Assembly (NCBI GenBank): GCA_946540435.1
Contig: CAMNII010000005.1
Coordinates: forward strand, 2,356 to 66,355
Length of the DNA: 64,000 bases
Reading direction: 5' to 3'
From: an uncultured Prevotella sp.
GTDB lineage: Bacteria > Bacteroidota > Bacteroidia > Bacteroidales > Bacteroidaceae
In this document: piece after piece, positions 1-64,000 of the stretch
Position numbering within the stretch: the first letter of the stretch is position 1
How the letters are laid out: each line of letters begins with the position of its first letter
The notes under the pieces: generated by a model
Told to the model about the DNA's origin: nothing
The model's database searches: none
Seen by the model: only the letters and a program-made list of their open reading frames with translations
Position numbers and translations under genes: made by a program

Positions 1-753
1 TTTGAGCGTACAAACGTCGTGCAGAGCAAGAAATTCTCCGACCTGCTGAATATGGCCCTCTCCAACTACCTGAAGGGAATGCTGACCAATGAGGAGGTCA
101 TTGAGGAACTGCTGAAGATGGCTGAGGAAATCAAGCGGAACGAGGAAGAAAGCAACAAACTGGGGCTTACCGTTGAAGAAAAAGCCTTCTACGATGCACT
201 GTCATCACCAGAGGGCATCCGCGAGGCTTACACCGACGAGCAGTTTGTGGCTCTCACCCGAGAACTGACAGAGCAGCTTCGCCGAAACCGCACCATCGAC
301 TGGAACCGCAAGGAATCGGCCCGTGCCAAGATGCGTGTATTGGTAAAACGACTTTTGAAGAAATACAAGTACCCTCCCGAAGGACAGGAAAAGGCTCTTG
401 AAACGGTGATGGCCCAGTGCAACAAGTGGGCTGACGACGATGACAATGTCATAGAGCGCAAGTTGGCCAACATCGAGGACGACCGCGACGTGCGCAATCT
501 TGTGTATAATCGTCTCATCATGAATGCAGATACTTCTGATTACGAACTACAGCGTGAAGTGATGGAAGTATATGGCGAGCGTTACCCCGATATGCGCATC
601 ATCGACTGGCAACACGTCATTGCTGATTACACAGCTTTAGTGCGCGATGCTGCCAAACGACCGTCTGCGAATGTTGTTGAAATGCAACAGCGGCAATATG
701 GCAAGGCGGCAGAAGATGAAGGTAAATACGAACCTAAATCTGATAAAGAATGA
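1..753 (+). CDS. hsdR: Type I restriction enzyme R subunit, C-terminal part (DUF3387-like); 5'-truncated by window edge
   Basis: Frame is open from base 1. Motifs LGLTVEEKAFYDAL, TIDWNRKESARAKMRVLVKRLLKKYKYPP are typical of the HsdR C-terminal domain. Confidence 0.85.
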   Translation, partial: FERTNVVQSKKFSDLLNMALSNYLKGMLTNEEVIEELLKMAEEIKRNEEESNKLGLTVEEKAFYDALSSPEGIREAYTDEQFVALTRELTEQLRRNRTIDWNRKESARAKMRVLVKRLLKKYKYPPEGQEKALETVMAQCNKWADDDDNVIERKLANIEDDRDVRNLVYNRLIMNADTSDYELQREVMEVYGERYPDMRIIDWQHVIADYTALVRDAAKRPSANVVEMQQRQYGKAAEDEGKYEPKSDKE

Positions 754-778
754 CATGAATCGATTAGTTACCTACCTA

Positions 779-1195
779 GAGAGAAAGTACCTTTACACCA
801 AATTCGTCAGAATGATTTAAGAACATCGAAAGGCACGAAAGGAACGAAAGGGATGGGGATGCGCTCCGCACAGAACCGACGAACGGACCGACGCATGAGC
901 GAGAGGAGAACCATGCTCGCATGAGTTATCCCGAGCGAAAAGGAGGAAGATGAAATCAAGCAAGCGCAGAGCCAAACTCGTTTGAGCTTTGCCATGCAAG
1001 GAGGAGGAAGACGAAGTCAAATCTTTTAAAAATCTATGCTGATGCCAAGGGCATCATAAATAATTCGTGTTTTTCGATGTTTCCTGATTATTTGATGTTT
1101 TTTTTGAACATCGAAAGGAACGAAAAAAACGAAAGGGATGTGCGCAGCGCATCCATGTTTCCGTCCTATTAGTCCTAAAAGTCCGTAGAAAAAAA
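779..1195. repeat. Mosaic hairpin-module repeat array, copy 1
   Basis: 779-840 is identical (reverse complement) to 35411-35472 and 36056-36117. 958-1024 matches 29756-29823 and 35943-36010 (rc). 1028-1154 matches 30118-30256 and, in part, 35508-35619 (rc). Confidence 0.9.
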
Positions 1196-1198
1196 GGT

Positions 1199-1329
1199 GT
1201 CTGGTAAAAGCGTTTTACCTTCTTTGGTAATCCCAGGGTTTCCGTCTCCCGCGAAACAGGGGGAACGAAGCGGAGGTAAAGACCATTGAGCACCCTGGAT
1301 TGAGGAAGTAGGGTTGCTTTTTACCAGAC
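1199..1329. mobile_element. ~131-bp MITE-like element with terminal inverted repeats GTCTGGTAAAA(A)GC...GCTTTTTACCAGAC
   Basis: TIRs are visible, with a nested CCCAGGG/CCCTGG inverted repeat. A near-identical inverted copy lies at 35052-35183. No coding capacity. Confidence 0.6.
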
Positions 1330-1335
1330 CCCATC

Positions 1336-1445
1336 GTATTCCCTTAGGGATCACACTGTATTCTCTTAGGGATTACACTGTATTCTCTTAGGGATTACAC
1401 TGCATTCTCTTAGGGAATACATCGTATTCTCTTAGGGAATACATC
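1336..1445. repeat. 5 x 22-bp tandem repeat of a palindromic unit (GTATTCYCTTAGGGAWTACA..)
   Basis: Units start at 1336, 1358, 1380, 1402, 1424. The paralogous inverted array at 34961-35048 has 4 units. Confidence 0.95.
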
Positions 1446-1540
1446 GTTTTCCGCGTCTGCGGGGAAGTGGGAACATCGTTTTCTGTCTCAGCGAAAGAGT
1501 GAGAACACACACCTGCTACTTTGCAAACGTGGTGTAGACG

Positions 1541-2035
1541 TCAGGCGTCAGCGAAGGTCATGCCGTTGTCGAGGGTGACGTGGAGCGGGGTGTACTCGCT
1601 ATGGAAATCATGCTGCAGGCGGTGTAGGTAGCGGGCACTCTCCCATTTGCACATGGGCAGGTCGTGGAGCAGGTAGTTGCCGCAGGTCTCCGGGGTGGTG
1701 GCAGGCACGGCAGTCTGGGTGAGTATCCACTTCAGGCAGTCGATGGTGAGTTGCCGCATGTCGTCGACGGTATATGCTCCGGTCATGATGATATACATGC
1801 CGGTGAGACATCCCATGGGTCCTACGTAGACGACGTCGGCTTTGGCCTGGCTGTTACGGAACCAAGTTGCCATGAGGTGTTCCATGCTGTGCATGGCAGC
1901 CGGTGCCATGGCGGGTTCGCGGTTGGGTTCGGTGATACGCAGGTCGAAGGTAGTGAATCCATTGTCTTGGCGCGACACGTAGATGCCGGGCTTCAGGCGG
2001 GTGTGGTCGATAGTGAAACTCTGTATGACTTCCAT
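1541..2035 (-). CDS. luxS: S-ribosylhomocysteine lyase (AI-2 synthase)
   Basis: SFTIDH N-terminus, HSMEH (HxxEH), GPMGCLTGMY and CGNY motifs. Start at MEVIQSF. Confidence 0.95.
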   Translation of the reverse strand: MEVIQSFTIDHTRLKPGIYVSRQDNGFTTFDLRITEPNREPAMAPAAMHSMEHLMATWFRNSQAKADVVYVGPMGCLTGMYIIMTGAYTVDDMRQLTIDCLKWILTQTAVPATTPETCGNYLLHDLPMCKWESARYLHRLQHDFHSEYTPLHVTLDNGMTFADA

Positions 2036-2163
2036 AACGGGGTTCTTCTTTAATGTTGCTATTGTTATTTTGGGGTACAAAGTTACTTCTTTCTGATTAT
2101 TTCTCCAAATATGTGGTGAGGAATTTGTTTGGATTGTTGCAGGAAAATGTGTACTTTTGCAGC

Positions 2164-2937
2164 ATGAAACGGATTGTATTGTTATTCTTTGCTGCCATCA
2201 TGCCGGCGATAGCCGCGATGGCTCAGCCGTATCGGTTCTCAGCAAGGCTGTCGACGTATAACATCCGGCATGGCGAGGGTCTGGACGGCCGTATCGACCA
2301 CGAGCGTATCGGCCGTATCCTCCGGAAGGCACATGCGGAGGTGGCTGCCATCCAGGAGGTGGACAGCATGACGCGCCGCAACGGCGGGGTGTATGATCTT
2401 GCAGAGATTGGCCGTGCTGCCGGCATGCATGCCACGTTTGCGGCGGCGATAGACTTCCAGGGTGGCAAATACGGTGTCGGCATCCTCAGCCGCGAGGTAC
2501 CGCTGAGTGTGCGCCGCATCGCCCTGCCAGGTCGCGAGGAGCCCCGAATGCTGCTGGTGGCGGAGTTCAAGGACTATGTGGTGGCGTGCACGCACCTGTC
2601 GCTTCATGAGGAGGACCGTCTGTCGAGCATCGGCATCCTTGTCGCCGAGGCTTGCCGTTGGCACAAGCCTTTCTTCGTCATGGGCGACATGAATGACGAG
2701 CCAGGGTCGGCTTTCTACGCACGGATGGCGGAGCATTTCCTGTTTGTCAACGACACGACGGAGATGACGTTTCCAGCCGGTGGGCCGACGGTGTGTATCG
2801 ACCATATCGCACTGTTCCGGGCGCCAGGCGTGGCGTTGTCGCGCTACCGCACATGGGTGGGTGACGACGAGGCGTCGGACCACTGTCCGCTGCACGGCAG
2901 GGTGAAGGTGGTGGTAGGAAACGGCCGTTTTTTTTGA
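2164..2937 (+). CDS. Endonuclease/exonuclease/phosphatase family protein, secreted
   Basis: Signal peptide; TYNI, IQEVD, GDMN, IDHI and SDH motifs. Confidence 0.9.
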   Translation: MKRIVLLFFAAIMPAIAAMAQPYRFSARLSTYNIRHGEGLDGRIDHERIGRILRKAHAEVAAIQEVDSMTRRNGGVYDLAEIGRAAGMHATFAAAIDFQGGKYGVGILSREVPLSVRRIALPGREEPRMLLVAEFKDYVVACTHLSLHEEDRLSSIGILVAEACRWHKPFFVMGDMNDEPGSAFYARMAEHFLFVNDTTEMTFPAGGPTVCIDHIALFRAPGVALSRYRTWVGDDEASDHCPLHGRVKVVVGNGRFF

Positions 2938-3025
2938 GTCAAGGAAGTATTTTTTCTCCTGACACACGGCTTATTCGGATTTTTTTGCCTAATTTTGCAC
3001 CCGCATAATGAAACATTAACAATCT

Positions 3026-4534
3026 ATGGCATACAGAACACTGACGGCCCTCGAAGCGGCCGAGATGATCAACGACGGCGACATGATGGCGCTGTCGGGA
3101 TTTACCCCTAACGCTAACCCTAAAGCTATCTTCCGCGAACTTTCCAAACGGGCCATCCGCCTGCACGAACAGGGCATTCCCTTCCAGGTCGGCGTGCTCA
3201 CCGGCGCCTCTTCCTGCCAGAGTGTGGAAGGCGACATGGCGGCAGCCAAGGCACTGAAGTTCCGTGCTCCGTTCTCTACGAACAAAGACTTCCGCGAACA
3301 TACCAACCTCGGCGAGGTGGACTATGAGGACATGCACCTCGGACATATGGCCGAACGGCTGCGCCGCGGCTTCTACGGCGAGGTAGACTGGGCCATCGTC
3401 GAGGTCAGCGACTACTGGGATACCGACGGAGAATGCCGCGTCAGCCTCACCTCGGCAGGCGGCATCGTGGCCACCATCGTCCGGCTGGCCAAGCGCATCA
3501 TCCTCGAGCATAACACCTTCCACAATCCCAACTCGCGATACCTCCACGACACATGGGAGCCGCGCGAGGTATGGGAGGACCGCGAGGTGATGGACATCCA
3601 TTCGCCCTACGACCGCATCGGACGCGACTATGTCGCCATAGACCCGAAGAAGATTGTCGGCGTCATCGAGAGCTGCATCCCCGAGGAGGCCCGTGCCTTC
3701 CGCGAGCCCGACGAGGAGATTATGAAGATAGGACACCACGTTGCCGACCTGCTGGCCAACGACATGAAGGTAGGGCGCATACCGAAATGCTTTCTGCCCA
3801 TACAGAGTGGTGTGGGTGCCACGGGCAACGCCGTTCTCAAAGCCCTGGGCACCAGTCCCCTTATCCCCGACTTCAACGTCTACTCGGAAGTCGTTCAGGA
3901 TGCCGCCATCAACTACATGCTCGAAGGACGCATCAAATACGCATCGGCAACGGCGATGACGGTGACCAACGAAGCACTGCTGCGCGTATACGACAACATG
4001 GACTTCTTCTCCAAGCACCTCACCATCCGACAGAGTGAGGTTGCCAACTCTCCCGAGGTCATCCGCCGCCTTGGCGTCATCGCCATCAACACTCCCCTCG
4101 AATGCGACCTCTACGGCAACGAGAACTCCAGCCACATCTGCGGGTCGGCACTGATGAACGGCATCGGCGGGTCGTGCGACTACGAGCGCAACGGATACAT
4201 CTCAATCTTCACCACACCGTCGACGGCGAAGGGCGGGAAGATATCTGCCATCGTGCCTATGTGCTGCCATGTCGACTCCACGGAACACGATGTCGACATC
4301 ATCGCTACCGAACAGGGCATCGCCGACCTCAGAGGCAAAGGTCCGTACCGGCGCGCCCTCGAAGTCATCGAGAACTGCGCCCATCCCGACTACAAGCCCC
4401 TGCTCCGCGACTACCTGCACAAGATTGCTCCTATGGGACACGAGCCTCAACACATGCGGGCGGCTCTCGCCTTCCACGACACCTTCCTCAGGAAGGGCGA
4501 CATGAGACTCACCGACTTTGGAGAATACGTGTAA
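3026..4534 (+). CDS. Acetyl-CoA hydrolase/transferase family (succinate CoA-transferase-like)
   Basis: SGFTP, TGAS, PIQSGVG, YSEVVQD, MNGIGGSCDY and ATEQGIADLRG motifs. Confidence 0.92.
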   Translation: MAYRTLTALEAAEMINDGDMMALSGFTPNANPKAIFRELSKRAIRLHEQGIPFQVGVLTGASSCQSVEGDMAAAKALKFRAPFSTNKDFREHTNLGEVDYEDMHLGHMAERLRRGFYGEVDWAIVEVSDYWDTDGECRVSLTSAGGIVATIVRLAKRIILEHNTFHNPNSRYLHDTWEPREVWEDREVMDIHSPYDRIGRDYVAIDPKKIVGVIESCIPEEARAFREPDEEIMKIGHHVADLLANDMKVGRIPKCFLPIQSGVGATGNAVLKALGTSPLIPDFNVYSEVVQDAAINYMLEGRIKYASATAMTVTNEALLRVYDNMDFFSKHLTIRQSEVANSPEVIRRLGVIAINTPLECDLYGNENSSHICGSALMNGIGGSCDYERNGYISIFTTPSTAKGGKISAIVPMCCHVDSTEHDVDIIATEQGIADLRGKGPYRRALEVIENCAHPDYKPLLRDYLHKIAPMGHEPQHMRAALAFHDTFLRKGDMRLTDFGEYV

Positions 4535-4722
4535 GAGTAATGAGTAATGAGTAATTAGTAATGAGAAATTATGATTACCAAGACCCCCTTGAGAATTCGC
4601 ACAACACTGAGTGATACATTAACTAACCACAGCCCAGCAGGGCTAATCATAATTACTCATTTCTCATTCCTCATTTCTAATTTCTCATTCCTCATTTCTA
4701 ATTTTTCACTTCTCATTTTTAA
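4535..4722. mobile_element. Heptamer-armed MITE-like element: (AATGAGT/AATTAGT)n ATGATTACC...GGGCTAATCAT (TTCTCAT)n
   Basis: Inverted heptamer arrays flank an ~80-bp core that is homologous (rc) to the core at ~40678-40768. Confidence 0.7.
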
Positions 4723-4734
4723 TTTAAAAAAAGT

Positions 4735-5931
4735 ATGCGACAAATCATCACACACCTCACCGACAACGATGCATATACCTTCAGTTGTCAGTACTACGTC
4801 CTGCAGACCTATCCCAGGGCAGAAGTGGAATACACCTTCTTCGACCGTAACCACACACGCTACCCGGAAGGATTTGCACAACTCCTCAAAGAGCAGGTCG
4901 ACGGCATGCGCAACGTCGTCATCACAGAAGAGGAAATCAGCTTCATGGAGCGGAAGATGTACTACCTGCCACTATGGTATTTCACCTTTCTCCGCGGCTA
5001 CCGCTTCAATCCCGACGAAGTAAGCATCAGCCAAGACAGCGAAGGATACCTCGACATCAGCGTGCGGGGGAAATGGTACTCCGCCATCATGTGGGAGATG
5101 CCCATCCTCTCCACCGTATCAGAACTGATGCACGAACTGCGCGGCGACCTGCAGCGCTACGACGGAACACTTGAGGAAGAGCGTGCTGCCGAGAAGACGC
5201 GGCAGATACTCAACGGAGGCCTCGTCCTTGGCGACATGGGCACACGGCGGCGCCTGTCCTTCGCCCATCAGGACATGGTCATCCGCACCATGAAAGCTGT
5301 CAGCGGCACGATGCCTGACGCGCCTGGGCGCTTCACGGGTACGTCAAACGTATGGCTCGCCATGCGCTACGACCTCACGCCTATCGGTACCATGAGCCAC
5401 CAGCTCATCTCCTTCGAGGAGAATGTCAGCGGCATCTTCGAATGCAACTACAGCGTGATGAAGAAGTTCAGCGACGTCTACGACGGCGACAACGGCATCT
5501 ACCTCTACGACTGCTTCGGCGACCGCGTCTTTTTCAGCAACCTCTCCAAGCGCATGGCCATGATGTTCAGCGGACTGCGCGTGGACAGCGGCAACGAAGA
5601 GGAGCAGACAGAGAAAATCATCGAGAAATACCAGTCGCTCGGCATCAACCCGCGAACCAAGCAGGTGGTCTATAGCAACGGACTCAACATCGAACGGGCC
5701 ATCGCCATACACCAGTATGTCAACGGACGCGTGCAGGACTCTTATGGTGTGGGCACATTCCTCACCTGCGACGTCACCGACTGCCAACCCATGAACATCG
5801 TTGTCAAGCTCACACGCGGACGCATCACCGAACGGCGCGAGTGGCACGACTGTGTAAAGCTGTCGTGCGACAAAGGCAAGACGCTCGGCAACCCTGAGAA
5901 ATGCGCCTACCTACTGAAGCAAATCGGATAG
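4735..5931 (+). CDS. pncB: Nicotinate phosphoribosyltransferase
   Basis: TDNDAY, DMGTRRR, GTSNV, GTMSH, GLRVDSG, GVGTFLT and VKLS motifs. Confidence 0.92.
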   Translation: MRQIITHLTDNDAYTFSCQYYVLQTYPRAEVEYTFFDRNHTRYPEGFAQLLKEQVDGMRNVVITEEEISFMERKMYYLPLWYFTFLRGYRFNPDEVSISQDSEGYLDISVRGKWYSAIMWEMPILSTVSELMHELRGDLQRYDGTLEEERAAEKTRQILNGGLVLGDMGTRRRLSFAHQDMVIRTMKAVSGTMPDAPGRFTGTSNVWLAMRYDLTPIGTMSHQLISFEENVSGIFECNYSVMKKFSDVYDGDNGIYLYDCFGDRVFFSNLSKRMAMMFSGLRVDSGNEEEQTEKIIEKYQSLGINPRTKQVVYSNGLNIERAIAIHQYVNGRVQDSYGVGTFLTCDVTDCQPMNIVVKLTRGRITERREWHDCVKLSCDKGKTLGNPEKCAYLLKQIG

Positions 5932-5968
5932 ACCCGCCAGCGTGTACGCTGACGGCATGTGCCACAAC

Positions 5969-6013
5969 AAACAAACCGGGGGTACGAGTTTGGCTCGTAC
6001 CCCCGGTTTGTTT
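5969..6013. terminator. Bidirectional intrinsic terminator between convergent pncB and cotH
   Basis: Perfect 20-bp stem AAACAAACCGGGGGTACGAG / CTCGTACCCCCGGTTTGTTT. Confidence 0.85.
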
Positions 6014-6126
6014 TTCTCTCGTATGCCACACCCCGAAGGGTCTCCCCTACCATGTTTGTAGGAGGGTATACGTTTTCTTCTTTTGGATGTAACGCTTATC
6101 CTGCGGGATAAGACCTGTCGCATGGC

Positions 6127-8991
6127 TCATCGGCCTTTTTCCCAAACCTTCATGGTGGTGCCGTCAGCCTGTCGGATGATGTTCAGTCCGGGTTGCAGCT
6201 GCTGCCGGCGTATGCCCTCGGGAGAGTAGACGGCCGGTGTTGTTGCCTCAGCAGCCACTGGGCGGCCGATGCCGTCGACGGGCGATGGCTCCACATCGGT
6301 CTTTTTCTTTGACAGGGCGAAGATGGTGGGTATGCTCTCTGCTGCCGACTCTATGGTGACGGAGCGTATGTTCTTATGTTCGTCGGCAGGTATGGGCGCG
6401 TCGTAGAGGGTGAATGCCATCCTGCTGTCGAGTGCGCGGTTGAAGTTGCTGCGGCGGGTGTCGATACGTCCCAGTCCGCTGAGTGCCTCTGTGCCGCTTG
6501 GGCTTTCTACGTACCAGTCGCTGAAATAGACGGGGTCAGACTGCTGGCTGGTGCCGTCCTCGTAGTTGATGGTGACGATGACGACCGATGTGCCGAGTGC
6601 ACTTGTTGCGAGCAGGCGCAGTTCCGGCGTGTTGAAGAGCTCTTCGGGTATGAGTTCACCTTTTGCTCCGCTGTTGGTGAGGTTTAGGGCGTTGTCGGCC
6701 TGATAGGGGCTGAAGGAATAGGTCACGCCACTTCCCTCGGCGGTGAAGGTGCGTTCGGCGGGCAGTCCGCCTTCCTGGTGTGCCTGTTGGGCATAGAAGG
6801 CATAGCTGCCGTCGAGTGTTCCACTGATGCTGTTGCTGATGCTCGTGGTCTCGGCGATGACATCGATGTTGAATCCCTCTTTGATACCGACGGGTTCATA
6901 GTCGTTCTGCTGGGGTATCTGCCGTGCGAAGGCGAAGATGGATGCCAGTGCGCTGTTGTTCAGCGTGAAGGTGACGGAGGCTATCTGTCGCTGTTCGTCG
7001 GCCGTCAGGTGGATGTCGTAGAGCGCGTCGTGGCATTGGTCGCCGTTGAAGGTGTCGTTGGTGATGTTGATGTTTCCGATGCCTGCCATGGCCTCAGCCC
7101 CTGTGGGGTTGCGCAGCGACCAGTCGGCGATGGTCACCAGCTGTGCGTTGGCTGTGGTGCCGTCGGCATAGTTGATGACGGCGGTGATGTCGGATACGCC
7201 GTTTCCTGACGTGGCGAGGATGTATAGGTCGCTGGTGTTGAAGGGTTGGAAGGTCACTGTTGCGCTCTGGCCCTGCTGGCGCAGTGCAAGGATGTTGTTG
7301 TCGGCATAGTCGGAGAGGTTATAGGTGACACCTTCGCCTGTCGACGTGACGGTGCGGTCGGCGGGCAGTCCGCCCTCTGCCTTGAGTGTTGCCGAGTAGA
7401 AGGCGCGGTTGCCGCCGTCGATGCCGTGTGTGGCATGGCTGGCAGCGGGCAGTTCTTCTACTACGACGTCGGCATTCCATCCGGATGCCACAGCCACGGG
7501 TTCTGTGTTTTTCGGAACGACGGGTTTGGGTTCGTCGGGTATCTCCATGGCTTCGATGGCCTGGTCCATGAATGCCAGCCTGTTGCGTATCCATTGCTTG
7601 AGGTAGCTGAGTTCCTCGTCGAAGGTCTTGCCGTTGTAGGGGTTGGGCCATACGGAGCGTCCGATGATCTGCCATGCTCTCTGGTTGCGGTCTACGGCTC
7701 CGCGTATGCGCAGCATGAGAGCCAGAGAGTCGACGGTCTGCATGATGCGCGTGTCGCTGTAGTTGGCTTCGCGGTATGCCTTCCACCGGTCTTTGAGTGC
7801 TTTGATGTAGTTTCCGTCGTTGAGCATGCGGTACCAGTAGAAGGGTATCTGTTCGCCGTCGCCAGTCTCCCGCTGGTTGAAGGTGTAGTGCCAGGAGTCG
7901 GTGCGTTGTCCGTTGTAGTAGTTGGCATTTCCCCATGCGATGTTGAAGTCCCAGAGCGACATCTTCCATCGCGGGTCGATGCCTTCGTTGCGTGCTCGGG
8001 CGTCGCTGTGTTTATAGAGGTTCGTCGACAGGCGGTAGCCGTCGATATTATTGGCGACTTCGTTGGAGAGCATGTAGTCGATGAACGATGTCATGTCGAT
8101 CTTGCTCTGGTAGCCCGTCTCGGGGTCTTGCCAGTGGTCGGTGAGGAAGGCGTCTTCCATCGCGTCGATTTCCGCGTGCAGTGCTTCCTTTGCTCCGGGG
8201 AAGGTCGCCCAGTCTTCGTTTTCCGGGTCTTTATACTGGTATTTGATGGTTTTTCCCCATGCCTCGTCGCCGTTGAGGTTGCTCCAGGGGCGGTGCTTCG
8301 ATGGGTAATAGGGGTCGTCGGAGCGGTCGATCTCTACGTGGTAGTCGCCGCTGAGGTCGCCCTCGTCGGCTCCGGGGTCGTGGAGGTCGAGGCGGCTCTT
8401 TCCTTTCGACACGCGTTCACCGAAGCCATATACGCCGTAGTAGGTGCCGTCGAGGAACACCTCACAGAGTTTCACTGTCGGCACGTAGTCCATCCACGGC
8501 CGTGCGAGTTCGAAGGAGAGGATGTCGCGGAACATCACCTTGTCGGCCCAAGGTGCGATGAACATCCATTTGTTGTCCTTTCCCATTCCGAGGATGCTCA
8601 CCTTCTGCTTCTCGCCGCCGTCGTCGGGCAGGAGGTCGGTTTTGAGGGTGCGTATCTGGAGGGGTTTCTTGTCAGAGTTGGAGAATGACGTATTGCCGCG
8701 GTATTTGATGGCGATGGGTCCTTCATAGTCGATGTGCTGTCCGGGGTGTGCTATGGTGTCGCCGTAGTTATACTGTCCCTGCCCGTTGTCGATGACCTTC
8801 ATGTGGCCGAGGATATATTGGTCTTTGAGGATCATCTGTCCCTCTACTTCGATGAAGATGATGGGCAGGTTGGTATCGGAGATTTTCACCGTGGCATCGC
8901 GCAGGGTGCTCCGGTAGTTGTCGTACGACTGTGCGTTCAGCCCAGAGAGGCAGAAGACGAACAGCAGGAGAGATATGACTGTTTTTTTCAT
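6127..8991 (-). CDS. CotH kinase family protein with two C-terminal beta modules and T9SS-type C-terminal tail
   Basis: TNLPII, KYRGNTS, CEVFLDGTYYGVY, NIDGY, WDFNIAWGN. Signal peptide MKKTVISLLL. Tail YSPEGIRRQQLQPGLNIIR. Confidence 0.85.
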   Translation of the reverse strand: MKKTVISLLLFVFCLSGLNAQSYDNYRSTLRDATVKISDTNLPIIFIEVEGQMILKDQYILGHMKVIDNGQGQYNYGDTIAHPGQHIDYEGPIAIKYRGNTSFSNSDKKPLQIRTLKTDLLPDDGGEKQKVSILGMGKDNKWMFIAPWADKVMFRDILSFELARPWMDYVPTVKLCEVFLDGTYYGVYGFGERVSKGKSRLDLHDPGADEGDLSGDYHVEIDRSDDPYYPSKHRPWSNLNGDEAWGKTIKYQYKDPENEDWATFPGAKEALHAEIDAMEDAFLTDHWQDPETGYQSKIDMTSFIDYMLSNEVANNIDGYRLSTNLYKHSDARARNEGIDPRWKMSLWDFNIAWGNANYYNGQRTDSWHYTFNQRETGDGEQIPFYWYRMLNDGNYIKALKDRWKAYREANYSDTRIMQTVDSLALMLRIRGAVDRNQRAWQIIGRSVWPNPYNGKTFDEELSYLKQWIRNRLAFMDQAIEAMEIPDEPKPVVPKNTEPVAVASGWNADVVVEELPAASHATHGIDGGNRAFYSATLKAEGGLPADRTVTSTGEGVTYNLSDYADNNILALRQQGQSATVTFQPFNTSDLYILATSGNGVSDITAVINYADGTTANAQLVTIADWSLRNPTGAEAMAGIGNINITNDTFNGDQCHDALYDIHLTADEQRQIASVTFTLNNSALASIFAFARQIPQQNDYEPVGIKEGFNIDVIAETTSISNSISGTLDGSYAFYAQQAHQEGGLPAERTFTAEGSGVTYSFSPYQADNALNLTNSGAKGELIPEELFNTPELRLLATSALGTSVVIVTINYEDGTSQQSDPVYFSDWYVESPSGTEALSGLGRIDTRRSNFNRALDSRMAFTLYDAPIPADEHKNIRSVTIESAAESIPTIFALSKKKTDVEPSPVDGIGRPVAAEATTPAVYSPEGIRRQQLQPGLNIIRQADGTTMKVWEKGR

Positions 8992-9025
8992 TTCTGGTGT
9001 ATGTGTCACGTGTATGCTATTGTGT

Positions 9026-11242
9026 TTATCTGACAAGGACTTTCCTGACGCTGCCATCGTCCTTTCTGATGATGTTCACGCCAGGCCGCAGCTCTTCCAG
9101 GCGTCGTCCCTGCATGTCGTAGATGCCGGCCGGCTGTGCGTCGGTTGTCTGCTCGTTGACGGTGATGGCCGATGGCGGCTCTACCACCTGATAGGCGAAG
9201 GCGAGGATGGTGGGGAAGGCGCTGTTCATCGACACCATGGAGATGCCCAGGATTTCTTTGCTGCTGTCGGCAAAGATGCTGACGTCGAACATGCCGCTGT
9301 GACAGGTTCCGCTGTTGAAGGCGTTGGTCTCGCGGTTGATGTTTCCCAGTCCCGTGATGGCCTCGGAGCCGTCGGGGTTGGGCACGGAGAAGTCGCGGAT
9401 GTCTACGAGCTGTTCCTCTTCGATGGTGCCGTCGGAATAGTGCAAGGTGATGCCTACCTGTCCCTTTCCGCCTCCTGACGTGGCGAGCATCCACACCTTA
9501 TTGGTGCGGAAGGCTGGGAAGGTCAGTACGGCCTCGTCGCCCTGCTGGTGGAACGACACGGCGTTCCACCTGTTGAAGGGTGCCAGCTGATAGGTGATGT
9601 TCTGGGCGTTGGAGACGACAGTTCTGTTTTCCGGCAGGCCGCCGTCGATCTTCAGCCGCTCCGAGTAGAAGGTGCGGTTGGCATCGATGCTCTGCGTGGA
9701 GTAGTCGGCAGCGGGCAGTTCCTCCACGACGACGTCGGCGTTCCATCCGTCTTCGGGCATGATGGGTTCGGTGTTACTGGGCTCCCGTGGCAGGAGGGCG
9801 TCGTCGAGGAAGCGCAGGCGTGCCTTTGCCCATTGCTTGAGGTAGTTCAGGTCTTCCTCATAGGTCTGTCCGATATAGTAGTTTGGCCAGCCGTAGCGTC
9901 CGATGATCTGCCATGCCTGCTGGTTGCGCTCCACGGCGCCGTGGCTGGTGAGCATGGTGGCCAGCGAGTCGATGGTGTGCATCAGTCGGGCGTTGCTGTG
10001 GTTGCCTTCGCGGTATTGCTTCCAGCGTGCCTTGAGGTGTTCGACATAGGTCTCGTCGTTCATCATCTGGTACCAGTAGAACGGCACTTGATAGCCGTCG
10101 TTGCTCCAGGTGTTGAGCTGCCACACCCACGTGTCGGTGCGCGGTCCGTTGTTGTAGTTGGCATTGCCCCAGCTGAGGTTGTAGTCCCAGATGGCGGTAT
10201 GCCATCGCGGGTCGAGGCCTTCGTTGCGGGCACGTGTGTCGCTGTATTTGTAGAGGTGTGTGGAGAGTCGGTAGTTATCGATGTTGTTCGACACCTCGGT
10301 AGAGAGCATGTAGTCGATGAACGATGTCTCGTTGATATACTTCCTGTAGCCTTCGTCGGGGTCGGCATAGTAGCTGGTGCGGAAGGAGCTCTCCATCTGG
10401 TCGATGAGCTGGTTCAGCTGTTGGCGTGCCTGCCGGGGAAGTGTCGCCCAGTCGTCCTGCTCGGGTTCCTTGTGCTGATAGTAGATGGAGAAATTGCGCT
10501 TCTCCGTGCCTTCTAGGTCAGCCCATGGCCGATAGCGCGAGGTGTAGTAGGACTCTTCGGGACGGTCGACCTCGACATGGTAGTCACCGGTGAGGTCGCC
10601 CTCGTCGGCTCCGGGGTCGTGGAGGTCGAGGCGGCCCTTGCCTTTTGACACACGTTCACCGAAGCCGAAGACACCATAGTAGATGCCGTCGAGGAACACC
10701 TCGCAGAGCTTCACGGTGGGTACGAAGTCCATCCATGGGCGTGCGAGTTCGAAGGAGAGGATGTCGCGGAACATCACCTTGTCGCCCCATGGGGCGATGA
10801 ACATCCATTTGTTGTCTTTCGGCATGCCGAGGATGCTCACCTTCTGCTTCTCCCCGCCGTCGTCGGGCAGGAGGTCGCTCTTGAGGGTTCGTATTTGGTA
10901 GGGTTTCTTGTCAGCGCTGTCGAACGACGAGTTGCCGCGGTATTTGATGGCGATGGGTCCTTCGTAGTCGATGTGCTGTCCCGGATGGTCGATAGTGTCA
11001 CCATAGTTCAGCTGTCCGTCACCGTTATGGATGACCTTCATGTGGCCCAGTACATACCGGTCTCTGAGAATCATCTGGTCGTCGACGGTGATAAAAATAA
11101 TGGGTAGGTTGGTTTCGGTAATACGTACGTGTTGGTCGGACAGCAGGCTGCGGTAGTTGTCGCGCTGCTGACCATAGGCATCGACTGCAATGAGCAGGAA
11201 TGCCATAAGGAGAGATAATTGTATTTTGAGAGTGATACGCAT
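9026..11242 (-). CDS. CotH kinase family protein with one C-terminal beta module and T9SS-type tail
   Basis: Paralog of 6127-8991: KYRGNSS, WDYNLSWGN, tail YDMQGRRLEELRPGVNIIR. Confidence 0.85.
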   Translation of the reverse strand: MRITLKIQLSLLMAFLLIAVDAYGQQRDNYRSLLSDQHVRITETNLPIIFITVDDQMILRDRYVLGHMKVIHNGDGQLNYGDTIDHPGQHIDYEGPIAIKYRGNSSFDSADKKPYQIRTLKSDLLPDDGGEKQKVSILGMPKDNKWMFIAPWGDKVMFRDILSFELARPWMDFVPTVKLCEVFLDGIYYGVFGFGERVSKGKGRLDLHDPGADEGDLTGDYHVEVDRPEESYYTSRYRPWADLEGTEKRNFSIYYQHKEPEQDDWATLPRQARQQLNQLIDQMESSFRTSYYADPDEGYRKYINETSFIDYMLSTEVSNNIDNYRLSTHLYKYSDTRARNEGLDPRWHTAIWDYNLSWGNANYNNGPRTDTWVWQLNTWSNDGYQVPFYWYQMMNDETYVEHLKARWKQYREGNHSNARLMHTIDSLATMLTSHGAVERNQQAWQIIGRYGWPNYYIGQTYEEDLNYLKQWAKARLRFLDDALLPREPSNTEPIMPEDGWNADVVVEELPAADYSTQSIDANRTFYSERLKIDGGLPENRTVVSNAQNITYQLAPFNRWNAVSFHQQGDEAVLTFPAFRTNKVWMLATSGGGKGQVGITLHYSDGTIEEEQLVDIRDFSVPNPDGSEAITGLGNINRETNAFNSGTCHSGMFDVSIFADSSKEILGISMVSMNSAFPTILAFAYQVVEPPSAITVNEQTTDAQPAGIYDMQGRRLEELRPGVNIIRKDDGSVRKVLVR

Positions 11243-11433
11243 TATTCCGGGCTGTAGGGTTGAAAACAGCAAAAGTGCCACAAAATTACACATAATCTTT
11301 CGAATATCATGCCATTAGCCCACGTTTTTATAAATGATTAACGCTATACCGTGTGGCATGACAGCCTGCTGCACTCCTCATGGCAGCAGCCTGTAAACGC
11401 ATGTTTCAGTTATTGCCTTGCAGCTGAAGGCCC

Positions 11434-12621
11434 TCATTTGATGTCTTTGGCATAGCGGCGGTAGTTCTGATAGAACGCCGACAGCGAGGCATACCCCGAC
11501 CGCCACGCCAGTTCTTCCTTGCGCACGGAGGGGTCGTCGCGCTGCAGCTGCTGGGCATAGGCAATGCGCTGGCGGTTGATGAACTCCGAGAACGTCATGT
11601 GCTGCTGCAGGCGCAGGGCACGCTGCAGGTAGGTGCGGTTGGTGCCTACGTGCACGGCCAGCATATTCAGGTTGAGGTCGTGCTGCAGGTATAGGCGCTC
11701 CTCTTCCGTCACGCTACGGATGCGCTCCATCAGTTCGTGGAGCTCGGAGTCGCTTGCTGCCGGCTCTCCCTGGTGTCCTTCCTGCTCATGCGTATCCTCG
11801 CCGCTGTCGGCACCTGTCCCGTCAGCCTTTGGCTCCTGCATGTCGTGGAGCATGTCGTCGATGGTGAAGCGGTTGGTCATTCCCTGCCAGCCGATGGCAA
11901 AGAGCACTGACGAGAAGATGAGGCTGGCAAACACCAGTCCGAGGCTGCTGCCATGGAACTGCTGCCGACCGATGATGTTTACAAAGATGGAAAACATAGA
12001 GCAGACGACCATCACCCAGAGCATCTTCTGGAGCATACGCTGGTGGCGCTGCTCCGTGTCGGCATAGAACTGTTCCAGCTGTCGGTTGTAGCGGCGTAGC
12101 ATACGTGATCCCATAATGCAGGTGAGCACGACAAACAGGGTGAAGACCACGCTGCATGCCCCGTGCAGCCGTGCCTGCCAGAGCGGCAGTCCGTGGAGCA
12201 GGCTGCAGCCCGGCCCATAGAGATAGTTACGGATAAACTGCTGTTGCTGTGCATCGTCCATAAGGATGTTCAGCACGCCCACACCCAGGCCTAATGCGAC
12301 GGGCAGCCCCAGCAGCATGGCCATCCACGGCCATCTCTCTGAGAGGGGTCGCTCGCTGGTCAGCCGGCTTATATAGATAAGAAACAGGGGATAGACCATC
12401 AGGTGGCATGTCATATAGACGGGTTCCGTATATGGCAGCACCTGCTCGATGCGGCAGAAGTACAACATGTGGCAGGCGTAGAGCACCGTCGTCGCTACCG
12501 ACCATGCCAGCAGCCACACCCGTGAGGCGTGAAAGTGTCGTGTCAGCGCCAACAGGATCTCTACCGACAGCATGGCGCAGACAAACATCGGAAGCGATGT
12601 GGTCAGATATGTTGTTAACAT
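11434..12621 (-). CDS. Membrane-anchored AraC-family transcriptional regulator
   Basis: Several hydrophobic N-terminal helices. C-terminal LAVHVGTNRTYL...FSEFINRQRI...SGYASLSAFY HTH. Confidence 0.9.
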   Translation of the reverse strand: MLTTYLTTSLPMFVCAMLSVEILLALTRHFHASRVWLLAWSVATTVLYACHMLYFCRIEQVLPYTEPVYMTCHLMVYPLFLIYISRLTSERPLSERWPWMAMLLGLPVALGLGVGVLNILMDDAQQQQFIRNYLYGPGCSLLHGLPLWQARLHGACSVVFTLFVVLTCIMGSRMLRRYNRQLEQFYADTEQRHQRMLQKMLWVMVVCSMFSIFVNIIGRQQFHGSSLGLVFASLIFSSVLFAIGWQGMTNRFTIDDMLHDMQEPKADGTGADSGEDTHEQEGHQGEPAASDSELHELMERIRSVTEEERLYLQHDLNLNMLAVHVGTNRTYLQRALRLQQHMTFSEFINRQRIAYAQQLQRDDPSVRKEELAWRSGYASLSAFYQNYRRYAKDIK

Positions 12622-12754
12622 AGGTGATTTCTTGATGTGTACATCGTCAATAGCTGACGTGTTTTTATTAATCTCTGGCAAAGGTAGGTATTTCCTTTGA
12701 AAAAAAGAACCTTTTCACCGAAAAAACCTTCTACACGGGAACGGCAAGGGCAGT

Positions 12755-12789
12755 TTTTGCAAATTCTGCACTATCTTTTGCAAATTCTG
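12755..12789. promoter_or_regulatory. Putative AraC operator: direct repeat TTTTGCAAATTCTG x2, 21-bp period
   Basis: Copies at 12755 and 12776, just upstream of a TAATTTTG -7 element (~12814) and between the divergent AraC and cargo genes. Confidence 0.55.
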
Positions 12790-12856
12790 TAGGCCCATTT
12801 CAGGCATGATGCGTAATTTTGCGACTATAAATGTTTAACTAAAAATGATTTTACCT

Positions 12857-13915
12857 ATGAAGAAAATCTTATTCTCATTTGTGGCACTCTTTTGTGCTTT
12901 GACAGTTGACGCGCAGCAGACAGAGGCTTCTACCGCTACGCTGCAGACAGGCGATGTCAGCAAGGTGTTCTACGGCATTGATGCTTTCAAGTCGGCTCTT
13001 ACAGAAGCTCAGGACGGCAGCATCATAACGCTCTCGTCAGGTGTCTTCAACGTTCCGGGAAACCTTGACAAGTCGGTTAAGATATACGGCGCAGGCATGG
13101 AAGACGACCAGGTAACGGGTATCATGAAGACCCAACTCAACGGACAGATAAATATTAACGGTGTGGAGGGTGTTCATAAGGACAACATCTACATGGAGGG
13201 TATCTATATTAACGGCCCCATATTTATTGCGGCTACCGATGACGACCAGATAGAGAACCTTAAGGTTGTGAAGTGCCGTTTCACACGACTTGACTGTCAT
13301 GAGGACTCCAACCACTTTACTTTCCGCCAATGTGCAGTGGCAGGCAACATGGTGGGCTACGGCTCCGTGGCTACAGGCATGATGATACAGAACTGTTGGG
13401 TTAAAGGTCTTATCAGGGAATTTTCCAGCACCAGCACTTTGGTGGTTGACCATTGTTTCTTAACAGCAATAGTAGATGCTGACTATGGGGCAAACTGGCA
13501 TGGTCCTTACTACTTCAAGAATACGTTAATGTTTAATAGAGGTGGTTCCTATAATTGTCAGGCCATAAGCGACGGCGGAGTAGCTATCAACTGTCTCGGA
13601 ACCTTCGCAAGAGGTGGAGTTATTACCAAGACCAATTGCTATACGTCGTTTGACTGGGCTACACTCTTTGCAGACGGACAGGGCGACGCTGAATATTACA
13701 TAACGGGCACCACCACCCCACGTACTTGGGTGCTGGCAGACCCCGCTACATACGTTGGCGACGACGGCACACAAATAGGTCCTGCTGGCGGAGAATATCC
13801 TTGGGATCTTATTCCGTCGACACCACGCATCACAGAGAGCACTATTGCAAGCAAGACCGTCGACGGCAAACTGAGCATAAGCATAAAGGCTGAGGCACGT
13901 CCGGTAGTAGAATAA
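12857..13915 (+). CDS. Secreted hypothetical protein, probable right-handed beta-helix
   Basis: Signal peptide MKKILFSFVALF. ITLSSGVF...KSVKIYGAG start and repeated xxNC/xxKC turns. Confidence 0.6.
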   Translation: MKKILFSFVALFCALTVDAQQTEASTATLQTGDVSKVFYGIDAFKSALTEAQDGSIITLSSGVFNVPGNLDKSVKIYGAGMEDDQVTGIMKTQLNGQININGVEGVHKDNIYMEGIYINGPIFIAATDDDQIENLKVVKCRFTRLDCHEDSNHFTFRQCAVAGNMVGYGSVATGMMIQNCWVKGLIREFSSTSTLVVDHCFLTAIVDADYGANWHGPYYFKNTLMFNRGGSYNCQAISDGGVAINCLGTFARGGVITKTNCYTSFDWATLFADGQGDAEYYITGTTTPRTWVLADPATYVGDDGTQIGPAGGEYPWDLIPSTPRITESTIASKTVDGKLSISIKAEARPVVE

Positions 13916-13937
13916 CCTAAAAAAACAGAGACAGACA

Positions 13938-16298
13938 ATGAACAGAACGAAACATTTAGGACTGTCCTTGTTGGCTTTGCTCTGTTGTGTTGTAGTGACA
14001 GCACAGACTACTGTTGTCACGAAGTTTGAATACTGGATTGACCAACAGATGGACAGTCGGACAATGCTGAATATGACAGCGGGAGAGTTGACCTCTCAAC
14101 TCGACCTGTCGGCATTGCCCGTAGGTCTTCACTCCTTAACGATGCGTACCGGTACCGACGACGGACGGTGGGGCTCACCCGTTGTGAGATTCTTCATCGT
14201 ACCGCAACCCGGCTCCACACAGGAGAACCAACTGACCGGTTATGAGTACTGGATAGACAGCAACTTCGACAACAGGGCATCAGGGACATTCAGCGAAGGC
14301 GGTATAGTTGTTACCGACATTGATATGAGTGCGCAACCGGCAGGCCTGCACAGCTTCTCTTTCCGCGCTCTTGACGACAACGGCAATGTGAGCTCCGTAC
14401 TCACGAAGTTCTTCATCGTGCCGCAGCCCGGCTCCACACAGGAGAACCAACTGGCCGGTTATGAATACTGGATAGACAGCAACTTCGACAACAGGGTGTC
14501 AGGGACATTCAGCGAAGGCGGTATTGTTGTTACCGACATTGATATGAGTGCGCAACCGGCAGGCTTGCACAGCTTCTCTTTCCGTGCTCTTGACAACAAC
14601 GGCAATGTCAGCTCCGTACTCACGAAGTTCTTCATCGTGCCGCAGCCCGGCTCCACACAGGAGAACCAACTGGCCGGTTATGAATACTGGATAGACAGCA
14701 ACTTCGACAACAGGGTGTCAGGGACATTCAGCGAAGGCGGTATTGTTGTTACCGACATTGATATGAGTGCGCAGCCGGCAGGCTTGCACAGCTTCTCATT
14801 CCGTGCTCTTGACAACAACGGCAATGTGAGTTCCGTACTCACGAAGTTCTTCATCGTGCCTGAGGCAACGGCGACAATAGAGAACAGTCTCGTCAGCTAC
14901 CGCTACTGGATAGACAAAGACGTGGCAAATGCCGTGGAAGAAACAGTCGATGCTTCGGGCATCATAGACCTGAGCATAGACCTGGCAACCCTCGACGAAG
15001 GCTTGCACAGCATAGGCTATCAGGTGAAGGATGCCGCAGGAGTGTATGGCGCAGCCTTGCTGTCATACTTCCTCGTTCCGGCAGACCCGTCGGAGGCTCT
15101 CCTTGGCGACAATATTGTGGCCTACGAATATTGGTTTAACGACAACCCGCGCAAGAGGGTAGAAGTGGAACCGGCCCCCACACTCACTATAGACGCTGCG
15201 CAGCTCGCCGTTGAAGGCGTGGAGCCGGCAACGGTACCCGCCGACTATGAGTTCGACGTAACTGCAAAGAGCGTAGTATATACACTGGACATAGAATTCG
15301 GTCTTCAGGTGTTCAACAACCTGGGCACGGGTTCAACGGCAGTAACGCAGACGATAGAAGGTCACAAGCTGACTATGGATACCCATATGCAGACACTCGC
15401 CAACGAGCAGACAAGTACCCTTCCCGCAGCTACAGGCAGTCAGGTGCAGGGCTATCAGTTCAGTTGCAGCGAGGGCGAAAAACTCTATTGGTTCATGGAC
15501 CTTGCCGAAGGGTCGGTTGTTGACTTCTACGACGGCGAAGGCACGAAGATAGCACCTGAGGCAATAACCGTCGAGAACATTGACGAGAAAACCGCCCGTG
15601 TCATAACGGCGACGACAACAGAGGTCTATGCCCTGGTATATGGCGCTACGGCCGATGGCGAGTCGACCGTCCGGGTGGCCAAACCCGTCACCATCACAGC
15701 ACGGAGCTATTCCCGTAAGTATGGCGACGAGAATCCCGAGTTCGAGTACGAGGCCGACGGCGACCTTATCGGTACACCGCTCATCGTCTGTGAGGCCGAC
15801 GCGACGACACCTGTAGGCGACTATCCCATCACGCTGGAACGTGGCGAGCTGGGCAACGCCGTGCCGATATTCGTCAGCGGAACGCTCACCGTCGAGAAAG
15901 AGACGCTCACCGTCAGCGTCGGCGACTACAGCCGCAACGAAGGCGAGGAGAACCCCGAGTTCAAGATCATCATCGAGGGCTTTAAGAACGGCGAAGACGA
16001 GAGCGTCCTCATCACCCTGCCCACAGCCACCACCGTGGCCACCATCAACAGCGGCGCCGGCGAGTATGAGATCATCGTGGAAGGCGGCGAGGCCGAAAAC
16101 TATGACTTCGAATACAAGAACGGCACGCTGACGGTGAACCCCGGCACGGGCATCAGAAACATCGCCTTCGACCGGCCGATGGATGTCTTCGACATGCATG
16201 GCAAACTCATTCGCCGGCAGACAACGACACTCCGCGGACTGCCACCCGGCGTCTACATCGTAGGCGGAAAGAAGGTGGAGCTGAAGCGGTCCCTCTGA
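13938..16298 (+). CDS. T9SS-secreted surface protein with YEYWID-type Ig-like repeats and two MBG-like domains
   Basis: Signal peptide, repeated YEYWID modules, TITARSYSRKYGDENPEF / TVSVGDYSRNEGEENPEF, tail DVFDMHGKLIR...GVYIVGGKKV. Confidence 0.75.
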   Translation: MNRTKHLGLSLLALLCCVVVTAQTTVVTKFEYWIDQQMDSRTMLNMTAGELTSQLDLSALPVGLHSLTMRTGTDDGRWGSPVVRFFIVPQPGSTQENQLTGYEYWIDSNFDNRASGTFSEGGIVVTDIDMSAQPAGLHSFSFRALDDNGNVSSVLTKFFIVPQPGSTQENQLAGYEYWIDSNFDNRVSGTFSEGGIVVTDIDMSAQPAGLHSFSFRALDNNGNVSSVLTKFFIVPQPGSTQENQLAGYEYWIDSNFDNRVSGTFSEGGIVVTDIDMSAQPAGLHSFSFRALDNNGNVSSVLTKFFIVPEATATIENSLVSYRYWIDKDVANAVEETVDASGIIDLSIDLATLDEGLHSIGYQVKDAAGVYGAALLSYFLVPADPSEALLGDNIVAYEYWFNDNPRKRVEVEPAPTLTIDAAQLAVEGVEPATVPADYEFDVTAKSVVYTLDIEFGLQVFNNLGTGSTAVTQTIEGHKLTMDTHMQTLANEQTSTLPAATGSQVQGYQFSCSEGEKLYWFMDLAEGSVVDFYDGEGTKIAPEAITVENIDEKTARVITATTTEVYALVYGATADGESTVRVAKPVTITARSYSRKYGDENPEFEYEADGDLIGTPLIVCEADATTPVGDYPITLERGELGNAVPIFVSGTLTVEKETLTVSVGDYSRNEGEENPEFKIIIEGFKNGEDESVLITLPTATTVATINSGAGEYEIIVEGGEAENYDFEYKNGTLTVNPGTGIRNIAFDRPMDVFDMHGKLIRRQTTTLRGLPPGVYIVGGKKVELKRSL
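14190..14858 (+). repeat. 3 x 219-bp (73 aa) near-identical intragenic tandem repeat
   Basis: TCTTCATCGT recurs at 14191, 14410, 14629 and 14848. Confidence 0.95.
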
Positions 16299-16376
16299 CG
16301 AAGACATAGAATATTCATAAGCATAGTAACATTCTCTCTGGCGCAGAGGCGCCACCCTCAACCACACAAAGACAGC

Positions 16377-16413
16377 AAGGCCTGCAGGACGATGTCGCCT
16401 GCAGGCCTTTTTT
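16377..16413 (+). terminator. Intrinsic terminator
   Basis: AAGGCCTGCAGG / CCTGCAGGCCTT stem followed by a T-run. Confidence 0.8.
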
Positions 16414-16499
16414 GTCATCTATAGAAGAGTCGCCTATTGCTGAATGCAAAAGAGTTGCCTATTGACAGGGTGTCAGGATTATCCCCATTCAACTGCTCA

Positions 16500-17102
16500 T
16501 CACAGCAGCCCCTGACTGCGCAGTTCATCGGCAAGCGCTTCCAGTTCTTTGTACCACGCCTCACCGAAACATCTTATCAAGGGCTCACGCAGGAACTTAT
16601 AGACGGGAATGTCGAGTTCCTCACCTTTCCTGACCGCGTCGCGACAGATGGCCCAGCGGTGGTAGTTCAGCCCGACGGAGCCGTCGCCGAAGCGCTTGGC
16701 GCGGATGGGATAGAGGGAACAGGAGATAGGCTTGCAGAAATGCGTGCGGCCCTGGCGGAACGCCCGCTCCAGCGCACACAGGCAGTTGCTGCCGTCGTAG
16801 CAGGTGAAGACGCAGTCCTTGCCGCCGACGATGCTTGTCACCAGGTCGCCTTCGGGGTCGTTGTAGGCTACGCCCTGCCGGTCGATGACGCTCTGTGCCT
16901 GTGCCGACAGGTCGGGCCATACGTCGTCGAGCACGTCTTCTATCTCGCCGATTTCCTCGAGGGTGACCGGTGCACCGGCATTGCCCTCCACGCAACAGAT
17001 GCCGCGACACTTCTCGTAGTCGCAGCAGAAACGCTCGGTAAGGATCTCGGGCGAGAGCAGCACGTCACCCACCTGCAGTATCGGTAAAATACGTTCTTTC
17101 AT
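16500..17102 (-). CDS. DUF3109 family Cys-rich protein
   Basis: FCCDYEKCRGICCVEGNAGAP, DCVF and KPISCSLYPIR motifs. Confidence 0.85.
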   Translation of the reverse strand: MKERILPILQVGDVLLSPEILTERFCCDYEKCRGICCVEGNAGAPVTLEEIGEIEDVLDDVWPDLSAQAQSVIDRQGVAYNDPEGDLVTSIVGGKDCVFTCYDGSNCLCALERAFRQGRTHFCKPISCSLYPIRAKRFGDGSVGLNYHRWAICRDAVRKGEELDIPVYKFLREPLIRCFGEAWYKELEALADELRSQGLL

Positions 17103-17115
17103 GAGTTCTTTTAAT

Positions 17116-17781
17116 CTACCAATTGATGGGACTCTCTCCGTTGGCCTGGAGATAGGCGTTGCACTGTGAGAACTGGTGGTTGCCGAACCAGCCGCCACGG
17201 TTGGCCGACAGCGGCGATGGGTGGACGCTCTCAAGGACGAGGTTCTTCTGACGGTCGATCATATACGCCTTGCTTCGGGCATAGCCGCCCCAGAGGAGGT
17301 AGACGAGATGCTCGCGCTCGGATGCCAGGGCTCGGATGGCGGCATCGGTGAACTGCTGCCAGCCCAGCCGCGAGTGGCTGTTGGCCATATGAGCACGTAC
17401 GGTGAGCGTGGCATTGAGCAGCAGGACGCCCTGCCGGGCCCATCGTGTGAGGTCGCCTGACGTTGGGATGGGGTTCCCTACGTCGTCGTGGATTTCCTTG
17501 AAGATATTCTGCAGCGACGGCGGGAAGGATACGCCGTCCTGTACGGAGAAGCTCAGCCCATGGGCCTGTCCGGGCTCATGATAGGGATCCTGTCCGAGGA
17601 TGACGACCTTCACACGGTCGAACGGGCAGAGGTTGAAGGCATTGAAGATAAGCGGCCCGGGCGGATAGCAGGCCGTCTGTCGGTACTCCTGGCGCACTGC
17701 CTCGGTGAGGGCTGCGAAATACGGTTTGTCGAACTCCCCTTGCAGCCGTTGCCGCCAACTCTCTTCTATCTTTACGTTCAT
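17116..17781 (-). CDS. ung: Uracil-DNA glycosylase
   Basis: GQDPYH, HGLSFS, PPSL, GVLLLN and HPSPLS motifs. Confidence 0.97.
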   Translation of the reverse strand: MNVKIEESWRQRLQGEFDKPYFAALTEAVRQEYRQTACYPPGPLIFNAFNLCPFDRVKVVILGQDPYHEPGQAHGLSFSVQDGVSFPPSLQNIFKEIHDDVGNPIPTSGDLTRWARQGVLLLNATLTVRAHMANSHSRLGWQQFTDAAIRALASEREHLVYLLWGGYARSKAYMIDRQKNLVLESVHPSPLSANRGGWFGNHQFSQCNAYLQANGESPINW

Positions 17782-17818
17782 GAGGAATAAAATGAGAAAT
17801 GAGATATGAGAAATGAGA

Positions 17819-17990
17819 AATTTTTTCAGTCCGGCAGGGCTAATCATAACTACTCATTTCTAATTACTAATTACTAATTTTTTCAGTCCGGCAGGGCTAA
17901 TCATAATTACTCATTTCTAATTACTAATTACTAATTTATTCAGTCCGGCAGGGCTAATCATAATTACTCATTTCTAATTACTAATTACTA
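17819..17990. repeat. 3 x 57-bp tandem copies of one arm of the heptamer-armed element
   Basis: CAGTCCGGCAGGGCTAATCATAA at 17827, 17884 and 17941. An inverted AATGAGA array precedes it at 17791-17819. Confidence 0.92.
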
Positions 17991-18578
17991 ATTAATCAGC
18001 CTTCTGATGTTGCAGCCTACGAAGTTGCCGAGGAAGATGGCGAGATAGTAAAGGGGTATCTCGGGATGCCACTGGAAGTGGGCGGTGAGGTACATCACGT
18101 CGGCGATACTGTGGTAGAAGCCACAGACGATGAACAACGGCACACCGAAGAGCACGGGCAGGAGCGTCCCTGCTGTCTTGCTGCCCCAGGGCGACGGTGT
18201 CTTCGCCATATATACGGCACAGTCGATGATGAGTCCGCAGCCGACGGCCTTCGTGAAGGCTTCCATCCACGAGTCGTCGAGCCTGTTGGCGACCATTGTC
18301 GCCAGCGCCTCGTCGTAGTTGCTGCAGTAGTGGGCTGCCAGTCCCATGATGGCGCAGCCGACGATGTTGAAGAACCACACCATGAGCAGGTCGCCCGTCT
18401 GCGACGGTTTGACGACGCCTGCCATACCGGTATAGAGCGGCACACCCATCACGATGACACTCATCAGCCCGAAGGCGAAAATCACGGAGCCGGGTAGGCC
18501 GCCCAGTGCGAGATAGCCATAGCTGCCCAGGCCGATGAAGATACCGGCGAGCAGCGCCTTACGAATCAATACTTTCAT
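17988..18578 (-). CDS. Formate/nitrite transporter family protein
   Basis: ALLAGIFIGLG, LYTG, FNIVG, FIVCGFYHSIAD and LGNFVG motifs. Confidence 0.85.
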   Translation of the reverse strand: MKVLIRKALLAGIFIGLGSYGYLALGGLPGSVIFAFGLMSVIVMGVPLYTGMAGVVKPSQTGDLLMVWFFNIVGCAIMGLAAHYCSNYDEALATMVANRLDDSWMEAFTKAVGCGLIIDCAVYMAKTPSPWGSKTAGTLLPVLFGVPLFIVCGFYHSIADVMYLTAHFQWHPEIPLYYLAIFLGNFVGCNIRRLIN

Positions 18579-18920
18579 ACTTTTTCCGTTTCTTGCCACA
18601 AAGTTACGAAAAAAGGTTGTAACAAACGAGCAATTTTCGAAGATTAACGCAGAACTATCGTAAAATAAAGGCAAGGCAGGGAATAATGGGGAATCAAAGG
18701 ATGAAGCGAAATGGCCGCTCGAACTCTGTTCGCTTTGCTCTGCCTTGATGCGGAATGGTGCAAGAGTTAGTTCACCGCTCGGCCTTTGGACGCTTTTCCA
18801 GGAAAAGACGGCTTGTGGAAGTAACTTTTTTAGAAATTGTGCATTTGAATAGAAAAAAAATCATATCTTTGTGGTCAAAAAATGGCAATACGGAACAGGG
18901 ACACCTAAAATGAAAGATTT

Positions 18921-19988
18921 ATGGCTCAATGGCAACAGATTCAAATACAACGAGAGAATGGCGAGGCTGTTGATGCTCAGGCTCCAATCATTGTCTCTGC
19001 AAGCAGGAGTACGGATATTCCAGCCTTCTATGCAGATTGGTTCTTCCATCGACTGAAGGTGGGCTATTCTGCATGGACAAATCCTTTTAATGGGTTGAAG
19101 AGCTATGTGACGTATCAGAATACTCGCTTTATCGTGTTTTGGTCAAAGAATCCTCTTCCCTTGCTCAATCATCTTGACTATCTCGAAGAAAGGAATATCG
19201 GTTGTTATATCCAATATACGCTGAATGACTACGAAAAGGAAAAATTGGAACAAGGTGTGCCTGCTCTTCAGCAGCGTATTGATACCTTTAAGCAACTTGT
19301 TGACAAATTAGGAAAAGGTCGTGTCGTATGGCGCTTTGACCCGCTGATACTGACAGACGATATTTCCATAGACACTTTGTTGGCGAAGATAGAGTATATA
19401 GGAGATCAATTACAAGGATATACAGAAAAACTTGTTTTCAGCTATGCAGACATTCTGAATTATCGAAAGGTGAAAGCCAATCTCGAAAAGAGTCATATTC
19501 CCTATCATGAATGGACGGAGCCGCAGATGCTTGAATTTGCAAAGGGCTTGTCTGCACTCAACAAGAAATGGGGATTTACCTTGGCCACTTGTGGAGAGAA
19601 AGTAGATTTACAGCAGTTTGGCATTGAACACAACCACTGTGTTGACGATGCGCTCATCATCCGTTTTGCATACGAAGACAAAGCATTAATGGACTTTCTT
19701 AAAGTCGAGACATTCCCTATGCCTGTTCCAAACCTCTTTGGCGAATCAGAGCCTTTGCCTGAGGATGCTATCATTCTTCCCAACAACACGTATGCCACTC
19801 GTGGTGACAATCGGGACAAAGGTCAACGCCTCTTTTGTGGTTGCATAGTCAGCAAGGATATTGGTGAATATAATACTTGCCCTCATTTGTGTGAATACTG
19901 CTATGCAAATACGAGCAAAGATGCTGCAGTGAGGAACAGGGAAGAACATAGAATGAATCAATTTGGAGAAACAATAAAAGGAATGTAA
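18921..19988 (+). CDS. DUF1848 family protein (radical-SAM-like, C-terminal Cys cluster)
   Basis: IVSASRSTDIPAFYADWF, VFWSKNP, WRFDPLI, GQRLFCGC..SKDIGEYNTCPHLCEYCYAN. Confidence 0.9.
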   Translation: MAQWQQIQIQRENGEAVDAQAPIIVSASRSTDIPAFYADWFFHRLKVGYSAWTNPFNGLKSYVTYQNTRFIVFWSKNPLPLLNHLDYLEERNIGCYIQYTLNDYEKEKLEQGVPALQQRIDTFKQLVDKLGKGRVVWRFDPLILTDDISIDTLLAKIEYIGDQLQGYTEKLVFSYADILNYRKVKANLEKSHIPYHEWTEPQMLEFAKGLSALNKKWGFTLATCGEKVDLQQFGIEHNHCVDDALIIRFAYEDKALMDFLKVETFPMPVPNLFGESEPLPEDAIILPNNTYATRGDNRDKGQRLFCGCIVSKDIGEYNTCPHLCEYCYANTSKDAAVRNREEHRMNQFGETIKGM

Positions 19989-19989
19989 T

Positions 19990-22900
19990 ATGAAACCATT
20001 GAAGCGATTCATTCAACAAAATAGTGGATGGGCATTTCTGTTTGAGGATGGAACAACAGAATTTTATCCTGCATTAACCTCAGATATTTCAGCTTTTGGA
20101 AAAGGGGAGTTCTTTGAGGATTCTGAACATCTATCGTGTTCTTGGGACTTTGACGAGTACAAATTGTGCCCAATATGCAAAAATGGCAAATGGGGTTTCG
20201 TAAATAAAAACTTCGAATACTCGATTCCATGTAAATATGATTTTGCAGGAATTGCAGTTAAGGATCAAGTTTACAGACATTGTTGTAACCATACAATTTA
20301 CTTCCATCACTATTTCTGGAATGCCTATACATTGTCAGAGCAGAAATCCGAAAAATATCTAAATTTCCATGAGAGAGTTAAGCCTTTTTATTGTCCTGTA
20401 TTACTTGGTAACAGATGGCTACAAATCGACGAGAATGGCAATGAACTTGCCTTTGAAAATATTGATACATATAAGACAGCTCTTAATCGAATTAATAATG
20501 TAAATGTTTCAAGCATTATTAAACTATGCCACGAATTATTGCCTGAGCAATGGAAATCTTACCCCTGGAAACATCCAGAGTTGGTGCATGGTATTGGACT
20601 ATTGGCTAGTGAAGAAGCTCTTAATTGCTATATGTCTGCTTATGGGGAAATGCATGTTGGTAAGTTACGTGCAGCAATTATGAATTTCCCTTTTAATAAG
20701 TTGGTCGGCTCTATAGAAATTGTCGATTGGGGTTGTGGACAAGGTATTGGCTCCACAACGTTAATAGAAGTATTACAACAGCGTGACTTGTTGAAGTGGG
20801 TAAAAAGGATCACACTTGTTGAACCATCACCAAATGCCATCCAACGAGCGTTGTGCAATATTTCTAAGATGGTTGACAATAACATAGAAATAAATGCAAT
20901 TAACAAATTCATGCCTGCCACAGTAGAAGTGACAGGTGAAGTAGTGACTTCTATTGGCTATAGATACAGCAAAGTCATTCATGTTTTCTCAAATATTCTT
21001 GATGTCAAGGCTATAGATTTGGCAGAAGTGGCACGCATGGTAGCTTCTTCTCATGGTAATCATTTCATTCTATGTATGGGACCCAAGAACAGTGCCGCTT
21101 ACAGAATTGAACAGTTTTGTTCAGTATTTGGTGAACAAGAATATTTTAGCCATATTGATAGCGTGAGATATGGACGAACTCAAAGAACAGGTCATCCCTA
21201 TACCTGCATGACGCGTTGTTTCGCTTATAATGGGGCATCATTAGACTTGAGCAGATTGTCATTGTATCATGATAGTGGAGAGGATGTGTTCAATGATTAT
21301 GACATGCAGCTACAATGGCAAAACAAGGTGATGTCTCGAGAGAAAGCAAGAGTTGCATATCGTCTTCAGAGTATATTGTCAGTAGATGATATCCTATATG
21401 TTGATCCTGTTATTAATGAAGTGGCAGTTGATTTTATTATTGTTCGTCCAAATAAAGGGTTACTTCTACTAAATGTGTTTGAAGAGGATCTTAATAAATG
21501 CCAATTACCCAAGGATGGCAAAGGGATTTCTGTATTAGGTGAAAATGAGGTAGTCACAAAAACACTTCAGTCACCCATTGAACTTATTAGTTTGTGCCAA
21601 ACCAGTATTAAGGATGGAATTGAAGAACTACTGTTGAGTACAATAGAAAGCAGTAAAAACTATGGTTTAATCAAGAAAGCGGTTGTGTTTACAGTTAATG
21701 ACAACAATAAAGTTAGAGATTTCTTTGGTTTATCGGGTGAGCATATTAACTACACATATTTATTTGGAAGTGAGTTTATCTCCAAGAAAAGCATCTCGCA
21801 AGGACTTTATACCCAAATAGGACTTATTAACACCTCATCATATTTTGATGATGTAGTAAAACGTAAGATTGCAAAGATGCTTTCTCCTGCATGGCATTCT
21901 TATCAAGAAGGAAAAGCTGGATTTGAACCAAAAGGAGCACAAAAGAAACTCGTGGTTAGTCAAAATACACATCAGAAAATCAGTGGAGTTGCAGGATCTG
22001 GTAAAACTCATGTTCTCGCTGCCCGTGCTGTAAATGCGATGAAACGAACGGGTGGAGATGTACTTATACTAACTTTCAATATTACATTAGCAAATTACTT
22101 GAGATATAGGCTCTCCGAACTGCGAGAGGATTTTTCATGGGAGAAAATAGATATTTATCCCTATCATCAATTTTTTAGGATACGAGCCTCAGAATGTAAA
22201 CTTCATGTTGAGTTCGGATCATATGATAATCAGTCGTTCTTTAAGGATGTGAATGTTCATAAGCGTTATTCCGCTATCCTTGTAGACGAGGTACAAGACT
22301 ATACTACCGAATGGCTAAGAATCGTTATGCAGAACTTTCTTTTGCCTAATGGAGAGTTTGTTGTGTTTGGTGATCCTAAGCAAAATGTTTATCACAGACC
22401 CATAGATAGTAATGGCGATATCCGATTGGGTGTTATTGGTGGTGTATGGAACAAAGAGCTGAGCACAGGACGGCGTTTTACCAACCCTCGACTTGCATCT
22501 TTAGCTACAGCGTTCCAGACAAGGTTCTTATCTAAGCAGTCCGTTGACACCATCAACGCGGCAAGTGATTTTGATAATTCGCTGAACTTTCAGATAGTCA
22601 CTTATTACAATATGAGAGGGGTATTCACCATGGATAATCTGGTATTGAAATTAACAGAGATAATCAAAAATAGCAACAATAGTCCAAAGGACTTTGTTGT
22701 TTTGGCATCCTATTCTAAACTGCTGCAAATAATTGATTTTAAGTATCGAGAAAAGACAGGAGAAAAGACAGAAATTACCTTTGTCTCTACAGAACAATTC
22801 GAACATTTGAAACAGTTGCATAATATTACCGATAAGCAACCTGCCAATTGGAAGTTCAAAAGAGACTATGAAGCATTAGGTCGTACTAGGAAACAACTGT

Positions 22901-23133
22901 TCACCACAGATAAGCGGTGTTTGAAACTCTCAACTATCAAAAGTTTCAAAGGATGGGAATCGCCTTCCGTGATAATTATTCTGGATGACGAGTATAATAC
23001 CAAAGTAGCTTGCCGAACTCCGATGGAGCCAGAAATGATGTATACGGCAATTACACGAGCTCGAGAAAATCTGTACATAATCAATATAGGTAACGAAACT
23101 TACGATAAATTCTTCAAAGAACAAACAATATGA
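19990..23133 (+). CDS. Multidomain protein: WG-like repeat + SAM methyltransferase-like + degenerate NERD + UvrD-like SF1 helicase
   Basis: KNGKWGFVN; IVDWGCGQGIG and FSNILDV; VDFIIVRPNKGLLLLNVFE; GVAGSGKT, ILVDEVQD, FGDPKQ, TIKSFKGWE, YTAITRAR. Confidence 0.75.
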   Translation: MKPLKRFIQQNSGWAFLFEDGTTEFYPALTSDISAFGKGEFFEDSEHLSCSWDFDEYKLCPICKNGKWGFVNKNFEYSIPCKYDFAGIAVKDQVYRHCCNHTIYFHHYFWNAYTLSEQKSEKYLNFHERVKPFYCPVLLGNRWLQIDENGNELAFENIDTYKTALNRINNVNVSSIIKLCHELLPEQWKSYPWKHPELVHGIGLLASEEALNCYMSAYGEMHVGKLRAAIMNFPFNKLVGSIEIVDWGCGQGIGSTTLIEVLQQRDLLKWVKRITLVEPSPNAIQRALCNISKMVDNNIEINAINKFMPATVEVTGEVVTSIGYRYSKVIHVFSNILDVKAIDLAEVARMVASSHGNHFILCMGPKNSAAYRIEQFCSVFGEQEYFSHIDSVRYGRTQRTGHPYTCMTRCFAYNGASLDLSRLSLYHDSGEDVFNDYDMQLQWQNKVMSREKARVAYRLQSILSVDDILYVDPVINEVAVDFIIVRPNKGLLLLNVFEEDLNKCQLPKDGKGISVLGENEVVTKTLQSPIELISLCQTSIKDGIEELLLSTIESSKNYGLIKKAVVFTVNDNNKVRDFFGLSGEHINYTYLFGSEFISKKSISQGLYTQIGLINTSSYFDDVVKRKIAKMLSPAWHSYQEGKAGFEPKGAQKKLVVSQNTHQKISGVAGSGKTHVLAARAVNAMKRTGGDVLILTFNITLANYLRYRLSELREDFSWEKIDIYPYHQFFRIRASECKLHVEFGSYDNQSFFKDVNVHKRYSAILVDEVQDYTTEWLRIVMQNFLLPNGEFVVFGDPKQNVYHRPIDSNGDIRLGVIGGVWNKELSTGRRFTNPRLASLATAFQTRFLSKQSVDTINAASDFDNSLNFQIVTYYNMRGVFTMDNLVLKLTEIIKNSNNSPKDFVVLASYSKLLQIIDFKYREKTGEKTEITFVSTEQFEHLKQLHNITDKQPANWKFKRDYEALGRTRKQLFTTDKRCLKLSTIKSFKGWESPSVIIILDDEYNTKVACRTPMEPEMMYTAITRARENLYIINIGNETYDKFFKEQTI

Positions 23134-23438
23134 CACAACTTACACCAATAGAGAAATTAGCAATTGTGACCATTCTCTCACAGATAATAAATGCTGATGG
23201 CATTATACATCCGAAGGAGGAAGAATATATAGATAAGGTTTATGCCGAACTAGGTATAACCATTAGTAATATGGAAGATATGGCTAACATGGATGAAATT
23301 CAAGCCAAATCTGTTGTAAATAAAATGCAGGAAGAGAAAAAACGATATGCACAATCTCTATTCGTTTCAATGGCTGAGGCAGATGGATATGTACATCCAA
23401 AGGAAACGGAGATAATAAATCATATATGGCAGAATTAA
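23130..23438 (+). CDS. TerB family protein
   Basis: Two ADG.(I/V)HPKE motifs (INADGIIHPKE, EADGYVHPKE). Confidence 0.85.
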   Translation: MTQLTPIEKLAIVTILSQIINADGIIHPKEEEYIDKVYAELGITISNMEDMANMDEIQAKSVVNKMQEEKKRYAQSLFVSMAEADGYVHPKETEIINHIWQN

Positions 23439-23451
23439 ACACTTTCGTAAT

Positions 23452-24063
23452 ATGGCGGCAAAAGAATTTCTTGCAAAATTAATACTTGGAAATGATATAC
23501 ACAAGGATCTGACATTTGCTGAGGAAGATGTGTATGAGGCAAGAGACAAGTATAATAATGCTTATCTGGTAATTGGTGTGCTTGAGGAAAAGAACAGATT
23601 ATTGAGTGAATCCTTAGCTACATCTAAGCAAGACATGTCTTCTTTACAGAGTGAGAAGGAATTAATAGATGCATTGCTTTCACAACTACTAAGCGATGAA
23701 GAATTAGGCAATGCGAAAATTATACTTGAAGGTAGGCTTAATGAAAAAAAAACACAACTTAGTAGACTAAAAGAAAAAGTGTTTATTCTAAAAAGATTAG
23801 GGAAATTGAAGGAAGAAAAGACTTCTTTAGAGCTCGATAATGCCAATTTGTCCCGTGAGATAGAATTATTTAATACTGTAGCTCAACGGGAAAAAATTAG
23901 AGATAATCTGTTAGCTCTGAAAGAAAAATGGCAAGAAACGCGTGATGGTTTTACGAAAAGGGTAGTTGTTGCTGACAATCTGAAATCCCTTGAGGGATTG
24001 AAACGTGAACTTGAAGATTACGAGAAACGTATTAAAAACTCTATTGAAATTGCAGTAAAATGA
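23452..24063 (+). CDS. Coiled-coil hypothetical protein
   Basis: Heptad-rich L/E/K composition throughout. Stop overlaps the next start. Confidence 0.7.
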   Translation: MAAKEFLAKLILGNDIHKDLTFAEEDVYEARDKYNNAYLVIGVLEEKNRLLSESLATSKQDMSSLQSEKELIDALLSQLLSDEELGNAKIILEGRLNEKKTQLSRLKEKVFILKRLGKLKEEKTSLELDNANLSREIELFNTVAQREKIRDNLLALKEKWQETRDGFTKRVVVADNLKSLEGLKRELEDYEKRIKNSIEIAVK

Positions 24064-27000
24064 AGATAAAAATTGCCAGCATGCTTTTGGGAGAGGATGT
24101 TAGAGCCATTCTCGACAAGATACAAACACGTAAATATGAGGCTTTGAATTTTAAGTCTCAACTGAAAGATTTGGTGCAGAGAAAGCAAAAACTAAATCAG
24201 CAATTATCTGTTTTAGAACAACAAAAGGAAAGCATTGACAAGAAAATTGTAACTTTGAGGAATGAAGTTGAAGAGAAGAGGCCTTTACGAAACGTAGCAG
24301 AACAAATAGTTCTGATAGAGAAAGACATCATTAACAAAGAAACAGAAGTAAGTGATTTATCGTCAAGTATTAGAGAGTCACAACAATCTATTACTCTGCT
24401 TCAGGAAGAAATAGGCGCCCTTAAAATGCGTAAGATAAAGTTAGAAGTTGAAAAGAAGCAATACGAAAATGCAACAGATGTCGAAGATGAAATTTCCGAA
24501 AAGTTGCAGAGTATAAATTCGGATATAACAAGTCTACAGGATTGGCTACGGAGTCGTAGTGGTGAGTTAACACAAATTGAGAGCAAGATTGCAGAACATA
24601 TCAAGGAATTAGAAGAAAAGGAAGAACCTGTGGCACCACCTCAAGACAACGCGTTAGAAGGAAAAGAAGAGGTAGGCAATGAGGATAAAACGGACATTTC
24701 CCCTACTGAAACGAACGGGAACAAAGTGCCTGATGATGATAAAAGAAATGAAACAGTAGAACCACCAACTCGGAAAAAACGCGACCACAAAATTAAAGAA
24801 GTCTTTGATATAGAAACAGGTGAGACCTTGTATGCAGAAGATTTCTTCAAAAAAACTATAGATGAATTACAGAGGTGGCGTGCTATTTTTCAACAATGTA
24901 TCTCTCAAGGCTACAGACGTTTTATCTGTCCCAAATGCCTTGAAATGATTCGTATCTCAGGTAGGGGTGACGAACGTGGTGTACCTGCTATTTTTACCCA
25001 TAAGAATGACAATGTTTTCTGTAAGAGAACTACAACAGGACAATCTGAGGAGGATATCAACCGGAAAAAATACGGATTGTTTGGCCAGAGTCAACGACAT
25101 AAGGACTTGAAGCAGGAACTCTATGACAGGCTGTGTGATAGGAATAGTATTTCTATGGGTGTTAGTAATGTAGAAATAGAGAAACGAGTTTATAGTGCCT
25201 TGCCTTTCTTCGGTTGGCGTCAGCCTGATGTACAGATAGAATATAAAGGTCATAAAATTGTTTTCGAGATTCAGTTATCCACAACATTCCTAAGTGTTAT
25301 CACCGAACGCGATACATTCTACCGTTTGAACGATTACTATATTATATGGTTATTCAACTTTGATGATAACAGGAAATACGTTGACCTGAACAATCTTGCC
25401 ATGAAAGATATATATTTTGCGAACAAACGTAATGCATTTATTTTTGATGACGAAGCGAGGGAATGGAGCAGAGAAAGTGGGCAACTGGTACTGAAATGTA
25501 ATTGGGTTGAGCCAGATTCAACATGGCATTACGCCAACACAGAAAAGCGTTTCGGAGGAGAACGAGTCACTCTTGATATGCTCAAGTTCGATCATGATAC
25601 TCATAAACACTATTATATAGACGCAGAAACACCTTATTTCGAAAAACATCCAGATATTGCGAAGCGTCTCATCTCTGAACAGAAAACAAGGGAGGAATAT
25701 ATTAAGGAATTAGAGCAGAGTGCACAAGAAAAAGAAATAAGGAAGCAGGAAGCTATTGAACAAATGGTGAGAGACGGCGGACACGTCATACCATTTGAAG
25801 AAAAGAAGAAAAAAGAAAAGAAGAAAATAGGTTTTAAATATGGGACTACCCATATCATTGAACCTCATTTTACTTCATGTGTCCCCCGAGAAGATGGCAC
25901 ATTTATTGTTGGATATCGTAGTCACGAAGGACTTGTAAACCAATATGGCGACATGATTCGTGAATGCGAGTATATCAAAATCCATCCTCTTTCAGGAAGT
26001 GCATATATTGCAGAGGGACTATCTTCTTTTTGGTTAGGCAATATAAATAGTACGTTTCGTGAACGCAGAAAAGGAGACCGGGTCGAATCCATGCTTCTGA
26101 CAGAAAGAGTAGAAAAGGTTAGTTTATTTCATAAAGATGAAGACAAACCATTCTCTTCATTCTATGTAATAGATGGAACAAAGTTTTTTGTTCACTTAAG
26201 TTACAGCACTGTTCTTATTGACCTAGAAGGAAAAAAAATTGTAGAAGAAGATTTCTCTAAAATGAAACTCATCCTTGATCGGAATCTGATGCATGTACAA
26301 CGAAAAAAGGATGGAAAATGGAACGATTTGGATTTCGATGGGAATTACATTTCCGATTGGACTATCTATGAAGAAATAAGTGGATGGGGCGAAGGACTTC
26401 GAATAGGTAAAGTTCATAAAGAAGAGGACTGGCAACAACCAGAAAAGACTTATTTCGATATTATTGATACTGAAGGAAATATTATTACAGGTGGATTGTC
26501 TTCTATTGGCGGGTTGAATAAAGGAAAAGCAAAAGTTATCATTGAAGGAAAAAATGCAGAAATAGACGCTAAAGGTCATCTTGTTCCAGAAACAATAATA
26601 CAACTATCTGACAACATTATAGCTTCAAAGGTGTTGGGATATTGGGAATTAGCTAATCAAGAAGGAAAAATCATTTTGAGTCGAAAAGAAAGAATAACGG
26701 AAATAGAACAACTTATCGTGAATCTTATTGTCATTCATCGGCATTCCAACTCTGGCTTAGTTGATGCAAATGGGATAATTATTCCATGCAATCACAAGTC
26801 TATAAGTTTATGGGCTGAAAGTATTATTAAGGTTGAAGATGTTAGTTGCGAGTACTTAGTTGATTTTTCTGGTAAACGTGTAAGCTCTAACTACAGCCAG
26901 ATATGTGCATTAGAAAACGACAAGGCAAAAGTTCTATTGAACAATTGCTTCGGTTATATTGATAAAAATGGAAAGCCCGTTACCGAGAAGGAGATACAAT

Positions 27001-27641
27001 TATCTGACGGCAGTATAAAATACCTTTTCATGGGAAAATGGGGAATCCGTAACTCTAAAGGCCAAACTACTTTGGATTGTTTATATGATGAGATTACAAC
27101 TTATCATGGTTATTATTATGTAATTGCTGACAAGAAGATAACAAAAACCAATAGGAAGACAACAAATATAGTTCCAGTTAAAGGGGTAAAAACAAGGGAA
27201 TCAGATAAAACTATAGTATTTAATGTGGCAGGCAAGGACTTCCTTGTACCTAGAGACATTTCTACTCAGTACTGGAATGGCAACATACCAGAATATGCAG
27301 ATCTTATCATCAAATACTTTCATAAGGAAACAAGTGGGAGAGGATGGCTTAGAAATACGCAATTGCATGTTTATGCAAAGCCATACCGTCAACAAGAGAA
27401 GAAATCTTATAAACAAAGAGAAATCCCAATACATGAAACAGTTAAAGGCGTTATCAACTGGGTACATTATGGAAATGCCATTGTAAGACTCCCTGATAGA
27501 AGTACATTATATGTTCACAGAAGCAATTTCAGAGGTATAACTCTTGACAAGACCTATAAAGGGAAAGAGATAGAACTCAAGAAAGTTGGAGTTAATGAGG
27601 AACATAATAAAGATGTATGGGAAATTGTTAGGATAGAATAA
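24060..27641 (+). CDS. Coiled-coil + CoiA/DUF6035-like PD-(D/E)XK nuclease + WG repeats + C-terminal S1/OB-like domain
   Basis: ~190-aa coiled-coil; FICPKC...FTH...C; WRQPDV...IVFEIQLS; repeats GLVNQYG, GLVDANG, FGYIDKNG, KWGIRNSKG; ETVKGVI...LYVHRSNF. Confidence 0.7.
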   Translation: MKIKIASMLLGEDVRAILDKIQTRKYEALNFKSQLKDLVQRKQKLNQQLSVLEQQKESIDKKIVTLRNEVEEKRPLRNVAEQIVLIEKDIINKETEVSDLSSSIRESQQSITLLQEEIGALKMRKIKLEVEKKQYENATDVEDEISEKLQSINSDITSLQDWLRSRSGELTQIESKIAEHIKELEEKEEPVAPPQDNALEGKEEVGNEDKTDISPTETNGNKVPDDDKRNETVEPPTRKKRDHKIKEVFDIETGETLYAEDFFKKTIDELQRWRAIFQQCISQGYRRFICPKCLEMIRISGRGDERGVPAIFTHKNDNVFCKRTTTGQSEEDINRKKYGLFGQSQRHKDLKQELYDRLCDRNSISMGVSNVEIEKRVYSALPFFGWRQPDVQIEYKGHKIVFEIQLSTTFLSVITERDTFYRLNDYYIIWLFNFDDNRKYVDLNNLAMKDIYFANKRNAFIFDDEAREWSRESGQLVLKCNWVEPDSTWHYANTEKRFGGERVTLDMLKFDHDTHKHYYIDAETPYFEKHPDIAKRLISEQKTREEYIKELEQSAQEKEIRKQEAIEQMVRDGGHVIPFEEKKKKEKKKIGFKYGTTHIIEPHFTSCVPREDGTFIVGYRSHEGLVNQYGDMIRECEYIKIHPLSGSAYIAEGLSSFWLGNINSTFRERRKGDRVESMLLTERVEKVSLFHKDEDKPFSSFYVIDGTKFFVHLSYSTVLIDLEGKKIVEEDFSKMKLILDRNLMHVQRKKDGKWNDLDFDGNYISDWTIYEEISGWGEGLRIGKVHKEEDWQQPEKTYFDIIDTEGNIITGGLSSIGGLNKGKAKVIIEGKNAEIDAKGHLVPETIIQLSDNIIASKVLGYWELANQEGKIILSRKERITEIEQLIVNLIVIHRHSNSGLVDANGIIIPCNHKSISLWAESIIKVEDVSCEYLVDFSGKRVSSNYSQICALENDKAKVLLNNCFGYIDKNGKPVTEKEIQLSDGSIKYLFMGKWGIRNSKGQTTLDCLYDEITTYHGYYYVIADKKITKTNRKTTNIVPVKGVKTRESDKTIVFNVAGKDFLVPRDISTQYWNGNIPEYADLIIKYFHKETSGRGWLRNTQLHVYAKPYRQQEKKSYKQREIPIHETVKGVINWVHYGNAIVRLPDRSTLYVHRSNFRGITLDKTYKGKEIELKKVGVNEEHNKDVWEIVRIE

Positions 27642-27755
27642 CACATAAACAAATGCTGCTTCTAGGCTTACGCATGGGTATGCTTGCAAGCAGCCTAATT
27701 GGAGCCTATAAGGAGGCCAAAGCAATAGTATATGAAATGAAAACGTAATAAATAT

Positions 27756-28787
27756 ATGGCAAAGCGAAGAGAAATACGAAATAGCACTGCTGAATTCCTC
27801 ATCTTTCAGATAGAGGGCAAGGAACAGGGGATAGAGGTTTACTACAAGGATAAAACCGTGTGGTGCACTCAGAAGGCGATGGGGATGCTGTTCGATTGCA
27901 CCTCTGACAATATTAGTGTGCATTTGCAGAACATCTATGATACTGACGAACTGAAAAAAGAGGCAACTACCGAGAAAATTTCGGTAGTTCGACGTGAAGG
28001 TAACAGGGATGTCAATCGTACACTCCAGTTCTATAACCTCGATGCCATCATCAGCGTGGGATATCGCGTGAACTCGATTCGCGCAACTCAGTTCCGACAG
28101 TGGGCTACCAGTGTGCTGCGAGAATATGCCGTTCGTGGCTATGTACTGGACAGGAAACGAATGGAGAATGGAACTTTTCTGGATGAGGACTATTTCGAGC
28201 ACCTGTTGGCTGAAATCAGGGAGATACGCCTCTCGGAACGTCGGTTCTATCAGAAACTGACAGATATTTACGCAACAGCCATCGACTATAATCGGGATGC
28301 TCCCACGACGAGGCTCTTCTTTAAGATGATGCAGAATAAGATGCACTATGCCGTTCATGGGCGTACTGCGGCAGAACTGATAGTGGAAAGGGCTGATGCA
28401 GAGCAAGAGCACATGGGACTGACTACTTGGGAAAATGCTCCTGACGGTAAGATAGTGAAGACTGATGTGGCAATAGCCAAAAACTATCTGAAGGAGATGG
28501 AATTGGCAGATATGGGACAGTTGGTGAATGGTGTCCTTGAATTAGCTGAACGTATGGCTAAGCGTCATATCCCGATGACGATGGAGGACTGGGCAAAACA
28601 GATAGACACCATCCTTGCAGCAGGCGGGAATGAGGTGTTGCAATCGGCAGGGAGCGTGACTGCAGAAGAAGCGAAGGACCATGCAGAAACGGAATTTGAG
28701 AAATATCGAATCATTCAAGACCGCCTCTTCCAAAGCGACTTTGACAAGTTTTTGGGAGAATTGCCGTTTATAGATGGTAACGAATAA
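27756..28787 (+). CDS. RhuM family protein
   Basis: YNLDAIISVGYRVNSIRATQFRQWAT, IREIRLSERRFYQK, MGLTTW and IAKNYL motifs. Confidence 0.92.
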   Translation: MAKRREIRNSTAEFLIFQIEGKEQGIEVYYKDKTVWCTQKAMGMLFDCTSDNISVHLQNIYDTDELKKEATTEKISVVRREGNRDVNRTLQFYNLDAIISVGYRVNSIRATQFRQWATSVLREYAVRGYVLDRKRMENGTFLDEDYFEHLLAEIREIRLSERRFYQKLTDIYATAIDYNRDAPTTRLFFKMMQNKMHYAVHGRTAAELIVERADAEQEHMGLTTWENAPDGKIVKTDVAIAKNYLKEMELADMGQLVNGVLELAERMAKRHIPMTMEDWAKQIDTILAAGGNEVLQSAGSVTAEEAKDHAETEFEKYRIIQDRLFQSDFDKFLGELPFIDGNE

Positions 28788-28802
28788 AAACGTTATAATG
28801 AC

Positions 28803-29678
28803 ATGAACAAAGTATCAATCAGGTTTTACAAGGACCATAAGGTGCGAGCCGTGTGGGATAAGGATGGGAATCACTGGTGGTTCTCGGTGCTGGACATCGT
28901 GGGAGCCATCAACCAGCAGGATGACCATGAGAAGAACCGTAACTACTGGAAGTACCTGAAGGCAAAATTGAAGAAGGAAAATAGTGAAGTGGTTAGTGAC
29001 ACTACCCAGTTGAAACTCACTGCTCCTGATGGAAAGAAACGTATGACCGATGTTATCAGCCAGACGGGTGTCGATAAGCTTGCTAAGACCATTCGAAACC
29101 AACAGGCAATGGACTTCCTCGATTGGTTCACCTACAGCGATAACACCATAGACGGACAGAGCCGGAAGAAGGCCTACACGCTGTGGGAGGGCAATCTTGT
29201 GGCTGATAAAGATGTTGGCACTGTAAAGGCTCTGCAACAGATTCACGCCTACCTGTTTGGTGGGCTATATGACTTTGCTGGCAAGATTCGCACCAAGACT
29301 ATTGCGAAGGGTAATACGCTGTTCTGTCTGGCGGAGCATTTGCACAGTTATCTGAAAACCGTTGAGGCAATGCCAGAGACAACTTTCGACGAGATTGTAG
29401 AGAAGTACGTGGAGATGAATGCGGCTCACCCATTTATGGAGGGCAACGGGCGCTCAACACGCATCTGGCTTGACATGATATTCAAGAAGCGCATGAAGAT
29501 GTGCGTGGATTGGAGCCGGATTGACAAACGTGACTATCTCGACGCCATGATTGCCAGCCATACGGATAGTAGTCGCCTCCATGAATTGCTCAAAGGTGCA
29601 ATGACAGACAAAATCGACGACCGCGAGATATTCATGAAGGGTATCGACTACTCGTATTACTATGAGCAGGAAGAATAA
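28803..29678 (+). CDS. BRO-N-like domain fused to Fic adenylyltransferase (class III-like)
   Basis: VRAVWD...WWFSVLDIV...QLKLTAPDGKKRMTDV; HPFMEGNGRSTR; C-terminal GIDYSYYYEQ. Confidence 0.88.
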   Translation: MNKVSIRFYKDHKVRAVWDKDGNHWWFSVLDIVGAINQQDDHEKNRNYWKYLKAKLKKENSEVVSDTTQLKLTAPDGKKRMTDVISQTGVDKLAKTIRNQQAMDFLDWFTYSDNTIDGQSRKKAYTLWEGNLVADKDVGTVKALQQIHAYLFGGLYDFAGKIRTKTIAKGNTLFCLAEHLHSYLKTVEAMPETTFDEIVEKYVEMNAAHPFMEGNGRSTRIWLDMIFKKRMKMCVDWSRIDKRDYLDAMIASHTDSSRLHELLKGAMTDKIDDREIFMKGIDYSYYYEQEE

Positions 29679-29679
29679 T

Positions 29680-30335
29680 AACATCGAAAGGCACGAAACC
29701 TTCCATGACGCCTCGGCGTCACAGATTTTGGATAGATTTTCAAAAGATTTTGGATAGATTTGACTTCGTCTTCCTCCTCCTTGCAGGGCAAAGCTCAAGC
29801 GAGTTTGGCTCTGCGCCTGCTTTGTTCGTCGGTTCTGCGCGAAGCGCATTCCCCCCTTTGTCCTTTGAATGTTGTTCTGTTGCTTTTTTGTCAAGAATTA
29901 GAGAATTAGAGAACCAACGACAAACCGAGAGAAAAGCCAAACTTGGTTGCTGTCAACTTTAATCAATGCAGCATATAATATAGTAATATAGGGATTGCTC
30001 TTCGAGCAAGAAATCTACAGAAAATCTGAAGAAATTCTTTTAATGTCAGATTATAGAACATCGAAAGGCACGAAAGGAACGAAAGGGATGGGGATGCGCC
30101 TTGTGCAGAAAACTTTCAAAAATCTATGCTGATGCCAAGGGCATCATAAAAAATTCGTGTTTTTCGTGTTTTTCGATGTTTCCTGATTATTTGATGTTTT
30201 TTTTTTGAACATCTAAAGGCACGAAAAAAACGAAAGGGATGTGCGTAGCGCATCCCCCTTTAGTCCCTTAAGTCCTTAAAGTCCGTAGAGAAAAACCGGA
30301 GAGAAAAGACCGTAGAGAAAAGACTGACGAAGTTC
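29680..30335. repeat. Mosaic hairpin-module repeat array, copy 2
   Basis: Shares modules with 779-1195 and 35184-36182 in a different order and orientation. Confidence 0.9.
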
Positions 30336-30336
30336 C

Positions 30337-31851
30337 TCAGCGATGTATCTGGTAGCTGAAGTCGTCGAAGCGGGCTGTGCCGCCCTCTCCATAGCAGAAG
30401 AGTCCTATGCGGAACCCTTTCCAGAAGCCTTTCGACATCATGAAGGGCTCGCCGACGGGTGTGTAGCGTCTGCCGTCGAGGCTGTAGGCGAAGCGGTGCT
30501 GGTTGGTGGTGACGTCGAGGGTGATGCGCAGGAACACCTTGGTAGGCCGCTTGCTGCTGACGAGTTCCGTCTGTCCGTTCTCCTCTATATAGATGCCGTC
30601 GGCATTGACGCCGATGCCGCGGAAGTCGCTGCCGATACAGAGCAGTCCGGCACGGGCGGTGTCGAGGTCGCGGCAGTCCATCAGTACGGTGGCCTCGCTC
30701 TCGAAGCCCATGGTCTTCTGGGTGAGCATGTTGCGGGCGTTCTTCAGGTCGGGCGAGGGCTGGGCGTGGATGGTCAGCCATCCCTTCCGCTCGGTGAGGC
30801 TCCAGTGGCTGTCATCGGGGTTGTGGCACCACTGCCACTGCAGTCCCAGCTGTGTGCCGTCGAAGTCGTCGGAGGTCTGTGGCAGCATCGGCAGGGTATT
30901 GCCTCCCACGGCCGGCTTTGTCCATACGCTGACGGGTTCGCCGATGCCGTTGCCGTCGATGTCGACGCCCATCAGCGGCCAGTCGTCGCGCCACCGTGCG
31001 GGCTGCAGGTGGACGACGCGTCCGAGCACGGGGGTGTCCTGGAAGTGGAAGAACCACCAGTCGCCGTCAGGCGTGTCGACGAGGGCGCCCTGATGGGGTC
31101 CGTTGACCGCTGTGGAGCCCTGTTCGAGCACCACGCGCTTCTCGTAGGGTCCGTAGATGTTTTTCGACCGCAGGACGGTCTGCCAGCCTCCGCCGACGCC
31201 GCCCTCTGGGATGATCAGATAGTAGTAGCCGTTGCGCTTGAGCCATTTCGTGCCTTCTGCCACGGGTCCGGTATATACCGTCACGCCGTCGTCGAGCAGC
31301 CGTCGGCCGTCGGCCGACATCCTGTGGACGATGATCGGTCCTGCTCCCCACTGGCTACGGCCGAGATAGGCCTGGCCGTCATCGTCCCAGAGTGGACAGG
31401 GGTCTTCCCATTTCTCCACGGCCTTCACGCAGTGGAGCAGTGTCCACGGCCCGCGCACGTCTTCTGCCGACGACATGAAGAGGCCCTCGTCGGGCGTACA
31501 CACATAGACGTAGAAGCGTCCGTCGTGCCAGCGGATGCTCGGTGCCCATGGTCCTCCGGCATAGTGGCTGTTGGTGTTCCATCCCGGCAGGTCGAGGCGT
31601 CTGAAGATCTGGGCAGCGACCTGCCAGTTCACCATGTCGTCGGACTCCAGCACCTGCATGCCCAGGAAGTGGAAGTCGCTGGCCACCATGTAGTACTTGC
31701 TGCCCACGCGGATGACGTCAGGGTCGGAGTAGTCGGCGTTGAGCACAGGGTTCTTATACGTGCCGTTGCCCTGGTCGCCCCAGTCGAGGGGTGCCTGTGC
31801 GCTAACACCCGTCGTGCACAGTGTCAGCAGGATGGAAAGTATTACTCTCAT
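30337..31851 (-). CDS. Glycoside hydrolase family 43 (beta-xylosidase/arabinofuranosidase-like) with C-terminal beta-sandwich
   Basis: NPVLNADYSDPDV, WAPSI, WEDPCP, AEG, PHQG and SDDF motifs; signal peptide. Confidence 0.92.
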   Translation of the reverse strand: MRVILSILLTLCTTGVSAQAPLDWGDQGNGTYKNPVLNADYSDPDVIRVGSKYYMVASDFHFLGMQVLESDDMVNWQVAAQIFRRLDLPGWNTNSHYAGGPWAPSIRWHDGRFYVYVCTPDEGLFMSSAEDVRGPWTLLHCVKAVEKWEDPCPLWDDDGQAYLGRSQWGAGPIIVHRMSADGRRLLDDGVTVYTGPVAEGTKWLKRNGYYYLIIPEGGVGGGWQTVLRSKNIYGPYEKRVVLEQGSTAVNGPHQGALVDTPDGDWWFFHFQDTPVLGRVVHLQPARWRDDWPLMGVDIDGNGIGEPVSVWTKPAVGGNTLPMLPQTSDDFDGTQLGLQWQWCHNPDDSHWSLTERKGWLTIHAQPSPDLKNARNMLTQKTMGFESEATVLMDCRDLDTARAGLLCIGSDFRGIGVNADGIYIEENGQTELVSSKRPTKVFLRITLDVTTNQHRFAYSLDGRRYTPVGEPFMMSKGFWKGFRIGLFCYGEGGTARFDDFSYQIHR

Positions 31852-32040
31852 CTCTTACAAAAGGAACTGATTGTTAATGACATGTTATGATTCCTTTGCA
31901 AAATTACGAAATATCTTTCTACTCCCCAAATGTTTTCCTTGTATTTTTTTGACTGTCTTTCTGCCACCGTCTTTTGTTTTTACATCGGTGTAAAGGTTTG
32001 CGGCCCAAACCAAAGGCCGTTTTATGCCGGACACCAATAA

Positions 32041-32082
32041 AAAAAATGAAAAGCCTGCGTGTGGCATGGCTTTTCATTTTTT
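32041..32082 (-). terminator. gpmI terminator
   Basis: AAAAAATGAAAAGCC / GGCTTTTCATTTTTT inverted repeat. Confidence 0.75.
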
Positions 32083-32105
32083 CTATGGATGATTTCCGAC
32101 GTTCT

Positions 32106-33626
32106 TTAGTCGCTGATGAGGCACTCGCCGGTCATGTCGGCAGGCTGCTCCAGTCCCATGATGTGGAGGATGGAGGGTGCGACGTCGGCCAGGCGGCCGT
32201 CCTTCACGGTGGCGGAGTTGTTGTTCGTCACGTAGATGAAGGGTACGGGGTTGAGGGAGTGTGCGGTGTTCGGCGTGCCGTCGGCATTGATGGCATTGTC
32301 GGCATTGCCGTGGTCGGCGATGATGATGGCCTCGTAGTCATTGGCCTTGGCAGCCTCGATGACCTCGCGCACGCAGTTGTCGACGGCCCAGACGGCCTTG
32401 GCGATGGCGTTGTAGACGCCGGTGTGGCCTACCATGTCGCCGTTGGCGAAGTTGACGACGATGAAGTCGTACTCCTGGGTGTTGATGGCGCCGACGAGTT
32501 TGTCCTTCACCTCGTAGGCCGACATCTCGGGCTTGAGGTCGTAGGTGGCCACCTTAGGTGAGGGGACGAGGATGCGGTCCTCGCCTTCGAAGGGTGCCTC
32601 GCGTCCGCCGTTGAAGAAGAACGTCACGTGGGCGTACTTCTCGGTCTCGGCCGTGTGGAGCTGTTTCTTCCCGAGTTTCGAGAGGTATTCGCCGAGGGTG
32701 TCTTCGACGTTCTCTTTGGGGAAGAGGATGCCGACGCCGCGGAAGTTGGCATCGTAGGGTGTCATGCAGTAGTATTTCAGTCCGGGGATGGTCTTCATGC
32801 CTTCCTCGGGCATGTCCTGCTGGGTGAGCACGGTGGTGAGCTCCTTGGCGCGGTCGTTGCGGAAGTTGATGAAGATGACGGCGTCGCCCTCTTCGATGAC
32901 GCCGTTGACCTGGGTGTTGTGGATAGGCTTGATGAACTCGTCGGTGACGCCTTCGTCATACGACTCCTGCATGGCCTTGAGCATGTCGGCCGACTGCTTG
33001 CCCTGTCCGGCGACGATGAGGTCGTAGGCTTCCTTGACGCGTGCCCAGCGTTTGTCGCGGTCCATGGCATAGAAGCGTCCGACGATGCTGGCGATATGTG
33101 CGTCGTTCTGACGGCATACGTCCTGCAGCTTGCTGATGAATCCGATGCCTGACTTCGGGTCGGTGTCGCGGCCGTCCATGAAGCAGTGGACGAAGATCTG
33201 GTCTTTCAGTCCGTATTCCTTTCCTATCTCGACGAGTTTGAACAGGTGGTCGAGGCTTGAGTGGACGCCGCCGTCAGAGGTGAGTCCCATCAGGTGGAGT
33301 TTCTTGCCGTGCTCCTTGGCGTAGGTATAGGCCTCGACGATGCAGGGATTCTTCATGATGGAGCCGTCCTTGCAGGCGCGGTTGATTTTCACCAGGTCCT
33401 GATAGACCACGCGTCCGGCACCGATATTCAGGTGACCCACCTCAGAGTTTCCCATCTGTCCGTCGGGCAGTCCGACATCCTCGCCGGAGGCCTGCAGCTG
33501 TGAGTGAGCCGATGTTGCGTTAAGAAGGTCGAGGTAAGGCGTCGGCGTGTTGTAGATGACGTCGCCCTTGCCGTGTTGTCCGATTCCCCATCCGTCGAGG
33601 ATCATCAGAAGTGCTTTTTTTGCCAT
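32106..33626 (-). CDS. gpmI: 2,3-bisphosphoglycerate-independent phosphoglycerate mutase
   Basis: [42 protein letters not shown] and ADHGN motifs. Confidence 0.97.
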
Positions 33627-33789
33627 AGTTTTTCTATATCTTTAATATGTTTCTCGTTCGCAATTCTTTCTCCGGATGTGCTCCGAGAATAATTCTGCCT
33701 GCAAAATTACTGCTTTTTCTCCGATTTCCGAAAATAAAGTTGTAATTTTGTAGTCAGAAAGAATAAAAACATCATATTCGTCAACTGGT

Positions 33790-34887
33790 ATGAGCGGAAA
33801 GCATAACTACAAATCGGTATTGGCCATCATCATGGAGCGCATCGCCGACGGCACCTACAGCAGCGGCTCCCTGCTGCCCGCAGAGACACTGCTGGCCGGG
33901 GAGTTCGGCGTCTCGCGTCCCACCGTTGCCCGTGCCTACGACCATCTCGTCGGCGAAGGCCTCGTATACAAGAAGCGGGGCGTGGGAACCATTGTCAACA
34001 TGCAACGCGCCAAGAAGGACTCCTACACCTTCGGCCTGCTCTTGCCGGGTGCCGGCGAGTCGGAGATCTTTGCCGAGATCAACGACCAGATACTCCAGCA
34101 GGCCGACCGCATGGGCTGCAACTGCGAATGCGAGGGCACCACGGCCAACAATGCCGAGACGCGTAGCATGATGGCGCTCTCGTCGATGGAGAGCTATATC
34201 GCCAAGAAGGTCGACGGCATCTTCTTCGCACCCTTCGAGCGCGTGAGGAATGCCGATGCCATCAATGCCGCCATCTGCAGCCGCGCACAAGAGGCCGGCA
34301 TACCCATCATTCTCATCGACAGGGATGTCGTGGCCGTGCCCGAGCGGAGTCCCTTCAACCTCGTCAGCCTCGACAACTACACCGGCGGTGCCGTCATGGC
34401 CCGCCACATGATTGCCGCAGGATGCAAGAACATCTACTTCTTTGCCGTCAGCCATTCGGCCTACTCCGTCAACATCCGCAGGAATGCCGTGAAGCTCACC
34501 GTGCTCGAGGCCGGCCTCGACTTCTTCGACGAGAGCTATATCACCGGCGACCCGAAGGACATGAACACCGTCAGGAGCATTCCCATCATCCGCCGGCAGA
34601 CGGGCATCATCTGTGCCAACGACGCCACGGCGGCCATCCTGATGTCGTCGCTCGCCGAACTCGGCTACCGCTGCGGCACGGACTATCTGCTCAGCGGCTT
34701 CGACGACATGAAGTATTCCTCCTTCCTCACCACACCGCTCACCACCTACCGGCAACCCTGCACCGAGATTGCCAACATCAGCATCGACCTCCTCATCCGC
34801 CGCATCAGCAACACCGACAGCCACCCGCTGACCGTGCTGCTCGGCGGAACGCTCGTTGACCGGGCATCCACCACGTTTGCCAAGTAG
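33790..34887 (+). CDS. GntR-HTH + LacI-type sensor transcriptional regulator (AraR-like architecture)
   Basis: LPAETLLAGEFGVSRPTVARA HTH; VDGIFF, ICANDATA, SGFDD, LTTYRQP. Confidence 0.9.
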   Translation: MSGKHNYKSVLAIIMERIADGTYSSGSLLPAETLLAGEFGVSRPTVARAYDHLVGEGLVYKKRGVGTIVNMQRAKKDSYTFGLLLPGAGESEIFAEINDQILQQADRMGCNCECEGTTANNAETRSMMALSSMESYIAKKVDGIFFAPFERVRNADAINAAICSRAQEAGIPIILIDRDVVAVPERSPFNLVSLDNYTGGAVMARHMIAAGCKNIYFFAVSHSAYSVNIRRNAVKLTVLEAGLDFFDESYITGDPKDMNTVRSIPIIRRQTGIICANDATAAILMSSLAELGYRCGTDYLLSGFDDMKYSSFLTTPLTTYRQPCTEIANISIDLLIRRISNTDSHPLTVLLGGTLVDRASTTFAK

Positions 34888-35198
34888 CAGGTGTGTGTTC
34901 TCACTCTTTCGCTGAGACAGAAAACGATGTTTCCACTTCCCCGCAGACGCGGAAAACGATGTATTCCCTAAGAGAATACAATGTAATCCCTAAGGGAATA
35001 CAGTGTAATCCCTAAGAGAATACAGTGTGATCCCTAAGGGAATACGATGGGGTCTGGTAAAAAGCAACCCTACTTCCTCAACCCAGGGTGCTCAATGGTC
35101 TTTACCTCCGTTTCGTTCCCCCTGTTTCGCGGGAGACGGAAGCCCTGGGATTACCAAAGAAGGTAAAACGCTTTTTACCAGACACCTTTTTTCTACGG
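34869..35198. repeat. ~330-bp inverted copy of 1183-1534 (gene 3' end + tail + 22-bp array + MITE)
   Basis: Direct base comparison shows only scattered substitutions and one fewer 22-bp unit. Confidence 0.93.
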
Positions 35199-36182
35199 CC
35201 TTTTTTCTACGGTCTTTTCTCTACGGACTTTAAGGACTTAAGGGACTAAAGAGGGATGCGCTGCGCACATCCTCCTAATAGTAGATTGTCTGAACATCGA
35301 AAGGAACTAAAAGGACGAAAAGAAGAGAGGGGATGCGCTTCGCGCAGAAATCTATCCAAAATCTTTTGAAAATCTATCAAAAATCTGTGACGCCGAGGCG
35401 TCATGGAAGGTTTCGTGCCTTTCGATGTTCTTAAATCATTCTGACGAATTTGGTGTAAAGGTACTTTCTCTCCGGTCTTTTTTCTACGGACTTTAAGGAC
35501 TAAAGGGGGATGCGCTGCGCACATCCCTTTCGTTTTTTTCGTTCCTTTAGATGTTCAAAAAAACATCAAATAATCAGGAAACATCGAAAAACACGAAAAA
35601 CACGAAAATTTCATGATGCTTCCGCCGTGCAGGCCACCGTAAGGGTAGTAGTGGTTGGTGCGCTCCACGAGGCCGTCCTGCCGCACGATGCGCAGAGAAA
35701 AAACTCCCAAACTCCCAAACTCCTTAGAACAATAACAAATCTCTATGGAGTAAAGGAGTAAAGGAGTGGCTGCGCGGAGCGCATCAATATTAATGGGATT
35801 GCCTAACGGCAAGAAATCTAAGAAAATCTGGAAAAAATCATAGAAAATCTTTATCTTAGATTATATAACATCGAAAGAAACGAAAAACTCTCATGACGTC
35901 GAGACGTCATAGATTTTTGATAGATTTCCAAAAGATTTTCTCAGATTTGACTTTCGTCTTCCTCCTCCTTGCAGGGCAAAGCTCAAACGAGTTTGGCTCT
36001 GCGCCTGCTTCGTTCGTCGGTTCTGCGCGGAGCGCATCCCCATCCCTTTCGTTCCTTTCGTGCCTTTCGATGTTCTTAAATCATTCTGACGAATTTGGTG
36101 TAAAGGTACTTTCTCTCCGGTCTTTTTTTCTACGGACTTTAAGGACTAATAGGACTCTTTTTTGGATGCGCTGCGCACATCC
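35184..36182. repeat. Mosaic hairpin-module repeat array, copy 3 (longest)
   Basis: Contains the 62-bp module twice (35411-35472, 36056-36117), the other shared modules and a GGAGTAAA octamer inverted repeat (~35703-35767). Confidence 0.9.
35618..35695 (-). pseudogene. 78-bp fragment of an RHS repeat-associated core gene
   Basis: Minus strand reads LRIVRQDGLVERTNHYYPYGGLHGGS, matching the Bacteroidales RHS core motif (..G.VEQ.NHYYPFG..). GC-rich within an AT-rich repeat. Confidence 0.7.
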
Positions 36183-36461
36183 TACTCAGCCACAATACAA
36201 ATACCATTTTCATTCTGTTCATTTTGCTGTTTCGTTTCTTTTTCCTACAAAGATAATGAAAAAAAAGGACTGGAGGTTTCTTTTATCACAAAAAAGACAC
36301 CTCCCGTCCCTCTTTTTCTTTACATACTCCATAACAATTATGGAGAACAACCTCCTTTTCACCCACTCAAAATGAAGCAGAAGCCATTTCTTTCTCTATT
36401 TATTTACACGCATGTAATAAACAAAACTTTATTGGTCAGACTACTTCCTGCCAGCGAGCAA

Positions 36462-36600
36462 CTATTGGGCATTTACACCGTCCCAAACGCTCTTACTGAC
36501 CTTCTTGAAGGTGGCTACATCGTATTCTTCGTCATTATAATCCTACACTCAACACTGCTGCCATCACAATGGTCAGCAAGCAAAAAAACTTTTTACTCAT
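36462..36600 (-). pseudogene. Internally deleted lipoprotein remnant
   Basis: MSKKFFCLLTIVMAAVLSVGL* (signal peptide cut before the lipobox Cys) joined out of frame to DYNDEEYDVATFKKVSKSVWDGVNAQ*. Confidence 0.4.
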
Positions 36601-36653
36601 GACTGTTTTATTTATAATTGTACTATAATAATTCAAAAAGGGCGAATCTGTGC

Positions 36654-38033
36654 TCATTGATAAACGCCAAACTCGGAAATGGAGGGTGCCTCGGCGCTGT
36701 CGGTGATGGTGATGCGCACATGGTCGGCAACGACGGCAGGGAACCGATGGGTCTTCACACGCAGGGCATTAGGCGACGGACCGTCGAACAACACGTGCCA
36801 CTCACCATTGAGGGCATACTCCAGCCGGTAGGCCTTCAGACTGGGGGTGCCTCCCTCGGTGATGGTCACCATGCTGATGGGCTGCGGCTCCTGCAGGTCG
36901 ACAGTCCACCAGGGATTTTCCACCAGCCGGTGCGACTGCCACGATGTGGTGAAGTCATCGTCGTTGGCAAAGTCCATGATGTTCATATCGTAGCTCCATG
37001 AACTCTCGGCAGGCTTGCCCTTGGCAATATTCCTCCCGATGATGGGACCGTCGTTGGCGGGCAGGTGCGGCGTCTGCCGAAGCGGGGTCCACAGCCGCCC
37101 GATCTCCCGCAGTGCTGCCACGGCATTGTCGTCGATGAGGCCGTCGCGGTTTGGTGCGGCATTGAGGATGAAGTTACAGTAGGCCTTCTCGGTATACGGC
37201 CGGATATTCTCGTCGACAAGCCACTGGGGCGACCGCAGCTCATCGGTAGGCATCGACTCCTTCCAGAACCACGTGCGCTGCAGAGGCAGGCAGGCCAATG
37301 CCGGCAGTCGGTTGTCGGAGGTGGAGATTTTCTGTCCTGCTCCCTGCTCATACGACTTGATGTCGGTGTAGAAGAGGCCCTCGCGCGGATACTTCGCCGC
37401 GTTCAGGTCCATCACCAGGCAGTCGGGCTGCAGCCGCTTGACGAGGGCGTAGATCTCGCCAAAGGGCACCTCGTCGTAGGAGATGCGGCTCCACGGGGCA
37501 TCCCAGCCGTCGATGATGAGGGCTTCGATGGGACCGTAGCCCGTGAGCAGCTCGGTCAGCTGCGCCTTCACCATCGATATTTTCCAGGGCTCTATATGTC
37601 CGGGGCGCAGCCGGTGGTGGGTGTCGAGGATGGAATAATAGAGCATCACCTTCAGCCCTTCGGCACGGAAGGCATCGACGAACTCACGCACCACGTCGCG
37701 CTTCAGCGGCGACTGCATGACGTTGTAGTCGGTAGTCCGCGTGTCCCAGATGCAGAAGCCGCTATGGTGCTTCGTCGTCAGACAGCCATACGACATGTGA
37801 GCATCCTTCGCTGCCCGCGCCCACTGCCGGCAGTCGAGCCGTGTGGGGTTGAACACGGCGGGCGACAGGTCGGGGTCGGGCCAGTCTTCCGGCGCATAGG
37901 TCGGGATATTATAGTGGATGAACATGCCGAACTGCAGGTCGACAAACTGCTGCTGACGTTCGAGGAGTGACGTCTGCGAGAAGGCTGACGTCAGCACCAA
38001 CGACAGCAGGGACGAAAGGATTATTCTCTTCAT
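36654..38033 (-). CDS. Alpha-L-fucosidase (GH29) with C-terminal F5/8 type C (CBM32-like) domain
   Basis: FGMFIHY, FNPTRLDCRQW, LTTKHHSGFCIWDT, NFILNAAPNRDG; NIAKGKPAESS...WWTVDL. Confidence 0.9.
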   Translation of the reverse strand: MKRIILSSLLSLVLTSAFSQTSLLERQQQFVDLQFGMFIHYNIPTYAPEDWPDPDLSPAVFNPTRLDCRQWARAAKDAHMSYGCLTTKHHSGFCIWDTRTTDYNVMQSPLKRDVVREFVDAFRAEGLKVMLYYSILDTHHRLRPGHIEPWKISMVKAQLTELLTGYGPIEALIIDGWDAPWSRISYDEVPFGEIYALVKRLQPDCLVMDLNAAKYPREGLFYTDIKSYEQGAGQKISTSDNRLPALACLPLQRTWFWKESMPTDELRSPQWLVDENIRPYTEKAYCNFILNAAPNRDGLIDDNAVAALREIGRLWTPLRQTPHLPANDGPIIGRNIAKGKPAESSWSYDMNIMDFANDDDFTTSWQSHRLVENPWWTVDLQEPQPISMVTITEGGTPSLKAYRLEYALNGEWHVLFDGPSPNALRVKTHRFPAVVADHVRITITDSAEAPSISEFGVYQ

Positions 38034-38091
38034 ACGGAATCCGTTTTTATTATTAAGCCCTGCAAAAATACTCATTTAAATCGACATAACG

Positions 38092-38120
38092 AAAAAAGTG
38101 CGGCATTTTTTGCCGCACTT
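38092..38120 (-). terminator. hsp20 terminator
   Basis: AAGTGCGGCA / TGCCGCACTT stem with an A-run. Confidence 0.75.
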
Positions 38121-38148
38121 CTTATGCTCCTCCTCTTACTCGTGATGG

Positions 38149-38574
38149 TTAGTCGATGTTGATCTGGCGATGAACAGTCTGCTTCTCCTGCACGAACTTC
38201 GGCAGGTCGACGGTGAGGACACCGTCGTTGACGCGGGCTGCGATCTTGTCCTTCTCGACATCGTCGGGCAGAATCAGTGTCTGCTCGAACTTCGAATAGC
38301 TGAACTCGCGACGCAGGTAGTGAGCCTTCTTGTCCTGGTCCTTCTGCTCGGCCTTGTGCTCCATCTTGATGACGAGGTTGCCCTCTTCATTGATGTTCAC
38401 GTTGAAGTCTCCTTTCGTCATGCCCGGGGCGGCCACTTCCACCGTGTAGGCCTTGTCGTTTTCCAGCACGTTGATGGCCGGAGCTGTTGCTGCTGCACGC
38501 GGCATGAAGTCGGTATCGAAAAAGTCGTTGAACACTTCGGGTAACCATGCATTTCTACGAATCATTGGTGTCAT
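38149..38574 (-). CDS. Hsp20/alpha-crystallin small heat-shock protein
   Basis: PAINVLE, AAPGMTKGDF, RREFSY..F, ARVNDGVLTVDLPK. GGAGG upstream of the chosen ATG. Confidence 0.95.
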   Translation of the reverse strand: MTPMIRRNAWLPEVFNDFFDTDFMPRAAATAPAINVLENDKAYTVEVAAPGMTKGDFNVNINEEGNLVIKMEHKAEQKDQDKKAHYLRREFSYSKFEQTLILPDDVEKDKIAARVNDGVLTVDLPKFVQEKQTVHRQINID

Positions 38575-38682
38575 AATCAAATCCTCCATTTTATTAAAGT
38601 TGTTATACATTCTTTTCTTATTATATAAGTATATATATTCTTTATTATTCTCTCGGAGCCTTGCGGCTTCACCCGTATATTC

Positions 38683-38697
38683 GCAACAAACGTGCCA
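38683..38697 (-). promoter_or_regulatory. Sigma-54-type -24/-12 promoter of hsp20
   Basis: Minus strand TGGCACG-TTTG-TTGC is an exact match to TGGCACG-N4-TTGC. Confidence 0.7.
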
Positions 38698-38918
38698 AGC
38701 CTCGAAACCTGCCAAGTTGGCGTACAAACCGCCTCGCCCTATGCCATTCTGACAAGACAGCAACAGCAGGACTACGACCCTTCCGAACGACAAACAAATG
38801 TGAATAAAACATGCGTAGTGTTAAAATAATAAAACAAATATCCGTAAACTGGTAATAAATTGAACAATTTATATACCTTTGCAGCCATATTTGTTTAAAA
38901 TTCATTTATCGTTAAAAC

Positions 38919-40484
38919 ATGAAGACAATTAAACTGGCTCTCGTAGCCCTTGTGTTTTCAAGTCATGCTGCTTTTGCAGGTGGTTTCCTAACCAACACCA
39001 ACCAGAGTGTACTTTTCCTACGTAATCCCGCTCGCGATGCGGCAATCGGCATCGACGGCGTATACACCAACCCCGCAGGTGTGGCCTTCATGGCTGACGG
39101 CTGGCACCTGTCGTTCAACTGGCAGAACGCCCATCAGACGCGCACCATCAACTCGGCCTACGGACCACTCTTCGCCCTGAACACGAAGAACCCCGCAGCC
39201 CTCGACGCCGAGGGACTGGCATGGCGCGAGTTCAAAGGTGTGGCCGACGCCCCCTTCCTGCCCTCCCTGCAGGCTGCCTACAACAAGAACCGCTGGAGCT
39301 TCCAGTTCAACGTGGCCGTCAGCGGTGGCGGCGGCAAATGCGAATTCGAGAACGGACTGGGCTCGTTCGAAGGAGTGGTAGCCTCGATGGTTCCCCGTCT
39401 GAACGACCAGCTCGCATCAGCCGTGCCCGGCGTGACACCCTTCAGCGGATATAATCTGAACTCCTATATGAAGGGACAACAATACTACTTCGGTGCCACC
39501 CTCGGCGCCGCCTATAAGGTGACGGAGAACCTGTCGGTATACGGTGGCGTGCGCTTCCTCTATGGCACGGCAAACTACCAGGGCTACGTGAAAGACATCA
39601 ACCTCGTCGGTCCCTATACCCTCAACAACGACGTTCCTGCCCACACCATATTCGGAGAACTGAAAAACCGTGCCGCCACAGGTGCCCAGCAGGCTGCCGC
39701 AGGTGCCGCTGCCGCCGCACAGGCCGGCAATGCCGATCTGGCCGCCTACTACCAGGGGCTGGCCACAGGATATGCAGCCACCGCACAGCAGATGGGTGCT
39801 TACGAGATTGTCACTCAGGGCATCAACCTCGACTGCGACCAGTCGGGCTTCGGCATCGCGCCCATCGTCGGTGTGGACTACAAACTCGGACGCCTGAACC
39901 TCGCAGCCAAATTCGACTTCAAGGTACGCATGCGACTGAAGAACAGCAACCCTGCCGAGGGATTCAATGTCATCGCACAGGCCGTTCCGCAGCTCGCCAA
40001 GTATGCCGACGGCAACGTCGTTGCAGAGGACTCTCCTGCCCTCTTCACCTTCGGCGCACAATACGAGCTCACCGACAAGTGGCGCGTCATGGCCGGCTAC
40101 CACCACTTCTTCGACGTAGACACCAAGCAGTGGACCAAGGACCTTATCGATGACACCAACGAGTTTAACGTAGGAACGGAATACGACATCACCGACTGGC
40201 TGCAGGTGAGCGGAGGACTCCAGAAGACGAACTACGACATGGAGGAGGACTTCATGAACGACATCTCGTTCAACGTCAGCAGCTACACCTTCGGACTGGG
40301 CTTCGGTGTGAAGGTTGCCGACAACGTGAAAATCAATGCCGCCTACTTCCAGACCAACTACGACACCTACAAGAAGACCGAGCAGGTGTCTGCCAACACG
40401 ACTTCGTCAGCAACCCTTACCGTCAAGAATAACTTCACCCGCACCAACCGCGTCTTCGGCGTTGGCGTGGAGTGGGACTTTTGA
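38919..40484 (+). CDS. FadL/OmpP1-type outer-membrane transporter
   Basis: AGGFLTNTNQS, GVYTNPAG, GGGG motif, C-terminal GVGVEWDF. Confidence 0.85.
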   Translation: MKTIKLALVALVFSSHAAFAGGFLTNTNQSVLFLRNPARDAAIGIDGVYTNPAGVAFMADGWHLSFNWQNAHQTRTINSAYGPLFALNTKNPAALDAEGLAWREFKGVADAPFLPSLQAAYNKNRWSFQFNVAVSGGGGKCEFENGLGSFEGVVASMVPRLNDQLASAVPGVTPFSGYNLNSYMKGQQYYFGATLGAAYKVTENLSVYGGVRFLYGTANYQGYVKDINLVGPYTLNNDVPAHTIFGELKNRAATGAQQAAAGAAAAAQAGNADLAAYYQGLATGYAATAQQMGAYEIVTQGINLDCDQSGFGIAPIVGVDYKLGRLNLAAKFDFKVRMRLKNSNPAEGFNVIAQAVPQLAKYADGNVVAEDSPALFTFGAQYELTDKWRVMAGYHHFFDVDTKQWTKDLIDDTNEFNVGTEYDITDWLQVSGGLQKTNYDMEEDFMNDISFNVSSYTFGLGFGVKVADNVKINAAYFQTNYDTYKKTEQVSANTTSSATLTVKNNFTRTNRVFGVGVEWDF

Positions 40485-40850
40485 AATGAGAAATGAGAAA
40501 TGAGAAATGAGTAATGAGAAATGCCCGCAAAGCGACCGTTTAACTTCAAGCCGACGCTGCCCCTGCGGGGTTTCTGTCCCCCGGGAAACGGGGGAACCGA
40601 AGGGGGTTATAGAAGTTAACGTGAGTCTTGTGGGTATCGACGGAGTCAATGAGTAATTAGAAATGAGTAATTAGAAATGAGTAATTATGATTAGCCCTGC
40701 CGGATTGAGGATAGTTGCTGTATCACTCGACGTTGTGCGAGTCTATTAACATACCCTCAAGGAGGACTTGCTAATCATAATTACTCATTACTAATTTCTA
40801 ATTACTAATTACTAATTACTAATTACTCATTTCTAATTACTAATTACTAC
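40484..40850. mobile_element. Composite of a heptamer array, the CCCGCAAAGCGAC..CGACGCTGCCCCTGCGGGG module, a REP-like palindrome and a complete heptamer-armed element (40648-40850)
   Basis: Core is homologous to 4571-4650 (rc). First module is shared with 59262-59352 (rc). Confidence 0.7.
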
Positions 40851-40864
40851 AGCTAACCGCTATT

Positions 40865-42034
40865 TCACCGAATGATATTTATTTCCTTTACGACGCCCTC
40901 ACGGTCGCGCAACAGGAACAGATGCTCCTGGCCTTTGACGAAATGAAAGTTCAGGAAGTCGGCAAAGGAACGCATGGGGACGCCATCGATAGACAGGATG
41001 ATGTCGCCATGGCGCAGACCGCGCCGATAGGCATCGCTCTCCGGGAAAACCAGCCCGACAGCGGGTCGCCCGTCGACAGGCACGAATGCCACGTTGGTGT
41101 GACTGTTGCCAATCACTACGGAGTCGGCATTGTCATAGGGTTGGAAAGTCATCCGGCGCTTATGTGGGTTGATGATGACGGCGCCATATTGCAGTAGCTG
41201 CGCACCGATGCGCGAAGCACCCTGCGTGGTGATGGCCCGCAGGTCGGTGAACGCAAAGCCACCCCAGTCGAGGCGGTCCATATGCAGGAACACCACCTCG
41301 TCTTTTTCTTCTGCCCCGAGCAGACCTATCGAGAGGTGACCCTCGGTGCGGGCCTCCACCTGTTCCTCTACCTGCCGGCTTTTATATACATGACGGTCGA
41401 AGGCATCCTTGTTCATCGTATACAACTCCTTGGCTCCCGTGTCGAAGAGGACCTCATCGGTATGGCGGATGAACGGGCTCACCATCACATACGGCACGAA
41501 CCATTTCATGCGGTACCTGACGCTATACCCCTCTTCTTTATCAAAAGCTTTGCGGCGGTCGGTAAGGATGAGGATGCCCTGCCGCATGTCGAGTTTGGCG
41601 GCCAGCCCACGGTTGAACAGATCGAAGCCGATGATGCCGTCGTACTGCCGGTTGCCTATCGGACGGGGCATCACGGTGGCGACATAGTCGGTGACGAGCA
41701 GGCTCCCCATGCGGAAGGGCGGCATGGTTACCACCCGGACGGTGTCGCGACGGTTGTTGCCGTCGGCAACGACGACATTCCCTAACTCCCGCTCGCCCGT
41801 GATGGCACCACCCTGATAGAGCACGCCCTGCCCTGCACCGGTATCGAGGAGCAGGCGCCGCCGCTGCCCTTCTATCTCCACGCTCACCACGGGGCGTCCG
41901 TCGACAGCCTCGACAGGGATGGTGTCACAGAAATCGACCATCGACAGTCCGAAGTCTGCCTTGTATCGATACATCTGCGCCTGGGCGGAGGCCATGGCCA
42001 GAGAGAGGAATAGGATGGTCAGATATCTTTTCAT
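40865..42034 (-). CDS. Aspartyl protease family protein (two DTG domains) with C-terminal PDZ
   Basis: LLDTGA, YDGIIG, LFDTGA, GLRHGDIILSIDG. Confidence 0.85.
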   Translation of the reverse strand: MKRYLTILFLSLAMASAQAQMYRYKADFGLSMVDFCDTIPVEAVDGRPVVSVEIEGQRRRLLLDTGAGQGVLYQGGAITGERELGNVVVADGNNRRDTVRVVTMPPFRMGSLLVTDYVATVMPRPIGNRQYDGIIGFDLFNRGLAAKLDMRQGILILTDRRKAFDKEEGYSVRYRMKWFVPYVMVSPFIRHTDEVLFDTGAKELYTMNKDAFDRHVYKSRQVEEQVEARTEGHLSIGLLGAEEKDEVVFLHMDRLDWGGFAFTDLRAITTQGASRIGAQLLQYGAVIINPHKRRMTFQPYDNADSVVIGNSHTNVAFVPVDGRPAVGLVFPESDAYRRGLRHGDIILSIDGVPMRSFADFLNFHFVKGQEHLFLLRDREGVVKEINIIR

Positions 42035-42082
42035 TACTTTGCAAAGGTACGAAGAAGTGAGGATAACACCAAAAAAAACATG

Positions 42083-42122
42083 AAAAATCGCCCGCAGCAC
42101 GTATCATTCGTACTGCGGGCGA
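42083..42122 (-). terminator. Intrinsic terminator
   Basis: TCGCCCGCAG / CTGCGGGCGA stem with an A-run. Confidence 0.7.
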
Positions 42123-42140
42123 CGGTATGCTGACAGCCAT

Positions 42141-44336
42141 TTACTTCGCCGTGAAGGAGGTGACGTTGTTGCTGCCGCTTGCCGTGCTGCCGATGTAGAG
42201 TCCGTGCCAGGCGGTGGCGGCATCGGTAGGAGCGGTGGTGCTGTACTTGATGGTATAGCTGTTGCCCGACTTCATACCTGTGGCGGTGATGAGGCTCAGC
42301 GAGCTCGAGACCGATGCAGGGAAGCTGTAGGTGACGAGGTTGTTACCTGAGTTGTCGGCCACGGTATAGTAGCGTCCTGCGGAATAGGAGATGCTATTGG
42401 TGATGAAGGCATAGCCCTGCTTGGCGTTGCTGATGGTGTTGCCCGATGAGGAGCCGCCCCATCCGCCACCGCCACCGCCTTGTGCGGCACCGGCGCTGAT
42501 GCCTATTCCCGTCCCGGTAATCTGGATATAGGAGTTATTGTCGCAGTCGAACCCTTCTTCCGGTGCCCCTTTCGAGGTGTAGGCAAAGACGGCACCGTTG
42601 CCGATGGTGATGGCGCCGGTGGTGCCTGCGTTGGAGTCTACGGAGTCGTTGCCGTTGGAGTAGCAAACGGTGACGCCGCCGTTGAAGAATATCTTTCCTG
42701 AGGAGTTGATGCAGTCGTCGTAGCACTGGAAGTAGTGCTTGCCGCCTTCGATGTATACGGCGGTCTTCGACTCCAGTCCTTCAGCACCGTCCTTTGTGGT
42801 GGTGACGACGACCTCGCCGCCATAGAGTGTTGTCGCGCAGATGGCCTTGATACCTTTGGCTGACGAGCCGCTGCTGCTCTGGCCGCCTCCGCCGGGTCTG
42901 CCGCCACCCCAGCCTCCTCCGCCACCAGACGACGAGCCGAGCTGTGCTCCTGTGGTGCTGATGGTGAGGGTGGGTCCGTTGCCGTCGGTGGTGCCGATGG
43001 TGAACGTGCCGGTGACATTGGTATAGCGGGTGGTCTGTCCGCTGGTGGTCTTCGTTCCGTCGCCCACGCGGATGCCTTTACCTCCTGTTCCCGTCATCGT
43101 GATGGTGATGGTGCCGCTGTTGAGAGCCATGCTGAGGGCTTTGAAGCCCTTTGCGGTGCAGTTGTCGGAGGAGACGGTCTGTCCGGCTCCGCTGTTGTTG
43201 ACGGTGATGGTGCCGCCGTTGACGGTGAGGGTATTGTCGGCAGCGAGTCCGCGTCCGGCATTGCCGGTGACGGTGATGTCGAGTGTTCCTCCGTTGACGG
43301 TGACGTTTGTCCCCTTGATGCCTGCGGTGTAGGCAAGGTCAGATGAGTCGGTGGTGTCGATGGCTCCTGCTGCCTTCAGGGTGATGTCGCCGCCGTTGAT
43401 GACGGCGTCGCCGTCGGCCTTCATGCACTTTGTACCCGCCGCGGTGGCCTCGATGTTGACGGTACCACCGTCGATATATATGTTGCCGGTGTCCTCGTCC
43501 TCGTGACCCGTTGTCTCACCGGTGGATGTGGTGCCGTCGAGCTCGGTCTGTATGCCGTCGTCGCCGACGTTCTTGATGGTGAGCGTACCGCTCTCCATGA
43601 GGAAGTATTCGTTGGCGTGGAGTCCGTCTTTTACGGCTTTAAGGACGTTCAGCGTAAGGTTTTTCACGGTCATGAAGTCGCTGGTCTTGATGCCATGTGC
43701 CGTATTGCCATAGACATTGAGCGTTCCCTGGCCCTTGATCTCGGCGTGTCCCTTGATGACGAAGCATGCCTTCTGGGTGCCGTTGGACCCGTCGGTGAGG
43801 GTGTTGACGGTTCCTTTCTTCACGGTGACATTGATTTTCTTTCCGTTCTGGATATCAATGGCGGCGCCGGAGGGATTGGTGAGGGTGAGGCCGTCGAGGG
43901 TGAGGTCCATCTTGTAGGTGCCTTCCATATAGAAGGAGCCGTCGGAGGAGTTGCCGGCAAGGATGTATTCTATCTTGCCGGTGTCATCGCCGAGGTCGTC
44001 GCTTTGCACGAGGGAGACATGTGCTCCGCTGACCGTTGCCGACACAAACTGCGCGACGTTGCCCGCCACGGTGACGGTGGCCGTTGTCCCGTTGTACTGC
44101 ACATTAACGGTATTGTCGGTGACCTCGGTGTCGTCGACATACATCTCGCTGATGTCGCTGAGGGTGAAGGTGCGTCCCATGATGTCGATGGTGGTACCGT
44201 CGGCATACGTCATGTCGCCAGCCTGTGAGGCCGGGAACTGATAGGTGACGTTTCCGGTGACGACATTCAAGGTCTGTGCCATGGTGATTTCTGAGACTGT
44301 CACCAGGGCAGCAAGGAGAGTCAGTATCTTTTTCAT
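42141..44336 (-). CDS. Cthe_2159-like (carbohydrate-binding domain) beta-helix protein
   Basis: YILAGNSSDG, LTLDGLTLTN, NTLTDG, DGLHAN, EGLESK, DDCINS, EGFDCD repeats; Gly-rich loops. Confidence 0.85.
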   Translation of the reverse strand: MKKILTLLAALVTVSEITMAQTLNVVTGNVTYQFPASQAGDMTYADGTTIDIMGRTFTLSDISEMYVDDTEVTDNTVNVQYNGTTATVTVAGNVAQFVSATVSGAHVSLVQSDDLGDDTGKIEYILAGNSSDGSFYMEGTYKMDLTLDGLTLTNPSGAAIDIQNGKKINVTVKKGTVNTLTDGSNGTQKACFVIKGHAEIKGQGTLNVYGNTAHGIKTSDFMTVKNLTLNVLKAVKDGLHANEYFLMESGTLTIKNVGDDGIQTELDGTTSTGETTGHEDEDTGNIYIDGGTVNIEATAAGTKCMKADGDAVINGGDITLKAAGAIDTTDSSDLAYTAGIKGTNVTVNGGTLDITVTGNAGRGLAADNTLTVNGGTITVNNSGAGQTVSSDNCTAKGFKALSMALNSGTITITMTGTGGKGIRVGDGTKTTSGQTTRYTNVTGTFTIGTTDGNGPTLTISTTGAQLGSSSGGGGGWGGGRPGGGGQSSSGSSAKGIKAICATTLYGGEVVVTTTKDGAEGLESKTAVYIEGGKHYFQCYDDCINSSGKIFFNGGVTVCYSNGNDSVDSNAGTTGAITIGNGAVFAYTSKGAPEEGFDCDNNSYIQITGTGIGISAGAAQGGGGGGWGGSSSGNTISNAKQGYAFITNSISYSAGRYYTVADNSGNNLVTYSFPASVSSSLSLITATGMKSGNSYTIKYSTTAPTDAATAWHGLYIGSTASGSNNVTSFTAK

Positions 44337-44725
44337 TTTAGCTGCACTTTCTTTGGTTGTCCGTTTTTCACGATGATATACGTTCCTTTAGGCATTGCCG
44401 AAGGGTTGCTGATGCGCATGCCCTGCAGGTTGTACACGGCGCCATCGGCAATCAGGGAGGTGGCTTCGTCGGCAGTAATGGTTCCTATGGCTGTGGCGGC
44501 ATCATTGGTGAAGTACATCTTCTTCAGGTCGGTGAGTGTCACTTGTGTCTGTCCGTCGGCCGATGATGCTACGAGGCAACCGTCGGAGAAGGTCACCTTG
44601 AGCTGTTCCACGCTGACGGTTCTGACGGTACCGTCGCTGGTCTCGATGGCCAGGTATTTATAGTCGCCGGCTGCGGCTGCCAGGGTGGTGATGAGGAGGA
44701 ATAATCCTAAAAACAATCTTTTCAT
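44333..44725 (-). CDS. Small secreted protein with T9SS-type tail
   Basis: Signal peptide; LTDLKKMYF; VYNLQGMRI...KGTYII. Confidence 0.7.
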   Translation of the reverse strand: MKRLFLGLFLLITTLAAAAGDYKYLAIETSDGTVRTVSVEQLKVTFSDGCLVASSADGQTQVTLTDLKKMYFTNDAATAIGTITADEATSLIADGAVYNLQGMRISNPSAMPKGTYIIVKNGQPKKVQLK

Positions 44726-44813
44726 ATCTACATTCTCCTATATTCTACTTAGTCCTATATAATAATAATGTATTAAGAAGCGATGGTATGTTTCTCTGCT
44801 GCAAAGTTAACAC

Positions 44814-44856
44814 AAACAGGCTGTTCTCCGAAAAATAATCAGAGAACAGCCTGTTT
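44814..44856. terminator. Inverted repeat after the short Cthe_2159-like gene
   Basis: AAACAGGCTGTTCTC / GAGAACAGCCTGTTT. Confidence 0.6.
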
Positions 44857-44877
44857 TCTTCAGTGAAATGCTACGGG

Positions 44878-45855
44878 TCAGCGCATCCACACTTTCTTCA
44901 CGACGCCGTTCTCCCTGACGATGCAGATGCCGCGCTGGGGAAGTCCGGTGAGGCGGCGGCCAAGCATGTCATAGACCTCGGTAGCAGCATTGTCCGATGC
45001 TGTCACGCCGTCGACGGCGGCAGCATTATTCTCGGAGATGTTGGTGGTGTCGAAGTTCTGTGTTCCTCCTGTGAACGAGATGGTACCGTCGGTCTTCACG
45101 CAGTTGTTACCGACGCCGCTGATGGTCAGCGTGCCACCTGTCATATAGAAGTTTCCGGTATCCTCTTCCTCGTGGTCTACGGTCTCGCCTGTCGAGACGA
45201 GTTCCTTGAGTTCCACCTGTATGCCGTCGTCACCGGCTCCTGCGATGTTCACTACTCCACTTTCCATCAGGAAGTACTGTTTGCAGTGGATGGCATCTTT
45301 CACTGCGGACTGGATGTTGATGGTGCAGTTTTTCACTTCGACATATTCCTTGCTGTAGATGGCATGTCGACTGTTTCCGGTGACGTAGAGTGTTCCCTTT
45401 CCTTTGAACTTCGTGTGTCCCTTGCAGTGGTAGGCACCGTTGTAATCGGTCTCTACGGCTCCGTCGACGAGTCGGCTGGTGGTACCGCTCTTCACGCTGA
45501 CATCGACGCGCTTTCCGTTCTGGATGTTGATGGCCGGCCCTGAGGGGTTGGTGATGGAGACGCCGCTCAGTGTGAGGGTGCACTTATAGGAGCCTTCGAG
45601 ATAGAATTCTCCGTCGGTAGTCGACCCGGAGAGGATGTAGAAGATCTCGCCGGTGGCATCACTGACTTGGTCGCTCTGAATAATCTTCACATGCGACGAG
45701 TTGCCGCTCGACACGGTGATATAGTCGGCGATGTCGCTGGTTGGCGTCACCGTGGCGGTGTTTCCGTTGTATACGATGGTAACGGTATTGGTTGTTGCTG
45801 CGAACCCTGCGGCTGTCATCAGCAGCACCAGCAGGGAAATCATTATTTTCTTCAT
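44878..45855 (-). CDS. Cthe_2159-like beta-helix protein with T9SS-type tail
   Basis: Paralogous to the N-terminal half of 42141-44336 (AINIQNGKR, YFLMESG, DDGIQ, EEDTGN); tail VYDMLGRRL. Confidence 0.82.
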   Translation of the reverse strand: MKKIMISLLVLLMTAAGFAATTNTVTIVYNGNTATVTPTSDIADYITVSSGNSSHVKIIQSDQVSDATGEIFYILSGSTTDGEFYLEGSYKCTLTLSGVSITNPSGPAINIQNGKRVDVSVKSGTTSRLVDGAVETDYNGAYHCKGHTKFKGKGTLYVTGNSRHAIYSKEYVEVKNCTINIQSAVKDAIHCKQYFLMESGVVNIAGAGDDGIQVELKELVSTGETVDHEEEDTGNFYMTGGTLTISGVGNNCVKTDGTISFTGGTQNFDTTNISENNAAAVDGVTASDNAATEVYDMLGRRLTGLPQRGICIVRENGVVKKVWMR

Positions 45856-45910
45856 AGCCTATGTCTCTTAACCTTTTAAACTTTTACCTTTTAAACGCTT
45901 AACTCGTCAA

Positions 45911-46690
45911 CTAATACTTAAACGTGTAGGCCACGCCGATGATGTGGCGGTTGGGTTCATAGTCGGTATCGTCGTTGCTGACGTGCTGGTAGCGGTAGGC
46001 CAGCTCGAGTGCGTTATGCTTGTTGATTTTCCACTCGGTGCCCACGGAGTAGCGTATCTTCTGCACATCCCACGCATTGAACACCTCAGCGCTGACGAAG
46101 GGCGTGAGCTTGATGGCTTTGTCCTTGTATTCCACCTTCAGTCGGGAGCGCAATACGTTTTTGCCTTTGCCCCGGTAGGTGTGGGGTTTGCCGTCCCACT
46201 CCTCGTCGTAGTAGTTCCAGCGCTCGTCGACGGTGACCTCCGGCCGGTAGGTGTACTGCCAGCGTTCGCGGAGCGAGACGTTGAGTTTCCAGATGTTCAC
46301 GTCGCCGGTGAGCGATACGTTGACACGATGGCGGGTGATGTCGAACTCTCCGCGTTTCTTCGGGTCGCCGACGTTTACTTCCTGCTGCATGACCAGGTCG
46401 TCGTCCTCGTCGTAGTAGGAGATGCGCTCGGCATTCGGTTCGTTGAGCAGGCTGTATCCGGCGGATATCTTCAGTCGTTTGTTGAACTTATATCCGGCAT
46501 CGAAGCCAATGCTGAGGCGGTCGGCCACGTTGCCGTCGGTGGTTCGCAGCTCACCTTCGATGCCGATATTCACTTTCTTGCTCAGTTTCTTGTCTAATCC
46601 GATTGACGTCCACACGCCGAAGTCATCGCTCTGTGCGAAGGCGGGAAGGGCCATGACGGCTATCAGTAGTGTGATAATACTTTTTTTCAT
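45911..46690 (-). CDS. DUF2490-like outer-membrane beta-barrel
   Basis: AQSDDFGVWTSI, SLRERWQYT, LRSRLKVEY, C-terminal GVAYTFKY. Confidence 0.8.
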   Translation of the reverse strand: MKKSIITLLIAVMALPAFAQSDDFGVWTSIGLDKKLSKKVNIGIEGELRTTDGNVADRLSIGFDAGYKFNKRLKISAGYSLLNEPNAERISYYDEDDDLVMQQEVNVGDPKKRGEFDITRHRVNVSLTGDVNIWKLNVSLRERWQYTYRPEVTVDERWNYYDEEWDGKPHTYRGKGKNVLRSRLKVEYKDKAIKLTPFVSAEVFNAWDVQKIRYSVGTEWKINKHNALELAYRYQHVSNDDTDYEPNRHIIGVAYTFKY

Positions 46691-46715
46691 TACTATGGTA
46701 CTTGTATTACTGGTG

Positions 46716-47372
46716 TTAAAAGGTGGTGAGGTCCTCACGACGCAGCTTCAGCGTCTTGTCGGTCGTGTTGGGCTTCCCCTCGTAGGTGATGCGGAGCATG
46801 GCCATGTCCTTGAGGAAGTCGATGGCTCCCACTTCCACGTCGATGACCTTCACGCCGATGCGTTTCTCCAGGTCGGCGATGAGTTCCTCTCTGCGCTCGG
46901 GGACGATGAGTTCGATGCGGTCGTACTGCACCAGTTTCTTGGGGTTTTCCTTGAGGATCTTCTCACAGAGCCAGATGGCGAGGACGACGATGGTGTTCGT
47001 GGCGAGTATTTCGGCATAGCTGACTCTCGAAGCGATGGCATTGACGACGGACAGTGAGACGACGACGAAGAGGAAGGTCATCTCGCGTGCCGGCATGGCG
47101 TCGGTGCGATAGCGCATGATGGAGAAGATGCCGAAGAGTCCGATACCGATACCCATCGATGTCTTTCCGCCCAGGTCGTCGAGTCCGAAGATCATGAAGA
47201 ACACCAGGAAGAAGATGGCCACACTGGTCAGCATGAATGTGAAATAGAAATCCCTGCGCCGGCTTTTCGAGTAGTACAGGCAATTGATGATGAACCAGTT
47301 GAACACGATGCAGATGACAAACCGTATCATCATGTCTACGAACACTTGTGAGAACGAGAACAAATCTTCCAT
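46716..47372 (-). CDS. DUF4956 family membrane protein
   Basis: GIGIGLFGIFSIMRYRT..REMTFLF; YDRIELI...DLEKRIG. Confidence 0.88.
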   Translation of the reverse strand: MEDLFSFSQVFVDMMIRFVICIVFNWFIINCLYYSKSRRRDFYFTFMLTSVAIFFLVFFMIFGLDDLGGKTSMGIGIGLFGIFSIMRYRTDAMPAREMTFLFVVVSLSVVNAIASRVSYAEILATNTIVVLAIWLCEKILKENPKKLVQYDRIELIVPERREELIADLEKRIGVKVIDVEVGAIDFLKDMAMLRITYEGKPNTTDKTLKLRREDLTTF

Positions 47373-47408
47373 ATATTACTGTTGTTTTTATTATTTTCGT
47401 TGATGTCG

Positions 47409-48218
47409 TTACTGTCGGGGTGCCGGTTGCTGCCGTCTGATCTTTTCGGTGTCGCGCAGCCGTATCTTGAAACGGTTCTGGCGCAGGTCGGGGTTGGTCA
47501 GTGCCGAGCCGATGCAGTATTTGCTGAAGCCATGGGGATGGATACGCAGCTGCCGCAGCATCTCGAGGATGGGCGAGTAGACCAGTCCGTCGCGCTTGAG
47601 TTCAATGATGACGATGCCGGAGAGGTCGCACGGCCGTTGGGTCCGGATGTTGTTGAAGCACAGGTCCAGGTCGATGGTCAGCCGTTCGGTCTTGCCTTTG
47701 TTCACCAGCGTGATGCGGCGGAAGCGGTTTTCTATATGCTCGCTGAGCACCAGCGGGTCGTAGCGCAGGTGCTGGCTCAGGAAGTCGCCTATTTCCTCAT
47801 ATTGCGCATCCTGGCGCCTGAAGACGATGTCGTGTTGGGGCTGCAGGGGATTGAAGCCCTCCATGGTCATCCGTTTCTTCTTTGTCCGCCCGTGGTTGTT
47901 CTTCGTCTTCACCTCCAGGAAGTTCAGCCCGGAGTCTACGTACGACCGTATGCGCAGCTTCTGCCTGCCCGCATGCCCGTTGTGATGGACGCGGAACATG
48001 TTGCAGTCCGGCGTGTCGAAGTACATCGTGTAGTAGTTGCCGATGCGCAGCCCGTCGATTTCCTGTACGCGATAGGCATCGCGTGCCATGACGAGAAGCC
48101 GGCGCAGCATCTCCTCGTTCGTGACGAACTTGGTGTCTGTGCGGTTCATCAGCCGTATGCCGCTCATCTCGTCGAGGGTTATCGGCTCGTAGCTACTGAG
48201 GATTTCATCTATCGTCAT
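47409..48218 (-). CDS. VTC-domain (polyphosphate polymerase-like, TTM fold) protein
   Basis: LMNRTDTKF, YFDT, KLRIRSY, FLEVKTK, RITLV, ERLTID, IIELK and FSKYC motifs. Confidence 0.9.
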   Translation of the reverse strand: MTIDEILSSYEPITLDEMSGIRLMNRTDTKFVTNEEMLRRLLVMARDAYRVQEIDGLRIGNYYTMYFDTPDCNMFRVHHNGHAGRQKLRIRSYVDSGLNFLEVKTKNNHGRTKKKRMTMEGFNPLQPQHDIVFRRQDAQYEEIGDFLSQHLRYDPLVLSEHIENRFRRITLVNKGKTERLTIDLDLCFNNIRTQRPCDLSGIVIIELKRDGLVYSPILEMLRQLRIHPHGFSKYCIGSALTNPDLRQNRFKIRLRDTEKIRRQQPAPRQ

Positions 48219-48363
48219 AGCGACTGCAAAGATAAAAAGAAAAATTCATACTAACCAACAATTTTTCATAAAACGGTAGTTTTTTTAAACAAATCACTTA
48301 TTTTTTTTGTTCTTTTATATAAAAACAAGTACCTTTGCACTGCTACTGCTTTTGTTTTTTAAT

Positions 48364-64000: not shown

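What the first reader, a model, noticed from the sequence alone, without database searches (positions are those of the whole stretch)
18921..27641. Candidate undescribed anti-phage/stress system: DUF1848 + WG-MTase-NERD-UvrD + TerB + coiled-coil + coiled-coil-nuclease-WG-S1
Seen: five co-oriented AT-rich genes that are translationally coupled (1-nt gap, ATGA overlap, 13-nt gap, ATGA overlap) behind one TATCTTTG promoter element (18864), followed by rhuM and fic. Established: SF1 helicases, PD-(D/E)XK nucleases, TerB domains and long coiled-coils recur in defence systems; DUF1848 has a C-terminal radical-SAM-like Cys cluster. I recognise no named system with this set (Shango has TerB plus an AAA ATPase and an SF2 helicase; Gabija has an OLD nuclease plus UvrD). 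Inference: two SAM-linked enzymes may install or sense a nucleic-acid modification, while the helicase and CoiA-like nuclease form the effector, with WG repeats and coiled-coils as scaffold or sensor.
Basis: partly seen in the sequence, partly recalled or inferred. Interest (0 to 1): 0.82.

Follow-up and report, generated by a model that had tools for sequence, protein, structure and literature searches.

The report
Mosaic DUF1848-helicase-nuclease defence candidate
Five tightly packed foreign genes are a splice of two conserved, unnamed gene modules: an iron-sulfur enzyme plus methyltransferase-helicase plus TerB trio, and a coiled-coil plus nuclease pair; the two kinds of module keep turning up together in gut and rumen bacteria, so this is probably an untested anti-invader system.

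Summary
Five co-oriented genes (18921-27641) have the stated junctions, 34-42% GC against a 55-63% backbone, and nearly all the stated domains.

The set is a mosaic of two modules, not one indivisible system.
- Module 1 is DUF1848 + methyltransferase-like/degenerate-NERD/UvrD helicase + TerB. Across 51 species-level loci with a full-length helicase homologue, DUF1848 lies upstream in 49 and TerB downstream in 38. The coiled-coil/nuclease pair is in none.
- Module 2 is a 203-aa coiled-coil protein plus a 1193-aa protein: coiled-coil, zinc ribbon, CoiA-like nuclease, WG repeats, S1-like tail.
- DNA homology switches from one module family to the other at 23430-23437, at the TerB stop codon.

Module 2 nevertheless recurs beside DUF1848 + methyltransferase + helicase genes in six arrangements. 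One has the same DUF1848 and D-E flanks (about 80% nt) around a different middle. This supports a functional link.

No PADLOC system and no paper matches. The only literature link is DUF1848 with UG25 methylase-RTs (Mestre 2022). This scan had already found the trio and two sister cassettes on other DNA. The nuclease add-on is the new part. The exact five-gene set was seen only here. Defence role and chemistry are untested.

The parts
18810..18920 (+). Left end of the foreign block, with promoter-like TTTG (18844) and TATCTTTG (18864-18871) and a conserved 5' leader (GGGACACCTAAAA)
   Evidence: Nucleotide homology to 8 related loci starts at 18810. The motif and leader are conserved in L081, L015, L018, L083/84, L038 and L016.
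18921..19988 (+). Gene A: DUF1848 protein (355 aa), a radical-SAM-like barrel with a C-terminal CxC...CX3CX2C cysteine cluster
   Evidence: Pfam PF08902 E 5e-91. PADLOC RTasDUF1848 E 7.5e-35. Invariant C306/C308/C320/C324/C327. Model pLDDT 88.9. 17 of the top 19 structural matches are radical SAM enzymes, Z 7.9-9.9.
19990..23133 (+). Gene B (1047 aa): WG-repeat N-domain, class I methyltransferase-like domain, degenerate NERD domain and SF1 UvrD-like helicase
   Evidence: Family of 1628 hits, in a long form (~1047 aa) and a short form (~885 aa).
20542..21264 (+). Methyltransferase-like domain of B (aa 185-425); motif I EIVDWGCGQG, LIEPS, HxFSNILD
   Evidence: Invariant columns. Foldseek matches class I SAM methyltransferases, best METTL17/Rsm22 (8csp_7, E 2.8e-6, prob 1.0). 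1069 cluster representatives, with lengths of 127-1738 aa among the 150 listed.
21331..21669 (+). NERD-like domain of B (aa 448-560); D481 is kept but N495-V-F497 sits where E-x-K is expected
   Evidence: PADLOC C3a187 NERD+UvrD match starts at aa 448. Alignment A4 shows the lysine position is F/C/R across relatives.
21907..23133 (+). SF1 (UvrD-like) helicase core of B; GSGKT 669, DEVQD 766, GDPKQ 794, TAITRAR 1019
   Evidence: Pfam UvrD-helicase, AAA_19 and Viral_helicase1. The motifs are invariant in 15 homologues.
23130..23438 (+). Gene C: small TerB-domain protein (102 aa), ATGA-coupled to B
   Evidence: Pfam TerB E 3.9e-10. Present in the same position in 38 of 51 related loci.
23430..23437 (.). 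Module junction: trio-type homology ends and D-E-type homology begins
   Evidence: blastn block ends at 23404-23439 and block starts at 23432-23466.
23452..24063 (+). Gene D: 203-aa coiled-coil protein with no family; an obligate neighbour of E-type genes
   Evidence: No Pfam or PADLOC hit. A profile of D finds it only directly upstream of E homologues. Weak similarity to the N-terminal coiled-coil of E (21% identity, E 0.011).
24060..27641 (+). Gene E (1193 aa): coiled-coil (aa 1-190), zinc ribbon DUF7830 (254-326), CoiA-like PD-(D/E)xK nuclease DUF6035 (343-521), WG-repeat region (~580-1080), S1-like OB fold (1123-1184)
   Evidence: Pfam DUF6035 E 2e-11, DUF7830 E 8.7e-6, CoiA_nuc E 3.9e-5. 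S1 E 0.016 and WG 17 bits are sub-threshold. Motif conservation. 109 homologues. Atlas neighbours are DUF6035/CoiA clusters.
27756..29678 (+). Neighbours, not part of the system: RhuM (27756-28787) and Bro-N/Fic (28803-29678); GC 47-48%
   Evidence: Pfam, plus PADLOC PDC-S05 and PDC-S04. D-E-type homology ends at 27655-27693. GC.

Best explanation
The locus is a horizontally acquired piece of a defence island. Its five genes are a recombinant of two conserved modules that probably work together as an anti-phage/anti-plasmid system.

Module 1 (A-B-C) is a widespread, mobile trio of Bacteroidales.
- A is a radical-SAM-like Fe-S enzyme (DUF1848).
- B is a helicase with a SAM-methyltransferase-like head and a dead NERD domain.
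- C is a small TerB protein.

Module 2 (D-E) is a coiled-coil protein plus a long protein that combines a coiled-coil, a zinc ribbon, a CoiA-like nuclease, WG repeats and an S1-like tail.

Proposed working, all of it inferred:
- The helicase loads on or tracks along invading nucleic acid.
- The methyltransferase-like domain and DUF1848 act as a SAM-using enzyme pair that marks, processes or reads that nucleic acid.
- TerB acts as a small regulator or adaptor.
- E supplies the nuclease that B's dead NERD domain lacks. It may pair with D through the coiled coils. It may be guided by its WG and S1 domains.

What is shown: the gene structures, the domain folds, the conserved catalytic-type motifs, the conservation of each module, the recombination joint, and the repeated co-location of D-E with DUF1848/methyltransferase/helicase sets.

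What is inferred: the defence role, the physical contacts and every chemical step.
For: Trio conservation. In 51 species-level loci with a full-length B homologue, DUF1848 is upstream in 49 and TerB downstream in 38, mostly with the same ATGA overlap.

Deep pairing of DUF1848 with this methyltransferase-like domain. It also sits beside ~1500-aa proteins (probably UG25-type methylase-RTs, not checked) and an SF2-helicase fusion (Mestre 2022, PMC9226505). The domain occurs in proteins of 127-1738 aa among the 150 listed.

D-E linkage. E homologues lie next to DUF1848/methyltransferase/helicase genes in six arrangements:
- A-B-C-D-E (this window).
- DUF1848-Sel1-miniUvrD-2CompART/ARG-MTase487-D-E (L081, L083, L084, L164-166).
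- DUF1848-[MTase+SF2 helicase]-cc-D-E (L089).
- MTase-202-UvrD-581-DUF1848-D-E (L090).
- E-NERD/UvrD-...-DUF1848 (L106).
- E-MTase-UvrD-575-DUF1848 (L108).
Sources. Twelve of 33 metagenomic E loci show such a neighbour. The methyltransferase-like domain was found in only 17 of 401 genomes of the order.

Shared frame. The window and L081 share the DUF1848 end (80% nt) and the D-E end (82% nt) but have different middles.

Defence-island context. Genes downstream of the trio elsewhere include SLFN_AlbA_2 (5), RhuM (3), PD-(D/E)xK nucleases and a PIN-helicase. Here RhuM/PDC-S05 and Fic/PDC-S04 follow.

Foreign origin. Low GC, and a B core that is 98-100% nt identical to Prevotella sp. tf2-5.

Intact motifs. 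Helicase, methyltransferase motif I, the DUF1848 cysteines and the E nuclease E...D...EIQ.
Against: - No experiment exists for any component.
- None of the 51 species-level trio loci carries D-E. About half of them have no co-oriented, closely spaced downstream gene at all (several of these loci end at or near the contig end). So the trio does not need D-E.
- D-E occurs alone (L005/L006). Many E-like giants of 2100-2500 aa have no such neighbours. So D-E may not need the trio.
- The homology break exactly between C and D fits simple shuffling of independent island cargo.
- The exact five-gene set was seen only here.
- DUF1848 homologues also occur without a methyltransferase partner in large phage contigs. 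Its chemistry therefore need not be tied to defence.
- Structural matches of DUF1848 to radical SAM enzymes are only middling (Z 8-10), and Pfam Radical_SAM does not hit.
Confidence: 0.5

Rival explanations
1. Two independent systems lie side by side. The DUF1848-helicase-TerB trio is one self-sufficient unit and the D-E coiled-coil/nuclease pair is another. They are neighbours only because both ride the same family of Bacteroidales defence islands, where cassettes are swapped at their borders.
For: - The trio occurs without D-E in 51 of 51 species-level loci.
- D-E occurs without the trio (L005/L006; L091).
- The homology joint lies exactly at the TerB stop.
- The nearest B relatives (96%) carry a different 284 + 693-aa pair at the same spot.
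- Other island cargo (SLFN_AlbA_2, RhuM, Fic) recurs around both modules.
Against: - D-E or E alone lies beside DUF1848/methyltransferase/helicase genes in six different orders, with fused and split forms, across 41-89% E identity. That is hard to get from chance co-travel of a rare gene family (methyltransferase-like domain in 17 of 401 genomes).
- The 13-nt gap and single upstream promoter-like site put D-E in the same transcription unit here.
- B's NERD domain lacks its catalytic lysine, so the trio has no evident nuclease of its own.
Confidence: 0.3
2. This is a DNA or RNA modification or repair pathway rather than immunity. DUF1848 and the methyltransferase-like domain would write or repair a base modification, in the way spore photoproduct lyase or RlmN/Cfr act on nucleic acids. 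The helicase would give access, and the nuclease would process intermediates.
For: - DUF1848's nearest folds include the DNA-repair radical SAM enzyme spore photoproduct lyase and the RNA methylase Cfr.
- DUF1848 homologues of ~310 aa occur in 100-435 kb phage contigs and giant-virus bins without the partner, as expected for a general nucleic-acid enzyme.
- CoiA relatives act in recombination during transformation (own knowledge).
Against: - The distribution is patchy and foreign: 17 of 401 genomes, low GC, near-identical copies across genera.
- The loci sit among defence-type genes.
- Partner domains are shuffled extensively: SF1, SF2, RT, ADP-ribosyltransferase. This is typical of conflict systems, not of housekeeping repair.
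Confidence: 0.12
3. The unit is a toxin-antitoxin-like or abortive-infection writer/eraser pair. The methyltransferase-like domain would make a toxic mark on nucleic acid and DUF1848 would remove it, with E as an independent passenger.
For: - A and B are tightly coupled (1-nt gap).
- A sister cassette carries an ADP-ribosyltransferase fused to an ADP-ribose glycohydrolase, which is a writer/eraser logic (2CompART/2CompARG).
- An earlier scan note proposed this (e1-2991786).
Against: Nothing here bears on toxicity. Both enzymes are conserved together with a helicase, which a simple toxin-antitoxin pair does not need.
Confidence: 0.08

Closest known systems
UG25 class 1 UG/Abi reverse-transcriptase systems (Mestre et al. 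2022, NAR, PMC9226505)
   Same: A DUF1848 gene is paired with a protein that has an N-terminal methyltransferase domain. PADLOC names the window's gene A RTasDUF1848 (E 7.5e-35). Loci L070, L071, L074 and L076 show DUF1848 beside ~1500-aa proteins with the same methyltransferase-like domain.
   Different: There is no reverse transcriptase here. The methyltransferase-like domain is fused to a degenerate NERD domain and an SF1 helicase. TerB, D and E are not part of UG25. UG25 itself has no tested function.
Gabija (GajA OLD-family nuclease + GajB UvrD-like helicase)
   Same: A UvrD-like SF1 helicase works with a separately encoded nuclease. B gives partial GajB hits (best E 1.7e-13).
   Different: There is no OLD/TOPRIM ATPase-nuclease. 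The nuclease here is CoiA-like (DUF6035). Gabija has no methyltransferase, DUF1848 or TerB.
Shango (TerB protein SngA + ATPase SngB + helicase SngC)
   Same: A small TerB-domain protein is encoded with a helicase in a defence-type operon.
   Different: There is no separate ATPase gene. No Sng model was among the PADLOC hits listed. Shango lacks DUF1848, the methyltransferase-like domain and the nuclease.
Nhi and other NERD/nuclease-helicase single-gene defences (PADLOC C3a187 'NERD+UvrD', AbiO)
   Same: B residues 448-1030 match the NERD+UvrD model (E 3.9e-41). B also matches Nhi (9.8e-9) and AbiO (1.1e-10) in part.
   Different: The ExK lysine of the NERD domain is not conserved, so B is probably not its own nuclease. 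B carries an extra methyltransferase-like head and always has DUF1848 beside it.
CoiA competence nuclease family / DUF6035 proteins
   Same: E residues 343-521 match DUF6035 and CoiA_nuc, with the E...D...E-I-Q pattern and a preceding zinc ribbon (DUF7830).
   Different: E is four times longer. It adds two coiled-coil stretches, a ~500-aa WG-repeat region and an S1-like tail. It has a dedicated coiled-coil partner gene. There are no competence genes around it.
DISARM / BREX / Dpd type modification-plus-helicase defence systems
   Same: The general logic is shared: a SAM-dependent enzyme, a helicase and a nuclease-type effector encoded together on mobile islands.
   Different: None of their signature proteins (PglX, PglZ, DrmA/B, DpdA) was hit. 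The SAM enzyme pair here (Rsm22-like fold + DUF1848) is not found in any of them.

Membership tests
DUF1848 (PF08902) | Full-length match to the Pfam model above the gathering score | tested here: met
   305.5 bits against a cut-off of 30.5, model positions 1-262 of 262.
Radical SAM superfamily (for gene A) | CX3CX2C cluster-binding motif | tested here: met
   C320-x3-C324-x2-C327 is invariant in 23 sequences. It lies at the C-terminus, not in the usual N-terminal loop.
Radical SAM superfamily (for gene A) | Partial TIM-barrel fold like solved radical SAM enzymes | tested here: inconclusive
   17 of the 19 best VIA-align matches are radical SAM enzymes (MqnE Z 9.9, HemN 9.0, HydG 8.9, SPL 8.8). 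Z 8-10 is only middling. Foldseek gave no match at E <= 0.001. Pfam Radical_SAM did not hit.
Radical SAM superfamily (for gene A) | Binds a 4Fe-4S cluster and cleaves SAM | not testable with these tools
   This needs protein chemistry.
Class I SAM-dependent methyltransferase (B aa 185-425) | Rossmann-like fold with motif I (D/E)xGxGxG and an acidic residue after strand 2 | tested here: met
   Foldseek gave 314 matches at E <= 0.001; the 50 listed are class I methyltransferases or assemblies that contain one. EIVDWGCGQG and LIEPS are invariant. Pfam itself gives no methyltransferase hit for B.
NERD nuclease domain (B aa 448-560) | PD-(D/E)xK catalytic set including the ExK lysine | tested here: not met
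   D481 is conserved, but the ExK position reads N-V-F here and is F/C/R in relatives. Pfam NERD does not hit B. Only the PADLOC NERD+UvrD model does.
SF1 UvrD-like helicase | Walker A, Walker B (DExx), motif III and motif VI | tested here: met
   GSGKT 669, DEVQD 766, GDPKQ 794 and TAITRAR 1019 are invariant in 15 homologues. Pfam UvrD-helicase E 2.9e-14.
UG25 / DRT-type system | Reverse-transcriptase domain in the methyltransferase-bearing protein | tested here: not met
   No RT family was hit in any of the five proteins. Only the DUF1848 partner model matches.
Gabija | GajA OLD-family ATPase-nuclease next to GajB | tested here: not met
   No GajA hit in A, C, D, E or the neighbours. B gives partial GajB hits only.
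Shango | TerB protein plus a separate ATPase plus a helicase matching the Sng models | tested here: not met
   TerB is present. There is no separate ATPase gene among the ORFs. No Sng model is in the listed PADLOC hits (only the best 25 of 35 hits for B were shown).
DUF6035 / CoiA-like nuclease (E) | Match to PF19500 and PF06054 above cut-off, with the acidic and E-x-Q motifs | tested here: met
   DUF6035 44.6 bits (cut-off 22.6). CoiA_nuc 24.3 bits (cut-off 20.3). E374, D390 and E403-I-Q405 are conserved in the homologues aligned.
S1 RNA-binding domain (E C-terminus) | Match to PF00575 above the gathering score | tested here: inconclusive
   16 bits against a cut-off of 22, E 0.016 on the isolated tail. 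Two homologues carry a precomputed PF00575 hit.
TerB (gene C) | Match to PF05099 above the gathering score | tested here: met
   40.5 bits against a cut-off of 24.4. It covers only the C-terminal third of the model (positions 68-115), in two stretches.

The most novel reading that the evidence does not exclude
DUF1848 plus the Rsm22-like methyltransferase domain would be the catalytic core of a large, unnamed superfamily of conflict systems. The core plugs into interchangeable motors (SF1 helicase, SF2 helicase, reverse transcriptase) and interchangeable effectors. The D-E coiled-coil/CoiA-like nuclease would be one dedicated effector. It would be recruited to nucleic acid that the SAM enzyme pair has chemically marked by a radical-SAM-dependent modification not yet known in immunity.
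Probability: 0.2. Interest if true: 0.85.

Novelty: new variant of a known kind. Interest (0 to 1): 0.62.

Why it matters
If the link is real, this locus is the first place where a DUF1848/methyltransferase/helicase cassette has an obvious executioner, a CoiA-like nuclease. These cassettes are widespread in gut and rumen Bacteroidales and none has a tested function. The locus therefore gives a testable read-out: does DNA cleavage depend on the SAM enzymes?

The natural module swaps also help. The same DUF1848 and D-E flanks surround two different middles, which amounts to a ready-made complementation design.

Success would add a new enzyme chemistry (a radical-SAM-like enzyme plus a methyltransferase) to bacterial immunity. 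It would also assign a function to four Pfam families of unknown function: DUF1848, DUF6035, DUF7830 and the WG repeats.

Tried and rejected
- Complex prediction of DUF1848 with B residues 160-650 (alignments A3 and A4) returned 'no answer' (score 0.00). It is not used either way.
- Sequence search of solved structures with A and with B 150-650 found nothing meaningful.
- Foldseek on the DUF1848 model gave no match at E <= 0.001. The VIA-align wide search was needed.
- Literature searches for DUF1848, DUF6035, DUF7830, 2CompART, and for TerB+NERD+UvrD, found only Mestre 2022.
- Rfam on 17800-30400 found nothing near any gathering score.
- An empty-site comparison with the three nearest held genomes failed because they are only about 70% nt identical. 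The right end of the island was therefore not defined.
- A profile of D found no remote D-like gene behind other trios.
- Pfam on the neighbours of phage-borne DUF1848 genes was uninformative.
- E homologues were not found in IMG/VR.
- Rejected as memberships: Shango, Gabija, UG25 proper, and an active NERD nuclease (see the membership tests).
- The sigma-70-type promoter and terminator scan was no better than shuffles. It does not apply to Bacteroidetes promoters.

Full report
**What is there**

The window carries a low-GC block (34-42% GC in the five genes, 47-48% in the next two) inside a backbone of 55-63% GC. Five + strand ORFs fill 18921-27641:
- A: 355 aa
- B: 1047 aa
- C: 102 aa
- D: 203 aa
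- E: 1193 aa

A TTTG/TATCTTTG pair lies 50-77 nt upstream of A. It fits the Bacteroidetes promoter consensus. The same sequence, plus a conserved leader, is present in at least seven related loci. RhuM and a Bro-N/Fic protein follow E. Both match PADLOC candidate families PDC-S05 and PDC-S04. No tRNA or integrase is nearby.

**The proteins**

A is a full-length DUF1848 (E 5e-91).
- Five C-terminal cysteines, including CX3CX2C, are invariant.
- A confident model (pLDDT 88.9) matches radical SAM enzymes best. Seventeen of the top 19 solved chains are radical SAM enzymes, at Z 7.9-9.9: MqnE, HemN, HydG, spore photoproduct lyase and others.
- The scores are only middling and Foldseek alone was inconclusive. 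I therefore call A 'radical-SAM-like' and nothing stronger.

B has four parts.
- A WG-repeat N-domain (29 bits when scanned alone).
- A class I methyltransferase fold with invariant EIVDWGCGQG, LIEPS and HxFSNILD. The best structural matches are METTL17/Rsm22.
- A NERD-like domain. Its aspartate is kept, but the ExK lysine is replaced (N-V-F here; F, C or R in relatives).
- An SF1 helicase with all core motifs invariant.

C is a small TerB protein. D has no family and reads as a coiled coil.

E has five parts: an N-terminal coiled coil, a zinc ribbon (DUF7830), a CoiA-like PD-(D/E)xK nuclease (DUF6035, with E374, D390 and E403-I-Q405 conserved), a long WG-repeat region, and an S1-like tail that is sub-threshold here.

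**Module 1 is a conserved trio**

A scan of one genome per species returned 51 loci with a full-length B homologue. They come from Prevotella, Bacteroides, Parabacteroides, Porphyromonas, Alistipes, Muribaculaceae and others.
- DUF1848 lies directly upstream in 49 of them.
- A TerB gene lies directly downstream in 38, mostly with the same 4-nt overlap.
- Neither D nor E occurs in any of them.
- In about half, no co-oriented gene follows closely (several of these loci end at or near the contig end).
- In the rest the followers vary. They are typical island cargo: SLFN_AlbA_2 with HATPase_c_4, RhuM, PD-(D/E)xK nucleases and a PIN-helicase.

The B family is large: 1628 hits, in a long form with the WG head and a short form without it.

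DUF1848 also pairs more distantly with other carriers of the same methyltransferase-like domain. These are ~1500-aa proteins (probably the UG25 methylase-RTs of Mestre 2022; I did not check them for an RT domain) and an SF2-helicase fusion. The domain has 1069 cluster representatives. The 150 listed range from 127 to 1738 aa.

**Module 2 is D-E**

E has 109 homologues, mostly from gut and rumen metagenomes. D-like genes occur only directly upstream of E-type genes.

Some E relatives stand alone or only with D (L005-L008; the 2100-2500-aa giants L093-L101). Others lie beside DUF1848/methyltransferase/helicase genes in five further layouts:
- DUF1848-Sel1-miniUvrD-2CompART/2CompARG-MTase-like(487 aa)-D-E. 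All E relatives of 82-89% identity that have enough context show this layout (L081, L083, L084, L164-L166).
- DUF1848-[MTase-like + SF2 helicase, 1376 aa]-cc-D-E (L089; L088 by synteny).
- MTase-202-UvrD-581-DUF1848-D-E (L090).
- E-NERD/UvrD-...-DUF1848 (L106). L102 has the helicase and a TerB-like ORF.
- E-MTase-UvrD-575-DUF1848 (L108).

Twelve of 33 metagenomic E loci show such a neighbour. The methyltransferase-like domain was found in only 17 of 401 genomes sampled across the order. Chance co-location is therefore unlikely.

**The window is a recombinant**

- Nucleotide homology to trio loci runs from 18810 to 23404-23439.
- Homology to D-E loci runs from 23432-23466 to 27640-27693.
- The joint is at the TerB stop codon.
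- The DUF1848 end (18810-19981) is also 80% identical to the L081-type locus. The window and L081 therefore share both ends and differ in the middle: B + TerB here, Sel1-helicase-ADP-ribosyltransferase/glycohydrolase-MTase there.
- The core of B (20546-22800) is 98-100% identical at the DNA level to Prevotella sp. tf2-5. A is only 73-85% identical and C 86-89%. That indicates a very recent exchange tract.
- The nearest B relatives (96%) carry a different 284 + 693-aa pair after TerB. The larger protein looks WG-repeat-like by a language-model lead only.
- I did not find the exact five-gene set anywhere else.

**Reading**

The data support a modular family. DUF1848 and a methyltransferase-like domain are the constant pair. 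A motor (SF1, SF2 or RT) is always attached. Accessory modules vary. D-E is one recurrent accessory, and it supplies the only intact nuclease in this locus.

I think a defence role is more likely than not. The grounds are island context, foreign composition, recent transfer between genera and domain shuffling. No experiment exists, and the chemistry of the SAM enzyme pair is unknown.

The main rival is that the trio and D-E are separate systems that co-travel. The fact that each occurs without the other keeps this rival alive.

**Comparison with known systems**

PADLOC found no complete system. Shango, Gabija and UG25 each share one or two parts but fail a defining feature (see the membership tests). 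The only paper that mentions DUF1848 in this setting is Mestre et al. 2022.

This scan had already reported the trio and two sister cassettes on other genomes. My results agree with those notes. They add the D-E link and the recombination joint.

Noticed in passing
window 20546-22800 (core of gene B) versus L015 (Prevotella sp. tf2-5): This tract is 98-100% nt identical to a Prevotella isolate, while the flanking DUF1848 (73-85%) and TerB (86-89%) are much less so. The host backbone has about 57% GC. This looks like a very recent gene-conversion or transfer tract inside the operon.
   Followed up: partly
window 18799-18830; L081, L015, L018, L083/84 upstream of DUF1848: Relatives carry a perfect palindrome, CACAAG-G-CTTGTG, about 100 nt upstream of DUF1848. 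In the window, homology begins in its centre (18810) and the left arm is replaced by host sequence. The palindrome may be a recombination site, an operator or the terminator of the upstream gene.
   Followed up: no
L119-L163 (IMG/VR contigs): DUF1848 homologues occur in 45 viral contigs. About 25 are ~310-aa forms at 26-35% identity, many of them in 100-435 kb phage contigs. Three lie in giant-virus bins. None of these has the methyltransferase-like partner. Pfam on their neighbours was uninformative.
   Followed up: partly
L081:5525-7144, L165:6192-7808: The sister cassette encodes a single protein that fuses a 2CompART ADP-ribosyltransferase domain to a 2CompARG ADP-ribose glycohydrolase domain. 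It sits between a minimal UvrD-like helicase and a methyltransferase-like protein. A separate ADP_ribosyl_GH gene often follows E.
   Followed up: no
L015:13465-16490, L167:4842-7876: In the closest B relatives, the trio is followed at a 4-10 nt gap by a 284/285-aa and a 693/694-aa protein with no Pfam family. The larger one resembles WG-repeat proteins (Atlas score 0.89, a lead only). WG repeats also occur in long-form B, in E and in a 638-aa gene after E in L088.
   Followed up: partly
window 27756-29678: RhuM (PDC-S05) and Bro-N/Fic (PDC-S04, NmFic-like, E 1.4e-74) have 47-48% GC, which differs from both the five genes and the backbone. They look like a third, separately acquired block. RhuM also follows the trio in three other loci.
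   Followed up: partly
L165:1-1360: The L081-type locus lies next to VapE-like/DUF5906 primase-helicase and DUF6078 genes, which suggests carriage on an integrative mobile element.
   Followed up: no
window 17116-17847 (- strand): A uracil-DNA-glycosylase-superfamily gene lies 1 kb upstream of the island, in host-GC sequence. It is probably unrelated to the island, but it is worth noting next to a putative DNA-modifying system.
   Followed up: no
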